Source: an uncultured Acidimicrobiia bacterium
GTDB taxonomy: Bacteria; Actinomycetota; Acidimicrobiia; Acidimicrobiales; AC-14
DNA length: 64,000 nt
NCBI GenBank assembly: GCA_963836205.1
Contig: CAWIIV010000014.1
Coordinates: 160,001-224,000, forward strand
Reading direction: 5' to 3'
In this document: positions 1 through 64,000 of the stretch, one piece after another
How the letters are laid out: every line of letters starts with the position of its first letter
Position numbering within the stretch: position 1 is the stretch's first letter
The notes under the pieces: generated by a model
What the model was told of the DNA's origin: nothing
The model's input: only the letters and a program-made list of their open reading frames with translations
The model's database searches: none
Made by a program: the position numbers and the translations under genes

Positions 1-965
1 TCGAGCGCAAGATGCGCGAGGACCGCACCGCCTACGGCGACTACCACGAGATCACGCCCGAGATGGACGAGGAGTTCGAGAAGTACCTGAAGCTGGGTGA
101 GGCCGTCCTCAGCCGCTACTTCGACTGGGCCACCACCGCCGACGACCTCGACTCGATCCTGGCCGACGAGGACATCTGGACCGCGGTCCCCGACCCCGAC
201 AACCCCGAGAACGACCTCGGATCGGTCGACCTGAAGCGGGAGATCCGCTACTTCGGGCGGGTCGACCAGGTGATGTCCACCCCCGACGACGAGTACTGGG
301 TGGTCGACCACCGGATCGTGTGGGACAACTTCACCGACGAGGACGACCTGCTCGACGACACCCGCACCCTGCTCGGCCAGCGGGCGCTGGAGATCGCCTA
401 CCCCCAGCTGCGCATCGCCGGCACCGTCTACAACGAGCTGCGCATCGGGCGCGACGAGCTCGAGGGGGCGGCCCCGTCGCCCGAGCCCGCGGGTGAGGAC
501 ATCCGCGACCACTCCAAGGGCGCCCGCCACATCAACTTCCGGCGGGTGGCGGCGGCGATCGAGAGCAAGTACACCGACGACGGCGCCGACCACGTGGTGC
601 AGCGGGAGGGCAACGACTACATCCGGCGCACGTACATCACCCGGTCCCGGGCCACGCTCGAGCCCATCAGCCGGCGCATGGCCGAGGACGCCATCCTCGT
701 CCGCGACGCCGACATCGAGATCTACCCCGACCCCTCGCCCGAGAAGTGCTCGGTCTGCCTGTTCGAGGTGCCGTGCAAGATGCTCGACGAGGGCCTCGAC
801 ATCACCGAGTACATGGCCGTCCACTTCCGGCCCCGCACCGACGAGGAGTTCGACGAGGAGGGGCTGCGCTTCTCGCCCCGGCGCCAGGCCTACCGGGCGT
901 CGCTCGGCGGCGTCCAGGAGCGGATGCAGAACGCGGCCAAGTGGCGCGGAGGCGGCGCCACCTAA
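1..965 (+). CDS. PD-(D/E)XK nuclease-like protein, RecB/AddB/Cas4-type (probably 5'-truncated by window edge)
   Basis: GRVD...YWVVDHR motif and C-terminal CSVCLFEVPC cysteine cluster; reading frame is open back to the window start. Confidence 0.6.
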   Translation, partial: ERKMREDRTAYGDYHEITPEMDEEFEKYLKLGEAVLSRYFDWATTADDLDSILADEDIWTAVPDPDNPENDLGSVDLKREIRYFGRVDQVMSTPDDEYWVVDHRIVWDNFTDEDDLLDDTRTLLGQRALEIAYPQLRIAGTVYNELRIGRDELEGAAPSPEPAGEDIRDHSKGARHINFRRVAAAIESKYTDDGADHVVQREGNDYIRRTYITRSRATLEPISRRMAEDAILVRDADIEIYPDPSPEKCSVCLFEVPCKMLDEGLDITEYMAVHFRPRTDEEFDEEGLRFSPRRQAYRASLGGVQERMQNAAKWRGGGAT

Positions 966-980
966 CCGGGGACCGGAGCG

Positions 981-3348
981 TCAGCCGCGGATGCGGCCCC
1001 CGCACTGGGCCGCGACTGCGTCGATGCACGTCCGGCGCAGGGCCGCCAGTTCATCTTCGGTGAGGGTGTGGTCGAGGGCGGAAAAGCGCAGGTGGAAGGC
1101 CAGGCTGCGGGTGCCGGGGTCGACGCCGGGCCCCCGGTAGACGTCGAACAGCTCGACGGTCTCGAGGAGGTCGCCGGCCGCGGTGCGCAGGGTGCGCTCG
1201 ACGTCGCCCGCGGGGACACCTTCGTCGACCACCAAGGCGAGGTCGATGTCGGCCGACGGGAAGCGGCTGATGGGTCGGTAGGTCGACGGGCGGCGAGCGG
1301 TTTGGTCCAGGAGCAGGCCCAGGTCGACCTCGATCCATCCCACCGGGCCGTCGAGCTGGTGGGCGGCCAGCACGCCGGGATCGACCTCGCCCACCGCGCC
1401 GAGGACGAGGCCGTCGCCCGCGACCAGCCCCGCGGTGCGGGTGGGGTGGAGGCCGGCGCGGGTGGTGACCTGCAAACGCACGTCGTCGAGGCGGAGGCCC
1501 GCGGCCAGGCCCCGCCAGGTGCGGACCGCCTCGGCCGCGTCGCGCCCGGCCAGCATCACCGCCAGGTGCTCGGGCTCGGGGGGCAGCCGTTCGCCGTCTT
1601 CCGGGGGCAGGAAAACATGGCCGATCTCGAAGAGGGCGACGTCGGGCCGGCGATGATTGGCGTTGGTGACGAGCGCCTTGAGCAGGCCGGGTAGGAGCGA
1701 CGGGCGCAGGATGGACTCCTCCGCCGCCAGCGGGTTCTCCACCTCGACGAAGGCGGGGGGCAGGCCCGCCCGGGCCAGGTCGTCGGGGGCGAGGAACGAG
1801 GTGGCCCACGCCTCCGACAGCCCGGCGCCGACGAGGATGTCGGCCACCGTGCGCCGGTCGCGCTGGTACGGGTTGAGCCTCCCCACGGTGGCCACCGGCG
1901 GGCGGGTGCGGGGGATGCGGCTGTACCCGTGGTGGCGGGCCACCTCCTCGACGACGTCGATCTCCCGCTCGCTGTCGGGCCGCCACGACGGGATGGTGAC
2001 GGCGAACGTGCCGTTGGCGCTCGGCCCCGTCCTGAAGCCGATCGGCTCCAGGTACTCGCGGACCTGGTCGGACGACAGGTCGGTGCCGAGGATGGCATTG
2101 ACCCGGGCCGTGCGGACGGGAACGGTGACGGGAGCGGGCAGGTGCTCGGCATCGGTGACGTCGACGATGCCGCCGACGACCTCGCCTCCCGCGATGGTGG
2201 TGAGGAGCTGGGCGAAACGAGCCGCGGCCCGGGCGGCACCCTCGGGGTCGACGCCCCGCTCGAATCGCACCGACGCCTCCGAGCGCAGGCCCAGGCGCTT
2301 CGACGTGCGGGCGATGGCCTCGGGCCGGAACCAGGCCGACTCCAGCAGGACGGTGGTGGTGGCGTCGGAGATCTCCGACGACGCTCCGCCCATGATCCCG
2401 CCGACGCCTACGGGCGTGCCCTCGGCGTCGCAGATGAGGCAGTCGTCGGGACCGACGTGGCGGACGACCTCGTCGAGCGTGACGATCGTCTCCCCCGGCC
2501 GACCCCGCCGGACGAGGAGTCCTCCACCCGGGAGGCGGTCGAGGTCGTAGGCGTGGTTGGGCTGGCCCAACTCGAGCATCACGTAGTTGGACACGTCGAC
2601 CACGTTGCTGATCGGGCGCATCCCGGCCAGAACGAGACACCCCGCCAGCCACCTCGGCGACGGGCCGACGGTGATCCCCCGGATCACGGTGCCGGTGAAG
2701 CGGGCCGAGAGATCGGCGGCCTCGACCACGACGGTGGCCGGGGACGGGCCGTCGCCCAGGGCCGGTGGGTCGGGGATGGCGAAGGGCAGGCGGTAGTGGG
2801 CGGCCAGGTCTCGGGCCACGCCCGCCACCGACATCGCGTCGGGGCGGTTGGGGGTGATGTCGAGGTCGAAGACGACGTCGGGCCGGATGCCGAGGGCGTC
2901 GGCGAGGGCCATGCCGGGGGCGGCGCCGTCGGCCTCCACGATCATGATCCCGGAGTGATCGTCGGCCAGGCCGAGCTCGGAGGGGGAGCACAACATCCCC
3001 TCCGACCACTGCCCCCGCACCTTGCGGCGGGCGATCTCCATGCCGTTCGGGAGGCGGGCGCCGATGGTGGCCAGCGGCACGAGGTCGCCGGGCCCGAAGT
3101 TGAACGCCCCGCACACGATCTGCCGCGTCGCCCCGTCGCCGGCGTCGACCTCCACCAGCTGCACCTTGTCGGCGTCGGGGTGCGACCGAGGTGGCCATCA
3201 CCCGAGCCACGATCACCCCGTCGAGCCCCTCCCCCACCCGCTCCACGCCCTCGACGACCAGCCCCAACTCCGACAACGACGACGCCAGGTCGTCCACATC
3301 GTCGCCAAACGGCGCGAAGTCACGCAGCCAGGAGAGGGGAACCTTCAC
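981..3348 (-). CDS. pheT: Phenylalanine--tRNA ligase beta subunit (one apparent frameshift near 3188)
   Basis: VKVPLSWLRDF N-terminus in one frame (GTG 3348) joins HPDADKVQLVEV...DITPNRPD...SLAFHLRF in another; downstream of pheS. Confidence 0.95.
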
Positions 3349-3451
3349 GCCCGCGCCCCTCCCGCGATTCGGATCACTCCAAGCGGGGTGATCGGAGCCG
3401 AAACCGCCGGATCCACCCCGCTCCGGGAGCACGAAACGATCGCCGCCGCCA

Positions 3452-4477
3452 TCAGAACTGTTCCAGGAAGCGGATGTCGTTCGAGATGAAGTGGCGGATG
3501 TCGTCGACGTCGTGGCGGAGCATGGCGCAGCGGTCGATCCCGAAGCCGAAGGCGAAGCCCTGCCACTCCTCGGGGTCGATACCGACGGCCTCGAACACGT
3601 TGGGGTCGACCATCCCGCAGCCGCCCAGCTCGATCCAGCCCGACTGCGAGCACACCCGGCACCCCTTGCCCTCGCAGAAGATGCACGTCACCTCGAACTC
3701 GGCCGAGGGCTCGGTGAACGGGAAGTACGACGGCCGCAGCCGGGACGTGATGTTGGGCCCGAAGTAGGCGGTGGTGAAGGCCTCGATGGTGCCGGCCATG
3801 TCGCCGAACGTGATCCCCCGGTCGACCACCAACCCCTCGATCTGGTGGAAGACGGGCAGGTGGCGGGCGTCGGGCGTGTCGCGGCGGTAGGTGCGGCCGG
3901 GGGCGACGATGTAGATCGGCGGCGGCTGCGACGTCATCACCCGGATCTGTACCGGCGACGTGTGGGTGCGTAGCAGGGTCGACTCGGGCTGGCCCAGCTT
4001 CACGTAGAGGGTGTCCCACATCCCCCGGGCGGGGTGGGCGGGGGGCATGTTGAGGGCCTCGAAGTTGTGCCAGTCGGTCTCCACCTCGGGGCCTTCGGCC
4101 ACCGAGTAGCCCATGCCGACGAAGACGTCCTCCAGCTGGCGGCGGGTCTGGTTGACCAGGTGGAGGTGGCCCCGGGGCGTCGCGCCCACCACCTCGGTGA
4201 GGTCGAGCCGGTCGGCGTGCAGACGCCGGTGCCGGTCGGCCGCCTCCAGCACCGCCCGCCGCTCGTCGATCGCGGCCGTCAGTGCCTGGCGGACGGCGTT
4301 GATGGCCCGGCCCGCGTCCTTGCGCTCCTCGGCCGGCATCGCCCCCAACTGCTGGTTGAGCCCGGAGAGGGCCGAGCGCTTGCCCAGCACCTCGGTGTCG
4401 ACGACCCGCAGCTCATCGAGCGTGCCCGCGCCCGCGATCCGGGCCAGACCCTTCTCCTCGACTTCCTCCGGCGTCAC
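3452..4477 (-). CDS. pheS: Phenylalanine--tRNA ligase alpha subunit
   Basis: HPARGMWDT, LRTHTSPVQIR, YFPFTEPS and GFAFGFGIDR motifs; GTG start overlaps the upstream stop (GTGA). Confidence 0.97.
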   Translation of the reverse strand: MTPEEVEEKGLARIAGAGTLDELRVVDTEVLGKRSALSGLNQQLGAMPAEERKDAGRAINAVRQALTAAIDERRAVLEAADRHRRLHADRLDLTEVVGATPRGHLHLVNQTRRQLEDVFVGMGYSVAEGPEVETDWHNFEALNMPPAHPARGMWDTLYVKLGQPESTLLRTHTSPVQIRVMTSQPPPIYIVAPGRTYRRDTPDARHLPVFHQIEGLVVDRGITFGDMAGTIEAFTTAYFGPNITSRLRPSYFPFTEPSAEFEVTCIFCEGKGCRVCSQSGWIELGGCGMVDPNVFEAVGIDPEEWQGFAFGFGIDRCAMLRHDVDDIRHFISNDIRFLEQF

Positions 4478-5547
4478 AGGAGCTCCTCGGGGACGGCCGT
4501 CGGGAGCGTGAAGCGGAACGTCGAGCCGACGCCCACCACCGACTCCACCACCAGCCGGCCGCCGTGGGCCTCGACCAGGCCTCGACTGATCCACAGGCCC
4601 AGGCCCGAGCCGGAGGGCCGGGTCTCGGCCCGCCGGTAGAACTTGGTGAACACGCGGGGCAGGTCGGACTCGGGGATGCCCTCGCCCTGGTCGACGACGG
4701 CCACCGTGACCTCGCCGTCGACGATCCGGCCCAGCACCCGCACGCCCTTGGGGTCGGCGTACTTGGCCGCGTTCTCCACCAGGTTGGTCAGCACCTGCTC
4801 GATCTTGTCGGGATCGGCGTAGACCTGCGGGAAATTTTCGTCGAAGTCGACCTCGGCACTCACCTCGGCCTCGATCATCCGTACCTTGTCGACCACCACC
4901 ACCACCAGCTTGGCCAGGTCGACCATCTGCCGGCGCAGCACAAGGCGGCCGCTCTCCAGCCGGCTGATGTCGAGCAGCTCGGTTACCAGGCGGGTGACGC
5001 GGTCGGCGTCGTGGTGCACCTGCTCCAGCATCATCAGCTTCTGCTCGTCGGCCAGCCGGTCCCAGCGGTTGAGGAGCAGGCTGGTGTAGCCCTTCACCGA
5101 CGTGAGGGGCGAGCGCAGCTCGTGGCTGACGGTGGAGATGACCTCGATGCCCTGGGCCGCCGCCTGCCGGCGGCGGGTGCCGTCGCGGAGCACCATCACT
5201 GCGCCCCGCACCCGACCGTCGGGCCCCCGCTCGTAGCGTCCGGTGAGCATCACCCGCACCTCGGTGCCGTCGGCCGCCCGCAGCCGCACCTCGTGTTCGG
5301 GGATGCGGGCCACCGACACCAACCGGGTCGACCGGTGCCACCCCTCGGCCAGCAGCCATTCCCCGTCGGCCCCCCGGGGGGCCAGGACCCCGTTGACGTC
5401 GCGGCCCACGATCTCGTCCGCCGGGTAGCCGAGGAGGGCGACGAACGCGGTGTTGACCGCCCGCACCCGGCGGTCGGCGTCGCACTCCAGCACGGCGTCG
5501 GGCAACCGGTCGAGCTCGTCCCGTCCGGACGGCACGGGAACGCTCAT
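4474..5547 (-). CDS. PAS-domain sensor histidine kinase (cytoplasmic)
   Basis: N-terminal PAS-like region, H-box SHELRSPLT, N-box NLVENAAKY, DQGEGI and GSGLGL boxes. Confidence 0.9.
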   Translation of the reverse strand: MSVPVPSGRDELDRLPDAVLECDADRRVRAVNTAFVALLGYPADEIVGRDVNGVLAPRGADGEWLLAEGWHRSTRLVSVARIPEHEVRLRAADGTEVRVMLTGRYERGPDGRVRGAVMVLRDGTRRRQAAAQGIEVISTVSHELRSPLTSVKGYTSLLLNRWDRLADEQKLMMLEQVHHDADRVTRLVTELLDISRLESGRLVLRRQMVDLAKLVVVVVDKVRMIEAEVSAEVDFDENFPQVYADPDKIEQVLTNLVENAAKYADPKGVRVLGRIVDGEVTVAVVDQGEGIPESDLPRVFTKFYRRAETRPSGSGLGLWISRGLVEAHGGRLVVESVVGVGSTFRFTLPTAVPEELL

Positions 5548-6344
5548 GTGGCGCGCTGGCGGGCCGCCTCGAAGCACAGGACGGCGGCGGCCATTCCGAC
5601 GTTGAGCGAGTCCCCCCGCCCGGCCATGGGGATGGTCACCGTCTCGTCGACCAGCCGGTCGAGCGCCGCCGGCAGGCCGGCGGCCTCGTTGCCGAGGACG
5701 ATGGCGGTGGGACGGGCCAGGTCGGCCTGGTGGTACGCCTGCCCGCCTGCGGGCCGGGTGGCCATGCGGTGCAGTCCCCACTCGCCCAGCGTCGCCAGCA
5801 CCTCCTCGGGCTCCCCTCCTGCAACGACACGGACGTGGAACAGCGAACCTGCCGACGCCCGGACGGTCTTCGGGTTGTAGACGTCGACGGTGCCGTCACA
5901 GCAGATTACCCCGCCCACCCCCGCTGCCTCCGCCGTACGCAGCACCGTGCCCAGGTTGCCGGGATCGCGGACGTCGACGCACACCACCACCAGGTCGGCC
6001 CCCCGCAGGGTGTCGAGGGCGACGTCGACGTACGGGGCGACGGCCAGCACCGGCTGGGGAGTGACCGTGCCCGCCACCCGCTCCAGGACTCCCGGGCCCA
6101 GGTCGGACGCCCGGATGCCCGCGGCGAGGGCCCGTTCGACGACGGCGTTGTCGGCCCCTCCCGGGGGCAGGTAGAGCGACTCGATGGCCGCGCCCGCGGC
6201 GAGGGCGGCGTCGAGGACCTTCAGGGAGTCGACCACGAACGCCCGCTCCGCCTCGCGGGCGGTGTGGCGTTGCACCAGCTTCCGCACCCGCTGCACCCGC
6301 TTGTGCTTGAACCCCAGCCCGTTCCCCGGGAGGGGGGCGGTCAC
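5544..6344 (-). CDS. TrmH/SpoU family RNA methyltransferase
   Basis: DPGNLGTVLRTA, LGNEAAGL and SLNVGMAAAV SPOUT motifs; start approximate. Confidence 0.92.
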   Translation of the reverse strand: MTAPLPGNGLGFKHKRVQRVRKLVQRHTAREAERAFVVDSLKVLDAALAAGAAIESLYLPPGGADNAVVERALAAGIRASDLGPGVLERVAGTVTPQPVLAVAPYVDVALDTLRGADLVVVCVDVRDPGNLGTVLRTAEAAGVGGVICCDGTVDVYNPKTVRASAGSLFHVRVVAGGEPEEVLATLGEWGLHRMATRPAGGQAYHQADLARPTAIVLGNEAAGLPAALDRLVDETVTIPMAGRGDSLNVGMAAAVLCFEAARQRAT

Positions 6345-6354
6345 GGGGTCCGGC

Positions 6355-6813
6355 TCACGATGCGGCGGTGGCCTCCGCGTCGGCGCTGTCCTCGGTGTCG
6401 GTGTCACCGGTGTCCGCGGCGTCGGCCGTGGCGGCGGTCTCCCGGTCGGCGGAGGCCTTGGCGTTGCCTGCCTCGGCCGTCTTGACCAGGGCGGCGAAGG
6501 CGACGTCGTCGCGGACGGCCAGGTCGGCGAGGATCTTGCGGTCGACCTCGACCCCGGCCTCGCGGAGCCCGGAGATGAAGCGGCTGTAGCTCATCCCGTG
6601 CTGGCGGGCACCGGCGTTGATGCGTTGGATCCAGAGCTGGCGGAAGTCGCCCTTGCGGGCCCGGCGGTCGCGGAAGGCGTACTGCAGGGAGTGCATCACC
6701 TGCTCGTTGGCCGCCTTGTACGAGCGGCTCTTGTTGCCGTAGTACCCCTTGGCCGCCTCGAGGACTGCGCGGTGGTGCTTCCGACCGTGGACGGCGCGCT
6801 TGACCCTGGCCAT
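6355..6813 (-). CDS. rplT: 50S ribosomal protein L20 with acidic C-terminal extension
   Basis: MARVKRAV...AKGYYG...[10 protein letters not shown]...[10 protein letters not shown]. Confidence 0.98.
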
Positions 6814-6866
6814 GGGCGTTCCTACCTTTCTTTCTTCGGGGGGAGTCTGTCGGGGAGAGCTGGGGG

Positions 6867-7061
6867 CTAGAGGCCCAGGAGCCGCTTGACCTGCGCCTTG
6901 TCGCCGCCCGTGACCTCGGCCGGGCGGGCCAGGCGACGGGTGCGGACGGAGGACTTCTTCTCGAGGATGTGGGCCCGGTAGGCCTTGCGGCGCATGATCT
7001 TGCCGGTGCCGGTCACCTTGAACCGCTTGGCCGCTCCGCGGTGGGTCTTCATCTTCGGCAT
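6867..7061 (-). CDS. rpmI: 50S ribosomal protein L35
   Basis: [21 protein letters not shown]; lies between infC and rplT. Confidence 0.98.
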
Positions 7062-7096
7062 TGGTTCAGCTCTTCCCTCGTGTGTATGTGCGGCTG

Positions 7097-7711
7097 TCAG
7101 GTCTGGCCGTTGCCGGCCGCCGCCGTGCCCTGGTCCTGCTCGTGCGGGTGCTCGTCGTGCTCGTGGGACTTGGCCTGGCTGGCCTGGCGAGCCCGACGGT
7201 CGGGGGCCAGCACCATGATCATGTTGCGCCCGTCGAGCTTGGGTGCGGCCTCGACCTTGGCCGTCGGGAGCTGCTCGGCGATGCGGTCGAGAATGCGCTT
7301 CCCCAGCTCGGGGTGGGCGACTTCACGGCCTCGGAACATGATCGTGATCTTGACCTTGTGACCCTGGTCGATGAACTCGCCGACCTTGCGGGTCTTGGTG
7401 TCGAAGTCACCGCCGCCGATCTTGGGCCGGTACTTCATCTCCTTGATGGCTGCGTTGGTGGCCTTCCGCCGTGACTCCTTCTCGCGCTGAGCGGCCTCGT
7501 ACTTCCACTTCCCGTAATTGAGGATGCGGCAGACGGGCGGATCGGCGAGAGGTGCCACTTCCACCAGGTCGAGCTCCAAGTCACGGGCGATGGACAGCGC
7601 CTCGGGCAACGGCTTGATGCCCAACTGGTTGCCATCGGGGTCGACGAGACGAACTTCTCGCGCCCGGATCCGGTCATTGATCCTGGGGTCGCCACTCTCC
7701 GGTGCAGCTAT
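7097..7711 (-). CDS. infC: Translation initiation factor IF-3 (non-canonical ATA start)
   Basis: [23 protein letters not shown] and [12 protein letters not shown]; frame opens after a TGA at 7720-7718, with GAGGAG 9 nt before ATA at 7711. Confidence 0.95.
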
Positions 7712-7910
7712 GCGGCATCACTCCTCATGCAGAACGGTTACGGACTTCAAACGCGTACAGAGGCGGACGTCGAGGAAGCGACGCCCGCCTCAGCGGTCGA
7801 TCGACCTGGACGCACCGGTGCGATCGCTCTGTACCTCGATCGGTGGTGGCCGGGTGGGGGCCGGTCGCATCTCTGCCGTAGGCCCCGCTTCCGTTCTTCA
7901 GTTGTCTGGT

Positions 7911-7917
7911 TAGGGTA
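7911..7917. promoter_or_regulatory. Overlapping divergent -10 elements (TAGGGT on +, TACCCT on -)
   Basis: TAGGGTA: the + hexamer is 6 nt before the DUF1844 ATG; the - hexamer points into the infC leader. Confidence 0.5.
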
Positions 7918-7922
7918 GCAGC

Positions 7923-8342
7923 ATGAGTTCGATCTGGACACCGTCGGGGGAGCGCCCAGTCGGTCGACCGGAGCCCGAACCGGCTCCCCGACCCCAGCCC
8001 CGAGGAGCTCCCGCCGGCCCCGACGACCTCACCGACGAGGAGATGGCGGAACAGATGCTGCTCATGCAGCAGCAGGTCCTGTCCACCCCGGCGGCGGTCG
8101 TCGTGGCCAACCACGCCATGGCCCTGTTCGAGCTGGCCGCCCTCTACCTGAGCCCCGAGCCGCCCCAGCTCGACGACGCCCAGGTGGCAATCGACGCCAT
8201 GGCCGCCGTCATCGACGCCGTCGGACCCCGCTTCGGCCCCAACGAGCGACCCCTGCGCGAGGGCCTGGCCCAGCTGCGCATGGCCTTCGTCGAGGCCAAG
8301 TCCCACGCCACGCCGCCGCCGCCGACGTCGCCGCCGACGTAG
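7923..8342 (+). CDS. DUF1844-like protein
   Basis: VVANHAMALFELAALYL...AIDAMAAVI...LAQLRMAFV; divergent from infC as is usual in Actinobacteria. Confidence 0.75.
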   Translation: MSSIWTPSGERPVGRPEPEPAPRPQPRGAPAGPDDLTDEEMAEQMLLMQQQVLSTPAAVVVANHAMALFELAALYLSPEPPQLDDAQVAIDAMAAVIDAVGPRFGPNERPLREGLAQLRMAFVEAKSHATPPPPTSPPT

Positions 8343-8357
8343 GAACCGCCCGCCGCC

Positions 8358-8406
8358 TTCGTGGGCATGAAAAGGGGCGTCTGGCGCACCTTTTCGTACC
8401 CAGGAA
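8358..8406. terminator. Long imperfect hairpin between convergent genes (possible bidirectional terminator or palindromic element)
   Basis: TGGGCATGAAAAGGGGCG pairs with CGCACCTTTTCGTACCCA. Confidence 0.6.
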
Positions 8407-8417
8407 CGACCGTGCCT

Positions 8418-9296
8418 CTAGTGCACGATCTTGGAGATCGGCAGCTCGATGATGTCGCTGGCGCCGGCGTCCTTGAGGGCGGGGATGAGGGTGTTGATCT
8501 CGGCCTTGGGGACGACGGTCTCCACCGCGTAGTCGGTGCCCCCGAAGAGCTGCGACACGGTGGGCGCCTTGAGCGAGGGCAGCATCTTGATGACCCGGTC
8601 GAGGTCGGCCTCGCCCACGTTGACCTTCACCAACACCCGGCCCCGGGCCTCGAGTGTGCCCTGGAGCAGGGTGTGGAGCTGGGCCATGGCGTGGCGCTTG
8701 GCCGGGTCGTCGTAGGCCAGCGGGTTGGCGATGAGCTCGGTGTAGCTGACCAGGATCGTCTCGATCACCTTCAGCCCCGCCGCCCGTAGCGCCCGGCCGG
8801 TCTCGGTGATCTCCACCACCGCGTCGGCGATGTCGGGCACCTTGGCCTCGGTGGCGCCGTACGACAGGCGGATGTCGGGCCGGGTGACGCCGTTCTTCTC
8901 CAGGTACTGGCGGGTGAGGCGGGGGTACTCGGTGGAAACCCGCAGGTCGGGGGGCAGGTCGCCCACCGAGTCGAAGGGGGAGTCGCCGGCCACGGCCAGC
9001 ACGATCTTGACCGGGCGGGCGGTGGCCTTGGAATAGTGGAGCTGGCCGAGGGAGACGACGTCGGCACCGGTCTCCTCGATCCAGTCCCGGCCGGTGATCC
9101 CGATGTCGAACAGGCCCTCGGCCACGTAGGTGGGAATCTCCTGGGGGCGCAGGATGCGGACGTCGACGATGCGGGGGTCGTCGATGGTGGCCCGGTAGTC
9201 GACCGACGACGACCGGTTGACCGCCAGGTCGGCCGACTCGAACAGCTCGAGGGTGGCCTTCTCCAGGGAACCTTTGGGGAGGACGAGGCGCAGCAC
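8418..9296 (-). CDS. hisG: ATP phosphoribosyltransferase, long form
   Basis: LPKGSL, DIGITGRDW, GATEAKVP, EITETGRALRAAGL, plus the C-terminal regulatory domain. Confidence 0.95.
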   Translation of the reverse strand: MLRLVLPKGSLEKATLELFESADLAVNRSSSVDYRATIDDPRIVDVRILRPQEIPTYVAEGLFDIGITGRDWIEETGADVVSLGQLHYSKATARPVKIVLAVAGDSPFDSVGDLPPDLRVSTEYPRLTRQYLEKNGVTRPDIRLSYGATEAKVPDIADAVVEITETGRALRAAGLKVIETILVSYTELIANPLAYDDPAKRHAMAQLHTLLQGTLEARGRVLVKVNVGEADLDRVIKMLPSLKAPTVSQLFGGTDYAVETVVPKAEINTLIPALKDAGASDIIELPISKIVH

Positions 9297-9301
9297 CGTG
9301 G

Positions 9302-9778
9302 TCAGCCTCCAGCCTTGGGCAGCTGGCGCAGGAGGTCGGCCATCTCCACCGCCGCCACCGCCGAGTCGTGGCCCTTGTGGCCGTGGGGGCCGCCCGCCCG
9401 GGCCATCGCCTGCTCCAGGGTGTCGGTGGTGAGCACGCCCAGGACGACGGGCACGCCGGTGTCGAGCTGCACCCGCTGGCAGCCGGCAGCGGCCTGTCCG
9501 CCGACGTGGACGTGGTGGTCGGTCTCGCCCCGGATGACCGCCCCCAGGCAGATGACCGCGTCGTGGTCGCCCGCCGACGCCAGCCGCTGGGCGACCAGAG
9601 GCAGCTCGAAGGCGCCCGGGACGTGGGCCACGGTGATCGACGCCTCGTCGACGCCGAGCTCCGCCAGCCGGGCCAGCGTCCCCTCCAGGAGCAGGCCGGT
9701 GACCAGCTCGTTGAACCGGCTCACCACCACGCCGATGCGCAGGCCCTCGCCCCGGCGGGATCCCTCGTACGTGGTCAT
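9302..9778 (-). CDS. ribH: 6,7-dimethyl-8-ribityllumazine synthase
   Basis: [18 protein letters not shown] and LGAVIRGET motifs. Confidence 0.95.
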
Positions 9779-11004
9779 TCGAGGCCGCCTGTCATTCGAG
9801 GCCCGTCGAGGAGGTGGCCGAGGCGCTGCTGCTTGGTGCGGAGGTAGCGCAGGTTCTGGGTGGTGGGCACCGACTGGAGCGGCACCCGCTCCACGATGTC
9901 GAGCCCGAAGCCCTCCAGGCCGCCGTACTTGGCCGGGTTGTTGGTGAGCAGGCGCATGGTGGTGATGCCCAGGTCGACCAGGATCTGGGCGCCGATGCCG
10001 TACTCCCGGCTGTCGACGGGCAAGCCCAGCTGGAGGTTGGCGTCGACCGTGTCCGACCCCTGATCCTGGAGGGCGTAGGCCCGCAGCTTGTGAGCCAGGC
10101 CGATGCCCCGGCCCTCGTGGCCCCGCAGGTAGAGGACGACGCCGATGCCGGCCTCCGCCACCCGTTCCAGCGCCCCTTGCAGCTGGAGGCCGCAATCGCA
10201 GCGCAGCGACCCGAACACGTCGCCGGTGAGGCATTCGGAGTGGACCCGGACGAGCACGTTCTGCTCGCCCTGCACCGCGCCCCGGACCAGGGCCACGTGC
10301 TGGTCCCCGTCGAGGAGCGACTCGTAGACGTAGCAGGTGAAGTCGCCCCACTCGGTGGGGATCTGGGCCTCGGCCACCCGCTTCACCAGCTTCTCCGACT
10401 GGCGCCGGTGGCGGATGAGGTCGGCGATGGTGATGAGGAGCAGGCCGTGGGTGGCGGCGAAGGCCTCCAGCTCGGGGAGGCGGGCCATCGACGTCTTGTC
10501 CTCGGTGACCACCTCGCACAGCACCCCGGCCGGGACGAGGCCGGCCATGCGGGCCAGGTCGACCGCGGCCTCGGTGTGCCCGCCCCGCTTGAGCACGCCA
10601 CCCTCCCGGTAGCGCAGGGGGAAGACGTGGCCGGGGCGGGCCAGGTCGATCGGTGTGGTGGCGGGGTCGATGAGGGTGGCGATGGTGGCGGCCCGGTCGG
10701 CGGCCGAGATGCCGGTGGTGGTGACGTAGCGGGCGTCGACCGACACGGTGAAGGCGGTGCGGTTGGACTCGGTGTTGGCCGCCACCATCGGCGGCAGCTC
10801 GAGCTCGTCGAGGCGCTCGCCCAGCATCGGCAGGCAGATGACGCCCGACGTGTGGTTGAGGAAGAAGGCGATCTTCTCGGGCGTGGCGTACTCGGCGGCG
10901 ACGATGAGGTCGCCCTCGTTCTCCCGGTCGGCGTCGTCGACCACGACCACGATCTCGCCGCGGCCGAAGGCCTCCACGGCCTTGTCGATGGGGGCAAAGG
11001 GCAA
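9775..11004 (-). CDS. ribBA: Bifunctional DHBP synthase / GTP cyclohydrolase II
   Basis: [39 protein letters not shown] and HEGRGIGL motifs. Confidence 0.97.
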
Positions 11005-11008
11005 CTGG

Positions 11009-11567
11009 TTACCGTCCCGGGAGGAGGCGCTCGACGTACTTGGCGATGAGGTCGAACTCGAGGTTCACCCGGTCGCCCGGCCGGCGGCCGCCCAGCGTGG
11101 TGACCTCGGCCGTGTGGGGGATGACGGCCACGGTGAACCCTTCGTCGGTCAAGTCAACCACCGTCAGGCTGACTCCGTCGACCGAGATCGACCCCTTCTC
11201 CACCAGGTAGCGGGTGTGGGGGCTGGCCACGCCCAGGTGGGGGGCGGCGCTGGTGATCCGGCCCACCGCGTCGACGTGGCCCTGGACCAGGTGTCCGCCG
11301 AGGCGGCCGTCGAGGCGGAGGGGTCGTTCGAGGTTGACCGGGTCGCCCGGCCGGAGGTCGCCGAGAGTGGTGCGGGAGAGGGTCTCGTCGACCACGTCGG
11401 CCGACCAGGTGGTGGGGGTGAGGTCGACCACGGTGAGGCAACAGCCGTTGACGGCGATGGAGTCGCCCAGGTGGGTACCGTCGAGGACGACGGCCGCCTC
11501 GAAGCGTGAAGCGGTGGTCGTGGCGCTGGCGGAGGCGGCCCCGTTCCTCGATCAGGCCGGTGAACAC
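11009..11567 (-). CDS. ribE: Riboflavin synthase (apparent frameshift near 11503)
   Basis: VFTGLIEE start in one frame; [13 protein letters not shown]...[10 protein letters not shown]...VNLE in another. Confidence 0.92.
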
Positions 11568-12592
11568 GTTGGCTCCAGCTCGATGCGCAGATCGTCGCCC
11601 AGGCGGGTGACGGACACGATGCGGCCCCGCCACACGTCGTCGATGGTGGCCGCGCCGGGGCCGGCGAGGAGGGGACGGCCGTCGTCGCCGCCGGCCAGGG
11701 CGGGGGCGAGGTAGATCACGTAGCGGTCGACCAGCCCCGCCCGGTGGAACTCGCCGGCCACGGTGGGCCCGCCCTCGACCAGGACCTGGAGGGCGCCGAG
11801 GCCGCCGAGGTGGTCGAGGATCGGGCCGAGTTCGCCTTCGAGCTCGAGCGCGGGATGGACCTTGGCGCCCTCGGGGGCGTGGCCGAGGACGACCCGGAGG
11901 GGGTCCGTGCCGGCGACGTGGCGGACGGTGAGGGACGGGTCGTCGGCCCGGACGGTGCCGGCGCCGACGATGACGGCGTCGCTCTCGGCCCGGAGGCGGT
12001 GGGCGTCGGCCCGGGCCGCCTCGCCGGTGATCCACCGGCTGGAGCCGTCGGCGGCGGCGGTGCGCCCGTCGAGGGTGGCGGCCAGCTTGAGGACCACGTA
12101 GGGCCGGCCGGTGGTGCGGTGCCTGAGGTAGGGGGCGAGCTGGGCCCGCACCTCGTCGGCCCGGAGGCCGACGTCGACCTGGATGCCGGCTGACCGGAGC
12201 CGGGCGATACCGGCCCCCCGCACGCTGGGGTCGGGGTCCTCGATGGCGACGACCACCCGGGCGATGTCGGCGGCGATGATGGCGTCGGCGCACGGCGGGG
12301 TGCGGCCGAAGTGGGAGCACGGCTCGAGGGTCGTGTAGAGGGTGGCCCGTTCGGCGTGGGTGCCGGCCGCGTCGAGGGCGACGACCTCGGCGTGGTACCC
12401 GCCCGGGGGCTGGGTGGCCCCCTCGTAGCCGCCCGGCTCGATCACGCACCCCACCCACGGGTTGGGCGACGTGGACGTCCGCACTCCTGCCGCCAGGGCG
12501 ATGGCCCGGTCCATGGCCGCCTCGTCGCCGTCACGGGCCGGGTCATGTCGGTCGAGTGTGCGGAAATGTACGAAATGTGTACGTTCTCGCAC
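11552..12592 (-). CDS. ribD: Riboflavin deaminase/reductase (start uncertain, possibly ATG near 12514)
   Basis: SPNPWVGCVI, HAEVVAL, TLEPCSHFGRTPPC, KLAATLDG and VEGGPT motifs. Confidence 0.93.
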   Translation of the reverse strand: MRERTHFVHFRTLDRHDPARDGDEAAMDRAIALAAGVRTSTSPNPWVGCVIEPGGYEGATQPPGGYHAEVVALDAAGTHAERATLYTTLEPCSHFGRTPPCADAIIAADIARVVVAIEDPDPSVRGAGIARLRSAGIQVDVGLRADEVRAQLAPYLRHRTTGRPYVVLKLAATLDGRTAAADGSSRWITGEAARADAHRLRAESDAVIVGAGTVRADDPSLTVRHVAGTDPLRVVLGHAPEGAKVHPALELEGELGPILDHLGGLGALQVLVEGGPTVAGEFHRAGLVDRYVIYLAPALAGGDDGRPLLAGPGAATIDDVWRGRIVSVTRLGDDLRIELEPTCSPA

Positions 12593-12600
12593 ACTCGACC
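12550..12600. repeat. 51-bp palindromic hairpin
   Basis: Perfect 13-bp arms GGTCGAGTGTGCG / CGCACACTCGACC with further imperfect inner pairing. Confidence 0.85.
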
Positions 12601-12613
12601 TGGTGGGGGGCGG

Positions 12614-13090
12614 TCACGGGTGCTCCGTGGGGCGGCCGGCGAGGAGCTCGAGGGCGTGGGGCAGGACGTCGAGGACGGCCTCGAGGGTCTCCACCGACCC
12701 GGCCGTCGACCCCGGGGTGTTGAGGACGATGGCGGTGCCGACGGTGCCCGCCGCGGCCCGGGACAGGCGGCCCTTGTCGGGGTTGGTCGCCCGCATGGCC
12801 TCGGCCAGGCCGGGGGCGTGGCGGTCGAGGACGGCGACGGTGCCCTCGGGCGTGAGGTCGCGGGGTCCGAAGCCGGTGCCGCCGGTAGTAACCACCAGCC
12901 CCGCGAACCCGGCGGTGAGGCGGCGGAGGGCGTCGGCCACCGAATCGGTGCCGTCGGCCACGACCTCGTGGCTGACCACGTCGTAGCCGGCGGCCGTCAG
13001 CCGCTCGACCAGGGCCGCGCCCGACTTGTCCTGCCGGGTGCCGCCGACCACGCCGTCGGAGACGGTCAGCACCTTGGCCTGGAGGGTCAT
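12614..13090 (-). CDS. MogA/MoaB family molybdenum cofactor biosynthesis protein (present ATG lies at the intron 3' end; original GTG at 15029-15027)
   Basis: VLTVSD, DKSG, VVTTGGTGFGPRDLTPE and LNTPGS motifs. Confidence 0.92.
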   Translation of the reverse strand: MTLQAKVLTVSDGVVGGTRQDKSGAALVERLTAAGYDVVSHEVVADGTDSVADALRRLTAGFAGLVVTTGGTGFGPRDLTPEGTVAVLDRHAPGLAEAMRATNPDKGRLSRAAAGTVGTAIVLNTPGSTAGSVETLEAVLDVLPHALELLAGRPTEHP

Positions 13091-13096
13091 TGGTTG

Positions 13097-13198
13097 TCAG
13101 GGGCGCGCCGCTCGCTGACGAGCACGTTTCCCCCTCCCCCTTTCGATTCCGTGCGTGCGGTTTTCCCGCACACGGCTCACCGATGGTCTTCTGGACAT
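13097..13198 (-). CDS. 33-aa mini-ORF spanning intron domains V-VI (MSRRPSVSRVRENRTHGIERGRGKRARQRAARP)
   Basis: ATG 2 nt after the RT stop; TGA 6 nt before the mogA ATG; translation not demonstrated. Confidence 0.35.
   Translation of the reverse strand: MSRRPSVSRVRENRTHGIERGRGKRARQRAARP
13145..13178 (-). ncRNA. Group II intron catalytic domain V
   Basis: AGC triad, TGCGG-GAAAA-CCGCA upper stem-loop, CG bulge. Confidence 0.9.
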
Positions 13199-13200
13199 GG

Positions 13201-14541
13201 TTACGCAGCCTTCGGGTAACGGATGGTGCCCATGAGCTGGTGCAGGCCCTGGTCGTGGAACCAGGCGTGCGTCCAACGCTCGGCCTGGCCGGCTCGCAGG
13301 TTGCGGCCCCGCTTCTTGATCAAGAGGCGCTTGAGCCGCCACACGACGTGCCGGTCGAGGGAGACGAACTTGTCGGCCGCGTTCCCGGTGCGGAAGTAGT
13401 TGCCCCATCCCCGAAGGAACAGGTTGAGGTCGTCGATCACGTCCTCCAACTCCAAACCGAGCCGGCTCCGACCGGTGAGGGCCTTGATTCGCAGTCGTGC
13501 CCGCTTCATGGACCGCTGTGACGGCCACCGGTGCAGGTAGTAGCGGACGATGCGCCGCTGCTCCCACAGGCGACCCGACATGCGGGCGTGAAGGTGACAG
13601 CCCAGGAAGTCGAAGCCCTCCTTGCCCTCCCGAAGATCGACCACGCGGGTCTTGTCCGGGTGCAGGCTCAGACCGAGGTCGCCCAACATGGCGGCTGCCC
13701 GCAATTGAGCTTCATCGGCTTGTTCCCGGGTCGTGCACAACACCACGAAGTCGTCCGCGTAGCGGACGAGCTCGCCGGTGCCGGACTCGGCCCAGGACCG
13801 GTCGAAGGCGTGCAGGTAGACGTTGGCCAGCAGCGGGGAGATGACCCCGCCCTGGGGCGTGCCCGTGACCGTCTCGGAGCGCACCCCCTCGACCAGCACC
13901 CCTGCACGCAGCCACTGGCGGATGAGCTTGAGCACCCGCCGGTCCGAGACGCGCCGTTCGACCTCGACCAGGAGGCGGTCGTGGTCGATCTGGCCGAAGA
14001 AGTCGCGGATGTCGGCCTCGAAGACGAACTGCCGTCCTCGGGGGAACGCCACCCGGATGGCTTCCAGGGCGTCGGTGGCCGAGCGCTTCGGTCGGAAACC
14101 GAAGCTGGTCGGCAGGAAGTCGGCCTCGAAGATGGGCTCGAGGACGATCTTGGCTGCCGCCTGGCACACCCGGTCGCGCACGGTGGGGATGCCCAGGGGC
14201 CGCATCCGGCCGTCGGGCTTGGGGATCTCCACCCGGCGCACAGGTGCCGGGCGGTAGTTGCCTGCACGGAGGTCACGGGAAAGCTCGTCGAGCATGCGCC
14301 CGACCCCGTAGTCCTCCACCGCCTCCAGGGTCAGACGATCGACCCCGGCGGCGCCACGATTGGCTCGGACCCGCCTCCACGCCTCCCACAGGACGTCACT
14401 CCGGTGGATGCGGTCGTACAGGGCGTGGAAGCGGCGACCCGGAGACTGCTTGGCCGCAGCCCATAGCCGGTTCTGGAGTTTTCGCACGTTGTCGACGGGC
14501 GTCTGCCCGGCGGGGGATTTGGACCGGGCGGTCCCGGCCAT
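13201..14541 (-). CDS. ltrA: Group II intron reverse transcriptase/maturase, no C-terminal endonuclease domain
   Basis: GAAGVD, IPKPDGRMRPLGIPTVRDR, GTPQGGVISPLLAN, YADD, FDFLG and LRGWGNYF; ends soon after domain X; start chosen at ATG 14541. Confidence 0.95.
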   Translation of the reverse strand: MAGTARSKSPAGQTPVDNVRKLQNRLWAAAKQSPGRRFHALYDRIHRSDVLWEAWRRVRANRGAAGVDRLTLEAVEDYGVGRMLDELSRDLRAGNYRPAPVRRVEIPKPDGRMRPLGIPTVRDRVCQAAAKIVLEPIFEADFLPTSFGFRPKRSATDALEAIRVAFPRGRQFVFEADIRDFFGQIDHDRLLVEVERRVSDRRVLKLIRQWLRAGVLVEGVRSETVTGTPQGGVISPLLANVYLHAFDRSWAESGTGELVRYADDFVVLCTTREQADEAQLRAAAMLGDLGLSLHPDKTRVVDLREGKEGFDFLGCHLHARMSGRLWEQRRIVRYYLHRWPSQRSMKRARLRIKALTGRSRLGLELEDVIDDLNLFLRGWGNYFRTGNAADKFVSLDRHVVWRLKRLLIKKRGRNLRAGQAERWTHAWFHDQGLHQLMGTIRYPKAA

Positions 14542-15036
14542 GCCCTTGTGCTTACCCCCATCGTCGGCGTGACCAAAGTCGGGGCCCTTCCCGCCGGCTG
14601 GCGGTACTACGACCCCGTCGGACTCCCGCTGCGCTCCGCTCGATTTCACCACTGGCTTATACGAGCGGTCTTTGCTGACGAGGCTGCGCAGACGGGTCTC
14701 TCCCCTTCCGAACCTGACCTTGCGTACGTGCCGCTCCCCATACCCCGGGGGGACCCGACCAGGGGCATTCCGGAACGCCAGTCGGTCGGACGTGGGCCTT
14801 GGCCGTGACATGAGCGGCTCGGCTCCCCCGTTGTACATCTGACGAGGCTGCAGGACTCACGCCTGGTGGCGCTACGGCCCGCACGCTTGCTCCCTCCGAA
14901 GAGGCTCTTGACGCCCCGCTCAGCCCGCCGCCTCTCGGCGACGAACCGGGGCCTGCTACCGGGCTCTCCGGCGATTACCCGGGCGGGACTCACACCCGCT
15001 GGTCTGGTCCAGCTTCGAGGACGCACCACGGCCCCG

Positions 15037-15042
15037 ATGGTA
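15037..15042 (-). promoter_or_regulatory. Putative -10 element (TACCAT) of a leaderless mogA/intron transcript
   Basis: TANNNT hexamer 7 nt before the GTG at 15029, the same geometry as at mihF, aroC, priA and the ArsR gene. Confidence 0.55.
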
Positions 15043-15072
15043 GGTGCCCGATCGTTTGCGACGGCTCGGCGG

Positions 15073-15949
15073 TCACGTCCCCAGGCGTTCGCCCGGCTGG
15101 AGGCGGGCCCCGTTGCGCCAGGCGGCGGCCGGCTGCGCGCCCTTTCCCTCCGGTCGCACCTCCACCAGGGTGAGCGCCCCTCCCCCGCCGGTGCCCACGT
15201 CGAGGGTGGACGGGTCGAGCTCGCCCGCGGCCAGCCCCCGGCCCTCGACCGCGGCCAACGACGCCCGGGGCACGAGGAGTCGCCTGCCCCGGAACGTCGT
15301 CCACGCCTGGCCCAACCGCACCACCCGGTGAAGGTGCTCGGCCGACCGTGTCCAGTCGAGGTGGTGCTCCTCGGGTTCGATCTTGGCCGCGTAGGTGGTC
15401 TCCCCGACCTGGGGCGTCGGATTCCGGCAGGCCCTCGGCCAGCAGGCGCACGAGCAGTTCCGTCCCCTCGGCCGACAGCGCCGTCCGCAGCTCGTCGAGG
15501 GTGGCGTCGGGGCCGATCGGGTGCTCGACCGACGCGTAGACGGGGCCGGTGTCGAGTCCCTCCTCCAGGGCCATGACGCACACTCCCGTGACGTCGTCGC
15601 CGGCGAGGATGGCTCGCTCCACCGGCGCCGCCCCCCGCCAGCGGGGCAGGAGGGAGAAGTGGAGGTTCACCATGGGCAGGGCGTCGAGGACGTGGGGCTT
15701 GATCAGCCGGCCGTAGGCGACGACCACGCCCAGCTCGGCACCGACGCCGAGCACGTCGTCGACCTTGTCGGTGACGGGCAGGCCGAGCTCGCTGGCGGCC
15801 GCCTTCACCGGGCTGGGCAGCAGGGCACCACCCCGTCCCCGGCGCCGGTCGGGACGGCTCACCACCAGGGCGACGTCGTGGCCCGCGTCGACCAGCGCCC
15901 GTAGCGGGCCCACGGCGACCTCGGGCGTCCCCAGGAACGCCAGCCGCAC
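15073..15949 (-). CDS. fmt: Methionyl-tRNA formyltransferase (apparent frameshift near 15421)
   Basis: VRLAFLGTPE, VVAYG, NLHFSLLPRWRGAAP and LDTGP; C-terminus PQVGETTYAAKI...VRPEGK is in another frame. Confidence 0.93.
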
Positions 15950-16455
15950 TAGACGCCGGCGATGCCGAGGGTGCGCTGGCGCAGGGCGCGCATGGCCTGC
16001 TTGCGCTGGACCGGGTCGAGCCGCTCCAGCAGCAGGATGCCGTCGAGGTGGTCGACCTCGTGCTGGAACATGCGGCCCAGGAGCTCGTCGCCCTCGATGG
16101 TGAGCGGCTTGCCGTCGACGTCGAACCCGGTGAGCAGCACCTGGCTGGGGCGCAGGATCGGCCAGTGGAGGTCGGGCACCGACAGGCAGCCCTCGACGTA
16201 CTCCCACTCCCCGTGGTGGTTGGTGAGGGTGGGGTTGACCACGATCCCCCAACCCGCCCCGTCCTGGATGTCGTAGACGAACATCCGCTTCTGGATGCCG
16301 ATCTGCGGTGCGGCCAGGCCCACGCCGGGCGCCTCGTACATGGTCTCCAGCATGTCGTCGGCCAGTCGCCGGAGGTCGGCGTCGAACTCGGTGACCTCCA
16401 AGGCGGGCTGCCGGAGGACGGGGTCGCCAAACGTGCGGATGGGAAAGAGAGCCAT
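15949..16455 (-). CDS. def: Peptide deformylase
   Basis: GVGLAAPQIG, EGCLS and QHEVDHLDG motifs. Confidence 0.97.
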   Translation of the reverse strand: MALFPIRTFGDPVLRQPALEVTEFDADLRRLADDMLETMYEAPGVGLAAPQIGIQKRMFVYDIQDGAGWGIVVNPTLTNHHGEWEYVEGCLSVPDLHWPILRPSQVLLTGFDVDGKPLTIEGDELLGRMFQHEVDHLDGILLLERLDPVQRKQAMRALRQRTLGIAGV

Positions 16456-16607
16456 CGCCGTCGAGGCTACCCGCCGGTCCATCGCGCCCGGAGCCACCTG
16501 GTGGCCCGCTGATCGGGGCCCGGGACGCCCCGCAGTGTCACCAACCGCGGGCGCTGACATGATCGCCGGAACGTCGTGCTCCGGGCGATCTCGGACGTGA
16601 AGCTGGG

Positions 16608-16958
16608 CTAGGGCGACGAGCTGCCGGCGTCGAGGAGGTCGACCACGCCGGCCAGCTCCAAGACCCGGCGGACATGGGGCTTGGGTGAGCGGACCCGGAC
16701 CATGCCCCCGCGGCCGTGGATCGTGTTGCGGAAGGAGAGGAGGGCGCCGACGCCGGCGGCGTCGATGAAGTCCAATCGGCTGAGATCGACGGTGACGAGC
16801 GTCGGCCGCTCGGGGTCGTCGAGATCCTCCACCGAGGCCCGGAACTGGGCGGTGGTGGCCACGTCGAGCTCACCCTTGACCGCGAGGAGCACCGCCTCGC
16901 CTACCCGCAGCACCTCCGCCCGGAAGGCGTCGGGTGCGGGCCGGTTGCCCACGACCAC
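16608..16958 (-). CDS. STAS domain protein (anti-sigma factor antagonist-like)
   Basis: VKGELDVATT, VDLSRLDFIDAAGVGAL and VRRVLELAGV. Confidence 0.85.
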   Translation of the reverse strand: MVVGNRPAPDAFRAEVLRVGEAVLLAVKGELDVATTAQFRASVEDLDDPERPTLVTVDLSRLDFIDAAGVGALLSFRNTIHGRGGMVRVRSPKPHVRRVLELAGVVDLLDAGSSSP

Positions 16959-17015
16959 GAGCCACCCCCTGCTCGCGTTTCCGGCAGGCCCCTGTTCTTG
17001 AGGACCGCCCGAAGT

Positions 17016-17049
17016 CTGACGTTCACGGTACCGGAACCCTGCCCGTCAG
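17016..17049. repeat. Imperfect hairpin downstream of priA
   Basis: CTGACGTTCACGGT pairs with ACCCTGCCCGTCAG (11 of 14 positions). Confidence 0.45.
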
Positions 17050-17057
17050 GGAAGGGC

Positions 17058-18821
17058 TCAAACCCGGTGGGGATCGACCTCCAGCCGCAGGCGGCCGGAG
17101 GGGCGGGGGGTGGCGGCCAGGGTGTCGGCGAGCACGACGTGGTCCGGGGCGCGGACCAGCCACCGCCCGTCGGCCGGACCGAGGACCTCGACTTCCGCGC
17201 CGAGGCCCTGGACGAAGGCGGGGGCGGCTTCGCCCGACACGACGGCCAGGGCCGTCTCCGGGGGCAAGCGCAGGGCCACCCGCCGGGCCGACTCCACCAG
17301 CGCGAAGCGGGACGGGTCGGCGTGGACGGCGGCGTCGAGGACCTCGTGGCCCGGGAGCCGGGTCTGGACCAGAATGCGCCCGCCGGAGCCGGGGTCGGAG
17401 CCGGGGCCGCGGCTGCGACCGCCGACCAGGCGGGCGGCCCGGACGATCAGGGCCAACGCCTGCTCGCCGGCGGTGTGGCGGGGGGCGAGCAGCTCCTGGT
17501 CGAAGTCGAGGAAGGCGACCGCGTGGGCGCCGGCCACCCGGTGGAGCACGGCCTCGGTGCCCACGAGCACGTTCGCGTCCGGCACCCGGCCGCCGTCGCC
17601 CGCCACGACCTCCGCCACCGGCCGCCCGGCCAGCAGCTCGAGCTCCTCGCGGGCCCGGGCCACCCCCACCCGGAGGGCCTTCATCCGGGTCGCCCCGCAG
17701 TTGGTGCACACCACCGGCCGGGTGGCCCCGCAGCGACGGCACTGGAGGACGCCGTCGCCCGCGTCAGCCATGGGGCCGGTGCACACCTCGCACCGGGCCA
17801 GCTCCCCGCACGCCCCGCACGCCAGCAGGAGGGCCCGGCCCTTGCGGTTGAGGACGCAGACCACCCGGCGGTCGGGGCCGGCCTGGCGGAGCAGGTCGAC
17901 CACGCGGGACGAGTAGAGGCCCGACCCCGGCGGCTCGTCCCGCCGGTCGACGACGTCGACGATGGGCCACCCCGCCCGCTCGTCGGCGCGGGACGGGGCC
18001 AGCAGCTCCGCTCCGGGCAGGGCCAGCGCCTCCAGCGACGGGTGGGGCGAGGTGAGGACGCACGGCACGCCCGCCCGCCGGGCCCGTTCGACGGCGACGT
18101 CGCGGGCGTTCCAGGTGGGCGCCCGCTCCTCCTGGTAGACCTCGTCGCCCTCGTCGAGCACGATCACCGCCCCCAGGTGGGGCCGGGGAGCCCACGCTCC
18201 CGCCCGCGCCCCCACCGCCACGCACCCACCGGCCGCAGCCATGGCCCAGTCGCGGGGGACCTCCGCCACCCGCACGCCCTGCCGGCGCAGCCGGGCGACC
18301 AGGAGCCCGGCGGCCGACAGCGACGGGGCCAGGACAAGGGCATCGGGCCGGGCCGCCGCCTCCAGGGCGAAGGGCAGGAGATCGTCGGCGGGCGGCGTCC
18401 GGACGACGGCCACGCCCGGTCGGGCGGCGAAGGCCTCGGCCACCAGCGACCCGGCCGGCGCCGCGGATGGTGCCGTCGAGGCCGGCGGCCGTGGGACCGT
18501 CGGCAGTCCCCGCACCGCGTGCGGCGGCGACGCCGACTTCAGCAGCGCCGAGCGCCGGCCGGCCCACCGCCAGGCGGCCCAGTCGGCCAGGTCGACCAGG
18601 TCGGCCGGGGGCCCCCAGCCCGTCACCTTGGCCAGCGGCTGCAACGGACGGTCGGTGGCAGCCTCGTCCGACAGTGCCACCACCCAGCCGCCGATGCGAC
18701 GCCCGGCCAGTGGCACCCGCACCATCGTCCCCACCCGGACGTCGGCCGCCATCGCCGGCGGGACCAGGTAGTCGAAGACCTTGGCGATGCCCGCCACGTC
18801 GGGCACCACCCGGGCGATCAC
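17058..18821 (-). CDS. priA: Primosomal protein N' (actinobacterial type, degenerate helicase motifs)
   Basis: KVFDYLVP, GTMVRVPLAGR, YQEERAPTWNARDVA, four CxxC pairs, ILVQTR and LEVDP. Confidence 0.9.
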   Translation of the reverse strand: MIARVVPDVAGIAKVFDYLVPPAMAADVRVGTMVRVPLAGRRIGGWVVALSDEAATDRPLQPLAKVTGWGPPADLVDLADWAAWRWAGRRSALLKSASPPHAVRGLPTVPRPPASTAPSAAPAGSLVAEAFAARPGVAVVRTPPADDLLPFALEAAARPDALVLAPSLSAAGLLVARLRRQGVRVAEVPRDWAMAAAGGCVAVGARAGAWAPRPHLGAVIVLDEGDEVYQEERAPTWNARDVAVERARRAGVPCVLTSPHPSLEALALPGAELLAPSRADERAGWPIVDVVDRRDEPPGSGLYSSRVVDLLRQAGPDRRVVCVLNRKGRALLLACGACGELARCEVCTGPMADAGDGVLQCRRCGATRPVVCTNCGATRMKALRVGVARAREELELLAGRPVAEVVAGDGGRVPDANVLVGTEAVLHRVAGAHAVAFLDFDQELLAPRHTAGEQALALIVRAARLVGGRSRGPGSDPGSGGRILVQTRLPGHEVLDAAVHADPSRFALVESARRVALRLPPETALAVVSGEAAPAFVQGLGAEVEVLGPADGRWLVRAPDHVVLADTLAATPRPSGRLRLEVDPHRV

Positions 18822-18883
18822 CCGGCGAAGGGTAACCCCGAGTCGATAGCCTGGCCGGGCCGGATCTCCAGGGAAGGCAGGGC

Positions 18884-19303
18884 GTGGACGGGTCAGCAGC
18901 CGACGGGTTTCCCATTCACATCGAAGCCGGCAGCGATCGCTACGACGCCGACGATGACCGGTGGCGAAGCCAGGTGGGCGCCATGGCGGTCGCGCTCCAG
19001 CAGGAGGTCGGAGGGGTGCGGCGGGAGATCCGGCCGGGCCAGGGCACCAAGGGCGGCCCCGAGTCGCTCATCCTCGCCCTCGGGTCGGCGGGCGCCTTCA
19101 CCGCCGCGGTCCAGTTCTTCCGAGCCTGGCTGGGGCGAGACCGCACCCGCCGCCTCGACATCACCTGGACCGACGGGGATGGGGTCCAGCGCATCACGGT
19201 GAGCGGCGACGCCATCGACGACAACGCCATAGCCATCCTCGCCGCGGCCGCGGCCAACAGGATCGGAGGTGCGGGGTGGACCCTCGATACCGCGCCCTCC
19301 TGA
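18884..19303 (+). CDS. EACC1-like small protein (effector-associated constant component)
   Basis: PGQGTKGG, then hydrophobic LILALGSAGAFTAAV, then RAWL; overlaps the start of a caspase gene; family recalled, not searched. Confidence 0.7.
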   Translation: MDGSAADGFPIHIEAGSDRYDADDDRWRSQVGAMAVALQQEVGGVRREIRPGQGTKGGPESLILALGSAGAFTAAVQFFRAWLGRDRTRRLDITWTDGDGVQRITVSGDAIDDNAIAILAAAAANRIGGAGWTLDTAPS

Positions 19304-21429
19304 TCGGGAACTCCACCTTCCCCAACGACAGCCACAACCTCCAGCCCCTCGAAGGACCGGTGAACGACGTCGCCCTGCTGCGCGACGCGCTGACCGACCC
19401 CGCGGTCGGCCTGTTCGCACCGGGCGACGTGCGCATGGTGCCGGAGCGGACGATGACCGAGGTCCTCATCGAACTCGAGACGTTCTTCGCCTCCGCCGGC
19501 AAGGACGACCGGCTGTTGCTGTTCTACAGCGGCCACGGGCTGCTCACCCTCGACAACCAGCTGCTGCTCGCCACCAGGGACACCCGTACCGACGTGGCCC
19601 GCGCCACCGCCGTCAACGCGGCCGCCGTCAACGCCATGATCGACAGCTCGGCCGCGGGAACGACCATCATCCTGCTCGACTGCTGCTACAGCGGCGCCTT
19701 CAAGTCGGGGTCCATGCCCGACAGCCTCCGGGGCAGCGGTCGCTTCCTGCTCACGAGCAGCCGCAGCGGCCAGCTGGCCAACGACGCCGACCGCCGCAAC
19801 GGGACGAGCCTGTTCACCCAGCACGTGGTGGACGGGATCCTGGGCGCCACCGCCGACGGCGACGGCGACGGCTACGTCGGCCTCGACGATCTCTACGAGT
19901 ACGTGTACAGGCGGCTCCGGGACGAGGGCCGCCAGCTCCCGCAGCGGAGCTTCTCCGGCCACGGCGCCATCGCCATCGCCCGCCGCCCGCCGCCGGCGCC
20001 GGTAGCCCCGCTCGCGCCCGCCCCGTCACCCGAGTCCGCCCCGTCACCCGAGTCCGCCCCGTCACCCGAGTCCGCCCCGTCACCCGAGTCCGCCCCGTCA
20101 ACCGAGTCCGCCCCGTCCCCCGTGCCCGCCCCGTCACCCGAGTCCGCCCCGTCACGCGAGTCCGGGGCACCTGCCTTCGCGCCCACAGCCGTGCCACCCG
20201 CGCCCGCGCTCGCGACCGCAGCCCCGCCAGCTGCGCCCGCTCCGGCACCCGAGTCCCCACCGCCGACCTTGGCGACCGCGGCTGCCTCCACCCCGCCGCC
20301 TCCCACCGCACCGGATCCTCAGCCGGCCCGCCCCCCGGCAACCCCAACGCCGGTTTCAGGACCGCCGGCCCACCGCCGGCCGCCGGTGCGCGCGCCGGTC
20401 CTGGTCGTTGCCGCACTCATCGCGGTGGCGGTCGTCGCCCTGGTGATCTCCCGCCTCGGAGGCGGTGGTGGCGGTGGGCAGGACGACGCCAGCGCCTTCC
20501 TCTCGCCCGAGGGCATCGACCTCGACGGCTCCGGCGGGGCGTTCCTCGTCGACACCGGCCGGGCCACGGTGTATCGCCTGGTGCCGGGCACCGGTTCGTA
20601 CAGGTCGATCTTCGAGCCCGGAGCCATCGCCCGGCCGGCGGGCGGCGGCCCACCGGTGAGCGCCGCCCTGCAGGACCTCCACGCGGTCACCGTCGAGCCC
20701 ACCGGTGACGTCGTCTTCGCCGCCGACGGGCGGCTGTACCAGGGGTCGTCCGACGGGCAGCGACTGGAGTACCTGCCCATCGTCGTTCCCGGCCTCGACC
20801 GGCCGATCGTGCGGGGCCTGGACTTCGACGCCACCGGCCTGCTCGCCGCCGTCGGGCCCGACCTGGCCGGCAGCATTTACCACGTCGTGGCCGACGGCAC
20901 CTTCGAGCTCGTCGTCGGAACCGGCCAGCTCGGATTCTCCGGTGACGGCGGACCGGCCCGGGAGGCGCAGATCGCGGCCGCCGGCATCGCCTCCGACGGC
21001 GAGGGGGGCATCCTCATCGCCGACCAGGGCAACCACCGGGTGCGGCGGGTCGGTCCCGACGGGACGATCGAGACGGTCGTGGGCGACGGCACCGCCGCCT
21101 CAGTCGTGCAACCACTGTTCGGCGACGGTCGTCCCGCCCTCGAGGCCCGCCTCACCGCCCCCCGGAACCTGGCCGTCGACGACGCGGGCACGCTCTACGT
21201 GGCCGACGGCAACACGGTGCGGGTGATCTCGCCCGTCGGAGTCATCCAGACGCTCGCCGGCACCGGGATCCCGGGCCATTCCGGCGACGACGGCCTGGCC
21301 ACGGCGGCCCAGCTCGACACGGCCACCGGCATCATGGTCGACGGCCAGGGCGTCGTCTACGTGACCGAGACCGGGAGCGGACGTCTCCGCAAGGTCGATC
21401 GGGACGGCGTCATCGACACCGCCATGTGA
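19276..21429 (+). CDS. Caspase-like (C14) peptidase fused to a Pro-rich linker, a transmembrane helix and an NHL/teneurin-like beta-propeller
   Basis: RALLIGN, FYSGHG (His) and LDCCYSG (Cys); TM segment VLVVAALIAVAVVALVI; GFSGDGGPA / IADQGNHRVRRV repeats. Confidence 0.88.
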   Translation: MDPRYRALLIGNSTFPNDSHNLQPLEGPVNDVALLRDALTDPAVGLFAPGDVRMVPERTMTEVLIELETFFASAGKDDRLLLFYSGHGLLTLDNQLLLATRDTRTDVARATAVNAAAVNAMIDSSAAGTTIILLDCCYSGAFKSGSMPDSLRGSGRFLLTSSRSGQLANDADRRNGTSLFTQHVVDGILGATADGDGDGYVGLDDLYEYVYRRLRDEGRQLPQRSFSGHGAIAIARRPPPAPVAPLAPAPSPESAPSPESAPSPESAPSPESAPSTESAPSPVPAPSPESAPSRESGAPAFAPTAVPPAPALATAAPPAAPAPAPESPPPTLATAAASTPPPPTAPDPQPARPPATPTPVSGPPAHRRPPVRAPVLVVAALIAVAVVALVISRLGGGGGGGQDDASAFLSPEGIDLDGSGGAFLVDTGRATVYRLVPGTGSYRSIFEPGAIARPAGGGPPVSAALQDLHAVTVEPTGDVVFAADGRLYQGSSDGQRLEYLPIVVPGLDRPIVRGLDFDATGLLAAVGPDLAGSIYHVVADGTFELVVGTGQLGFSGDGGPAREAQIAAAGIASDGEGGILIADQGNHRVRRVGPDGTIETVVGDGTAASVVQPLFGDGRPALEARLTAPRNLAVDDAGTLYVADGNTVRVISPVGVIQTLAGTGIPGHSGDDGLATAAQLDTATGIMVDGQGVVYVTETGSGRLRKVDRDGVIDTAM
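20020..20164 (+). repeat. 18-bp tandem repeat, about 8 copies, encoding APSPES
   Basis: GCCCCGTCACCCGAGTCC repeated in the caspase linker. Confidence 0.9.
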
Positions 21430-21444
21430 GCAGCGGGAGTTGGG

Positions 21445-22641
21445 CTACAGCCCCAGCGCGCTCTTCACGTTGTCGAGGCGACCGAGGTGCTCCCAGGTGA
21501 ACTCCTTGTCGCTCCGGCCGAAGTGGCCGTAGGCGGCCGTGCGCCGGTAGATGGGCTTGCGCAGGTCGAGGTCGCGGATGATGGCCGCCGGCCGGAGGTC
21601 GAACACCTCGTTGACCATGGCCGCGATCTTCAGCGGGTCGACGGTCTCGGTGCCGAACGTCTCGACCATGATCGACACCGGCCGGGCCACGCCGATGGCG
21701 TAGGCCACCTGGATCTCGCACTTGCGGGCGGCGCCGGCGGCCACGATGTGCTTGGCCACCCAGCGGGCGGCGTAGGCGGCCGAGCGGTCGACCTTCGACG
21801 GGTCCTTGCCCGAGAAGGCCCCGCCGCCGTGGCGGGCGGCGCCGCCATAGGTGTCGACGATGATCTTGCGCCCGGTGAGGCCGGTGTCGGCGTGGGGGCC
21901 ACCGAGCACGAAGCTGCCGGTGGGGTTGGCCATCAGCTGGTACTTGTCGTGGGCGAACTGCTCGGGCAGCAGGGGATTGATGACGTGCTCCCGCAGGTCG
22001 GGCTTGAGCAGGGTCTCGATGTCGAGGCCGGGCTGGTGCTGGCTGGAGATGAGCACCGTCTTGAGCCGCACCGGACGGCCGTTCTCGTACTCGAACGTGA
22101 CCTGGGTCTTGCCGTCGGGCCGGAGGTAGGGCAGCACGCCCGCCTTGCGCACCTCGGACAGCCGCTGGGCCAGGCGGTGGGCCAGCCAGATGGGCAGGGG
22201 CATGAGGTCTTCGGTCTCGTCGCAGGCGAAGCCGAACATCATCCCCTGGTCACCGGCGCCCTGGGAGCTGATCTGGTCCTCGCCGCTGGTGCCCCGCCGC
22301 ACCTCGTAGGCGGTGGTGACGCCCTGGCTGATGTCGGGAGACTGCTCGTCGATGGCGGTGATGACCCCGCACGTGTTGCCGTCGAAGCCGTAGGACTCCC
22401 GGTCGTAGCCGATCCCACACACCGTCTGGCGCACGATCTTGGGGATGTCGACGTAGGCCCGGGTGGTGATCTCGCCGGCGACGACCACCAGCCCGGTGGT
22501 GAGCAGCGTCTCGCACGCGACCCGCCCGGTGGGGTCCTCGGTGAGGATGGCGTCGAGGATGGCGTCGGAGATCTGGTCGGCCATCTTGTCGGGATGACCT
22601 TCGGTGACCGACTCCGAGGTGAACGTGTAATTGCTGCTCAT
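21445..22641 (-). CDS. metK: S-adenosylmethionine synthetase
   Basis: [17 protein letters not shown] and [16 protein letters not shown] motifs. Confidence 0.98.
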
Positions 22642-22653
22642 GGGTGGAGAAGG

Positions 22654-23909
22654 CTACTCAACCGTCGGCCGGCCACCGAGACGGCGGGCGATCATGTCGA
22701 CGACGGCCGCGGCCACGTCCCGTTTGGATGCGAGGGGCACGTCGGTCTCGGCCACTCCGCCGGCGCCGTCGTCCTCCAGGATCACGGCCGCATTGGTGTC
22801 GTGGCCGAAGCCGGCGCCGGGGGCGGTGACGTCGTTGGCCACGATGGCGTCGACGCCCTTGGCGGCCAGCTTCTCCCGGGCCCGGGGCCGGGGGTCGCCG
22901 GTCTCGGCCGCGAAGCCGACGAGGACCTGGCCCGGCCGCCGGGCCCGGCCGAGGGCGGCCAGGATGTCGGTGGTGGGCTCGAGGACGATGTCGGGGACAC
23001 CCTCGTCCTTGCGCAGCTTGGCGTCGGCCACCGCCTTGGGCCGGAAGTCGGCCACCGCCGCCGCCATGACGACCACGTCGGCCGACGGGGCCCGGGCCAG
23101 GACCTCGGCCTCCATCTCGGCCGCCGTCTCCACCACCACCACGTCGATGCCGGGCGGGGCCGCGCGGTCGCGGGCCGCCGTCACCAGCACCACCGACGCC
23201 CCCCGGGACGCGGCCTCGACCGCGACCGCCTCCCCCTGCTTGCCCGACGAGCGGTTGCCCAGGTAGCGGACCGGGTCGATGGGCTCGCGGGTGCCGCCGG
23301 CCGTGACCAGGAACCGGCTTCCGGCCAGGTCGGGGGGGACGACCGCCGATGGTCGGCGAGGGCGGCGAGGGCGGCGGCTACCGCCTCCAGGATGCGCGCG
23401 GGGTCGGGCAGGCGGCCGGCACCCTCGTCGCCCCCGGCCAGGCGACCCACGCCGGGGTCGACCACCTGGACGCCACGGCTCCGCAGCACAGCCACGTTGG
23501 CCCGGGTGGCGGGGTGCTCCCACATCTCGGTGTGCATGGCCGGGCACACCACGACGGGCGCGGTGGTGGCGAGCAGGACGTTGGTGAGCAGGTCGTCGGC
23601 GATGCCGGCGGCGTAGGCGCCGAGGAAGCGGGCGGTGGCCGGAGCCACCAGCACGACGTCGACCGAGCGGGCCAGGGCGATGTGGGGTACGGCCTCGCCG
23701 TCGTCGGAGGTCCACAGCGACGTGCGCACCCGCTCCGACGCCAGGGCCGACAGGGTGACGGCACCGACGAAGCGCTCGGCGTCGGCGGTCATCACCGGCA
23801 CCACGTGGGCTCCGGCGTCGACCAACCGCCGGCACACCTCCACCGCCTTGTAGGCCGCGATCGACCCGCACACCCCGAGGAGGACGCGGGCGCCGGCGAC
23901 CTCGACCAT
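22654..23909 (-). CDS. coaBC: Bifunctional PPC decarboxylase / PPC synthetase (apparent frameshift near 23350)
   Basis: GSIAAYKA and PAMHTEMW in one frame; TAGGTREPIDPVRYLGNRSSGKQG, AAVADF and GFAAET in the next. Confidence 0.93.
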
Positions 23910-23915
23910 CGCGGG

Positions 23916-24194
23916 TTACGCCTCGGGGGCTTCCTCGCCCTCGACCGGCTCCTCGATGCGGACGAACGTGATCTTGTTGGCCGCGATCTCCTCCAGGGCG
24001 ATGGTGAGGGGCTTGCGGGAGACGGAGGCCACCTGGGGGGGGACGATGGCGCCCAGGCCCTCGCCCAGCTGGCTGAAGTAGGAGTTGATCTGCCGGCCCC
24101 GCTTGGCGGCCAGGCTGACCAGGCTGAACTTGGAGTCGACCTTGTCGAGCAGGTCCTCGATCGGGGGGTGGATCATGCTGGCGCGCTCGGACAT
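23916..24194 (-). CDS. rpoZ: RNA polymerase omega subunit
   Basis: [17 protein letters not shown]...AAKRGRQIN...[10 protein letters not shown]. Confidence 0.95.
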
Positions 24195-24246
24195 GCTTGA
24201 CTCCTGGCTCACTGGGGTGGTGGCGGCGAAAAGGCTGGCCCAGAGG

Positions 24247-24789
24247 TCACGATCGCCGCGACCGATGCCATTCCACGATACCAGCCGCCTCCTCGGTGGC
24301 CCGGCCAAGGTCGTCGTTGACGATCACGTGGTCGGCCACCGCCAGGCACGCCTCCTCTTCGGCGTCGGCCAGGGCCAGGCGGCGGGCGATCACGGCCTCG
24401 TCGTCGCCCCGTTTGCGCAGCCGTTCCTCCTGGGTCGCCCGCGACGGCGCCCGCACGCAGAGCACGACCGCGTCGGGACGCAGCCCCTTGACCTGGGCCG
24501 CGCCCTGCACGTCGATCTCGAGGAGCAGGTCGGTCCCCGGGGGCGGGGCGGGCACGGGCGTGCCGTAGAGGTTGCCGAACACCTCGGCCCACTCCAGGAA
24601 CCGTCCCCGTTCGCGCTCGGCGTCGAAGGTGGCCCGGTCGACGAAAACGTAGGCGTCGGGGGCGTCGGAACCCCGGCGGGCCCGCGTGGTCCACGACCGG
24701 CTCAGCCACAGCCCGGGCACTCCCGCCATCAGTCCTGCGGCCACCGCCCCCTTGCCCACGCCGGACGGGCCGACGATGACGAAGATCAG
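24247..24789 (-). CDS. gmk: Guanylate kinase (no canonical start before the P-loop; CTG at 24789 proposed)
   Basis: [30 protein letters not shown] and EIDVQGA; lies between mihF and rpoZ. Confidence 0.92.
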
Positions 24790-24841
24790 GGAGCCGGGCG
24801 CGTCCGGGGCCGCAGATGCCGTTGTCTCGGGAGCCGTCGTC

Positions 24842-25165
24842 TCAGGTGTTGGACGGGAACTGCTTGAGCAGCGCTTCCCGCTGCTGGGCGCCCAGGCCGC
24901 GCACCCGGCGGGCCTCGCTGATACGGATCTCGTCCATCAGGCGGCGGGCCCGCACCTTGCCCACGCCGGGGAGCGACTCCAGCACCGTGAGGACCTTCAT
25001 CTTCCCGACGACCTCGTCGTTCTCACCCTGCTCGATCAGTTCCTTCAAGGTGAGCGAACCCATCTTGAGCTTGTCCTTCAGCTCGGCGCGCTGACGCCGC
25101 GCGGCTGCGGCCTTGTCGAGCGCCTTCTGGCGAGCCTCGGGTGACAAAGGAGGGGGCAGCGGCAT
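24842..25165 (-). CDS. mihF: Actinobacterial integration host factor
   Basis: ALDKAAAARRQRAELK, KMKVLTVLESLPGVGKVRA and RRVRGLG. Confidence 0.93.
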   Translation of the reverse strand: MPLPPPLSPEARQKALDKAAAARRQRAELKDKLKMGSLTLKELIEQGENDEVVGKMKVLTVLESLPGVGKVRARRLMDEIRISEARRVRGLGAQQREALLKQFPSNT

Positions 25166-25240
25166 GGGCCGAACCCTAGCGCGACCAGCCCGAGCGCTGC
25201 CGGGGCGCGACCGCGGCCCCCCCAAGGGGGCCGGGGCCGC

Positions 25241-25756
25241 TCAGCAGTTGGCGGAGGAGGCGCCGCTGCCGAGGATGGGCCGGCCGTAGCGGGCGGCCCA
25301 GATACCCCTCGGGTCCTCGTCGGCGACGGGCAGCCGCCAGGTCTGGATCTCGGGGGTACCCAGGCGAAAGGGGATGGAGACGAGTGCCCGCCGGACGTGG
25401 ATGGTGGACGCCAGGTAGGGGTCGACCTCGTCCTCGTCCCAATACCGAAGGCACAGTGTGCGGTAGGTGTCGCGCCAGGCCGCGTCGTCGCCCGGCCGGT
25501 GGAGCATCTCCGCGTCGGTGGACACCACCACCTTGCGGTAGGGGAGCACGTCCTCGTCGACGACCGCGCACACGCTCGGGTTGGTCTCCAGGTGGGACAG
25601 CCAGGCGGCCTGGGACCGGGGAGTGATGAGCAGCGCCCCCTCGACCGGCAGGAACCAGAGCGGGACGACGTGGGGACGGTGGTCGGGGTCGACCGTCGCC
25701 AGCCGAACGAGGTGACGGCGTTCGCCGAGGAACGCCAGCGTCTCGGTCGGGCTCAT
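25241..25756 (-). CDS. Pyridoxamine 5'-phosphate oxidase-like split-barrel flavin/F420-binding protein
   Basis: LATVDPDHRPHVVPLWF and NPSVCAVVD pattern. Confidence 0.75.
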   Translation of the reverse strand: MSPTETLAFLGERRHLVRLATVDPDHRPHVVPLWFLPVEGALLITPRSQAAWLSHLETNPSVCAVVDEDVLPYRKVVVSTDAEMLHRPGDDAAWRDTYRTLCLRYWDEDEVDPYLASTIHVRRALVSIPFRLGTPEIQTWRLPVADEDPRGIWAARYGRPILGSGASSANC

Positions 25757-25776
25757 CACCGGCACGTCGGACGAAC

Positions 25777-26037
25777 CTAGTCTCCGCCCTCGCCGTGCCT
25801 GGCCTCCACCTGGCGCTCCACCAGGGTGACGATGTCGCCGTACGTCCGGACGGCGGACACCAGCCGGTCGGGCAGGGCGATGTCGAACTCGTCCTCCAGC
25901 ACCATGGTGAGCTCGATGGCGTCGAGGGAGTCGACGCACAGGTCCTCCCCCAGGCGGGCGCCGGGCAGCAGCCGTCGGGGGTCGACGTCGAGGTGGGCGG
26001 CCGCCACCTTGCGCAACTGGACCTCGATGTCGCTCAT
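25777..26037 (-). CDS. Acyl carrier protein
   Basis: 86 aa, acidic, DLCVDSLDAIELTMVLEDEFDI phosphopantetheine-site motif. Confidence 0.9.
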   Translation of the reverse strand: MSDIEVQLRKVAAAHLDVDPRRLLPGARLGEDLCVDSLDAIELTMVLEDEFDIALPDRLVSAVRTYGDIVTLVERQVEARHGEGGD

Positions 26038-27752
26038 CGGGCCGCTCGATCCGGTTCCCGTCGTGCGCCCAACTCCGTGGTGTTCCCCAACTCCGTTTTC
26101 ATGGTCTCCCTCAGGGCCTTCTTGTCGATCTTGCCGGTGCGGTTGCGGGGGATCACGTCGACGACCCGGACGTGGCGGGGCACGGCGTAGTCGGCCATGT
26201 GGCCGGCCACCCATGTCTGGACGTCGGCGACCTCGACCGCCCGCCCGGTGGCGGGCACGACGTAGGCCGCCACCGACTCGTAGGCCAACCGGTCGGGCAC
26301 CCCGAACACGGCCGCCTCGGCGATGTCGGGGTGGCTGACCAGCAGGTATTCGAGCTCGACGGAGTACACCTTGTTGCCTCCCCGCATGATCATGTCCTTC
26401 TTGCGGTCGAGGATGAAGACGTAGCCCTCGTCGTCGAGCCGGGCGTAGTCGCCGGTGTGCAGCCAGCCGTCGGTGATCGCGTCCCCGGTGGCGACGGGGT
26501 CGCCGAAGTAGCCGGGCGTCACCATCGGCCCCCGCACCCACAGCTCCCCCGGCTCACCGGGGGGGACGTCGCAACCGTCGTCGTCGACCACCCGGACCTC
26601 GGCGCACGGCACCGGCCGGCCCACCGAGCCCGGCTTCCGGCGGAACTCGGAGTCGAGGAGGATGGTGGCCGGGGAGTGGGTCTCGGTGAGCCCGTAGGCG
26701 TCGTAGAGCCGGAGTTGGGGCATCCGCCGGCGGAGGGCGGCGACGGTGGAGAGGGGCACCGGCGAGCCGCCGAAGGCGCCGATCTCGACGTGGGCCAGGG
26801 CGGGCCAGGTGAAGTCGGGATCGCGCAGGAGGAGGGGCCAGATGGAGGGGACGACCATCAGATAGGTGATACGGCGCCGACCGATGAGGCGGACGAACTC
26901 GGCGGGCACGACCTCGGCCACCGTCACCGACGTTCCCCCCACCAGCATCATCGGCGTGACCTGGGCCACGTGGCCGGTGACGTAGTAGAGCGGGAACACG
27001 ATGGCGGTGCGGTCGCCGGCGGTGAGGGCGAGGATTCGCACGTAGGCGATGGCCGAGTGCATGGTGCCCCGGTGCACGACCTGGCTGGCCTTCGGCCGGC
27101 CGGTGGTGCCGGACGTGTAGATGACGGCGTAGGTGGCGTCTTCGTCGGGGAAGGGCACCGTCCTCGCCCCGCCACGGGCGGCGGCGCCCGGTGAGGTGGT
27201 CGCCGACCGACCGCACCCGGTCGGCGGCCAGTCCCGCCTCCGCCGCCGCCTCCCGCAGGCCGTCGGCGAACTCGGGGTGGGCGAGGGCGAGGGTCGCTCC
27301 CGAGTGGGAGAGCATGTACGCCCATTGGGTCGGCGACAGCCGGGTCGACAGGCCGACGAAGACGAGTCCGGCCCGGGCGCAGGCCCAGATGGCGACCACG
27401 ATGTCGAGGCCGTTGCGAAGGGCGACGGCCAGCCGGTCGCCCGCCACCAGCCCCTCCTCGGCCAGGCGCTCGGCCGCCCCCTCCACCAGCTGGGCCAGCT
27501 CGGCGTAGGTGACGTCGCCCTCGGGGGTCTCGAGGGCCACCGCGTCGGGGTGGAGGCGGACGGCCCGGTCGAGGGCCTCGACGATGGTGCGCACGCGGTC
27601 GGGATAGCAGCGCACCTGGGTGCCCAGCCAGGGCTCGAGCGCCAGGCCGTCGGGGTTCAGGTGGTCGGAATCGGGGCCGTCGGGGCTGGGTCTTGGGGGC
27701 TGGGTCCTTGGGGGCTGGGTCCTTGGGGGCTGGGTCCGTCGGGGCTCAGCAC
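26034..27752 (-). CDS. Adenylate-forming acyl-CoA/acyl-ACP ligase (apparent frameshifts near 27692 and 27160)
   Basis: YTSGTTGRPK, AYGLTE, WLHTGD, DRKKDMIMRGG and PRNRTGKIDK; N-terminal part is in other frames; proposed GTG overlaps the ArsR stop. Confidence 0.85.
27682..27737. repeat. 15-bp tandem repeat (GPSPQ on the minus strand)
   Basis: GGGGCTGGGTCCTTG about 3.5 times; one copy is 1 nt short. Confidence 0.8.
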
Positions 27753-28081
27753 GGGTCGTCGGCGGGCGGGGCCTCCGACACCGCCCCCGACGCGCCGACG
27801 AGCCGGCCGACCCGCCGGTGCAGCTCCTGGAGCCCGTCGCGGTCGGCTGCGTAGCAGCTGAAGTTGCCCCGCCGGCTCTTGGTGACGAGGCCGGCCTTGA
27901 GCAGCACCGACAGGTGGTAGCCGGCCAGGGGCTGCGACATCCCCACTGCCTGGGCCAGGTAACCGGCGCTGCGGGGGCCGCGGCGCAGGTGGCGAAGCAT
28001 GAGCATGCGGTGGGGCTCGGCGATGACGGCGAGGTCCTCCGAGAGTCGTTCGGCTTCGTTCTGGGTCACGGCGGTCACCAT
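27746..28081 (-). CDS. ArsR/SmtB family transcriptional regulator
   Basis: IAEPHRMLML...MSQPLAGYHLSVLLKAGLVTKSRRG winged HTH. Confidence 0.88.
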   Translation of the reverse strand: MVTAVTQNEAERLSEDLAVIAEPHRMLMLRHLRRGPRSAGYLAQAVGMSQPLAGYHLSVLLKAGLVTKSRRGNFSCYAADRDGLQELHRRVGRLVGASGAVSEAPPADDPC

Positions 28082-28144
28082 GGCCGAGACTGTACGGGCG
28101 GGGCCGGGTCTGTATCAAGAGAAACTGATATCGTCCCCGCGCCC

Positions 28145-29035
28145 ATGGAACTGTTCCTCACCGTCTGTGTGACGAGCCTGACCCTGGGCCTGCTCTACTC
28201 CCTCTTCGCCCTCGGCCTCAGCCTCGTCCTGCGGACGTCGGGCCAGCTCAACCTGGCCCACGGTGACTCGCTCATGCTGGCCACCTACGTCGGTCTGGGG
28301 ATGTCGTCGCTGGCCGGCGCCTCGGTGGTGGCCGTGACGGCCGCGGTGCTGGCCGCGGCCGCCTTCGGCACTGTCGCCCACCTGGCCGTCTACTCGCCGG
28401 TGGCGTCGCGTCGGCGGGCGGGGATGGCCGGGCTCGGGTTCCTTCCCGCCCTGGGCGTGGCCCTCGTCGTGCGCAACATCGCCGTCCGGGCCGACCCCGA
28501 GGGCGCCAGCCCCTTCCCCTCGCTCTTCGCCGGTGGCCCCACCAACCTCTTCGCCGACTACCGCCTGCCCGCCGCCGGCTGGTGGATCCTGGCCGCGGGC
28601 GTCCTTGTTCCGGTCGCGGTGGCGGTGGTGCTGCGGCGCACCGCGGTCGGGCACTGCATCCGGGCGGTGGCCGACGAGCCGGTGCTGGCCCGGCTCACGG
28701 GGCTGCCCGTCACCCGCACCCTGTCCGCCTCCTACGCCTTGGCGGGCATGGTGGGTGGGCTGGCCGGGGTGCTGTTCGCCTCCTTCTTCGGCCAGGTGTT
28801 CGTGGCCCTCGGCTGGCAGGCCACCCTCAAGGGCTTCGTGGCCGCGGTGCTGGGCGGGATGGGGTGGGTGCGGGGCGCCGTCCTCGGCGGACTCGCCCTG
28901 GGCACGGTGGAGAGCTTCGTGTCCGGCTACCTGTCCACCCGCTTCCGCGACGTGGCCACCTTCGCCCTGCTCATCGGCGTCCTCCTGCTGGTCCCCCGCG
29001 GGGTGCTGGCCGGCGGCCGCCTGCGCACCGTCTGA
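28145..29035 (+). CDS. Branched-chain amino acid-type ABC permease (LivH-like)
   Basis: LFALGLSLV...LNLAHG and KGFVAAVLGGMG; hydrophobic. Confidence 0.88.
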   Translation: MELFLTVCVTSLTLGLLYSLFALGLSLVLRTSGQLNLAHGDSLMLATYVGLGMSSLAGASVVAVTAAVLAAAAFGTVAHLAVYSPVASRRRAGMAGLGFLPALGVALVVRNIAVRADPEGASPFPSLFAGGPTNLFADYRLPAAGWWILAAGVLVPVAVAVVLRRTAVGHCIRAVADEPVLARLTGLPVTRTLSASYALAGMVGGLAGVLFASFFGQVFVALGWQATLKGFVAAVLGGMGWVRGAVLGGLALGTVESFVSGYLSTRFRDVATFALLIGVLLLVPRGVLAGGRLRTV

Positions 29036-29073
29036 CCTCGCCCATCCCGAAGCGCATCGAAAGGACACCCATC

Positions 29074-30300
29074 GTGAAGAGGTGGCGGCTGGGACTCCCG
29101 GCGCTGGCGTTGGTCCTGGCCCTGGTGGCGGGCGCGTGTGGCGACGACGCGGACTCGCCTGCGCTCGGCGGTGGCGAGACCAAGACCGTCACCATCGCCC
29201 TCGGCGGCCCGTTCTCGGGATCGTCCAAGCCCACCGGCGACAAGATCCGTGACGGGGCCGAGCTGGCGGCGGAGGAGGTCAACGGCGCCGGGGGCATCGC
29301 CGGCGGGCCCCTCAAGGGCGCCACCATCGTGTTCAAGGAGTTCGACGACGCCGGTGTGCCCGCCAACGGGGCCGGCAACATGCGCACCATCATCGACGAC
29401 GAGGACGTGGTCGCCTTCGTCGGGTCGGGCATCTCCGACGTCTCGGTGGCCATGGCCCCCACCGCCAGCCGGGAAGCGTTCCCGTACCTGTCCGCCTACG
29501 CCTCGTCGCCCAAGATCCTGGAGGCGGCCAAGGACGCCAAGTCGATCTTCGTGGTGCCCCCGACGTTTCCCGCCTACTCCTTCTCCGTCACCGACGAGCT
29601 GCTCAAGGCGGGGCACACCCGGCCCGGCATCATCAACCTCACCGGCACCTACGGCGACGGCGTGGCCGATCTGGTGGTGGAGCGGCTGAAGGAGAAGGGG
29701 ATCGACCCGGTGGCCAAGGAGTCGTTCACCTCGTCCGACACCGACCTCCGGGTGCAGCTGGCCAGGATCAAGGACGCCAACCCCGACTCCCTGGTGATGG
29801 TGGGCCTGGCCAACCTCGACGCTCTCATCGTCACCCAGGCCGACGAGCTCGGGCTGAAGGTACCCATCTTCGACCCGGGCGGCATCACCAACAACGACAC
29901 GTTCCTCACCACAGCGGGGCCGCTGGCCAACGGCGTTGTCGGCAACACCCCCACCCTGGCCAGCCGGGACACGCCCGCCACCACATCCCTGCGCGACCGG
30001 TACCTGGCCCTCACCGGCCAGTCGGTGATCCCCGACCCGGCCGTGTTCTCCTACGAGGGGGTGCGGGCGGTGGCCGCCGCCTTCGCCGCCGGCGCCTCCG
30101 GCCGAGCCGACCTGCCGCAGTACCTGCGAAAGATCTCCATCGCCGACACGGGTGTGGGCGCGCTCGCCTTCGGTCCGGACGGCTCCCGCATCGGCGGACG
30201 GCTGTACGTCTTCAAGATCGTCGGCGGCAAGCCCGAGTTCTTCACCGGCTACGAGCAGACGGGGCCGCGAGCGGTCAAGGAGATCGCGCTCGGAGGTTGA
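29074..30300 (+). CDS. LIV-type ABC substrate-binding lipoprotein
   Basis: Lipobox AGAC, GPFSGSSKPTG...GAELAAEEVNGAGGI and DTDLRVQLARIK. Confidence 0.88.
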   Translation: MKRWRLGLPALALVLALVAGACGDDADSPALGGGETKTVTIALGGPFSGSSKPTGDKIRDGAELAAEEVNGAGGIAGGPLKGATIVFKEFDDAGVPANGAGNMRTIIDDEDVVAFVGSGISDVSVAMAPTASREAFPYLSAYASSPKILEAAKDAKSIFVVPPTFPAYSFSVTDELLKAGHTRPGIINLTGTYGDGVADLVVERLKEKGIDPVAKESFTSSDTDLRVQLARIKDANPDSLVMVGLANLDALIVTQADELGLKVPIFDPGGITNNDTFLTTAGPLANGVVGNTPTLASRDTPATTSLRDRYLALTGQSVIPDPAVFSYEGVRAVAAAFAAGASGRADLPQYLRKISIADTGVGALAFGPDGSRIGGRLYVFKIVGGKPEFFTGYEQTGPRAVKEIALGG

Positions 30301-31250
30301 GCCGGCTGCGGACGCCAGGGGTGAGGATGGGGGCGGCGGTGGCCGCCCTCGTCCTCGTCGCGGGGGTGCCGGTGCTGATCGGCGGCAACCGGGGCTATGG
30401 GTTGGGCACCACCGCCGCCATCGCCGTGATACTGGCCCTCGGCTACCAGGTCACCTACGGCCTCTCCGGGCAGCTGTCGGCGGCCCACGCTCCGCTGATG
30501 GGCATCGGCGCCTACACCATGGCCCAGCTCACCACCGCCCACGGATGGTCGTTCTGGGCCGCGCTGGTGCCGGCGGCCCTGGCCGCGGCCGCGGTAGGGG
30601 CGGTGGTCGGACTGCCCGGCCTGCGGGTGCGGGGCGACGTGCTCGCCCTCGTCACCCTGGGCGCGGGTGAGATCCTCCAGTCCCTGTACCTCAACACCAC
30701 CGCCTTCACCGCCGGGTCCGCCGGCATCTCCGGCATCCCCCTGGTGTCGGTGTTCGGCACCACGCTCGACTCGCGGGGGCTGTACGCGGTGGCCCTGGGG
30801 CTGGCGTTGGCCTCGCTGGTGCTGGTGCGGGGCCTGCGCGACTCGCCCCTCGGCCGATCGTGGACGGCGCTGCGTGACGACGAGGTGGCGGCCGCCGCCC
30901 TGGGAATACGCACCGGGCGCCTGCGCATCCTCGCCTTCGCGGTGGGCGCGGCCTTGGCCGGGGTGGCGGGCGCGGTGTACGCGGTGCAGGACGGGTTCGT
31001 GTCGTCGGTGTCGTTCGGGCTGGCCCAGACCGTCACCGTCATCCTGGTGGTGCTCGTCGCGGGCGAGGGCCGCCTCGGTCGGACGGTGGGCGCCGCCGTC
31101 CTCATGACCGCCCTGGTCGACCGCCTGGCCGGCTACGGGGGACTGTCGGAAGGCGTGACGGGCGCCTTCATCCTGGTGGTCGTGGCCGCCCGCCTGGGCC
31201 TGTTCGGCGGCCTGGCCGTACTCGGCCGCCGGGTCGCCCTGCGGTGGTGA
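30297..31250 (+). CDS. LIV-type ABC permease (LivM-like)
   Basis: GLSGQLSAAH, LRVRGDVLALVTLG and ALRDDEVAAAALGI. Confidence 0.88.
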   Translation: MSRLRTPGVRMGAAVAALVLVAGVPVLIGGNRGYGLGTTAAIAVILALGYQVTYGLSGQLSAAHAPLMGIGAYTMAQLTTAHGWSFWAALVPAALAAAAVGAVVGLPGLRVRGDVLALVTLGAGEILQSLYLNTTAFTAGSAGISGIPLVSVFGTTLDSRGLYAVALGLALASLVLVRGLRDSPLGRSWTALRDDEVAAAALGIRTGRLRILAFAVGAALAGVAGAVYAVQDGFVSSVSFGLAQTVTVILVVLVAGEGRLGRTVGAAVLMTALVDRLAGYGGLSEGVTGAFILVVVAARLGLFGGLAVLGRRVALRW

Positions 31251-32029
31251 CCCGCCGGGCGCGGGAGGACGGCGGCGGCGGGCTTGTCCTGCGGGGCGTG
31301 TCCCGCGACTTCGCCGGTGTCCACGCGGTGGTGGGAGTGTCGCTGGCCGTCGCCCGGGGGGAGGTCGTCGGGCTGGTCGGGCCCAACGGGTCGGGGAAGA
31401 CGACGCTGGTGAACCTGGCCAGCGGGGCGGTGGCGCCCAGCGGGGGGACCGTGGCGGTCGACGGGGTCGACCTCACCGGCGCTTCCAGCCGCCGCTTCGC
31501 CGCCGCCGGGGTCGTGCGCACGTTCCAGTCCCTGCGGCTGTTCGAGGGCCAGCCGGTGCTGGCCAACGTGGTCGTCGGCGCCCAGCGCCGGGTGCGGCCG
31601 TCGCTGGCCGCAGCCTGCCTGCGCCCCCCTTCGTTCCGCCGCCGGGAGCGCGAGTTGCGGGAGCGGGCCCGGGAAGTCTTGGCCGCGGTGGGCCTGGCCG
31701 GGTTCGACGACCGTCCCGTGGAAGGGCTGTCGCTCGGGCAACGGCGACGGGTGGAGCTGGCCCGGGCGGTGGCGGCCGAGCCCTCCTACCTGGTGCTCGA
31801 CGAGCCCGCGGCCGGCATCGACCCGGAACAGGCGGAGGGGCTGGTGGCCCTGGTGCGGTCGCTGGCCGGCGCCGGCTGCGGGGTGCTGGTGGTGGAGCAC
31901 GACCCCGCCCTCGTCGACCGGGTGTGCGACCGGGTGGTGGGCATGGCCGACGGGGCGGTGGTCGCGTCCGGCACCTACGACGAGGTGGCCCGCCACCCCG
32001 CCCTCGCCGCCGCCCTCGGCCCCCGGTGA
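31244..32029 (+). CDS. LIV-type ABC ATPase (LivG-like)
   Basis: GPNGSGKTT, VRTFQ, LSLGQRR, LDEPAAG and VEHD. Confidence 0.9.
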   Translation: MVTRRAREDGGGGLVLRGVSRDFAGVHAVVGVSLAVARGEVVGLVGPNGSGKTTLVNLASGAVAPSGGTVAVDGVDLTGASSRRFAAAGVVRTFQSLRLFEGQPVLANVVVGAQRRVRPSLAAACLRPPSFRRRERELRERAREVLAAVGLAGFDDRPVEGLSLGQRRRVELARAVAAEPSYLVLDEPAAGIDPEQAEGLVALVRSLAGAGCGVLVVEHDPALVDRVCDRVVGMADGAVVASGTYDEVARHPALAAALGPR

Positions 32030-32691
32030 CGCGGCTGTCGGCCCGGGGCCTGGACGCGGGGTGGGGGCCGACGATGGTGGTGCAGGGCGCCGACCTCGAG
32101 GTGGAGGCGGGCGAGGTGGTGGCGGTGCTGGGCGGCAACGGCTCGGGGAAGTCGTCGCTCCTGCTGGCGGTGGCCGGCCTGCTGCGGGCCCGGGCCGGCG
32201 AGGTGGAGCTCGACGGTCGTCCCGTCGGGCGCCTGCCCGCCGAGCGCCGGGCCCGGCTCGGCCTGCGCCTTCTCCCCCAGACCCGGCGGGTGTTCCCGTC
32301 CCTCACCGTGCGGGAGAACCTGGCCGCGGTCGAGCTGGGGGTTTCCGGCCCGGAGCTGGACGGCGTCCGCGCCCGGCGGGAGGCGTGGCTGGAGCGGTTC
32401 CCCGACCTCGGAGCCCGGCTGGACGAGCCCGCGGCCGGCCTGTCCGGCGGCCAGCAGCAGCTCCTGGCCATCGGGCGGGTGCTGTCGGCCGGGCCCCGGG
32501 TCCTGCTGGCCGACGAGCCCTCCGCCGGCCTGTCCCCCGCCCTCGCCGACGCCTGTGGCGAGGCCCTCCTGGCGCTGGCCGCCGGGGGCGCCGCGGTCGT
32601 CCTGGTCGAGCAGAACGTCACCCTCGCCCGTCGCCTCGCGACCCGGGTCCTGCGCATGCACGACGGCCGGCTCGGGGTCGAGGGCGGCTGA
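32026..32691 (+). CDS. LIV-type ABC ATPase (LivF-like)
   Basis: GGNGSGKS, LSGGQQQ, DEPSAGL and VEQN. Confidence 0.9.
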   Translation: MTRLSARGLDAGWGPTMVVQGADLEVEAGEVVAVLGGNGSGKSSLLLAVAGLLRARAGEVELDGRPVGRLPAERRARLGLRLLPQTRRVFPSLTVRENLAAVELGVSGPELDGVRARREAWLERFPDLGARLDEPAAGLSGGQQQLLAIGRVLSAGPRVLLADEPSAGLSPALADACGEALLALAAGGAAVVLVEQNVTLARRLATRVLRMHDGRLGVEGG

Positions 32692-32749
32692 GGGTCGGGG
32701 CCGGGCGTGCTTGCCGCAGGAGCCGACGAGGCCCGAGCCCGGGTTCTCG

Positions 32750-33541
32750 ATGGCTGACGACTGGGAGCCCTACCTGGCCGACTACCACGACGGCCACCCG
32801 GGCATCACCGAGCAGGTCCTGTCCGACGCCCGGGACGACGACGGGCGGTCGCCGTACGACTGGTTGGTGGAAGTGGTTTCGGCCGGCGCGACCACCGTCG
32901 TCGACCTGGGCTGCGGGAGCGGGCCTGTCGCTCGGCTCCTCCCGGCGGCGGCAGTGGTCGGCGTCGACCAGTCGGCCGGGGAGCTGGCCCTCGCCCGGGC
33001 GGTGTCGTCCTCCGGGCTGCTGGTGCGGGCCCGGGCCACCGCGGTCCCGGTCGCCGACGGTGCAGCCGACGCGGTCGTTTCGTCGATGGCGCTCATGCTG
33101 CTGGCCCCTCTGGACGGGGTCCTGGGGGAGGTCCGGCGGGTGCTGCGTCACGGGGGGACCTTTGCCGCAACCGTCCCCATGCGGTCGGCCGGCGCGGGGT
33201 CGGTGTTCGCCGACATCCTCGACGCCCTCGGCCAGGCCACCACCGGCTACCCGTCCGACCTCGACGCCCGCACCGTGGCCGGCCGGTTCGCGTCCGCCGG
33301 CCTCACCCTCCGGTCCGACGAAGCCCGCCGCTTCACCCGGACGATCCACGACCGGGCCGAGGCGGGTGTGGTCGTGCGCTCGTTCTACGCCCCCGGTGCG
33401 GACGGCACCCGGGTGGCGGCGGCGGTCGCGGAGATTGGAGCGACGGGTGCGGTCGACGCCGGTCCGGCTCGGCTACCTCGTCCGCCGGCTGATCGCGACC
33501 GGATGAAGGCGACCGGCCCGATCGGCGCCCGGGTACGGTGA
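32750..33541 (+). CDS. Class I SAM-dependent methyltransferase (possible frameshift near 33433; true stop may be 33506)
   Basis: VDLGCGSG, GVDQS and EVRRVLRHGG motifs. Confidence 0.82.
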   Translation: MADDWEPYLADYHDGHPGITEQVLSDARDDDGRSPYDWLVEVVSAGATTVVDLGCGSGPVARLLPAAAVVGVDQSAGELALARAVSSSGLLVRARATAVPVADGAADAVVSSMALMLLAPLDGVLGEVRRVLRHGGTFAATVPMRSAGAGSVFADILDALGQATTGYPSDLDARTVAGRFASAGLTLRSDEARRFTRTIHDRAEAGVVVRSFYAPGADGTRVAAAVAEIGATGAVDAGPARLPRPPADRDRMKATGPIGARVR

Positions 33542-34803
33542 CGGCCGGGATGGATCGGGAGGGGCCTGGGCCGCGGTCCACCATCGCCATCACCGGCGCG
33601 GGCGCGGTCACCCCCCTGGGCGACGCCGCCGCCACCTGGTCCCGGCTGCTGGCCGGGGACTCGGGGCTGGAGGCGGCGCCCGAGGCGTTGCGGCGGACGG
33701 GCTGCGAGGTGATCGGCCGGGCCGGGTGGTTCCGGGCCGAGGACTTCCTCGACCGCCGGCAGGCCCGGCGCATGGGCCGGTTCAGCCAGTTCTCGGTGGC
33801 CGCCTCGATCATGGCCCTGGCCGACGCCGGCCTTACCGGCTCTTCCGGAGACGGGCTGGGGGTGGTGGTTCACACCGGCGCCGGCGGTCTGATCGAGGCC
33901 GAGGCCGCGGCCGGCCCCGCCGCGACCCGTCCCGACCGGGTCAGCCCCTTCTTCGTGCCCATCTACGGGGCCAACATGGCCGCCTGCCAGCCCTCGATCG
34001 TCCTGGGGGCAACCGGGCCCGTGCTCGGCGGGGTCGGCGCCTGCGCCGCCGGCGTCCAGGCGGTGATCGACGGGATGCGCGTCCTCGAGCGGGGCGACGC
34101 CGAGGTGGTGCTGGCGGGAGGTACCGACGCCGCCCTGTCGCCGCTGCTGCTGGGGTCGCTGGTCAACGCGGGGGCGCTGGCGCCGGCCGGCGACGATCCG
34201 GCCTCGGCGTGCCGGCCCTACGACCTGCGGCGGGAGGGAATGGTGGCGTCCGAGGGGGCGGCGGTGTTCGTGCTGGAGCGGCTGGATCGGGCTCGCGCCC
34301 GGGGGGCGCAGGTGTTGGCGGTGGTGGCGGGCGGCGGGAGCGCGGGCGACGCCCACCACGTGGCCGCACCCCATCCCGACGGGCGGGGGGCGGCGGCGGC
34401 CATGGCGCGGGCACTGGCCGACGCGGGCGTAGCCCCGGATGAGGTCGACGCCCTGGTGGCCCACGCCACCGCCACCGCCCAGGGCGACGTGGCTGAGGTC
34501 CGGGCCCTGCGGGCGGTGTTCGGCCCGGAGCCGGGGCTGGCCGTCACCGCCCCCAAGTCGGCGCTGGGCCACGGGCTGGGGGCGGCGGGGGCGTTCGGGG
34601 TGCTGGTGGCCGCCCTCGCCCTCCGCCACCAGGTCCTGCCGGCCACGAGAGGGCTCGACGCCGACCACGTCGACCCCGACTGCGCCCTCGACCACGTGAT
34701 GGGATGTCCCCGAGCGGGCCTCTTGCGGACGGTGCTGGTGAACGCCTCCGGGTTCGGCGGTCAGAACGCGGCGTTGGTGCTGCGGGCCGCGGGGTCGTCG
34801 TGA
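33538..34803 (+). CDS. Beta-ketoacyl-ACP synthase II-like, KS1
   Basis: ITGAGAVTPLG, ACAAG (Cys), AHAT (His), KSALGH (His) and NASGFGGQN. Confidence 0.88.
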   Translation: MTAGMDREGPGPRSTIAITGAGAVTPLGDAAATWSRLLAGDSGLEAAPEALRRTGCEVIGRAGWFRAEDFLDRRQARRMGRFSQFSVAASIMALADAGLTGSSGDGLGVVVHTGAGGLIEAEAAAGPAATRPDRVSPFFVPIYGANMAACQPSIVLGATGPVLGGVGACAAGVQAVIDGMRVLERGDAEVVLAGGTDAALSPLLLGSLVNAGALAPAGDDPASACRPYDLRREGMVASEGAAVFVLERLDRARARGAQVLAVVAGGGSAGDAHHVAAPHPDGRGAAAAMARALADAGVAPDEVDALVAHATATAQGDVAEVRALRAVFGPEPGLAVTAPKSALGHGLGAAGAFGVLVAALALRHQVLPATRGLDADHVDPDCALDHVMGCPRAGLLRTVLVNASGFGGQNAALVLRAAGSS

Positions 34804-36071
34804 CCGACGGCCGGGCCCGGGTGCGGGTGGTGGTGACGGGGATGGGCTGTGTCTCGCCGGTGGGGAACGACCGGCAGTCGACGTGGGACGCCCTCCGCCA
34901 GGGACGGAGCGGCGTGGCCCGGATCACCGCCTTCGACCCGTCCGACCTCCCGTCGCAGATGGCCGGCGAGGTGAAAGGCTTCGATCCGGTGGCCCTGCTC
35001 GGGCACAAGGAGGCCCGCCGGACGAGCCGGCCGGTGCAGCTGGCGGTGGCCGCGGCCCGGGAGGCGGTGGTCGACAGCGGCATCGACGTGGCGCCCATCG
35101 CCGACGAGACGGCGGTGATCATCGCCACCGGCGTGGGTGGCCTGGGCATGTTCGAGAAGGCGGTCCTGGCCTACGCCGAGGGCGGCTACCGGCGCATCTC
35201 CGCCTTCGCCGCCGCGGGCATGCTCGTGGACATGCCGGCCGGCCTGGTGGCGGCCGACCTCGGTGCCCGCGGTCCCAACTTCGCCGTCGTCAGCGCCTGC
35301 GCCTCCGGGGCCCACGCCATCGGCGAGGCCGCCGAGCAGATCCGCCGGGGCGACGCGGTGGTCGCCCTCGCCGGCGGGACGGAGGCGGCAATCACCCCGG
35401 TAGGGATGGCCATGTACTGCGTGATCGGGGCCCTGTCCCGCCGCAACGACGACCCCGAGGCCGCGTCGAGGCCGTTCGACCGCGACCGCGACGGGTTCGT
35501 GTCGGGGGAGGGCGCGGCCGTGCTGGTGCTGGAGGAGCTGGGCCATGCCCGGGCCCGGGGGGCACGGATCTATGCCGAGCTGGCCGGATACGGGGCCACC
35601 GCCGACGCCGCCCACGTCACCCAACCCGACCCGACCGGCATGCAGGCCGCCCGCTGCGTGCGTCTGGCGTTGGAGCGGGCGGGCCGGGTTGCGGCGGAGG
35701 TCCGGTACGTCAACGCCCACGGCACCGGAACGCCCCTGAACGACGCGGCCGAGACCCGGGCCTTGAAGTTGGCTCTCGGCGACGCGGTGGCGACGGTGCC
35801 GGTGTCGTCGACCAAGTCGATGACCGGCCACCTCGCGGGCGCGGCGGGGGCCCTGGAAGCGATGGTGACGATCCTGGCCGTCCACGACCGGTTCCTCCCG
35901 CCCACCATCAACCTCGACGACCCCGACGCCGAGTGCGACCTCAACCACGTGGCCCTCTTCGGCCGTCCCGCCCCCGACCTCACCCTCGCCCTCTCCACCT
36001 CGTTCGGCTTCGGCGGCCACAACGCCTGCCTCGCCTTCGCCGAGGTGGCTGTTAGCCGCCGAGGTCCATGA
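34800..36071 (+). CDS. fabF: Beta-ketoacyl-ACP synthase II, KS2
   Basis: VVVTGMG, ACASG, SRPFDRDRDGFV, NAHGTGT, KSMTGH and SFGFGGHN. Confidence 0.88.
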   Translation: MTDGRARVRVVVTGMGCVSPVGNDRQSTWDALRQGRSGVARITAFDPSDLPSQMAGEVKGFDPVALLGHKEARRTSRPVQLAVAAAREAVVDSGIDVAPIADETAVIIATGVGGLGMFEKAVLAYAEGGYRRISAFAAAGMLVDMPAGLVAADLGARGPNFAVVSACASGAHAIGEAAEQIRRGDAVVALAGGTEAAITPVGMAMYCVIGALSRRNDDPEAASRPFDRDRDGFVSGEGAAVLVLEELGHARARGARIYAELAGYGATADAAHVTQPDPTGMQAARCVRLALERAGRVAAEVRYVNAHGTGTPLNDAAETRALKLALGDAVATVPVSSTKSMTGHLAGAAGALEAMVTILAVHDRFLPPTINLDDPDAECDLNHVALFGRPAPDLTLALSTSFGFGGHNACLAFAEVAVSRRGP

Positions 36072-36610
36072 GGTCGAAGCGAAGGGGACGGCCGGCGACG
36101 ACCAGGTCGATGCCACCGCTCCCCGTCAGAACCTGCCCGACGGAAAAGTCGTGGGCTTCGAACGTGGGGGGGTCGGCGCCCGGGAGGTCCACGAGCACAT
36201 AGACCCCAGCGCCTCCGAGCCGGTAGTCGTCAAGCTTCCGAGTGCGGTCGACTCCCCTGGTCGATGGCGACGCCACCTCCACCACGAGGAGGGGGGGCGG
36301 GTCGATATGGAGTCCGTCGATGCGCGTCCAGCTCGGGTCGACCACGATGACGATCGGGCACGTTGAGGTACCCGCTCCCGCCAGGGACGATCCACCCGAG
36401 CCCGTTGACGAAGACGCACCCTCGTGGGAGCCCGAGCTGGTGGCTGGCGTCGTAGGCGAGACGTGTCACCGCCCTCTCGTGCTGGTCGCTGGCTGGTGTC
36501 ACGATCAGGCATCCCCACGGGTCGAGCTCCAGGTGGGCGACGCCTAATTCGTCGCGAAGCAAGTCGAGATCGTCGTAGGTGTAACCGCCGTCTTTGACCG
36601 CATACGCCAT
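36052..36610 (-). CDS. Uma2/DUF820 family endonuclease (apparent frameshift near 36352)
   Basis: YTYDDL, then PD, then PLLVVEVASPST...DRTRKLDDY, split over two frames. Confidence 0.8.
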
Positions 36611-36629
36611 CACAGAAGCATATACGTTG

Positions 36630-37325
36630 TCATGAACCGCCGCCTCCGCCGACGATGGCGGCGTGGAGGGCGGCCGCGGCCGCCGGGGGGTCGGCGGCTT
36701 CGGTGACGGCCCGCCCGATCACGAGCATGTCGGCGCCCTCGAGGAAGGCGTCGCGGGGGGAAGCGGCCCGGGCCTGGTCGTGAGGGTCGCCCGTGGGCAG
36801 GCGGATGCCGGGGACGACCGCCAGCAGGCGGGGGGCAAGCTGCTTGGCCTCGTGGACGTCGGACGCGGCCACGATCACGCCCCCGCAGCCGGACTCGACC
36901 GCGGCCGCCACCCGGCCGCCCAGGATGTGGGCGGGGGCGTCGGCGTCGCTGGTGAGGATGGTGACGGCCAGGGCGGTGGGCTCGGGCAGCCCGCCGGCGG
37001 CCGCCCCTTCCCTCAACCCTTCGACGCCCGCCCGCAGCATCACCGCGCCCGCCCGGGCGTGGAGGGTGAGGTAGGTCGCGCCCAGCGCCCCCGCGACCCG
37101 GGCCGACTTGCGCACGGTGGTGGGGATGTCGTGCAGCTTGAGGTCGAGGAACACCTTGAACCCGGCGTCGGCGACCGACGTGACCGCGTCCGGCCCGGCG
37201 GCGGTGAACAGCTCCAGTCCCACCTTGGCCACCCCGAACCACGGTCGCAGCTGGTCGGCCAGCCGGAGGGCGAGGACCAGGTCGTCGACGTCGAGGGCCA
37301 GGATCAGGCGGTCACGGAGCTCCAT
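36630..37325 (-). CDS. pyrF: Orotidine-5'-phosphate decarboxylase
   Basis: KVGLEL, DLKLHDIPTTV, VPGIR and VIGRAV motifs. Confidence 0.96.
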   Translation of the reverse strand: MELRDRLILALDVDDLVLALRLADQLRPWFGVAKVGLELFTAAGPDAVTSVADAGFKVFLDLKLHDIPTTVRKSARVAGALGATYLTLHARAGAVMLRAGVEGLREGAAAGGLPEPTALAVTILTSDADAPAHILGGRVAAAVESGCGGVIVAASDVHEAKQLAPRLLAVVPGIRLPTGDPHDQARAASPRDAFLEGADMLVIGRAVTEAADPPAAAAALHAAIVGGGGGS

Positions 37326-38252
37326 GCGCCTGTCCTACCAGATCGGCGACCCGCGCCACCCGGTGGCGCCGGCACCACGCCTCCAGCCCGGCCAGCACCC
37401 GGGTGCAGGCCCGGGGGTCCTCGAACGTGGCCGTCCCCACCTGCACCGCCGACGCTCCCGCCAGGAGGAGCTCCACCGCGTGCTCGCCGGTGCCCACGCC
37501 CCCCACCCCCACCAGCGGCACGTCCGGCAGGGCCGCGTGCACGTCGAAGATGGCCCGCACCGCCACCGGCCGGATTGCCGCCCCCGACAGTCCCCCACCG
37601 CCGGTACCCAGGCGCGGCCGACGGGTCGCGGGGTCGATGGCCATGCCCTTGACCGTGTTCACCAGGGTGAGGGCGGCCGCGCCCCGTCCCGGGCCGCCAC
37701 CGCGATCTCGACGATGTCGGTGACGTTCGGGCTCAGCTTCGCCCACGCCGGCCGTCCCGCGCCGACTGCGGCCACCACTGCCGCCATCGCCTCCCGGGTG
37801 GCCCCCGGGTCGGACGAGAACATGTGCCGCCCGCCTTCCAAGTTGGGACAGCTCAGGTTGACCTCGACGGCCACGACCGAGGCCGGCGCCGCCGACGCGA
37901 GCGCGGCCGCCGCCTTCTCGTACCCGGCCACCGTCGTCCCCCAGATCGACGCCACCACCCGGGCCCCGGTGGCCACCAGGGCCGGCAGCTCCTCCGCCAA
38001 CCACGCCTCCACCCCCGGGTTCTGCAGCCCGACGCTGTTGAGCATCCCGGCCTCGGTCTCGTGCACCCGGGGCGCGGGGTTGCCCGCCCACGGCTCGGCC
38101 GACAGCGACTTCACCACCACCGCCCCCAACGACGAGAGGTCGAAGTAGGCGGCCAGCTCGGCCCCGTGGCCAGCCGTCCCCGACGCGGCCAGCACGGGAT
38201 TGGGAAGGACGACGTCGCCGACCCGCGTGGCGAGGTCGACGGTCCGGCTCAC
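37312..38252 (-). CDS. pyrD: Dihydroorotate dehydrogenase, family 1 (apparent frameshift near 37683)
   Basis: [24 protein letters not shown] and KLSPNV, then [15 protein letters not shown] and VQVGTA in the next frame. Confidence 0.93.
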
Positions 38253-41200
38253 CGTCCGTGGTACTCCTGGAGCGACCGCACCGACGACCCGTGCACGGCC
38301 ACGTCGGCGATGCCGTTGGCCGCGGCCAGGGCCGCCGCCACCGTGGTCAGGCAGGGGACCTTGTGGACGTTGGCCGAGGTGCGGATGTAGGCCCCGTCGG
38401 CCCGCGGCCCCCGGCCCCGGGGAGTGTTGACCACCAGGTCGATCTCGCCGTGGGCGATGCGCTCGACGGCCGAACGCCCGGGATGGCCGAGCAGGGGGAC
38501 GACGTCGGCCACCGTCACCCCGTTCTCCTCCAGGTAGCGGGCCGTCCCCGACGTGGCCACGACGGAAAAGCCCAGGTCGACGAACCGGCGGGCCGCCCGC
38601 AGGCCCCCCGCCTTGTCGCGGTCGGACAGCGACAGGAAGACGGTGCCGGCCGTGGGCAGCCGGTCGCCAGCCCCCGCCTGGCTCTTGGCGAAGGCCAGCC
38701 CGAACGTGCTCGAGATCCCCATAACCTCGCCCGTGGCCCGCATCTCCGGCCCGAGCAGGGTGTCGGCGTCGGGGAAGCGGTTGAAGGGCAGCACCGCCTC
38801 TTTCACGGCCACGTGCCCGCCCGTCGCCGCCGCGCAGAGCAACCCCTCGGCCCGCAGCTCGGCCAGGGTCGCCCCCACCATCACCCGGGCCGCGACCTTG
38901 GCCAGGGGCACGCCGGTGGCCTTGGCCACGAACGGCACCGTGCGGCTGGCGCGGGGGTTGGCCTCGATGACGAACACCTGGCCCTGCTTCACCGCGTACT
39001 GCACGTTGAGGGGCCCGCACACGTCGAGGGCGTCGGCGATGGCGCGAGTGTGGGACTCGATGACCTCGATCACGTCGGCCGACAGCGTCGGGGGCGGGAT
39101 CACGCAGGCGCTGTCGCCCGAGTGCACCCCCGCCTCCTCCACGTGCTCCATCACCCCGCCGATGAACACCTCGCCGGTGCGGTCGCGGATCGAGTCGACG
39201 TCGACCTCGGTGGCGTCCTCCAGGAAACGGTCGACCAGCACCGGCCGCTCGAAGGACAGGCCACCCTCCCGGCCCAGCGACCCGAAGCCGGCGAGCTCGG
39301 CCATCGCTCGGCGCAGCCCGTCGTCGTCGTAGACGATCTCCATGGCCCGCCCGCCCAGCACGTACGACGGGCGCACGAGGGCGGGGTAGCCGATGCGGCC
39401 GGTGATGGCCAGGGCCTGGTCGACGTCGACCGCGGTGCCGCCTGCCGGCTGGGGGATCTCCAGCCGGGCGCACAGCGAGCTCCACCGCTCCCGGTCCTCG
39501 GCCTCGTCGATGGACGACGGCCGGGTGCCCAGGATCAGGTGCTCGGGGATACGGCCGGCCAGCTTCAAGGGCGTCTGCCCGCCCAGGGCCACGATGACAC
39601 CGGCGAGCCCGCCGGCTCCGGAGGCATGTGGTTGCTGCTCGACCTCGAGGATGTTGGTCACGTCCTCGAGCGTCAGGGGCTCGAAGAACAGCCGGTCGGA
39701 CGTGTCGTAGTCGGTGGACACCGTCTCCGGGTTGCAGTTGACCATCACCGTGTCGAAGCCGGCGTCGCGCAGGGCGAAGGAGGCGTGGACGCAGCAGTAG
39801 TCGAACTCGATCCCCTGCCCGATGCGGTTGGGCCCCGACCCGAGGATCACGACCGTCGGCCGCGAACCGGGGCGGGCCTCGTCCTCGTCCTCGTAGGTGG
39901 AGTAGTGGTACGGCGTGGCCGCGTCGAACTCGGCCCCGCACGTGTCGACCGTCTTGAACGTGGCCCGCACGCCGAGGGCCAGCCGGGCCGCCCGCACCAC
40001 GTCCTCGGCCACGCCTCCCCAGACGTAGCCCAGCTGGAGGTCGGAGAAGCCCAGGCGCTTGGCCCGGCGCCAGTCGGCCCTGGTCATCCCGTCGAACCCG
40101 ATGGTGGCCAGCTCGGCCCGTTGGTCGACGATGCGCACCATCTGGTCGAGGAACCACGGGTCGACCCCCGTGGCCGCGTACAACCGCTCCACGCTGATCC
40201 CCCGGCGCAGGGCCGCCTCCAGCTGGAAGGGGCGGTCGGGCGTGGCCACCGCCGCCCGAGCCACCAGCTCGGCGTCGTCGAGGTCGTCGAACGCGGCCTC
40301 GGCGGGATCGCAGTTGAGTCCCCACCGGCCGTGCTCCAGCGAGCGCAGCCCCTTCTGCAGCGACTCGGGAAACGTGCGGCCGATCGCCATCGCCTCCCCC
40401 ACCGACTGCATGCGGGTGCCGAGCACGTCGGGCACGCCCGGGAACTTCTCGAACGCCCACCGGGGGATCTTGGTGACCACGTAGTCGATGGTTGGCTCGA
40501 AGCAGGCCGGGGTCTTGCGGGTGATGTCGTTGGCGATCTCGTCGAGGGTGTAGCCGACGGCGAGCTTGGCCGCGATCTTGGCGATCGGGAACCCGGTGGC
40601 CTTGGAGGCGAGGGCGGACGACCGGCTGACTCTCGGGTTCATCTCGATGACGACCATCTCGCCGTCGACCGGATTCACCGCGAACTGGATGTTGGACCCG
40701 CCGGTGTCGACGCCGATCCGCCGGATGCAGGCGAAGGCGGCGTCACGCATGCGCTGGTACTCGACGTCGGACAGGGTCTGGGCCGGCGCCACCGTGATGG
40801 AGTCGCCGGTGTGGACGCCCATGGGGTCGAAGTTCTCGATGGAGCACACGACCACGCAGTTGTCGGCCCGGTCGCGCATGACCTCCAGCTCGTACTCCTT
40901 CCAGCCGGCGATGCTGCGCTCGATCAGGATCTCGGAGATGGGGCTGGCGGCCAGGCCGATCTCGGCGAGGGCGGTGAGCTGGTCGGAGTCGTGGGCGATG
41001 CCCGTGCCGCTGCCCCCCAGGATGTACGAGGGCCGCACGATCACCGGGTAGCCGATCTCGTCGCCCACCTTGGCCGCCTCGTGGACGGCGTAGGCGAAGC
41101 CCGACGGGGGGACGGCCAGGCCGATCTCGGTCATGGCCGCCTTGAACCGCTCCCGGTCCTCGGCGGTGCGGATGGCCTCGGCCGACGCCCCGATGAGCTC

Positions 41201-41539
41201 CACGCCGAACTCCCCCAGCACGCCCCGCTCGTGGAGGGCCATGGCCAGGTTGAGCCCGGTCTGGCCGCCGAGGGTGGGCAGGATGGCGTCGGGCCGCTCC
41301 CGCTCGACGACGGCCGCCACCGTCTCCCAGTCGAGGGGCTCGACATACGTGCGGTGGGCGAAGTCGGGGTCGGTCATGATCGTGGCCGGGTTGGAGTTGA
41401 CCAGGATGACCCGGTAGCCCTCGTCCTTGAGCACCCGGCAGGCCTGGGTGCCCGAGTAGTCGAACTCGCACGCCTGCCCGATCACGATCGGCCCCGACCC
41501 GATGAGCAGGATCGAGTTGATGTCGGTGCGCTTCGGCAT
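38249..41539 (-). CDS. carB: Carbamoyl-phosphate synthase large subunit
   Basis: [27 protein letters not shown] and EANPRASRT motifs. Confidence 0.98.
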
Positions 41540-42711
41540 CAGTCGGTCATCAGCCGGCGGAAGTCCTCGAACAGGTATCTCGCATCGTGGGGGCCGGGGC
41601 CCGCCTCGGGGTGGTACTGGACGCTGAACGCCCGCACGTCGCGGCAGCCCAGTCCCTCGATGACCCCGTCGTTGAGGTTGACGTGGGTGACGTCGGCGGT
41701 GGCGACCGAGCCGGGCGTGACCGCGTAGGAGTGGTTCTGGCTGGTGATCTCGACCGCCCCGTCCCGCAGCCGCTTCACCGGGTGGTTGCCGCCGTGGTGG
41801 CCGAAGGGGAGCTTGAACGTCGATCCGCCCAGGGCCGAGGCCATGAGCTGGTGGCCGAGGCAGATCCCGAAGACGGGGACGCCCGTCTCCAGCAGGTCGC
41901 GGATGGCGTCGATGGCGTAGGTGACGGCCGCCGGGTCGCCGGGGCCATTGGACAGGAACACGCCGTCGGGCCGGCGGAGGAGCACGGACGCGGCCGTCGT
42001 GGACGCGGGGACCACCTCGACCGTGGCCAGGCCCGACAGCATGCGCAGGATGCTCGCCTTGATGCCGAAGTCGTAGGCGACGACGGTCAGGGGCCTGTCT
42101 CCGCTCCCATTGGCGCCGACCGAGTAGGCCTCGGCCGTGGTCACCTCGGCGGCCAGGTCGACGCCGTCGGTGCCGGGCTCGTTGAGCGCGGCCTCCTTGA
42201 GGGTGACCTCGTCGGCCGTCCCGAAGGCGCCCGCCATGGCCCCCGCCTCCCGGATGTGGCGGGTGAGGCGACGGGTGTCGACTCCGGTGATCCCGGGGAC
42301 GCCCGACGCCTTCAGCCACGAGTCGAGGTCGAGGCTCGACCGCCAGTTCGACGGGCGCTCGGTGAGGTCGCGGACGATCACGCCCCGGCAATAGGCCCGC
42401 CCGCTCTCCGCGTCCTCCGCGCTGACGCCGTAGTTGCCGATGTGCGGATAGGTGAAGGCGATGACCTGCCCCGCGTACGACGGGTCGGTGAGCACCTCCT
42501 GGTAGCCGCTGAGGACGGTGTTGAACACGACCTCCCCGGTCGCGACACCTCCCGGCGCCTCGGCCCCGATCGCCTCCCCCTCGAACGTCGTCCCGTCGGC
42601 CAGCACCAGATGCGCTTCCCGCCGCCTCGGCTGTCGCCCGACCTCGAACTGGTGACGAAAATGGTCGTCCTGACCACCAGAAACGTCACCGGTTGCGGCT
42701 TGGGGCGTCAC
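41539..42711 (-). CDS. carA: Carbamoyl-phosphate synthase small subunit (N-terminus carries a palindromic insert)
   Basis: GEVVFNT, TDPSY, SNGPGDP, GICLGHQ and QYHPEA; GTG overlaps the pyrC stop. Confidence 0.97.
42646..42696. repeat. ~50-bp palindromic element, AACYGGTGAC-N28-GTCACCRGTT family, inside the carA 5' end
   Basis: GAACTGGTGAC...GTCACCGGTTGC; aligns without gaps to the copies at 61186 and 61248. Confidence 0.85.
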
Positions 42712-43994
42712 CGTTGGGCCTCGCCGTCGACGACGACCGGCTCGCCTCGCAGGATCGTGTGGCGGGCCCGGCCGGTGAGCTTGCGGCCGGCGTAGGGGGT
42801 GTTGCGGCTGCGGCTGGCCAGGGCGTCGGGGTCGACCACCCACACCACCGACGGGTCGATCACGCACAGGTTGGCCGGCCGGCCCTCGGCCACCGGTCCG
42901 CCGTGCACCCCCTCCAACCCGGCGATGCGGGCCGGCTGCCATGACAGCAACGCCAGCACCCGCTCGACGGGCAGGTCGAGCTCGCCCAGCGCCAGGGCGA
43001 GGGCCGTCTCCAGGCCCAGCATCCCCGGGGGGGCGTGGTCGAAGGGACGCTCCTTGTCCTCCGGCGCGTGGGGGGCGTGGTCGGTGGCGATGGCGTCGAC
43101 CGTGCCGTCGGCCAGGCCCGCCTTCACCGCGGCCACGTCGGAAGGCGTCCGCAGCGGGGGATTGACCTTGAACACCGAGTCGTACCCGGCCACCGATGCG
43201 TCCGTCAGCGTGAAGTGGTGAGGGGCGGCCTCGGCCGTCACCGCCAGCCCCGACGCCTTGGCCGCCCGCACCGCCGCGATCGACCCCGCCGTCGACAGGT
43301 GGAGGAAGTGCATGCGGCTCCCCAAAGGCGCCGTCAGACGGGCCAGGGCGATGTCGCGCATCACCATCAACTCCTCGGCCTCGGCCGGCACGCCCGGCAT
43401 GCCCAGCCGCGACGACCACTCCCCCTCGTGCATGTGGCCCCCCGCGGCCAGGGAGGCGTCCTCGCAGTGCTGGGCCAGGGTGACGCCGAGGGCCGACGCG
43501 TACTCCAGCGCCCGCCGCATGAGCCGCCCGTCCTGCACCCCCGTGCCGTCGTCGGTGAACAGGCGGACGCCGAGCTCGGCCATCTCCGCCATCGCCGCCA
43601 GCTCGATACCCCGCCGGCCCTTGGTGATGGCCCCCGCCACCCGCACGTCGCACACCGACGTGAGGCCCAGCTCCAGCACCTCCCGCACCGCGGAGGCGCA
43701 GTCGATGGCGGGCTCGGTGTTGGGCATGGCCACCACCGCGGTGAACCCCCCGAGGGCGGCGGCCCGGGCCCCCGTCTCCACCGTCTCCGCCTCCTCCCGC
43801 CCCGGCTGGCGCAGGTGGACGTGGAGGTCGACCAGCCCCGGCGCCACCACGCACCCCCCGGCGTCGAGCACCCGGGCGCCGGCGGGCACGTCGAGCGCCT
43901 CGCCCACCGCCACCACGACGCGCCCCTCGACGGCCACGTCGGCCCGCCGCGAGCCGGTGGCGTCGACCACCGTTCCCCCCCGGATGACGATCAC
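42708..43994 (-). CDS. pyrC: Dihydroorotase
   Basis: [24 protein letters not shown] and ATDHAPH motifs. Confidence 0.96.
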
Positions 43995-44935
43995 TTGGGC
44001 GTCGCTCCCAGCAGGAGGAAGAGGACGGCCATGCGCACGGCCACGCCGTTGGCGACCTGGCGGGTGATGGTGGACCGGGGCAGGTCGGCCACGTCGGCCG
44101 CGATCTCCACCCCCCGGTTCATGGGGCCGGGGTGCATGACCAGGGCGTCGTCGGCCAGCAGCCGAGCACGATCGCGGGTCAGCCCGTAGCGGGCGGTGTA
44201 CTCCCGCAGCGACGGGAGCAAGGCCTCCGACTGGCGCTCGGCCTGGATGCGCAGCAGGTAGACGATGTCGGCCTTGGGCAGGACCGCGTCGAGGTCGTGG
44301 CTCACCGCCACCGGCCACCCGTCCAACGACGGTGGGAGCAGCGTGGGCGGCGCCACCAGGGTGACCTCGGCCCCGAGCATGGAGAACGCCAAAACGTTGG
44401 ACCGGGCCACCCGGGAGTGCTTGACGTCGCCCACGATGGCGATGCGCAGCCCGCCCAGAGGGCCCCGCTCCTTCTGGATCGTGAAGCAGTCGAGCAGGGC
44501 CTGGGTGGGGTGCTCGTGCCAGCCGTCGCCGGCGTTGATCACCGAGCAGTCGACCCACGACGCCACCTGCCAGGGCACGCCCGCCGACGAGTGGCGGACG
44601 ACGATGGCGTCGACCCCCATGGCCTCGATGGTCTGGACCGTGTCGCGGAGCGACTCGCCCTTCTTCACCGACGACGTGGAAACCGAGAAGTTCATGGTGT
44701 CGGCCGACAGGCCCTTGGCCGCGGCCTCGAACGACAGCCGGGTGCGGGTGGACTCCTCGAAGAAGAGCGACACCACCGTCTTGCCCCGCAGGGCGGGGAC
44801 CTTGGGCATGGCCCGCTGGCTGACCTCGACGAAGGAGTCGCTGACCCGGAGCACCTCCTCGATCCCGTCCGCCCCCAGGTCGGCCACCGACAGCAGGTGC
44901 CCAGGCGGATTGACCTGGGCCACCCGGGCGGTCAC
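43991..44935 (-). CDS. pyrB: Aspartate carbamoyltransferase
   Basis: [22 protein letters not shown] and [12 protein letters not shown] motifs. Confidence 0.97.
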
Positions 44936-45495
44936 TTCTTCACCCCCACGTCGACCCCGTCGTCGCGCACGTCGACCACCTCGTCACGGCGGGTGGGGAG
45001 GTTCTTGCCCACGAAGTCGGGGCGGATGGGCAGCTCCCGGTGGCCCCGGTCGACCATCACCGCCAGCTGCACCGCCCGGGGCCGGCCGTAGTCGTTGAGG
45101 GCGTCGAGGGCGGCCCGCACCGTGCGCCCGGTGAAGAGCACGTCGTCGACCAGCACCACCACCCGGCCCGACAGGTCGACGGGGATGTCGGTGACGGCCT
45201 GGGGCATCACCGGCCGCAGCCCGATGTCGTCGCGGTAGAAGGTGGCGTCGACGCTGCCGACCGGCACGTCCACCCCCTCCACCCGGGTCAGGGCCTCGGC
45301 CAGGCGCCGGGCCAGGGGCACGCCCCCGGTCTGGAGCCCCACCAGCACCACCCCGTCGAGGCCGTGGTTGCGTTCGACGATCTCGTGGGCGATGCGGGTG
45401 ACGGCCCGGCGCAGGTCCTCGGCGTCCATCACCTGGCTGCGGGCAACGAAAACGCCCCCGTACGGGGGCGTCGCAGCGCGTTCTCGTTCGGCCAA
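44932..45495 (-). CDS. pyrR: Pyrimidine operon attenuation protein / uracil phosphoribosyltransferase
   Basis: [29 protein letters not shown] and DRGHRELPI; TTG at 45495 has GAGGAG 7 nt upstream; alternative start ATG 45429. Confidence 0.95.
45445..45471 (-). terminator. Intrinsic terminator-like hairpin (candidate pyr attenuator)
   Basis: ACGCCCCCG-TA-CGGGGGCGT followed by TTTCGTT on the minus strand. Confidence 0.65.
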
Positions 45496-45517
45496 ATCCT
45501 GGCTCCTCGGTGTCCGT

Positions 45518-45542
45518 GCCGGCCTCTCGGGACCGGCGTTAA
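45518..45542 (-). promoter_or_regulatory. PyrR-binding RNA stem-loop
   Basis: GCCGGTCCCGAGAGGCCGGC resembles the ARUCCNGNGAGGYU consensus; TAAACT -10 at 45560-45555. Confidence 0.75.
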
Positions 45543-45557
45543 CGGGCTGGACGCAGT

Positions 45558-45938
45558 TTACCGCACCACCCGGATGGTGACCTCGAACCGCTCCGGCGTT
45601 CCCCCGGTGGTGCGCTCGGCCGACACCACCACCCCGGCGGTCACCTCGAGGGGGATGTAGGTGACTGTCACCGACCCGTCGGGCTCCACTCGGGAGTTGA
45701 CCACGGCCAGGGACCCGGCGTTGGCCTGGGGCAGGCTCCACGGGGCGTCGGGTGAGCCCTGGAGGTCGAGGACGAACGGCTCGTTGGGCGGGACGACGAC
45801 CTCGCCGCCGTTGTCGGCCTCGGTGACGGCCGCGTCCCGACGGCGGCCCCCGTCGTCGTCGATCACCAAGGCGTAGACGGCGTACCCGACGACGACCACG
45901 AGAGTCAGGACGACCAGGACCACCAGGCGTTTCCTCAC
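45558..45938 (-). CDS. Membrane-anchored small protein, possibly chagasin/I42-like fold
   Basis: N-terminal TM helix, then [12 protein letters not shown]...FVLDLQGSP...W and a terminal FEVTIRV strand. Confidence 0.5.
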
Positions 45939-46423
45939 AGCTCGTCGGGCTCCTCGTCGAACGGGACCGGCTCGGGCAGGTCGGGCGCGGGGCCGATGAC
46001 CACCGACGCGGCCCTGGAGCCGGGCCGGACCTCGGCTGCGATGGCGGCCAGGACCCCGTTCACGAACCGGCTGGAGTCGTCGGTGGAGTAGCGCTGGGCC
46101 AGCTCGACGGCCTCGGAGATGACGGCGCCGGTGGGCACGTCGGGACGGAAGGCCAGCTCGTAGACGCCCATGCGGAGCAGGGCCCGGTCGAGGGCGGGCA
46201 TGCGCTCGAGGGCCCAGTCGCGGGCGAAGCGGACGATCCACCCGTCGACCTCGTCCTGGTGCTCGCCCACGCCGAGGACCAGCGCCGACGCGAACGGGGC
46301 CGGCTCCACCGGTAGGTCGGCCACCACCGCGGCCGGGGTGACGCCCTTGGTCTCCGCCTCGTAGAGCAACGACAGGGCCCGCTCCCGGGCCTGGCGGCGG
46401 GTGGCGGCCAGGGCGCGCACCAC
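45935..46423 (-). CDS. nusB: Transcription antitermination factor NusB
   Basis: [28 protein letters not shown] and FVNGVL. Confidence 0.95.
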
Positions 46424-46434
46424 GACGAGCCGCC

Positions 46435-47001
46435 CTAGACCCGCGTCAGGTAGTCGCCCGAACGGGTGTCGACCTTGATGCGGTCGCCGGGGTTGACGAA
46501 CAAGGGCACCTGCACCACCAGCCCCGTCTCCAGGGTGGCCGGCTTGCGGGCACCCGAGACCCGGTCGCCCTGCACCCCGGGCTCGGTCTCGGCCACCGCC
46601 AGCTCGACCGCGGCGGGGAGGTCGACGCCCACCACCTCGTCCTCGTTGGCCACCTGGAGGATGGCCGAGTCGCCCTCCTTGAGGTACTTGGACGACACCG
46701 CCATCACGTCCTCGTCGACGTGGATCTGGTCGTACGTGGTGTTGTCCATGAACACGTGGTACGTGCCCTCGCGGTAGAGGAACTGCATCTCCCGCTTGTC
46801 GATGTTGGTCTGCTCGAGCTTCTCGTCGGCCCGGTAGGTGCGGTCGAGGACGGCCCCGGTACGCACGTTCTTGAGCTTGGTGCGCACGAAGGCGCCGCCC
46901 TTGCCCGGCTTCACGTGCTGGAACTCGACGACCGTGAACAGCCCCTCCGGCAGCTGGAGGGCCATGCCGTTCTTCAGGTCGTTGGTGGAGACGTTGGGCA
47001 C
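46435..47001 (-). CDS. efp: Elongation factor P
   Basis: HVKPGKGGAFVRTKLK, KPATLETG and VPLFV. Confidence 0.98.
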   Translation of the reverse strand: MPNVSTNDLKNGMALQLPEGLFTVVEFQHVKPGKGGAFVRTKLKNVRTGAVLDRTYRADEKLEQTNIDKREMQFLYREGTYHVFMDNTTYDQIHVDEDVMAVSSKYLKEGDSAILQVANEDEVVGVDLPAAVELAVAETEPGVQGDRVSGARKPATLETGLVVQVPLFVNPGDRIKVDTRSGDYLTRV

Positions 47002-47002
47002 G

Positions 47003-48112
47003 TCAGGCCACCACCAGATCCTTGGGGGCGTTGGTGAGCACGGTGCAGCCTTCCTCGGTGACGACGACGGTGTCCTCGATGCGGACGCCGCCGTACTCGG
47101 GCAGGTAGACGCCGGGCTCCACGGTGACGACCCAGCCCGCGCCCAGCGTGTCGGTGGACAGGGACGACACCCGGGGCATCTCGTGGATGTCGAGCCCGAC
47201 GCCGTGGCCGGTGCTGTGGAGAAAGGCGTCGGCCCAGCCCGCCTCGGCGATGATCGCCCGGCAGGCCTCGTCGACGGCCTTGGCCTCCACGCCCGCCCTG
47301 ACCGCGTCGACGCCCGCCCGCTGGCTCTCGGCCACCACGTCGGCCATGCGGGCGGCGGTGGCGGTGGCGGGCTCGCCCACGCACAGGGTGCGGGTCATGT
47401 CGGAGCAGTAGCCGTCGACGATGGCGCCGAAGTCGATGACGATCAGCTCGCCGGGGCCGATGCGGCGGTCGCTCGGGCGGTGGTGGGGCTTGGCCCCGTT
47501 GGGACCCGAGGCCACGATCGTCTCGAACGAGGAGCCGGCCGCGCCCAGCCGCCGCATCTCGAAGTCGAGGTCGAGGGCGATCTCCCGCTCGGTCGGGCCC
47601 TCGGCCAGGCGGGGCCGGACCTTGGCCAGGGCGTCGTCGGCGATGCGGGCGGCCTCCGCCATGCGGGCCACCTCGCCCGCGTCCTTGGTCCGGCGCAGGT
47701 CCTCGACCAGGCCCTCGGTGGCCACCAGCTCGGCCTCGGGGAACCAGTCGGTGGCGTAGCGGCGCTGCTGGGCCCAGGTGACGGCGTCGGCCTCCAGGCC
47801 CAGCCGGGGGATCCCGGCCGCCGCCGCCTGGAGGTAGTCCTTCTGGGCCCCGCCGGTGAGGCCCACGTGGAGGTGGAAGTCGACGCCCGCCGCGGTGAGC
47901 TGCTCGACGGCCTGGTCGCCATAGCGGCCGTCGGTGACGAAGAGCATCCCGTCGGCGGTGAGGAGCACGAGGGCGGCGGAGCCGGTGAAGCCGGTGAGGT
48001 AGCGGACGTTGACCATGTGGGTGACGAGCAGGGCGTCGCACCCGGCCTCGTCGAACCGGGTCCGCAGCCGCCCGACGCGAGCAGCGACGTCCATCTTCGG
48101 AAGGGAAGTCAT
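47003..48112 (-). CDS. Xaa-Pro peptidase (M24)
   Basis: YLTGFTGS, DFGA, SDMTRT, HSTGHGVGLDIHE, EPGVY and GVRIED. Confidence 0.92.
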   Translation of the reverse strand: MTSLPKMDVAARVGRLRTRFDEAGCDALLVTHMVNVRYLTGFTGSAALVLLTADGMLFVTDGRYGDQAVEQLTAAGVDFHLHVGLTGGAQKDYLQAAAAGIPRLGLEADAVTWAQQRRYATDWFPEAELVATEGLVEDLRRTKDAGEVARMAEAARIADDALAKVRPRLAEGPTEREIALDLDFEMRRLGAAGSSFETIVASGPNGAKPHHRPSDRRIGPGELIVIDFGAIVDGYCSDMTRTLCVGEPATATAARMADVVAESQRAGVDAVRAGVEAKAVDEACRAIIAEAGWADAFLHSTGHGVGLDIHEMPRVSSLSTDTLGAGWVVTVEPGVYLPEYGGVRIEDTVVVTEEGCTVLTNAPKDLVVA

Positions 48113-48627
48113 CCCAACAACCTTGCCACGGCCTCGACGGCCAGTTCGTACCCGTGGCCTCTGAACCCGGCCACGGTGCCGTCGGCGACGGGCGCGATCA
48201 CCGACGTGTGCCGCCACGGCTCCCGGGCGTAGGGGTTGGACACATGGAGCTCGACCACCGGCCCGTCGAAGGCGGCCAGGGCGTCGTGCAGCGACCAGGC
48301 GTAGTGGCCGAAGGCGCCGGGGTTGACGATCACGGCCGCCGCCCGCCCCCGGGCGGCGTGGATCGCCTCCACCAGCTCGCCCTCGAAGTTGGACTGGAGG
48401 TGCTCGAGGTCGAGCCCGTGGCGGTCGGCCGCGGCCCGGGCCCGGCCCACGAAGTCGTCGAGCGTGTCGGTGCCGTAGAACTCGGGGTCGCGCCGGCCGA
48501 ACAGGTTGAGGTTGGCCCCGCTCAGGAGCAGGACGATCGGCCGCCCCCCCTCCCCCTCCGAACCGGTGACACTTTCCGCCCTCTGAGGACCTTCAGCGTC
48601 ACCGGTTGCCGGTGTGTCGGCGGTCAC
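48109..48627 (-). CDS. aroQ: Type II 3-dehydroquinate dehydratase (N-terminus carries a palindromic insert)
   Basis: GANLNLFGRRDPEFYG, QSNFEGEL, NPGAFGH and ELHVSNPYARE. Confidence 0.95.
   Translation of the reverse strand: MTADTPATGDAEGPQRAESVTGSEGEGGRPIVLLLSGANLNLFGRRDPEFYGTDTLDDFVGRARAAADRHGLDLEHLQSNFEGELVEAIHAARGRAAAVIVNPGAFGHYAWSLHDALAAFDGPVVELHVSNPYAREPWRHTSVIAPVADGTVAGFRGHGYELAVEAVARLLG
48560..48609. repeat. ~50-bp palindromic element, same family, inside the aroQ 5' end
   Basis: AACCGGTGAC-N27-GTCACCGGTT perfect 10-bp arms. Confidence 0.85.
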
Positions 48628-49652
48628 GGGCGCATCTCCTCGTCGAGGACGGCGGCGACCGCGCCCGAGTCGACGTCGTCCACGACTTCCAGGCCGCGGG
48701 GGCCGTCGAGGACGAACGTGAGGTGGCCGGGGTCCAGACCCTTCCTGGCGACCTTCTTGTCGCGGCCCATGACCTGGACCAGCTCGGTGGTGTCGGCGTC
48801 GGCGGGCAGGACCGAGGGCAGGTCGTAGCCGTCGACCACGGCCAGGTGCTCGTCGACCCGCTCGTCGTCGACCCGTCGCAGGCGGCGGGCCAGGCGGGCG
48901 GCGAAGACCAACCCGACGGCCACCGCCTCGCCGTGGCGGAGGTCGTAGTGGCCGGTGGTCTCCAGGGCATGGGCCAGGGTGTGGCCGTAGTTGAGGAGGG
49001 CCCGGCGGCCGGTTGTGTCGCGCTCGTCGGGCCCGACGTGGTCGGCCTTGCACCGCACGCAGGCGGCCACCGCCTCGTCCAACGGAAGGTCGGGCAGGTT
49101 GTCGACCCCCAGGAAGGCGTACTTGGCCATCTCCCCCAGCCCGCTGCGATACTCGCGGGGAGGGAGGGTGCCGAGCAGCTCGATGTCGCACAGCACCGCC
49201 GACGGCTGCCAGAACGCCCCCACCAGGTTTTTTCCCTCGGGCAGGTTGACGCCCGTCTTGCCCCCGATGGCGGCGTCGACCATGCCCAGCAGGGTCGTGG
49301 ACACGTGCACCACCCTCACCCCCCGGTGGTAGACGGCCGCCGCGAAGCCGGCGGTGTCGGTGACCACCCCCCCGCCCACGGCGACGACCACGTCGGACCG
49401 GGTGAGGCCCCACCGGGAGAAGGCCCGGCACAGCTCCTCCACGCTCTCCATGCACTTGGCGTCCTCGCCCGGGTCGAGGAGGAAGGTGCACTGCTCGAGG
49501 CCGGCGTCGACCGGGAAGTCGGTTCCCTCCTGGGCCACGATCGCGGCCCGGGTGGCGCCGGTGGGGATCACCTCGGTGAGGCGGTGGCGGGCGCCGGGGC
49601 CGACGAGCACGTCGTACGACCGCTCACCCAGGTCGACGGGGACGGTGATCAT
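48624..49652 (-). CDS. aroB: 3-dehydroquinate synthase
   Basis: GGGVVTD, DAAIGGKTGVN and LNYGHTLAHALE motifs. Confidence 0.96.
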   Translation of the reverse strand: MITVPVDLGERSYDVLVGPGARHRLTEVIPTGATRAAIVAQEGTDFPVDAGLEQCTFLLDPGEDAKCMESVEELCRAFSRWGLTRSDVVVAVGGGVVTDTAGFAAAVYHRGVRVVHVSTTLLGMVDAAIGGKTGVNLPEGKNLVGAFWQPSAVLCDIELLGTLPPREYRSGLGEMAKYAFLGVDNLPDLPLDEAVAACVRCKADHVGPDERDTTGRRALLNYGHTLAHALETTGHYDLRHGEAVAVGLVFAARLARRLRRVDDERVDEHLAVVDGYDLPSVLPADADTTELVQVMGRDKKVARKGLDPGHLTFVLDGPRGLEVVDDVDSGAVAAVLDEEMRP

Positions 49653-50194
49653 CGGGCGAGCGCAGACAGGCCGAGGGCCTGGACGATGCGCTCGGTGACG
49701 TGGTCGGCGGAATGGTCGTTGTCGACGTCGACGACGAGGTCGGCGACCTGCTGGTAGAGCGGCCGGCGTTCGGCGTCGAGGCGGCGCATGGCTCCCGCAG
49801 GGTCGCCCGCGAGAAGGGGCCGGCCTTCGCCCTTGCGGACCCGGGCGATGAGCGTCTCCACCGGCGCCCGCAGCCACACCACCGGCCGATGGTCGTGGAG
49901 CAGGTTCCGGTTGCCCTCGTCGAGGACCACGCCCCCGGCCGCCGCCACCACCTTCGGGGTCGAAGACGCCAGGGCGTCGGCCAGCACCTGGCGCTCGAGC
50001 AGGCGGAAGGCGGCCTCGCCGTCGGACCGCCAGATCTCGGGGACGGTGCGGCCGGTCATGGCCTCCACCTGGCGGTCGCTGTCGAACAGCTCCCAGTCGA
50101 GGCGGCGGGCCAGGCGTCGCCCGACGGCCGACTTGCCCGCGCCCATCATCCCCACCAGCACGATCGACGACGGGGGCGCCACCGGGTCGGCCAC
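49649..50194 (-). CDS. aroK: Shikimate kinase
   Basis: VGMMGAGKS, GEAAFR, AGGVV and RPLL. Confidence 0.94.
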   Translation of the reverse strand: MADPVAPPSSIVLVGMMGAGKSAVGRRLARRLDWELFDSDRQVEAMTGRTVPEIWRSDGEAAFRLLERQVLADALASSTPKVVAAAGGVVLDEGNRNLLHDHRPVVWLRAPVETLIARVRKGEGRPLLAGDPAGAMRRLDAERRPLYQQVADLVVDVDNDHSADHVTERIVQALGLSALAR

Positions 50195-51360
50195 TAGCTG
50201 AGGGAGTCGATGAACGACCGGTGGTTGCGGACCAGCTCCGCCACCGAGTCGCCGCCGAACTTGCGCAGGGCCTCGCCGGCGAGCACCAGGGCGACCATGG
50301 TCTCCGCGACCACGCCCGCGGCCGGCACCGCGGTGACGTCGGTGCGTTCCTTGAACGAGACGGTGGCCTCCTTGGTCTCCACGTCGACGGTCTTGAGCAC
50401 GGGCCGGTTGAGGGTGGACAGCGGCTTCATGGCGGCCCGAGCCACCAGCAGGTCGCCGGTGGACATCCCCCCCTCGACCCCCCCCGCCCGGGCCGTCTCC
50501 CGCCGGTAGACGCCTTCCCCGGCGTCCCAGAAGATCTCGTCGTGGGCCTGCGATCCCCGCCGCCCGGCCCCGTCGAAGCCCTCGCCGATCTCCACCGCCT
50601 TCATGGCCGGGATGCTCATCAGGGCGTGGGCCAGGAGGGCGTCGAGGCGGCGGTCCCAGTGGACGTGGCTGCCCAGGCCCACCGGCACCCCGTAGCCGAG
50701 CACCTCCACCACCCCGCCGAGGGAGTCGCCCTCCTTCGCCGCGGCCTTGATCTCGGAGATCATGGCCTCCTCGTCGGCCGGGTCGTTGACCCGCACCGGC
50801 GACTCGTCGATACGGGCCAGGTCGACCATCCTCGGCCGTCCCGATCCATTGGCGGGCGACTTGGCCACCACCGACCCCATCTGGATGACGTGGGACAGGA
50901 TCGACACGCCGAGGTGGGACAGGAGAGCCTTGGCACAGGCGCCCGCCGCCACCCGGGCCGCCGTCTCCCGGGCCGAGGCCCGCTCGAGCACGTCGCGGGC
51001 GTCGGTGAAGCCGTACTTCTGCATGCCGGCCAGGTCGGCGTGGCCGGGGCGGGGCCGGGTGAGGGGCTTCTCCGTCTTCCCCGGGCCGGGCGACATCTCC
51101 TGCTCCCACTTGGGCCACTCGGTGTTGCCGATCTCCAACGCCACCGGCGAGCCGAGGGTGCGCCCGTGGCGGACGCCGCCCAGGATGGTGAGCTCGTCCT
51201 GCTCGAAGCGCATCCGCGGTCCCCGGCCGTAGCCCAGGCGGCGGCGCGCCAGCTCGGCCTGGATCTCCTCGGCCGTGATCTCCAGCCCCGCGGGCAGCCC
51301 TTCGATGGTGACGAGCAGGGCCCGCCCGTGGGATTCGCCGGCGGTGAGGAAGCGGAGCAC
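50194..51360 (-). CDS. aroC: Chorismate synthase
   Basis: [24 protein letters not shown] and AMKPLST. Confidence 0.97.
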
Positions 51361-51505
51361 GCCCACGAATCTACCGGCGGCGACACTCGATCCCAGGGAG
51401 TTGCGTGCGACTGCCCCAAGGCTCGTTCGGGTAGAGGTCCCGGCAGTAGCGTCGAGACGAGACCCCACGCTGGCTGGTGGGCTTCCCAAGGAGGATGACC
51501 GCGAG

Positions 51506-52003
51506 ATGCGATTCCGTCAGTTCGTCGGAGTGCTCCTTGTGGGAGCGGTAGCGCTGGTCGGTTGCGGCGACGACGACGACGGCGACACCGCGTCGACGGC
51601 GACGACCGTGGAGTCGACGGCCACCACCAGCGGGAACTCGAACGGGAACGCCGACGACCGGGCCCGGTGCGCCGAGGCCGCGACAGCCATGGCCCAGGCC
51701 GCCACCGACATCCCCCTGGCCCTCACCGGCACCTCGGCCAGCCTGCGGGAGTCGGTCGACAAGTTCAAGGCATTCGCCGACTCTGGTCCGTCGGAGATCC
51801 GGAGCGACCTGCAGACGGTCGCCGCCGGCTACGACGGCTTCGTGAAGGTCCTGGCCGACGCCGGCTACAACCCCGCCAGCGGACAGGCGCCGTCGGCGGA
51901 CGAAGCGGCCAAGATCCAGGCCGCGGCCAACAGCCTGGCCGGTGCCGACTTCCAGGCCGCCGTGGGCCGGGTGCAGGCCTACTTCGCCAGCAACTGCGAC
52001 TGA
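51506..52003 (+). CDS. Secreted lipoprotein of unknown function
   Basis: Lipobox LVGC, DDDD/Thr-rich linker, helical domain with two Cys; AAGGAGG upstream. Confidence 0.8.
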
Positions 52004-52025
52004 CCCGACGCCAGGCAGCCGGGGG

Positions 52026-52712
52026 TCAGCCCCCGAACCACATGCGGATGATCTGGTCGCCGAAGAGGACGGCCAGCACGGAGCCGCCCGCAAGGAACGG
52101 GCCGAAGGGCACCGCGTCCTTGCGGGTGCGGATCCGCGTCACCACCAGGCCGACCCCGATCACCGCCCCCAACAGGAAGCCGAGGAAGACCCCGGTGAGC
52201 ACGTGGCGGAGGCTGAGCCAGCCGAGGAACAGCCCCAGCACGAACGCCAGCCGCACGTCGCCGAAGCCCATCCCCGCGGGCGAGATGAGGTGGACGATCA
52301 ACAGCCCCAGCCAGGCCAGGCCGGCCCCGATCAGCGCCTGGCGCAGCCGGCCCCAGTCACCCTCGGCCCCGGCCGCGATCGCCAGCAGGGGCACCGACAC
52401 GAAGATCGTCGGGTAGACGAGGCGGTTGGGGATGATGTGGAGGTCGAAGTCGATGACGCTGATGGCCAGCAGCGAGGTGAAGAACACCAGGTAGGCGGGC
52501 AGGGCCCAGTCGGCCCCGAAGCGGAGGGTGGCCGCCGCCCACAACAGGCCGCAGGCGACCTGCACCACCAGCGTGCGCCGCGAGCCAGGTCGCAGGCGCA
52601 GGCCGAGCGGCCGCAGCGGCTTCTTGGCGGGGATGCGCTCGACGAGGACGTCGACCAGCAGGCCCACGGCCAGTCCCACCACGCCGAGGGCGACCGCCGC
52701 CCATGCCCTCAC
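52026..52712 (-). CDS. Prepilin peptidase-like aspartic peptidase (A24)
   Basis: VIDFDLHIIPN, GMGFGDVRL and VPFGPFL; multi-TM. Confidence 0.88.
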   Translation of the reverse strand: MRAWAAVALGVVGLAVGLLVDVLVERIPAKKPLRPLGLRLRPGSRRTLVVQVACGLLWAAATLRFGADWALPAYLVFFTSLLAISVIDFDLHIIPNRLVYPTIFVSVPLLAIAAGAEGDWGRLRQALIGAGLAWLGLLIVHLISPAGMGFGDVRLAFVLGLFLGWLSLRHVLTGVFLGFLLGAVIGVGLVVTRIRTRKDAVPFGPFLAGGSVLAVLFGDQIIRMWFGG

Positions 52713-52743
52713 CCCGCCCCGGTCCCCATGTAGACCTCAGTCT

Positions 52744-53559
52744 TCACGAACGGGCGGCGGCCCGCATCACGTCGAGAGGCGGCTCGCATCCGGTCCAGAG
52801 CTGGAAGGCGAGGGCGCCCTGGTGGACGAGCATGCCCAGGCCGTCGACCACCGTCGCCCCCCGGGCGGCGGCCGCCTCCAGCAGGGCGGTGGTGGCGCGG
52901 GGGATGAGGTCGACCACCACCTGGCCGGGGCCGAATTGAGCGGGGTCGAACGCCAGTTCCGGTCCCCCGTCGAGCCCGAGAGGGGTGGCGTTGACCACGA
53001 TCTGGGCCGCCCTGACCTCGTCGGCGGCACCCATCCGGCCGACGGCGCCGGCCAGGTCGACCACCGCCTTGGTCCGGACCGGGTCGCGGCCGGGCACCAC
53101 CACCACCTCCGACGCGCCGGCGTCGGCGAGCGCCCAGACGACCGCCCGGGCGGCCCCCCCGGCGCCCCGCACCAGGCAGCGGCGGCCGCCCACTTCGACG
53201 TCGGCGTCGACCAGGGAGGCGAGGAATCCGGCGGCGTCGGTGTTCTCGCCCCGCAGCCGGCCGTCGTGGTCGACCACCACCGTGTTGGCCGCACCCAGGT
53301 CGGCGGCAGTGGCCGACAGCACGTCGACCGCGGCCGCGGTGTCCTCCTTGTGGGGCAGGGTCACCGACAGCCCCCGGATGCCGAGGGCGCGCATGCCGGC
53401 CAGAGCGTCGGGCACCCGGCCGGGGGCGACCTCGAAGGCCAGGTACACCCAGTCGAGCCCGAGGGCTCGGAAGGCGGCGTTGTGGATGGCGGGCGAACGG
53501 GAATGGCCGACGGGACTGCCGATGATGCCGGCGAGGTACGTCCGGCAGCCGGCCTCCAA
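52744..53559 (-). CDS. aroE: Shikimate dehydrogenase
   Basis: HSRSPAIHNAA, SVTLPHK, ENTD, GAGGAARA and GMLVHQG. Confidence 0.95.
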   Translation of the reverse strand: MEAGCRTYLAGIIGSPVGHSRSPAIHNAAFRALGLDWVYLAFEVAPGRVPDALAGMRALGIRGLSVTLPHKEDTAAAVDVLSATAADLGAANTVVVDHDGRLRGENTDAAGFLASLVDADVEVGGRRCLVRGAGGAARAVVWALADAGASEVVVVPGRDPVRTKAVVDLAGAVGRMGAADEVRAAQIVVNATPLGLDGGPELAFDPAQFGPGQVVVDLIPRATTALLEAAAARGATVVDGLGMLVHQGALAFQLWTGCEPPLDVMRAAARS

Positions 53560-53570
53560 CCGGGGCGAGC

Positions 53571-54593
53571 TCAGCGGACGCCCTTTTGCTCGGCGAGGGC
53601 CTCGTTGCGGTTGTGCTCGGCCAGGCTGTCGGCGAACGTGTGCAGGCCGTTGTCGTCGATGACCACGAAGTAGAGCCAGGAACCGGGCGTGGGCGCGACC
53701 GCCGCCGCCAGCGACTCCTGCCCGGGGGCGGCGATGGGTCCGGGGGGCAGGCCGGCCACCTTGTAAGTGTTGTAGGGAGAGTCGATCTCGAGGTCGCTGA
53801 AGAGGAGCACGTCCTTCTGCTTACCCAGGGCGAACTGCACGGTGGCGTCGATCTGCAGGGGCATCTCGATCTCCAGCCGGTTGTAGATGACCCGGGCCAC
53901 CTTGCCCCGGTCCTCGTCGACCCGGGCCTCCCGCTCCACCATGGAGGCGACCACGATCACCTGGTAGGGCGTGACACCCATCCGGGCGGCGGCGCCGTTG
54001 ACGTCGAGGCGGGTGGCCAGCGCGTCGAAGGCTTCCACCATCCGCCGGAGGATGGCGACCTCGTCGTCCTCGACGGCGAAGAAGTAGGTCTCGGGGAGGA
54101 GGAGCCCCTCCAGGCTGGCGCCGGCGCCCTGGTACTGCGAGCGCACCGTGCCGCCCGCGGCCACCTGGAGGAACCGGTCGGCCGACCGCCCGGGCAGGGT
54201 GCCGACGAGCTGCGCCACCTCCTTCAGGGTGAGGCCCTCGGGGATGGTGAGGGGCACACCCTTGTCGACCTCGGCCCCCCCTTCGAGGACCTTGACCACG
54301 GCGGCCATGGACTCCCGCTGGTGGAGCGTGTAGTCGCCCGCCTCCACCGTGCCCAGGCCGTTGAGCTTCACGTAGTACCGGAAGACCGAGGCGCTGGTGA
54401 TAACACCGGTGCGCTCCAGGAGGGTGCCGATCTCCCCGGTGGACATGCCCTGCTCCACCGTGATGGCCACCTCCGCCCCCGGCTGGCCCGGCGGGTCGAC
54501 CTGGCGCTGGTACCAGAAGGCCGCCGCGCCCACCGCGACCACGAAGGCCAGGAACATCGCCGCCAGGACGTAAGGCCACCTGCGGCGGGTCAC
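53571..54593 (-). CDS. mltG: Endolytic transglycosylase MltG
   Basis: N-terminal TM, TIPEG, EGLLLPETY, ASMVERE and SPYNTYKVAGLPPGPI. Confidence 0.95.
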   Translation of the reverse strand: MTRRRWPYVLAAMFLAFVVAVGAAAFWYQRQVDPPGQPGAEVAITVEQGMSTGEIGTLLERTGVITSASVFRYYVKLNGLGTVEAGDYTLHQRESMAAVVKVLEGGAEVDKGVPLTIPEGLTLKEVAQLVGTLPGRSADRFLQVAAGGTVRSQYQGAGASLEGLLLPETYFFAVEDDEVAILRRMVEAFDALATRLDVNGAAARMGVTPYQVIVVASMVEREARVDEDRGKVARVIYNRLEIEMPLQIDATVQFALGKQKDVLLFSDLEIDSPYNTYKVAGLPPGPIAAPGQESLAAAVAPTPGSWLYFVVIDDNGLHTFADSLAEHNRNEALAEQKGVR

Positions 54594-55083
54594 CCGGCTG
54601 TCCCCGTTCCCCTTCCGCCCTCGAGTCCCCGTCCGACTCCGCCGTCGAGGCCCCGTCCGCCGTCGAGGCCCCGTCCGCCGTCGAGCCATGCCTGGAGGAG
54701 TACGGCCGCCGCCACCTGGTCGACGACCCGGCGCCGGTTCCGACCCGTGACCCCGGCCCCGGCCAGCGAGCGTTGGGCGCTCACCGTCGTCAGCCGCTCG
54801 TCGAACAGCTCGACGGCCACGTCGCCCCCCAGGGCCGCGGCCAGGGCGGTGGCCTCGGTCCGGGCCCACGTCGCGGCCGGCCCTTCCGACCCGTCGAGCG
54901 AGAGGGGCAGGCCCACGACAACCCGCTCGGCGCCGAGCTCCCGAATCTCGGCGACCAGCCGGGCCCGGTCGCGGGCCTCGTCGCCGGTGCGCGCCACGGT
55001 GGTGGACGGGACGGCCGTCACCCCCCCCGAGTCGCTCACGGCCACCCCGACGCGCTGCCTCCCCAGGTCCAAGCCCACGACCC

Positions 55084-55087
<4 letters not shown>
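54590..55087 (-). CDS. ruvX: RuvX/YqgF resolvase-like nuclease
   Basis: GLDLGRQRVGVAVSD, VVGLP, DERLTT and DQVAAAVLLQ; Gly-rich repeat tail. Confidence 0.93.
54616..54685. repeat. 18-bp tandem repeat encoding (LDGGRG)n at the RuvX C-terminus
   Basis: CCGCCGTCGAGGCCCCGT, 3-4 degenerate copies. Confidence 0.7.
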
Positions 55088-57684
<2,597 letters not shown>

Positions 57685-57742
57685 TCCGGACCGCAGCCTA
57701 AAGGAAGCGGGAGTGTGACTTGGGAGTCTGAAGGCCGCCGGA

Positions 57743-58000
57743 CTAGGACGTTTGCCGCAGGTGGTTCTCGACGCGCAGCTCGCGCTCGCGCTGGCGGGCG
57801 GTCTGCCTGCCCTCGTCGACCGCGGCCCGGACGTGCGCCACCCGCCCCTTCACCGCCGACGTGGCCCCGTCCACCAGGAGGCGGGGGGAATCCCGCCAGG
57901 GGATGCGCAGGGTGGCCCGGCCGGCGGTGTCGACGATCACGTAGGCGACGCGATACCCGACCGCGAAGGCGAGGATGAAGAGGATCGACCGTCTGAACAC
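57743..58000 (-). CDS. Small membrane protein upstream of alaS
   Basis: Hydrophobic N-terminus MFRRSILFILAFAVGY; TAGCGT -10 lies 6 nt before the GTG. Confidence 0.65.
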   Translation of the reverse strand: MFRRSILFILAFAVGYRVAYVIVDTAGRATLRIPWRDSPRLLVDGATSAVKGRVAHVRAAVDEGRQTARQRERELRVENHLRQTS

Positions 58001-58039
58001 GGTTCGACGCTACCGCCCCCGAGGGCCGGTTGGCGGCCG

Positions 58040-58393
58040 CTACGGCTTCTGCCGGAACCGGTGCCAGGCCTTGGCCACGCCGGCCCCGGTGGCCAGGGCC
58101 TTCACCACCGGGCTGCCGATGGTGTTGTGGGCCAGCCGGGACGCCCCGTCGACCGTCCCCGCGATCCCCTCGACGGTGGTGAGGAGGTCGTCGACCCGGT
58201 CGAGGTCGAACGACGCCTTCTGGACGGCGACGTGGGCGTCGGCGAGCGCCGGCATGGCCGCCCGGTGGACGTCGTCGACCACCCGGCCGATGGTGGCCAG
58301 GGTGCGGGACGCGGCGTAGAGCACGAGCACCAGCCCGACGGCGCCGATGACGGTGGCCACCACGAAGATGAGGGCCGCCACCTCCACGCTCAC
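58040..58393 (-). CDS. DUF948-like membrane protein
   Basis: N-terminal TM then amphipathic helix ending PVVKALATGAGV; GTG overlaps the rarA stop. Confidence 0.6.
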   Translation of the reverse strand: MSVEVAALIFVVATVIGAVGLVLVLYAASRTLATIGRVVDDVHRAAMPALADAHVAVQKASFDLDRVDDLLTTVEGIAGTVDGASRLAHNTIGSPVVKALATGAGVAKAWHRFRQKP

Positions 58394-59698
58394 TGGTCGT
58401 CGGGCCCGGCGTCGGTGTGGCGCATGCGCTCGGCGATCTCCTGTTCGAAGCCGTGGGGGGAGGGCTGGTAGTAGACCCTTCCCTCCAGCCCGGGGGGGCG
58501 GTACGTCTGGGGCACCCACCCGCGGGTCGTCGTGAGGATAGTCGTAGCCCACTCCGTGACCGAGCTTGCGGGCCCCGAAGTAGGCCGAGCTGCGCAGGTG
58601 GGCCGGCACCTCTCCCGCGGGCCGGTTCTTCACGTCGTCCATCGCCGCCCCGAGCGCCCGCGTCACCCGGTTCGACTTGGGTGCGGTGGCCAGGTGGATC
58701 ACGGCCTGGGCCAGGTTGAGCTGGGCCTCGGGCAGGCCCACGAACTCCACCGCCCGGGCCGCGGAGTCGGCCACCACCAGGGCCATGGGGTCGGCCATGC
58801 CCACGTCCTCCGACGCCAGGATCACCAGCCGGCGGGCGATGAAGCGGGCGTCCTCCCCCGCCTCCAGCATCCGGGCCAGCCAGTAGAGGCCGGCGTCGGC
58901 GTCCGATCCCCGGATCGACTTGATGAACGCCGAGACCACGTCGTAGTGGTCGTCGCGCTCGTAGCGCAGGGCCCGGGCGTCGAGGGCGGCCTCGGCCTCG
59001 GCCAGGGTGACGGCCCGCTTGTCGCCGGCGAGGGCGACCGCCACCTCGAGGGCGTTGAGGGCGGTGCGGGCGTCACCGTCGGACCGGTTGACGAGGTGGT
59101 CGAGGGCCTCGTCGTCGGCCGTGGCCCGCTCCGCCTCCAGGCCCCGGTGGAGGAGCGCCCGGACCGCCTCCGGCGACAGGCCGTGGAGCCGGAACAGGCT
59201 CGAGCGCGACAGGAGCGGGGCGTTGACCTCGAAGTACGGGTTCTCGGTGGTGGCGCCGATGAGCGTGAGCAGCCCGTCCTCCACGTGGGGGAGGAGGGCG
59301 TCCTGCTGGGCCTTGTTGAAGCGGTGGACCTCGTCGAGGAACAGGATCGTCCCCTGGCCCTGCTCGCCCAGGCGGGACTTGGCCCGGGCCACCACCTCCC
59401 GCACGTCCTTCACCCCGGCGTTGACGGCCGACAGGGTCTCGAAGGAACGGGAGGTCACGCCGGCGATGAGGCGGGCGAGGGTGGTCTTGCCCGTCCCCGG
59501 CGGTCCCCACAGGATCACCGACGTGAGCCGGTCGGCCTCGATCAGCCGCCGCAGGGGCGCCCCCGGGCCGAGGAGGTGCTCCTGGCCCACCATCTCGTCG
59601 AGGGTGCGGGGCCGCAGGCGGGCGGCGAGGGGCGCCTGCCGCTTGAGCCGCTCCTTCATGGCAGCCCCGAAGAGATCGCCGCCGGCCGCGTCGGTCAT
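58390..59698 (-). CDS. rarA: Replication-associated recombination protein A (apparent frameshift near 58520)
   Basis: PLAARLRP, WGPPGTGKTT, DEVHRFNKAQQD and SAFIKSIRGSD; C-terminus WVPQTYRP...YYQPSPHGFE is in the next frame. Confidence 0.95.
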
Positions 59699-60327
59699 CC
59701 GCCGGCGAGACCCTCCGCCAACAGCCGGTCGAGGTCGACGGCGCGCACCCCGCCCAGGATCCGCGACCGGACGATGCCGTCGGGGTCGACGAGGAACGAC
59801 TCCGGCACCCCGCTCACCCCGAAGTGGAGGGCGATGCTGCCCCCGGGGTCGGTGAGCATGGGCCACTCCCCCCCCTCGTCGGCGCGGAACTCCTTCACCG
59901 CCTGGGACGAATCGCTGAAGACCACCCCGATCACGGCCGCGTCGCCGGCCGCCTGGTGGGTCTCGTGGAACGTCACCAGCTCGCTGTGCTCGATCCGGCA
60001 GGGGACGCACCAGGTGGCGAAGAAGTTCACCACCACCCATCTCCCCTTGAGGTCGGAGAGCTTGACCGCGTCGCCGTCGATGGTGGCCGACTCGGCTACC
60101 GGGGCGGGCTTGCCGAGCAGCGGCGAGCGCACCGTCCGGGTGCTGGCCTCGGGCCGGGTGGCGAGCACGACGACCAGGAGGAACACCGGCACCGCCACCC
60201 CGACCGCGATCCACAGCGCCCGCCGGGTGCGGCGGATGCCGGTGACCGTGGGGCTGTCGTTCGCAGGTGGGCGGTCGTCGGCGGACGGGCGGTCGTCGTC
60301 GCTGGGCGGGTTGTCGTCGGGAGTCAT
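59695..60327 (-). CDS. TlpA/ResA-like membrane-anchored thiol-disulfide oxidoreductase
   Basis: TM anchor, NFFATWCVPC and GVPESFLVD. Confidence 0.92.
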   Translation of the reverse strand: MTPDDNPPSDDDRPSADDRPPANDSPTVTGIRRTRRALWIAVGVAVPVFLLVVVLATRPEASTRTVRSPLLGKPAPVAESATIDGDAVKLSDLKGRWVVVNFFATWCVPCRIEHSELVTFHETHQAAGDAAVIGVVFSDSSQAVKEFRADEGGEWPMLTDPGGSIALHFGVSGVPESFLVDPDGIVRSRILGGVRAVDLDRLLAEGLAGG

Positions 60328-61055
60328 ACGGGCGGCCATCCGAGGCGGGCGAACCAGCGTTGCAGGGGGACGAAGAAACCCTGCCAGCGCCCGGTGAGGA
60401 ACAACAAACCGACTGCCACTAGCAGCAGTCCGCCCGCGATCTCGATCCGCCGCCCGTTGCGCCGCAGCCAGGCCAACGACCGGGTGGCCTTGGAGAACCC
60501 CAGGGCCAGGAGGACGAAGGGCACGCCCAGCCCGGCCGAGTACAGGAGCAGGAGGACGCCGCCCCACACCGCCCCCCCGTTGCTGACCGCGGCGGTGGCC
60601 AGGATGGTGGCCAGCACCGGTCCGATGCACGGCGCCCACCCGGCGGCGAAGGCCATGCCGAGGGGGAACGCCCACGCCGCCCCCCGGGGCACCCGGGCCA
60701 TGTCGAGCCGCTTCTCCCGCTGGAGGAGCGGCACCCGCAGCACGCCGAGGGTCGACAGCCCGAGGCCCACGATGACCACGCCGAAGACCCGGACGATGGT
60801 GTCCTGGTTGCGGAGGAAGATGTTCCCCAGCAGGCTGGCCCCCACCCCCAGGGCGGTGAAGACGAGGCTGAAACCGCCCACGAAGAGCAGGGCCGCCTTG
60901 AGGGTGACGCCCCGGGCCTGGCGCTCGCCCAGCTCCGATACCGGCAGGGCCGACACGTACGACAGGTAGCCGGGCAGGAGGGGCAGGCAGCAGGGCGAGC
61001 TGAACGACAGCAGCCCGGCCACCACGGCCAGGATGGGCAGGGTGACGGTATCCAT
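60324..61055 (-). CDS. ccdA: Cytochrome c biogenesis protein CcdA
   Basis: SFSSPCCLPLLPGY and GWAPCIGPVL motifs. Confidence 0.93.
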   Translation of the reverse strand: MDTVTLPILAVVAGLLSFSSPCCLPLLPGYLSYVSALPVSELGERQARGVTLKAALLFVGGFSLVFTALGVGASLLGNIFLRNQDTIVRVFGVVIVGLGLSTLGVLRVPLLQREKRLDMARVPRGAAWAFPLGMAFAAGWAPCIGPVLATILATAAVSNGGAVWGGVLLLLYSAGLGVPFVLLALGFSKATRSLAWLRRNGRRIEIAGGLLLVAVGLLFLTGRWQGFFVPLQRWFARLGWPPV

Positions 61056-61185
61056 AGGTCAGACCCTGGAGGCGCCGCTCGGGGATCGTCGGCCGGGCCG
61101 GCCCCGAATCGCGGTCACAAAGGCCACGTTACCGCCGGGCCGAGCCGTTCCCCCCTCGGTGCCCGCCCGCCGCGGGCCCGCCCTC

Positions 61186-61297
61186 CAACCGGTGACGTTT
61201 TCGGGCGCCCTGGCAACCGTTCGTGTCACCAGTTCGGAGGGGCTCTCCAACCGGTGACGTTTTCGGTCGCCCTGGCAACCGTTCGTGTCACCGGTTC
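61186..61297 (+). repeat. Two tandem 50-bp palindromic elements (62-bp period)
   Basis: CAACCGGTGACGTTTTCGG(G/T)CGCCCTGGCAACCGTTCGTGTCACC(A/G)GTTC at 61186 and 61248. Confidence 0.92.
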
Positions 61298-61332
61298 GGG
61301 ACGGTGCTCCCGGCCGTGCGAGCATCGTCGCC

Positions 61333-62058
61333 GTGGCCGACGTCCGGGGGGTGCTCTTCGACTTCTACGGGACGCTCGCCCGGGCCGTCGTGTGGGGCGA
61401 GACCCACGAGGAGATCTTCGCCCGCCGGGGACTGCCCGGCCCGGGGGCGGTATGGGGCAGCCAGTGGGTGGGTGGGGCGGTCGACGGCGAGGAGCACGTC
61501 GAGCACTCGGCCAGCCGGGAGGCCTACGTGGCCTGGGAGCTCGAACGGCTGCGCATCCGGGCCCGGGCCTGCGGTGTCGGCGACGACGAGCTGGAGCCCC
61601 TGGTGGCCGACCTCCACCGGGCCTCCAAGACCTACACCCTCGCCGCCTACGACGAGGTCGCCGACGTCCTGGCCGAGCTCCGCCGGCGGGGGCTGGTGCT
61701 GGCCGTGTGCTCCAACTGGGACTGGGACCTGGCCCAGCAGGTGGCCAACGTCGGCCTCGACACCCTGGTCGACGAGATCGTGTCGTCCGCCCACGCCGGC
61801 GCCCGCAAGCCCCATCCCCGCATCTTCGAGCACACCCTCGACCGCTGCCGGCTGGAGCCCCCGGAGACCCTCTTCGTGGGCGACACCTGGGGCCCCGACG
61901 TGGTAGGGCCCCTGGCCGCGGGTATCCGCCCGGTGCACCTGTTCCGTGACGACCAGGCCGAGCGGGCCCGCGAGTCGGGCCTGGAGGCGTTGGCCCCGCC
62001 TCTACCCGAGGGCGTGGTCCGCGCCCCCGACCTCCGGGCCCTGCTCGACCTGACCTGA
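61333..62058 (+). CDS. HAD family hydrolase
   Basis: LFDFYGTL, CSNWD, KPHPRIF and VGDTWGPDV. Confidence 0.9.
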   Translation: MADVRGVLFDFYGTLARAVVWGETHEEIFARRGLPGPGAVWGSQWVGGAVDGEEHVEHSASREAYVAWELERLRIRARACGVGDDELEPLVADLHRASKTYTLAAYDEVADVLAELRRRGLVLAVCSNWDWDLAQQVANVGLDTLVDEIVSSAHAGARKPHPRIFEHTLDRCRLEPPETLFVGDTWGPDVVGPLAAGIRPVHLFRDDQAERARESGLEALAPPLPEGVVRAPDLRALLDLT

Positions 62059-62073
62059 CGAGGCCGCCGACCG

Positions 62074-62475
62074 TCAGCCGGGGAGGAAGCTCAGCCGCAC
62101 CCGGCGTCGGGGGTTGTCGCGGTTGAGGTCGACCAGCACCACGCTCTGCCACGTGCCGAGGAGGGGCCGGCCATCCGCCACCGGGATCGACAGCGACGGG
62201 CTGACCAGCACCGGCAGCAGGTGGTCGGCGCCGTGGCCGGGCGCGCCGTGGCGGTGGCGGTAACGGTCGTCGCGGGGCAGCAACCGCTCCAGCAGCTCGG
62301 CCAGGTCGGCCTCCGAACCCGACCCGAGCTCCATGAGGGCCACCCCGGCGGTGGCGTGGGGGACGAAGACGTGCACCAGCCCGTCGCCGAGGGGCCGGCA
62401 GAACTGGGCGACCCCCTCGGTGAGGTCGGTGAGCGGGCGCCCCGACGTGTCGAGGGTGAGCTCGGTTGTCCTCAG
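62074..62475 (-). CDS. yjbQ: YjbQ/UPF0047 family protein (CTG start proposed)
   Basis: FVPHATAG, HGADH and LGTWQSV; frame extends to a CTG at 62475 just after an in-frame stop. Confidence 0.85.
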   Translation of the reverse strand: MRTTELTLDTSGRPLTDLTEGVAQFCRPLGDGLVHVFVPHATAGVALMELGSGSEADLAELLERLLPRDDRYRHRHGAPGHGADHLLPVLVSPSLSIPVADGRPLLGTWQSVVLVDLNRDNPRRRVRLSFLPG

Positions 62476-64000
62476 GCCTCAGTCCTCGGCCGGATGGTCC
62501 CGGGCCTCGTTCCCGCCAGCCTCGTTCCCGGCGCCCTCGTTCCCGCCAGCTCGTTCCCGGCAGCCTCGGTCCCGGCGGGCGCGTCTCCGGCGGCACCGTT
62601 GGCGTCGGGACCGGTGGCGTCGACCGCCCCGTTGCCCTCGACCGGCCGGTGGACCTCGACCGTGCCGTTGGTGTCCTCGACCGTGTCCGGCCACACCGGC
62701 GGCGGCGGGGGGATGATCGGCGGCACCGGCGGTACGGGCGCCACACTCGGCGGCCGCGACCACGGCGACGGCCCCGCGTAGGTGCCGTCGGGGCGGACCA
62801 CGATCGGCTCCAGCCCGCCGTCGGGCCGGCGTTGGCCGTTGAGCCGGGGCAGGGGGATCTCGAAGACGCCGTGGCCCTGGTGGGCGGCGATGGCCTGGAC
62901 GTGGTACTCCTCGACCACGCGGGCGAACTCGGGGTCGGCGTAGACCCGCCCGTCGATCAGGGGTCCGGGCCGGCCCTCGATGATGGCCTCGATGTCGTCG
63001 CCGGTGACCGTCTTGTGGGTCTCCAGGGCGTGGGCGACGGCCAGCACCGAGATGCGGTTGGCCCTGAGCAGTTCGTCCACCCGCTTGAGCAACTGCTCCA
63101 GATTCGCCTCGATGCGCTCGCCCAGGCCGCCGTGGAGCAAATCGGCCTCGTTCTTGGGACCCTTGCCGTCGCCGCCCTTGCCCGGACGGCCGCCGCCGCC
63201 GATGCCGACCTTCTGGGTGACGCCGTGGGACGTGACGGTGGAGCCCATGCCCCAGTAGCCCTCCATGAGGGTGGCGATCTGGGTCGCGCTCTCGAGGTCG
63301 CCGGAAACGCCCGACGAGTTGTCGCCGTCGAAGAACAGCCGCTCCCCCGCCAGCGACGCCAACGCCACCATCACGTCGGCCTCGTACTCCGTGCGCCAGC
63401 GGGTGAACTGGTCCTCGGGCGGGATCGACGCCACCATGCCCAGGTAGGTGCCGCCCTTCTCGATGGTGGCGATGTCGATGGTGAGGTGGCGGCGGACCCG
63501 GAAGGCGGTGACCGCGTGGCAGGCCTCGTGGACCGCGACCGCGTGGCGCTCGCGCTCGATGTACTCGACGTCCTCCGGCGGGCCCAGGTCCTTGAGCTGC
63601 TTGGCCTTGACCACGTCGGACCAGCGGATCTCCTCCCGGCCGTCGCGGATGGCGTTGATCAGGGCCTCGTTGACGAGGTCCTTGATCGTGGCCCCGGTGG
63701 CGTAGGGGGTGATGGTGGCCAGCTTGTCGATCTCGGTGGGCGTGAGGGTGTGGCGGACCTTGTCGAGGTAGCCCTCGTAGGTGCGGATCCGGCCCGCCTT
63801 GGACGGGTAACCCACCTTGTAGATGCGATCGATGCGGCCGGGGCGGAGCAGGGCCTCGTCGAGCGCCTGGGGCATGTTGGTGGCCATCATGACCATGATC
63901 CGGTACTTGGGCGGCGGCTTCGGGCGCATGCCGAGGGTGCGCCGCACCACCCGGTTCATGAAGCCGCGGGGCTTCTTCAGGCCCGACAGCTCGGTGAGCA
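62472..64000 (-). CDS. FtsH-like AAA+ ATPase / M41 zinc protease, 3' part only
   Basis: MATNMPQALDEALLRPGRIDR and HEACH; stop may be 62479 if the repeat contains an indel. Confidence 0.85.
   Translation of the reverse strand, partial: LTELSGLKKPRGFMNRVVRRTLGMRPKPPPKYRIMVMMATNMPQALDEALLRPGRIDRIYKVGYPSKAGRIRTYEGYLDKVRHTLTPTEIDKLATITPYATGATIKDLVNEALINAIRDGREEIRWSDVVKAKQLKDLGPPEDVEYIERERHAVAVHEACHAVTAFRVRRHLTIDIATIEKGGTYLGMVASIPPEDQFTRWRTEYEADVMVALASLAGERLFFDGDNSSGVSGDLESATQIATLMEGYWGMGSTVTSHGVTQKVGIGGGGRPGKGGDGKGPKNEADLLHGGLGERIEANLEQLLKRVDELLRANRISVLAVAHALETHKTVTGDDIEAIIEGRPGPLIDGRVYADPEFARVVEEYHVQAIAAHQGHGVFEIPLPRLNGQRRPDGGLEPIVVRPDGTYAGPSPWSRPPSVAPVPPVPPIIPPPPPVWPDTVEDTNGTVEVHRPVEGNGAVDATGPDANGAAGDAPAGTEAAGNELAGTRAPGTRLAGTRPGTIRPRTEA
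62502..62575. repeat. 15-bp degenerate tandem repeat at the 3' end of the FtsH-like gene
   Basis: CCTCGTTCCCGCCAG-like unit, about 5 copies, one 1 nt short. Confidence 0.75.

What the first reader, a model, noticed from the sequence alone, without database searches (positions are those of the whole stretch)
13088..15042. Group II intron inserted exactly at a start codon and apparently ending in AUG, which replaces the start codon
Seen (minus strand): the 5' flank is TACCAT-cggggcc-GTG, directly followed by GTGCGTCCTCG (intron start, 15026). The 3' end reads CCCCTGACAACCAATG-ACC-CTC-CAG-GCC-AAG (MogA frame). Removing 15026-13088 gives GTG ACC CTC CAG, an intact in-frame gene. A canonical AY end at 13089 would give GTG GAC CCT, which is out of frame. 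With the AUG end, the candidate branch A (ACCAAUG) falls at -7, a canonical distance. Established: group II introns normally run GUGYG...AY; as I recall, a few lineages (Avi.groEL-related) sit at start or stop codons. Inference: this intron targets initiation codons and carries its own terminal ATG, so the host gene stays translatable even without splicing, giving a near-harmless insertion strategy.
Basis: partly seen in the sequence, partly recalled or inferred. Interest (0 to 1): 0.9.

Follow-up and report, generated by a model that had tools for sequence, protein, structure and literature searches.

The report
Group II intron targeting start codons
A family of mobile self-splicing introns inserts exactly after the start codon of bacterial genes whose promoter sits right next to that codon, and it ends in its own replacement start codon, which may be why it can sit in essential genes.

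Summary
Window 15026..13088 (minus strand) is an intact 1939-nt group II intron with an endonuclease-less RT/maturase. It lies between the GTG start codon of mogA and its second codon.

- **Boundaries.** Intron-less mogA alleles in three same-genus genomes read ...GTG|ACCCTG or GTG|AACCTG. The intron really ends in AUG, not AY. The base after the terminal G covaries with an EBS3 nucleotide (36 of 39), and the G of the flanking start codon pairs with EBS1.
- **A clade, not a single case.** There are 8 copies in this genome and relatives in at least ten phyla. Of 58 distinct 5' junctions, 54 follow ATG/GTG/TTG and 54 have a TAnnnT box 6-8 nt upstream, the layout of leaderless genes. Of 68 distinct 3' ends, 67 end in RTG.
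- **Target reading.** EBS2 pairs with the 3' half of the -10-like hexamer.
- **Use without splicing.** Splicing-dead relics sit before single-copy ligA and acpS, whose only in-frame start is the intron-borne ATG. Translation itself is untested.

A start/stop-codon lineage is already known (IIB1, Avi.groEL), but it has an endonuclease domain and a 5' insertion. This is a different lineage. I found no description of it in the papers I could search.

The parts
15037..15042 (-). TACCAT, a -10-like hexamer of mogA. Its last bases (CAT plus the next C) are the proposed IBS2.
   Evidence: The same hexamer position is present in intron-less alleles (TACCAT, TACGAT, CACGAT).
15027..15029 (-). Native GTG start codon of mogA, the last three bases of the 5' exon. 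With C 15030 it forms IBS1.
13088..15026 (-). Group II intron, 1939 nt, running from GUGCG to CCAAUG.
14835..14839 (-). Proposed EBS2 (GAUGU) in a domain I internal loop. Its invariant A pairs with the last T of the hexamer.
   Evidence: N5 35/39, N6 31/39, N3 29/39; 0 of 2000 shuffles reach any of these.
14809..14812 (-). Proposed EBS1 (CAUG) in the hairpin loop CUCAUGUCA. It pairs with C-G-U-G of the target.
   Evidence: fourth base against position -4: 38/39.
14740..14740 (-). Proposed EBS3 (the U in GGGGUA-U-GGGG). It pairs with A 13087, the first base of the 3' exon.
   Evidence: 36/39; U:A, C:G, G:C and A:U all seen.
13201..14541 (-). Intron-encoded protein with RT and maturase (X) domains and no endonuclease domain. 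The start at ATG 14541 is inferred; the open frame reaches back to 14838.
13145..13178 (-). Domain V.
   Evidence: 10 pairs, compensatory changes at 3 of them.
13092..13140 (-). Domain VI. The bulged A is at 13094 and two G-C pairs lie below it.
13088..13090 (-). Intron-terminal AUG, in frame with and directly joined to codon 2 of mogA.
12614..13087 (-). 3' exon: mogA from codon 2 to the stop codon (MoCF_biosynth domain).
15073..16000 (-). 3' part of the upstream gene (methionyl-tRNA formyltransferase-like). Its TGA stop is at 15075-15073, 30 nt before the hexamer. The upper coordinate is approximate.

Best explanation
This is an active copy of a mobile, endonuclease-less group II intron from a widespread clade whose homing site is the start of leaderless genes.

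Shown by comparison:
- The intron RNA reads the DNA target through three short pairings.
- EBS2 pairs with the last 2-3 bases of a TAnnnT -10-like hexamer and the base after it. An invariant A lies opposite the hexamer's last T.
- EBS1 (CAYN) pairs with the start codon RTG and the base before it.
- EBS3 pairs with the first base of codon 2.
- The intron therefore lands exactly between codon 1 and codon 2.
- Its termini are non-canonical: (G/U)(U/C)GCG ... A(A/G)UG. The last three bases are a start codon fused in frame to the gene.

Inferred:
- The hexamer is the host's own promoter, which would then transcribe the intron.
- Spliced transcripts regain the native start.
- From unspliced RNA, or behind dead relics, the gene is translated from the intron-borne RUG. 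This would make insertion into housekeeping genes nearly harmless.
- The invariant TA of the hexamer is read by the protein, or is kept because it is needed as a promoter.
For: - **Boundaries.** Intron-less mogA alleles read TACCATcgccccGTG|ACCCTG, CACGATcgtcgccGTG|ACCCTG and TACGATcggcggcGTG|AACCTG. A copy inside a histidine kinase gene restores GLGLSIVRAV|AKAHGGE when removed.
- **Pairings against 2000 shuffles.** EBS3:+1 36/39 (shuffled mean 20.8; 0 shuffles reach it). EBS1 fourth base:-4 38/39 (mean 26.5; 0 reach it). EBS2 N5 35/39, N6 31/39 and N3 29/39 (0 reach any).
- **Domain VI.** The bulged base is followed by CC plus AAUG. The sister clade ends ...GA-CCCUAC, also six bases after the A.
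- **Junction counts.** See; the composite motif is found in 55 of 80 loci from many phyla.
- **Phylogeny.** In a FastTree of the intron proteins, a branch with 99% local support sets apart 64 rows: 55 with the motif, 6 with no 5' sequence, and 3 lacking it by pattern search. The other side is a 13-row sister clade without the motif.
- **True gene starts.**
- **The hexamer belongs to the host.** It is present in empty alleles. Genome-wide, TAnnnT peaks 6-9 nt before RTG codons that open ORFs of at least 150 codons: 204, 173, 140 and 87 against about 30 at other spacings.
- **Use without splicing.** In G020 the intron lacks about nt 163-494 (all three EBS sites, DII, DIII), yet the only LigA match in that genome starts at its terminal ATG, with an in-frame TGA two codons upstream. 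In G330 a 128-nt relic precedes the only ACPS-family match. Further relics or 5'-truncated copies precede open frames of 60 to at least 180 codons at L050, L059, L060, L062 and L065.
- **Recent mobility.** Three copies in this genome are 100% identical.
Against: - No transcription start, splice junction, lariat or protein has been measured. The leaderless status and translation from the terminal AUG are inferences.
- No Shine-Dalgarno sequence lies at the normal distance before the terminal AUG.
- A sigma-70 consensus scan finds no promoter at the site.
- The relic cases come from metagenome-assembled genomes that are 94-95% complete. A second gene copy or an assembly error cannot be excluded.
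- If transcripts really start at the start codon, the 5' exon is only 3 nt, and it is unclear how the second splicing step would work.
- Some sites are not gene starts: L005 lies inside a kinase gene, and L002, L043 and L146 have ORFs of 19, 8 and 25 codons.
- The bulged base of DVI is G in L059, L064 and L065.
- EBS2 N7 shows no covariation (20/39; 781 of 2000 shuffles reach it).
- Copies are related, so the counts overstate independence.
Confidence: 0.8

Rival explanations
1. The intron has a canonical AY end (..CCAAU), and the G at 13088 is the first base of the 3' exon.
For: The AY rule of group II introns (general knowledge). The Rfam D5/D6 model aligns poorly here.
Against: Empty alleles read GTGACC or GTGAAC, not GTGGACC. 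It would frameshift the histidine kinase at L005.
Confidence: 0.01
2. Both boundaries lie one base to the left. The intron would be G+GUGCG...CCAAU with a canonical AU end, inserted inside the start codon between U and G, much as Avi.groEL sits inside a stop codon.
For: A G stands at both junctions, so empty sites cannot distinguish the two readings. The first intron base under the other reading is not conserved (G in 25 sites, U in 30). The J2/3 candidate reads AGU, and its A could pair with a terminal U (unresolved).
Against: The base after the terminal G covaries with EBS3 (36/39, all four pair types). Under this rival that base would be +2, and +1 would be an invariant G. The C at the 5' end of EBS1 lies opposite the start codon's G. 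The sister clade has six bases after the bulged A, as in the AUG-end reading. The penultimate base would vary between A and G.
Confidence: 0.06
3. The terminal RUG is kept for a ribozyme or mobility reason, for instance as a mimic of IBS1 that pairs with EBS1, and not as a start codon. Host genes would depend on splicing.
For: A GUG 3' end occurs in full-length copies only where EBS1 reads CAC (L009/L036, L079) and never where it reads CAU. L078 is CAC with an AUG end. There is no nearby Shine-Dalgarno sequence.
Against: Dead relics retain the RUG in front of intact single-copy ligA and acpS. Only A or G is seen at position -3 in 67 of 68 ends.
Confidence: 0.2
4. The association with start codons reflects survival of harmless insertions rather than target choice, and TAnnnT is only an intron recognition motif, not a promoter.
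For: The internal kinase site L005 also carries TATCGT-N7-GTG, so the ribonucleoprotein can use the motif where no promoter is expected.
Against: RTG and the hexamer are read by covarying base pairs. The hexamer exists in alleles without the intron. It is enriched at ORF starts genome-wide, although this genome holds only 8 intron copies.
Confidence: 0.12
5. The two RTG triplets are a 3-bp target-site duplication.
For: Most copies have ATG on both sides.
Against: In 10 of 42 full-length copies the flanking codon is GTG or TTG while the intron ends in ATG. The window copy is one of them. Empty mogA alleles have GTG.
Confidence: 0.01

Closest known systems
[quoted passage not shown] Known to me from the introduction and passages of Gomes et al. 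2025, PMC12584367, which cites Michel et al. 2007; the 2007 paper is not held.
   Same: [quoted passage not shown] Insertion keeps a working codon in unspliced RNA: the groEL UAA becomes UAG.
   Different: That clade has a CL1 protein with an endonuclease domain, a IIB1 ribozyme with a 300-700 nt 5'-subterminal insertion, and, as described, ordinary intron ends. The intron here has RT and X domains only, no such insertion and a UG 3' end, and its target includes a -10-like box.
Group IIC introns (class C), which insert after terminators or attC sites. Source: Zimmerly and Semper 2015, PMC4424553, passages read.
   Same: They lack the endonuclease, use short EBS1 pairing, and aim at a generic functional DNA motif present many times per genome rather than at one homing site.
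   Different: IIC introns recognise a DNA hairpin. This lineage reads a linear motif through EBS2, EBS1 and EBS3 and lands inside the coding start of genes.
Endonuclease-less 'class F' varieties g1-g4 (Toro and Martinez-Abarca 2013, PMC3552965; parts 2 and 3 of the text read).
   Same: RT/maturase-only proteins. That paper notes that some new varieties had no boundaries predictable by the standard tool. The sister clade found here includes FADD proteins, as in g2.
   Different: All 58 start-codon-clade proteins with a readable motif have YADD. The sister clade has a canonical AC end, a large DVI insertion and flanks without RTG. I could not place this clade in their scheme, because the reference sequences and supplements were not available.
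B.c.I4-type introns with an altered 3' splice site (Zimmerly and Semper 2015, passages read).
   Same: They also depart from the AY 3' boundary.
   Different: There the splice site is shifted 50-70 nt by an extra domain. Here the spacing from the branch site is normal and only the last two bases differ.

Membership tests
Group II intron | 5' GUGYG | tested here: met
   GUGCG at 15026-15022. Across the clade the first base is relaxed: GTGCG 25, TTGCG 24, TCGCG 4, TTGTG 2.
Group II intron | Domain I-IV ribozyme structure | tested here: met
   RF02003 scores 91.1 bits against a cut-off of 49 over the full model. There is a compensatory change in the basal DI stem between the two subfamilies.
Group II intron | Domain V and domain VI with a bulged A | tested here: met
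   RNAalifold on 30 copies gives a DV of 10 pairs and a DVI with a bulged A at 13094. Twelve of 25 pairs show compensatory changes. RF00029 itself is below its cut-off (30.5 against 40).
Group II intron | 3' end AY | tested here: not met
   The intron ends in UG (AAUG). Of 68 ends, 67 finish in RTG.
Group II intron | Intron-encoded RT with maturase domain in DIV | tested here: met
   RVT_1 E 3.7e-36 and GIIM E 8.7e-16.
IIB1/CL1 start/stop-codon clade (Avi.groEL type) | CL1 protein with a C-terminal endonuclease domain | tested here: not met
   No domain follows GIIM; the protein ends 27 residues later.
IIB1/CL1 start/stop-codon clade (Avi.groEL type) | [quoted passage not shown] | tested here: not met
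   The basal DI stem follows the 5' end directly, and the whole 5' ribozyme part is about 485 nt.
IIB1/CL1 start/stop-codon clade (Avi.groEL type) | [quoted passage not shown] | tested here: met
Group IIC | Inserted after a terminator or attC hairpin, with no EBS2 | tested here: not met
   The flanks are a TAnnnT-N6-8-RTG motif, and a covarying EBS2 exists. Upstream hairpins were not searched for systematically.
Toro g2 variety | FADD instead of YADD in RT5 | tested here: not met
   The motif is YADD here and in all 58 clade members with a readable motif. FADD occurs in 6 sister-clade rows.
Leaderless gene start (target) | -10 hexamer 6-8 nt before the start codon and no Shine-Dalgarno sequence | tested here: met
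Leaderless gene start (target) | Transcription starts at the first base of the start codon | not testable with these tools
   Only assembled metatranscriptome contigs were available.

The most novel reading that the evidence does not exclude
A pan-bacterial clade of group II introns is an RNA-guided retroelement specialised on the promoter and start-codon module of leaderless genes. This would be a fourth kind of target specificity, beside homing sites, terminators and attC sites. It reads the -10 box and the start codon by base pairing, is transcribed from the invaded gene's own promoter with a 5' exon of only three bases, and carries a portable start codon as its last three bases. Insertions into essential genes such as ligA, acpS, trpS and pdxS would then stay viable even after the ribozyme has decayed.
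Probability: 0.5. Interest if true: 0.88.

Novelty: new variant of a known kind. Interest (0 to 1): 0.8.

Why it matters
Bacterial group II introns are held to avoid housekeeping genes. A 2015 review lists only three target specificities: homing sites, terminators and attC sites (PMC4424553, passages read).

This clade sits at the first codon of genes such as ligA, trpS, acpS, pdxS, queA and mogA in many phyla. That suggests how a retroelement can make such sites safe, by replacing the codon it displaces.

Three further points follow:
- It shows that the ribozyme tolerates a UG 3' end and a first base other than G.
- Its short, retargetable pairings to a promoter element and a start codon are a natural example of RNA-guided insertion at gene starts.
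- It raises a testable question: how does a group II intron splice when its 5' exon may be only three nucleotides long?

Tried and rejected
- **Sigma-70 consensus scan of 12950-15250.** It found no promoter-like site. The scan requires a -35 match, so it says little about this organism.
- **Sequencing runs.** Only assembled contigs of four soil metatranscriptome runs could be laid. At 90% likeness they cover the intron part (bins from 13135 to 15048) and almost none of the flanks. They carry no information on splice junctions, RNA ends or strand, and DNA carry-over cannot be excluded. I draw nothing from them beyond the presence of intron-like sequence in RNA libraries.
- **Gamma-gamma' pairing.** The J2/3 candidate reads AGU in this clade and in at least two sister-clade loci (L135, L132), although their last bases differ (G against C). 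I therefore could not assign this pairing.
- **Classification in the A-F/CL/ML scheme.** No reference intron proteins were at hand. The FADD/YADD motif only places the clade next to g2-like sequences.
- **Target-site duplication, an AU end, and a one-base shift.** All rejected; see the rival explanations.
- **An outward promoter at the intron's 3' end.** No TAnnnT lies 6-8 nt before the terminal ATG.
- **A Shine-Dalgarno role for the purine-rich 5' strand of DVI (GGGGGAG / GGAGAA).** It could be brought near the AUG by the DVI hairpin. This is only an idea and was not tested.
- **Literature.**
  - Searches found no paper describing endonuclease-less introns at start codons, or any link between group II introns and leaderless genes.
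  - Not held, and possibly relevant: Michel et al. 2007 (Biochimie), Simon et al. 2008 (RNA) and Dai and Zimmerly 2002 (NAR). The supplements of Toro 2013 were closed.
  - My claim that the lineage is undescribed therefore rests only on the searchable library.
Full report
**What is in the window.**
On the minus strand, a methionyl-tRNA formyltransferase-like gene ends with TGA at 15075-15073. Next come TACCAT (15042-15037), seven bases, and GTG (15029-15027). Then follows GTGCG...CCAATG (15026-13088), and then ACC CTC CAG..., an open frame of the molybdopterin-binding MogA type.

The inserted stretch is a group II intron:
- Rfam RF02003 matches over its whole length at 91.1 bits against a cut-off of 49.
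- The D5/D6 model RF00029 matches below its cut-off, at 30.5 against 40.
- The internal ORF has RVT_1 and GIIM and nothing after them, so it has no endonuclease domain.

**Boundaries.**
Four same-genus genomes carry mogA without the intron. Three read (T/C)AC(C/G)AT, six or seven bases, then GTG|ACCCTG or GTG|AACCTG. This is what removing 15026-13088 predicts. It excludes an AU end with the G in the exon.

Because a G stands at both junctions, a one-base shift of both boundaries gives the same product. That was settled by covariation across 39 distinct intron/site combinations:
- The base after GGGGUA in domain I (14740) pairs with the base that follows the terminal G in 36 of 39 cases (C:G 15, U:A 12, G:C 4, A:U 2, U.G 3). 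The shuffled mean is 20.8, and 0 of 2000 shuffles reach 36.
- The three misses are divergent copies with an extra base in that loop.
- The hairpin loop CUCAUGUCA holds EBS1. Its C lies opposite the start codon's G. Its third base is C in four of the subfamilies that sit at GTG. Its fourth base pairs with position -4 in 38 of 39 cases.

The splice sites are therefore after the G of the flanking start codon and after the G of the terminal AUG. RNAalifold on 30 copies gives domain V, and a domain VI with two G-C pairs, a bulged base (A 13094) and an unpaired AAUG tail. Six bases follow the bulged A. The sister clade, which ends canonically in ...GA-CCCUAC, has the same spacing.

**A lineage, not a single case.**
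The window's genome has 8 copies: three identical ones and five that are 90% alike. All follow ATG or GTG.

Searches covered 41 relatives, 401 genomes of the class, and the public species collection. Record titles put the window's class at Acidimicrobiia. The counts from these searches are:
- **5' junctions.** There are 58 distinct junctions: ATG 36, GTG 17, TTG 1 and other 4. Those four are one degenerate copy and three weak hits to other introns.
- **Higher-scoring 5' junctions.** Of the 52 with a score of 60 or more, 51 follow a start codon and 51 have the box.
- **3' ends.** There are 68 distinct ends: CCAATG 57, CCAGTG 6, CCCATG 3, CCTATG 1 and CCAACG 1.
- **Composite motif.** TAnnnT-N5-8-RTG directly before the intron start is found in 55 of 80 loci. 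Their record titles name Actinomycetota (including Embleya and a Mycobacterium simiae record), Chloroflexota, Gemmatimonadota, Myxococcota, Pseudomonadota, Acidobacteriota, Planctomycetota, Spirochaetota, Nitrospirota and a Melainabacteria MAG.

In a FastTree of the intron proteins, a branch with 99% local support separates 64 rows from 13 rows that have no motif. The 64 rows comprise 55 with the motif, 6 lacking 5' sequence, and 3 without it by pattern search. Of those 3, one is a twintron and one has GACAAT in place of TAnnnT. The tree is a quick one and its rows are kin.

**These are real gene starts.**
- Read from the terminal RTG, the frame stays open for at least 100 codons at 55 of 65 sites. 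The other two frames give 10 and 30 of 65, and random RTGs in this GC-rich genome give 47%.
- In all 10 downstream proteins scanned, the Pfam profile begins within 1-19 residues of that codon. They are TrpS-type, cytidylyltransferase-like, RsmI-type methylase, AcpS, PdxS, LigA, QueA, PIG-L, HIT and an ABC permease.
- Exceptions are a copy inside a histidine kinase gene, after an internal GTG that also has TATCGT seven bases upstream, and sites with frames of only 8-25 codons (L002, L043, L146).

**The box is part of the target and belongs to the host.**
Only 0.29% of RTGs in this genome have TAnnnT 6-7 nt upstream. The box is present in the intron-less mogA alleles. Genome-wide it peaks sharply 6-9 nt before RTG codons that open long ORFs: 204, 173, 140 and 87 against about 30 at other spacings. 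This is the known layout of leaderless genes. That match rests on established knowledge of actinobacterial promoters; no transcription start was measured here.

A domain I internal loop (14839-14835) covaries with the hexamer. An invariant A lies opposite its last T. The next two bases pair with hexamer positions 5 and 4 (35 and 31 of 39), and the preceding base pairs with the base after the hexamer (29 of 39). No shuffle in 2000 reaches any of these values. Hexamer position 3 shows nothing. The invariant TA is not explained by any pairing.

**Is the terminal RUG used?**
This is inference from natural cases.
- **ligA in G020 (95% complete).** The intron before ligA lacks about nt 163-494, that is EBS1-3 and domains II and III. 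The genome has one LigA match. Its 700-codon frame begins at the intron's ATG, and an in-frame TGA lies two codons upstream.
- **acpS in G330 (94% complete).** A 128-nt relic, made of 38 nt of the 5' end plus domains V-VI, precedes the only ACPS-family match. The native ATG is out of frame with the gene.
- **Other relics.** A relic of about 120 nt (L050) and 5'-truncated copies (L059, L060, L062, L065) precede open frames of 60 to at least 180 codons.

They come from metagenome assemblies, and nothing about translation has been measured.

**Known relatives of the idea.**
- Gomes et al. 2025 (introduction read) summarise Michel et al. 2007. That work describes a monophyletic IIB1 clade with CL1 endonuclease-positive proteins and a 300-700 nt 5' insertion. 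[quoted passage not shown] In it, Avi.groEL turns UAA into UAG.
- The present clade fails two of that clade's three defining features and shares only the habit.
- Zimmerly and Semper 2015 (passages read) list three target specificities, and none is like this one.
- Toro and Martinez-Abarca 2013 (parts read) describe endonuclease-less varieties. They note that some had no predictable boundaries, and they do not discuss insertion sites in the text I read.

I found no description of this lineage's habit, but key older papers were not available.

**Verdict.**
The AUG end and the start-codon targeting are established by comparison. The promoter reading and the spare-start-codon function are well-motivated inferences.

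Noticed in passing
L037 (G003:C9), mogA start: This intron-less allele reads TACGATcggcACCAATG|AACCTG where a relative has TACGATcggcggcGTG|AACCTG. Seven bases match the intron's 3' end. It may be a scar of imprecise intron loss that kept the intron's ATG as the start codon, or it may be chance.
   Followed up: partly
L087 (Saccharopolyspora hattusasensis record), about 3900-5950: Domain V of one copy is interrupted after ...GCGGG by a sequence starting GTGTGTCCTGAAAGG. A second group II intron appears to be nested in it (a twintron). The outer 3' end lies about 2 kb further on.
   Followed up: no
L077, 1169-3957: This copy is 2789 nt long, about 830 nt more than its relatives, and has a second weak 5'-end-like match inside it at 1500.
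   Followed up: no
window 13097-13099 (minus strand) and most copies: The conserved CUGAC of domain VI places a UGA in frame three codons before the terminal AUG (UGA CNA CCA AUG). It is absent from the Acidobacteriota-type copies. Its meaning is unknown.
   Followed up: partly
L059, L064, L065 (domain VI): The bulged base of domain VI is G instead of A. All three are relics or 5'-truncated copies without the protein gene.
   Followed up: partly
L009/L036, L079, L041/L042, L055: Six 3' ends finish in GUG instead of AUG. In full-length copies this occurs only with EBS1 = CAC and GTG target sites.
   Followed up: partly
L135, L140, L141, L148-L150 and others (sister clade): The sister introns carry an insertion of about 100-150 nt between domain V and the 3' strand of domain VI, and an extra hairpin just after the 5' end. 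Six of them have FADD in the RT.
   Followed up: partly
window 12560-12614 (minus strand): Between mogA and the next ORF, which looks RibD-like by its sequence though no family search was run, lies an inverted repeat (GTCGAGTGTGCG ... CGCACACTCGAC).
   Followed up: no
G000:C6 (L002) and G000:C13 contig end (L008): These two copies are 100% identical to the window's intron. L002 follows TAGCGActggggcATG and is followed by a frame of only 19 codons. L008 is cut by the end of its contig.
   Followed up: partly

What the first reader, a model, noticed from the sequence alone, without database searches (positions are those of the whole stretch)
14802..14818. Candidate EBS1 loop carries CAU, like an initiator anticodon
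Seen: in domain I (minus) GCC-GA-GCCG-[CUCAUGUCA]-CGGC-CAA-GGC forms a stem-loop. Loop bases CAUGUC (14812-14807) can pair with the last six exon bases GCCGUG at 5 of 6 positions (C-G, A-U, U.G, G-C, mismatch, C-G). The preceding U could pair with the first base (A) of the 3' exon. Inference: CAU reads AUG or GUG, giving an RNA-level mechanism for start-codon targeting. Calling this loop EBS1 rests on recalled IIB-type motif context.
Basis: inference. Interest (0 to 1): 0.75.

Follow-up and report, generated by a model that had tools for sequence, protein, structure and literature searches.

The report
Group II intron that reads start codons
A mobile self-splicing intron carries an RNA loop (CAU plus one base) that pairs with the start codon of its host gene, and its relatives in many bacterial phyla sit just after the start codons of genes that seem to lack a leader.

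Summary
The hairpin GCC-GA-GCCG-[CUCAUGUCA]-CGGC-CAA-GGC lies at 14796-14823 (minus strand) in domain I of a 1939-nt group II intron (13088-15026). It is the exon-binding site EBS1.

In 65 relatives, C and A of the loop never vary and the third base is U (62) or C (3). All three CAC loops sit at GTG. The fourth loop base pairs with exon -4 in 62 of 65. The 5' exon ends in ATG (52) or GTG (11). More distant relatives use the same loop to pair 5-6 bp with unrelated exons.

Only four pairs (-1 to -4) are supported, not six. The 3' exon's first base is read by U14740 (EBS3; 54 of 55), not by the U before CAU.

Beyond the finding:
- A 5-nt EBS2 (14835-14839) covaries with the 3' half of a TAnnnT hexamer 6-8 nt upstream of the start codon (63 of 65). 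This is the layout of a leaderless gene start.
- The intron ends in its own AUG.
- The host start codon's frame stays open far into the ribozyme, and through the whole reverse transcriptase in 23 of 57 relatives.

Transcription starts and splicing were not shown.

The parts
13088..15026 (-). Whole group II intron (1939 nt), GUGCG...CAACCAAUG
   Evidence: Eight copies in the same genome share these ends. Orthologous sites without the intron show that exactly this stretch is the insertion. The Rfam family RF02003 matches 14867-15001 at 91.1 bits against a gathering score of 49.
14796..14823 (-). EBS1 hairpin: GCC-GA-GCCG-loop-CGGC-CAA-GGC
   Evidence: Present in the minimum-energy fold and in the RNAalifold consensus of 32 homologues.
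14809..14812 (-). EBS1 proper, CAUG. CAU pairs with the start codon and G with exon -4.
   Evidence: C and A are invariant in 65 of 65. The third base is U in 62 and C in 3, and CAC occurs only at GTG. The fourth base pairs with exon -4 in 62 of 65 against 40.9 expected.
15027..15030 (-). IBS1, CGUG: the host start codon GTG (15029-15027) plus the base before it
   Evidence: Intron-free orthologues carry a single GTG or ATG here, followed directly by the second codon.
14835..14839 (-). EBS2-like segment GAUGU, directly after the conserved CUCGUCA
   Evidence: Pairing with the exon against 1000 shuffles (n=64): N1 50 (shuffle mean 32.0), A2 63, N3 60 (33.8), N4 43 (25.0), N5 31 (25.6). No shuffle reached the observed value for N1, N3 or N4.
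15036..15042 (-). Exon hexamer TACCAT (15042-15037) plus C15036. The part CAUC (15039-15036) is IBS2. It looks like a -10 promoter box 7 nt before the start codon.
   Evidence: TAnnnT begins at -15, -16 or -17 in 63 of 65 sites. It is kept in the intron-free orthologues, 6 of 7 and 6 of 6. Whether it acts as a promoter is inferred, not shown.
14740..14740 (-). EBS3, U, which pairs with the first base of the 3' exon
   Evidence: It is the best partner of exon +1 among all intron columns: 54 of 55 paired against 25.7 expected.
13087..13087 (-). IBS3, A: first base of the 3' exon and of codon 2 (ACC) of the MoCF_biosynth gene at 12614-13087
   Evidence: and (Pfam PF00994, E 6.1e-26).
13088..13090 (-). 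The intron's own terminal AUG
   Evidence: The 3' end reads ...CCAAUG, or GUG in 3, in 55 of 59 aligned relatives. It is removed with the intron, as shown by the empty sites and by the site inside a histidine kinase gene.
13201..14541 (-). Intron-encoded protein, 446 aa from its ATG, with reverse transcriptase and maturase domains and no endonuclease domain
   Evidence: Pfam finds RVT_1 (E 2.3e-36) and GIIM (E 6.3e-16) and nothing else of note.
13145..13178 (-). Domain V, a 34-nt helix
   Evidence: Read from the sequence. RF00029 matches at 30.5 bits, below the gathering score of 40, E 1.3e-4.
13088..13141 (-). Domain VI. The probable branch A is at 13094, six bases from the 3' end.
   Evidence: Inferred by eye from the conserved ...CUACCAAUG tail and the G-run it can pair with. 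Not tested.
14646..15029 (-). Reading frame that starts at the host GTG and runs 127 codons into the ribozyme, with its stop at 14648-14646
   Evidence: The same frame is open for at least 100 codons in 59 of 65 relatives. The other two frames reach that length in 0 of 65.

Best explanation
The loop is the EBS1 of a mobile, endonuclease-less group II intron. This intron belongs to a lineage specialised on gene starts.

When the intron invades DNA, three RNA segments of domain I pair with the sense strand.
- EBS2 (N-A-N-N-N, 14839-14835) pairs with the 3' half of a TAnnnT hexamer and the base after it.
- EBS1 (C-A-Y-N, 14812-14809) pairs with the base before the start codon and with the start codon itself.
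- EBS3 (U14740) pairs with the first base of codon 2.

The intron therefore lands exactly between the start codon and codon 2.

The invariant parts of the target are TA, T and RTG at a spacing of 6-8 nt. These are the invariant parts of a -10 box followed by a start codon at the transcription start. The preferred targets are therefore most likely leaderless genes. If transcription does begin at the start codon, the 5' exon in the RNA is only AUG or GUG. Splicing would then rely on the three CAU pairs plus EBS3, and EBS2 would serve DNA targeting only. Splicing would restore start codon plus codon 2.

Shown by comparison: the three pairings, the insertion point, the hexamer and the conserved terminal AUG. 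Inferred: promoter activity, where transcription starts, splicing, mobility, and what recognises the unpaired TA.
For: Copies and ends. The genome holds 8 copies. Two are 100% identical, one is cut by a contig end, and five are a 90% subfamily. All 8 follow ATG (6) or GTG (2).

Relatives. From 80 loci encoding a related protein, and with the rows that were dropped listed in the full report, 65 family members give the following counts.
- 5' exon triplet: ATG 52, GTG 11, TTG 1, ATT 1.
- TAnnnT starting at -15 (38), -16 (21) or -17 (4). Only 9 other TAnnnT occur between -60 and -18.

Pairings.
- EBS1.
- EBS2.
- EBS3.
- Outgroup loops pair with non-start exons, and an outgroup EBS2 at the homologous place pairs 7 of 7 bp (L092).

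Empty sites. TAC[CG]AT, 6-8 nt, then GTG or ATG, followed directly by codon 2, in 6 of 7 same-genus genomes. The seventh reads CACGAT. A second locus shows the same layout in 6 of 6.

Gene starts. 52 of 59 3' exons are open for at least 60 codons in phase, against 22 and 31 in the other two frames.

Genome background. There are 917 TAnnnT-N6-8-RTG sites, against 301-443 at other spacings. Of these, 66% are followed by an ORF of at least 100 codons, against 29-47% at other spacings. Only 416 of 72,452 C[AG]TG sites carry the hexamer, yet 7 of the 8 intron copies sit at such sites.
Against: - No transcription start, spliced RNA or mobility event was observed. Soil metatranscriptome contigs cover only the intron family, and none joins across it.
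- A two-hexamer promoter scan found nothing upstream.
- The last T of the hexamer is itself paired with the invariant A of EBS2. Part of the resemblance to a -10 box could therefore be created by the intron's own recognition rule.
- Two own-genome copies are not at gene starts. L005 lies inside a histidine kinase gene. L002 stands before an 18-codon frame and has TAGCGA.
- Three sites break the -4 pair (L046, L073, L082), and one site each has TTG and ATT.
- The intron ends in UG, not the usual AY.
- 22 of 65 relatives begin with U, not G.
Confidence: 0.8

Rival explanations
1. Recognition is by sequence alone. The ribonucleoprotein recognises TA (by protein), nnnTn (EBS2) and NRTG (EBS1) in any DNA. 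The likeness to a leaderless promoter is incidental, and gene starts are hit only because that motif is common there.
For: EBS2 pairs with the hexamer, so the T is explained by the intron itself. The in-gene site L005 and the non-gene site L002 carry the motif, or most of it. In this genome 66% of all motif matches already precede an ORF of at least 100 codons, so a rule based on sequence alone would mostly land at gene starts.
Against: The hexamer-to-start distance varies by 1-2 nt even between copies of one intron (L003 at -16, L004 at -15). This is usual for promoters and unusual for group II targets. The conserved target letters are exactly the conserved letters of a -10 box. The hexamer is conserved in intron-free orthologues. 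88% of sites precede an in-phase ORF.
Confidence: 0.12
2. The intron invades the single-stranded non-template strand exposed in RNA polymerase open complexes at leaderless promoters, so the -10 box matters through the polymerase.
For: The protein lacks an endonuclease domain, and such introns need access to single strands (recalled knowledge). Spacing is flexible at 6-8 nt. TA is conserved but not paired with the RNA. IBS1 would lie at promoter positions -1 to +3.
Against: EBS2 pairs with hexamer positions 4-6. In an open complex these are held by sigma factor (recalled), which would compete with the pairing. There is no direct evidence, and the in-gene site L005 needs no promoter.
Confidence: 0.06
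3. The hairpin is a structural element, or the match of CAU to the start codon is a coincidence of this copy, and EBS1 lies elsewhere.
For: The stem is almost invariant, so stem covariation alone is weak.
Against: The fourth loop base and exon -4 covary (62 of 65). All CAC loops sit at GTG. Outgroup loops pair 5-6 bp with their own exons. The unbiased column scan picks this loop.
Confidence: 0.02

Closest known systems
[quoted passage not shown] Members include Avi.groEL and EcKTE56.groEL.
   Same: These are bacterial group II introns specialised on start or stop codons of protein genes. PMC12584367 calls the colonisation process 'currently unknown'.
   Different: [quoted passage not shown] Here the 5' part is 487 nt up to the protein gene, with EBS1 215 nt from the 5' end, and the protein has only reverse transcriptase and maturase domains. 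The 2007 paper is not held, so I cannot say whether it also describes this family.
Group IIC introns, which insert after transcription terminators or attC hairpins
   Same: The EBS1-IBS1 duplex is short. The reverse transcriptase has no endonuclease domain. The target is defined by a generic genome feature and not by one long sequence. The closest solved proteins are IIC reverse transcriptases (6AR1 at 1.6e-61, 7UIM at 3.1e-57).
   Different: There is no terminator-like hairpin upstream. A covarying EBS2 is present. Domain V has 34 nt. The target is a gene start, not a gene end.
Classical IIB-type exon recognition (EBS1, EBS2, EBS3), as in RmInt1 or EcI5
   Same: The same three contacts lie at the homologous places of domain I. 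Close outgroup relatives of this family use them in the classical way, with 5-7 bp each.
   Different: EBS1 is cut down to 4 nt, three of them fixed. EBS2 is 4-5 nt with a fixed A, and lies 5-7 nt away from IBS1 instead of next to it. The intron ends in AUG.
Yeast mitochondrial introns aI1 and aI2, whose protein frame continues from the upstream exon (recalled, not looked up)
   Same: The reading frame runs from the upstream exon through ribozyme domains I-III into the reverse transcriptase.
   Different: Here the exon contributes only the start codon. The host is bacterial. The arrangement is complete in 23 of 57 relatives and broken in the window's own clade.

Membership tests
Group II intron | Domain I-IV covariance model | tested here: met
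   RF02003 matches at 91.1 bits against a gathering score of 49, E 8.5e-19, at 14867-15001.
Group II intron | Domain V and VI model (RF00029) | tested here: inconclusive
   30.5 bits, below the gathering score of 40, E 1.3e-4. Domain V aligns well and domain VI poorly.
Group II intron | 5' end GUGYG | tested here: met
   GUGCG at 15026-15022. However, 22 of 65 relatives begin with U (UUGCG or UCGCG).
Group II intron | 3' end AY | tested here: not met
   The intron ends in ...CCAAUG. EBS3 covariation places the 3' exon's first base after the G.
Group II intron | Intron-encoded reverse transcriptase with a maturase domain | tested here: met
   RVT_1 at 2.3e-36 and GIIM at 6.3e-16.
Group II intron | Mobile: several copies, and precise empty sites | tested here: met
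   8 copies in the genome. Empty orthologous sites at two loci.
IIB-type exon recognition | An EBS1 loop that pairs with the end of the 5' exon | tested here: met
   Only 4 bp.
IIB-type exon recognition | EBS2 pairing with IBS2 next to IBS1 | tested here: inconclusive
   A covarying EBS2 exists, but it is 4-5 nt long and lies 5-7 nt away from IBS1.
IIB-type exon recognition | EBS3 pairing with the first base of the 3' exon | tested here: met
   Position 14740: 54 of 55 paired against 25.7 expected. That it lies in the coordination loop is recalled, not tested.
IIB1/CL1 start- and stop-codon lineage (Michel et al. 2007) | Insertion at or beside an initiation or termination codon | tested here: met
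IIB1/CL1 start- and stop-codon lineage (Michel et al. 2007) | [quoted passage not shown] | tested here: not met
   The 5' part up to the protein gene is 487 nt, and EBS1 is 215 nt from the 5' end.
IIB1/CL1 start- and stop-codon lineage (Michel et al. 2007) | A CL1 reverse transcriptase with a C-terminal endonuclease domain | tested here: not met
   The protein has 446 aa, and only RVT_1 and GIIM pass their curated cut-offs. No HNH domain was found. The phylogenetic class of the protein was not determined.
Group IIC | Insertion just after a terminator or attC hairpin | tested here: not met
   No terminator-like site at 14950-15250. The exons carry TAnnnT instead.
Group IIC | No EBS2 | tested here: not met
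   EBS2 covariation.

The most novel reading that the evidence does not exclude
A group II intron lineage spread across many phyla is a specialist of leaderless genes. It reads the -10 box (EBS2) and the start codon (EBS1) of its target. It is then transcribed with a 5' exon of only three bases. It also captures the host's leaderless start codon to translate through its own ribozyme into its reverse transcriptase. That frame is unbroken in 23 of 57 relatives, across 13 different in-phase lengths. Finally, it hands the host gene a spare AUG at its own 3' end.
Probability: 0.45. Interest if true: 0.9.

Novelty: new variant of a known kind. Interest (0 to 1): 0.8.

Why it matters
Group II introns are known to choose targets by long, idiosyncratic base pairing or, in class IIC, by a DNA hairpin. 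Here the comparative data show a third way. The exon-binding sites are trimmed and partly frozen, so that they read the generic signature of a gene start: -10 box, spacer, start codon.

This gives a concrete mechanism for start-codon colonisation, a process that the 2025 paper read here still calls unknown for another lineage. It also yields several questions that can be tested directly.
- Can a group II ribozyme splice with a 5' exon of three bases?
- How do translation from a leaderless AUG and ribozyme folding coexist on one RNA?
- Why does the intron carry its own AUG?

The rule is simple enough that carriers could be used to predict leaderless genes in uncultured bacteria. The four-base EBS1 with a fixed CAU is a natural design for inserting cargo right behind start codons.

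Tried and rejected
1. A delta-type pairing between the U before CAU and the 3' exon's first base. U is present in 63 of 65 while +1 varies, and the real partner is 14740.

2. Pairs at exon -5, -6 and -7. All are at the chance level.

3. Moving both splice sites 3 nt upstream, so that the 5' RTG belongs to the intron and the 3' ATG to the exon. This is rejected. Identical intron copies follow GTG or ATG while their 3' triplet stays ATG, and the empty site has GTG. Shifts of 1 or 2 nt would give the same product. The EBS1 and EBS3 registers argue for no shift.

4. EBS1 pairing with the intron's own terminal AUG. Of the three CAC lineages, only one has a terminal GUG.

5. Reverse splicing into leaderless mRNA as the route of spread. 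This is disfavoured, because exon -4 and the hexamer covary with the intron yet would lie outside such an RNA.

6. RNA evidence. One search for runs and one lay of four soil metatranscriptome contig sets. Cover is confined to about 13131-14978, at 90-95% likeness to relatives. No contig joins across the intron and no ends can be read, so this gives no verdict.

7. A two-hexamer promoter and terminator scan found 0 and 0.

8. GC content by codon position in the in-phase frame is flat, at 0.68, 0.66 and 0.65. There is no coding-like composition.

9. Literature. Nine full-text searches found no report of this family, or of group II introns at leaderless starts. The only precedent found is the IIB1 lineage cited in PMC12584367.

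11. The phylogenetic class of the protein (D, E, F or other) could not be settled. The supplementary tables that list members are closed.

Full report
WHAT IS THERE

The finding lies in domain I of a group II intron on the minus strand, 13088-15026 (1939 nt). The evidence for a group II intron is as follows.
- The Rfam family group-II-D1D4-4 matches 14867-15001 at 91.1 bits, against a gathering score of 49.
- The 5' end reads GUGCG.
- A 34-nt domain V lies at 13145-13178. The domain V/VI model RF00029 scores below its threshold, at 30.5 against 40 bits, E 1.3e-4.
- Domain IV holds a 446-aa protein with reverse transcriptase and maturase domains and no endonuclease domain.

It is present in the minimum-energy fold of the first 482 nt. 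It is also the RNAalifold consensus of 32 homologues.

COPIES AND EXACT ENDS

The genome holds 8 copies. Two are 100% identical, one further copy is cut by a contig end, and five form a subfamily of 90% identity. All 8 are preceded by ATG (6) or GTG (2). All 7 complete copies end in ...ACCAATG, after which the sequences differ.

Intron-free orthologous sites fix what was inserted.
- At the window's locus, seven genomes of the same genus have a single GTG (6) or ATG (1), followed directly by the second codon of the MoCF_biosynth gene.
- At a second locus (L004), six same-genus genomes show the same.

The 5' triplet is therefore the host's start codon, and the 3' ATG came with the intron. One copy (L005) interrupts a histidine kinase gene after a Val GTG codon. 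The upstream exon has HAMP and HisKA domains, and a HATPase_c domain cut at 82 of 111 positions. The downstream exon continues the motif without an extra Met.

RELATIVES

A scan of one genome per species with the protein gave 590 related stretches, of which the best 80 were kept (49-90% identity, many phyla). 76 of these had enough upstream DNA. They were aligned with the window and the 7 other own-genome copies, giving 84 rows.

I defined the family by the intron's own first five bases at the aligned column, [GU][UC]G[CU]G, with at least 20 nt of exon available. This kept 65 rows. The 19 dropped rows were:
- L054 and L069, with only 5-6 nt of exon, although both end in ATG.
- L028 and L038, whose 5' or 3' part is displaced by an insertion.
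- 15 more distant relatives that served as the outgroup: L083, L086, L088, L090-L096, L098-L101 and L103.

IS THE LOOP EBS1?

Yes. Across the 65 rows:
- C14812 and A14811 never vary.
- 14810 is U in 62 and C in 3. All three CAC loops sit at GTG, whereas 8 of the 62 CAU loops do.
- 14809 is G 48, U 10, A 5, C 2. It pairs with exon -4 in 62 of 65, against 40.9 expected if independent.
- A loop G is always opposite an exon C.

A scan of every intron column for the best partner of exon -4 returned 14809. In the outgroup the homologous loop pairs with the last bases of quite different exons: L091 6 bp, L086 6 bp, L092 5 bp, L096 4 bp.

Exon -5, -6 and -7 pair at chance level (28 against 27.4, 33 against 33.1, 17 against 14.8).

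THE 3' EXON

The same column scan found that the base after the terminal AUG pairs with intron position 14740 in 54 of 55 rows, against 25.7 expected. This is an EBS3-IBS3 contact, and it fixes the 3' splice site after ...CCAAUG.

The U before CAU is U in 63 of 65, while +1 is G 23, A 15, C 13 and T 4. The proposed U-A pair therefore has no support.

The 3' end reads CUACCAAUG in 48 of 59 aligned rows. It reads CAACCAAUG in 2...GUG in 3, and there are 3 single variants and 3 misaligned rows.

BEYOND THE FINDING: A SECOND EXON CONTACT AND A PROMOTER-LIKE HEXAMER

63 of 65 exons carry TAnnnT starting at -15 (38), -16 (21) or -17 (4). Only 9 other TAnnnT occur anywhere between -60 and -18. The exceptions are L002 (TAGCGA) and L073 (GACAAT).

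The five bases after the conserved CUCGUCA (14839-14835, N-A-N-N-N) covary with the exon. The table gives rows paired out of n=64 (L030 was dropped because the anchor pattern missed it).

| EBS2 base | Exon partner | Paired | Mean of 1000 shuffles | Shuffles reaching the observed value |
|---|---|---|---|---|
| N1 | base after the hexamer | 50 | 32.0 | 0 |
| A2 | hexamer T6 | 63 | both invariant | - |
| N3 | hexamer position 5 | 60 | 33.8 | 0 |
| N4 | hexamer position 4 | 43 | 25.0 | 0 |
| N5 | hexamer position 3 | 31 | 25.6 | 66 |

The TA of the hexamer is not paired (7 and 4 of 64). In the outgroup the homologous segment is a classical EBS2 (L092 7 of 7 bp, L091 5 bp).

The conserved target letters and the 6-8 nt spacing match a -10 box with transcription starting at the start codon. 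The canonical spacing is recalled knowledge, not tested here. Three further observations fit this reading.
- The hexamer is kept at the empty sites, in 6 of 7 and in 6 of 6 genomes.
- In this genome TAnnnT-N6-8-RTG occurs 917 times, against 301-443 at other spacings. It is followed by an ORF of at least 100 codons in 66%, against 29-47%. Leaderless-type starts are therefore common here.
- Only 416 of 72,452 C[AG]TG sites carry the hexamer, so EBS1 alone cannot explain the choice of site.

52 of 59 3' exons are open for at least 60 codons in phase, against 22 and 31 in the other two frames.

A READING FRAME THROUGH THE RIBOZYME

The frame that begins at the host start codon is open for at least 100 codons in 59 of 65 rows. 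The other two frames reach that length in 0 of 65. Median open lengths are 161, 17 and 3 codons. In the first 126 codons there are 24 stops in phase, against 192 and 268 in the other frames.

- In 23 of the 57 relatives from other genomes this frame runs on to the stop of the reverse transcriptase (617-680 codons). The 5' parts have 13 different lengths, all multiples of three.
- In five relatives the stop lies 3 nt before the protein's own ATG.
- In the window's clade the frame ends after 121-127 codons. The window's stop is at 14648-14646.

A conserved internal ATG preceded by a purine-rich stretch is present in all of them, so which start is used remains open. GC content by codon position is flat.

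WHAT WAS NOT SHOWN

Transcription starts, splicing and mobility were not shown. RNA contigs from four soil metatranscriptome runs cover only the intron family, and none joins across it. A two-hexamer promoter scan found nothing.

LITERATURE

Nine full-text searches found no report of this family. I read the following.
- The introduction, and passages, of PMC12584367.
- Passages of PMC3753933. It reports that EBS2 is dispensable for splicing in class E and F introns.
- Passages of PMC4424553, PMC2882425, PMC3552965, PMC8919778, PMC7306698 and PMC4028801.

PMC12584367 cites Michel et al. 2007 for a IIB1 lineage at initiation or termination codons, whose colonisation process is 'currently unknown'. 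That paper is not held, and supplementary tables are closed. Prior cataloguing of this family therefore cannot be excluded.

VERDICT

The wider pattern is a new variant of group II intron targeting.

Noticed in passing
window 14646-15029 (-); L045-L089: The reading frame in phase with the host start codon is almost free of stops through ribozyme domains I-III. It is open for at least 100 codons in 59 of 65 relatives, against 0 of 65 in either other frame. In 23 of 57 relatives it continues through the whole reverse transcriptase.
   Followed up: partly
window 13088-13090 (-): The intron ends in its own AUG (GUG in 3 relatives), not the usual AY. The host ORF therefore keeps a start codon even when the intron is not spliced. 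Its role is unexplained.
   Followed up: partly
L003-L007, L024 and others; intron position 1: 22 of 65 family members begin with U (UUGCG or UCGCG) instead of the near-universal G. These include five seemingly intact copies in this genome.
   Followed up: no
L028 and L038: Two relatives have their intron split by inserted DNA. In L028 about 0.8 kb lies between the 5' 330 nt and the rest. In L038 about 2 kb lies between the stop of the protein gene and domains V-VI. These may be nested elements.
   Followed up: no
window 15400-15420 (-): The formyltransferase-like gene upstream changes reading frame near a run of C. The N-terminal part is in the frame of ORF 14990-16252, and the C-terminal part in the frame of ORF 15073-15324. 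This is a frameshift or an assembly error.
   Followed up: no
window 12552-12600 (-): There is a perfect 12-bp inverted repeat (GTCGAGTGTGCG ... CGCACACTCGAC) around an AT-rich centre. It lies between the MoCF_biosynth gene and the deaminase/reductase-like ORF 11552-12592. No Rfam family matches there.
   Followed up: no
window 13131-14978: Contigs of four soil and rhizosphere metatranscriptome runs match the intron at 90-99% likeness but not the flanking exons. RNA or DNA of this intron family is common in soils.
   Followed up: partly
L005 (G000 contig 17): One copy interrupts a histidine kinase gene inside its ATPase domain, at a site that mimics the usual target (TATCGT, 7 nt, GTG).
   Followed up: yes
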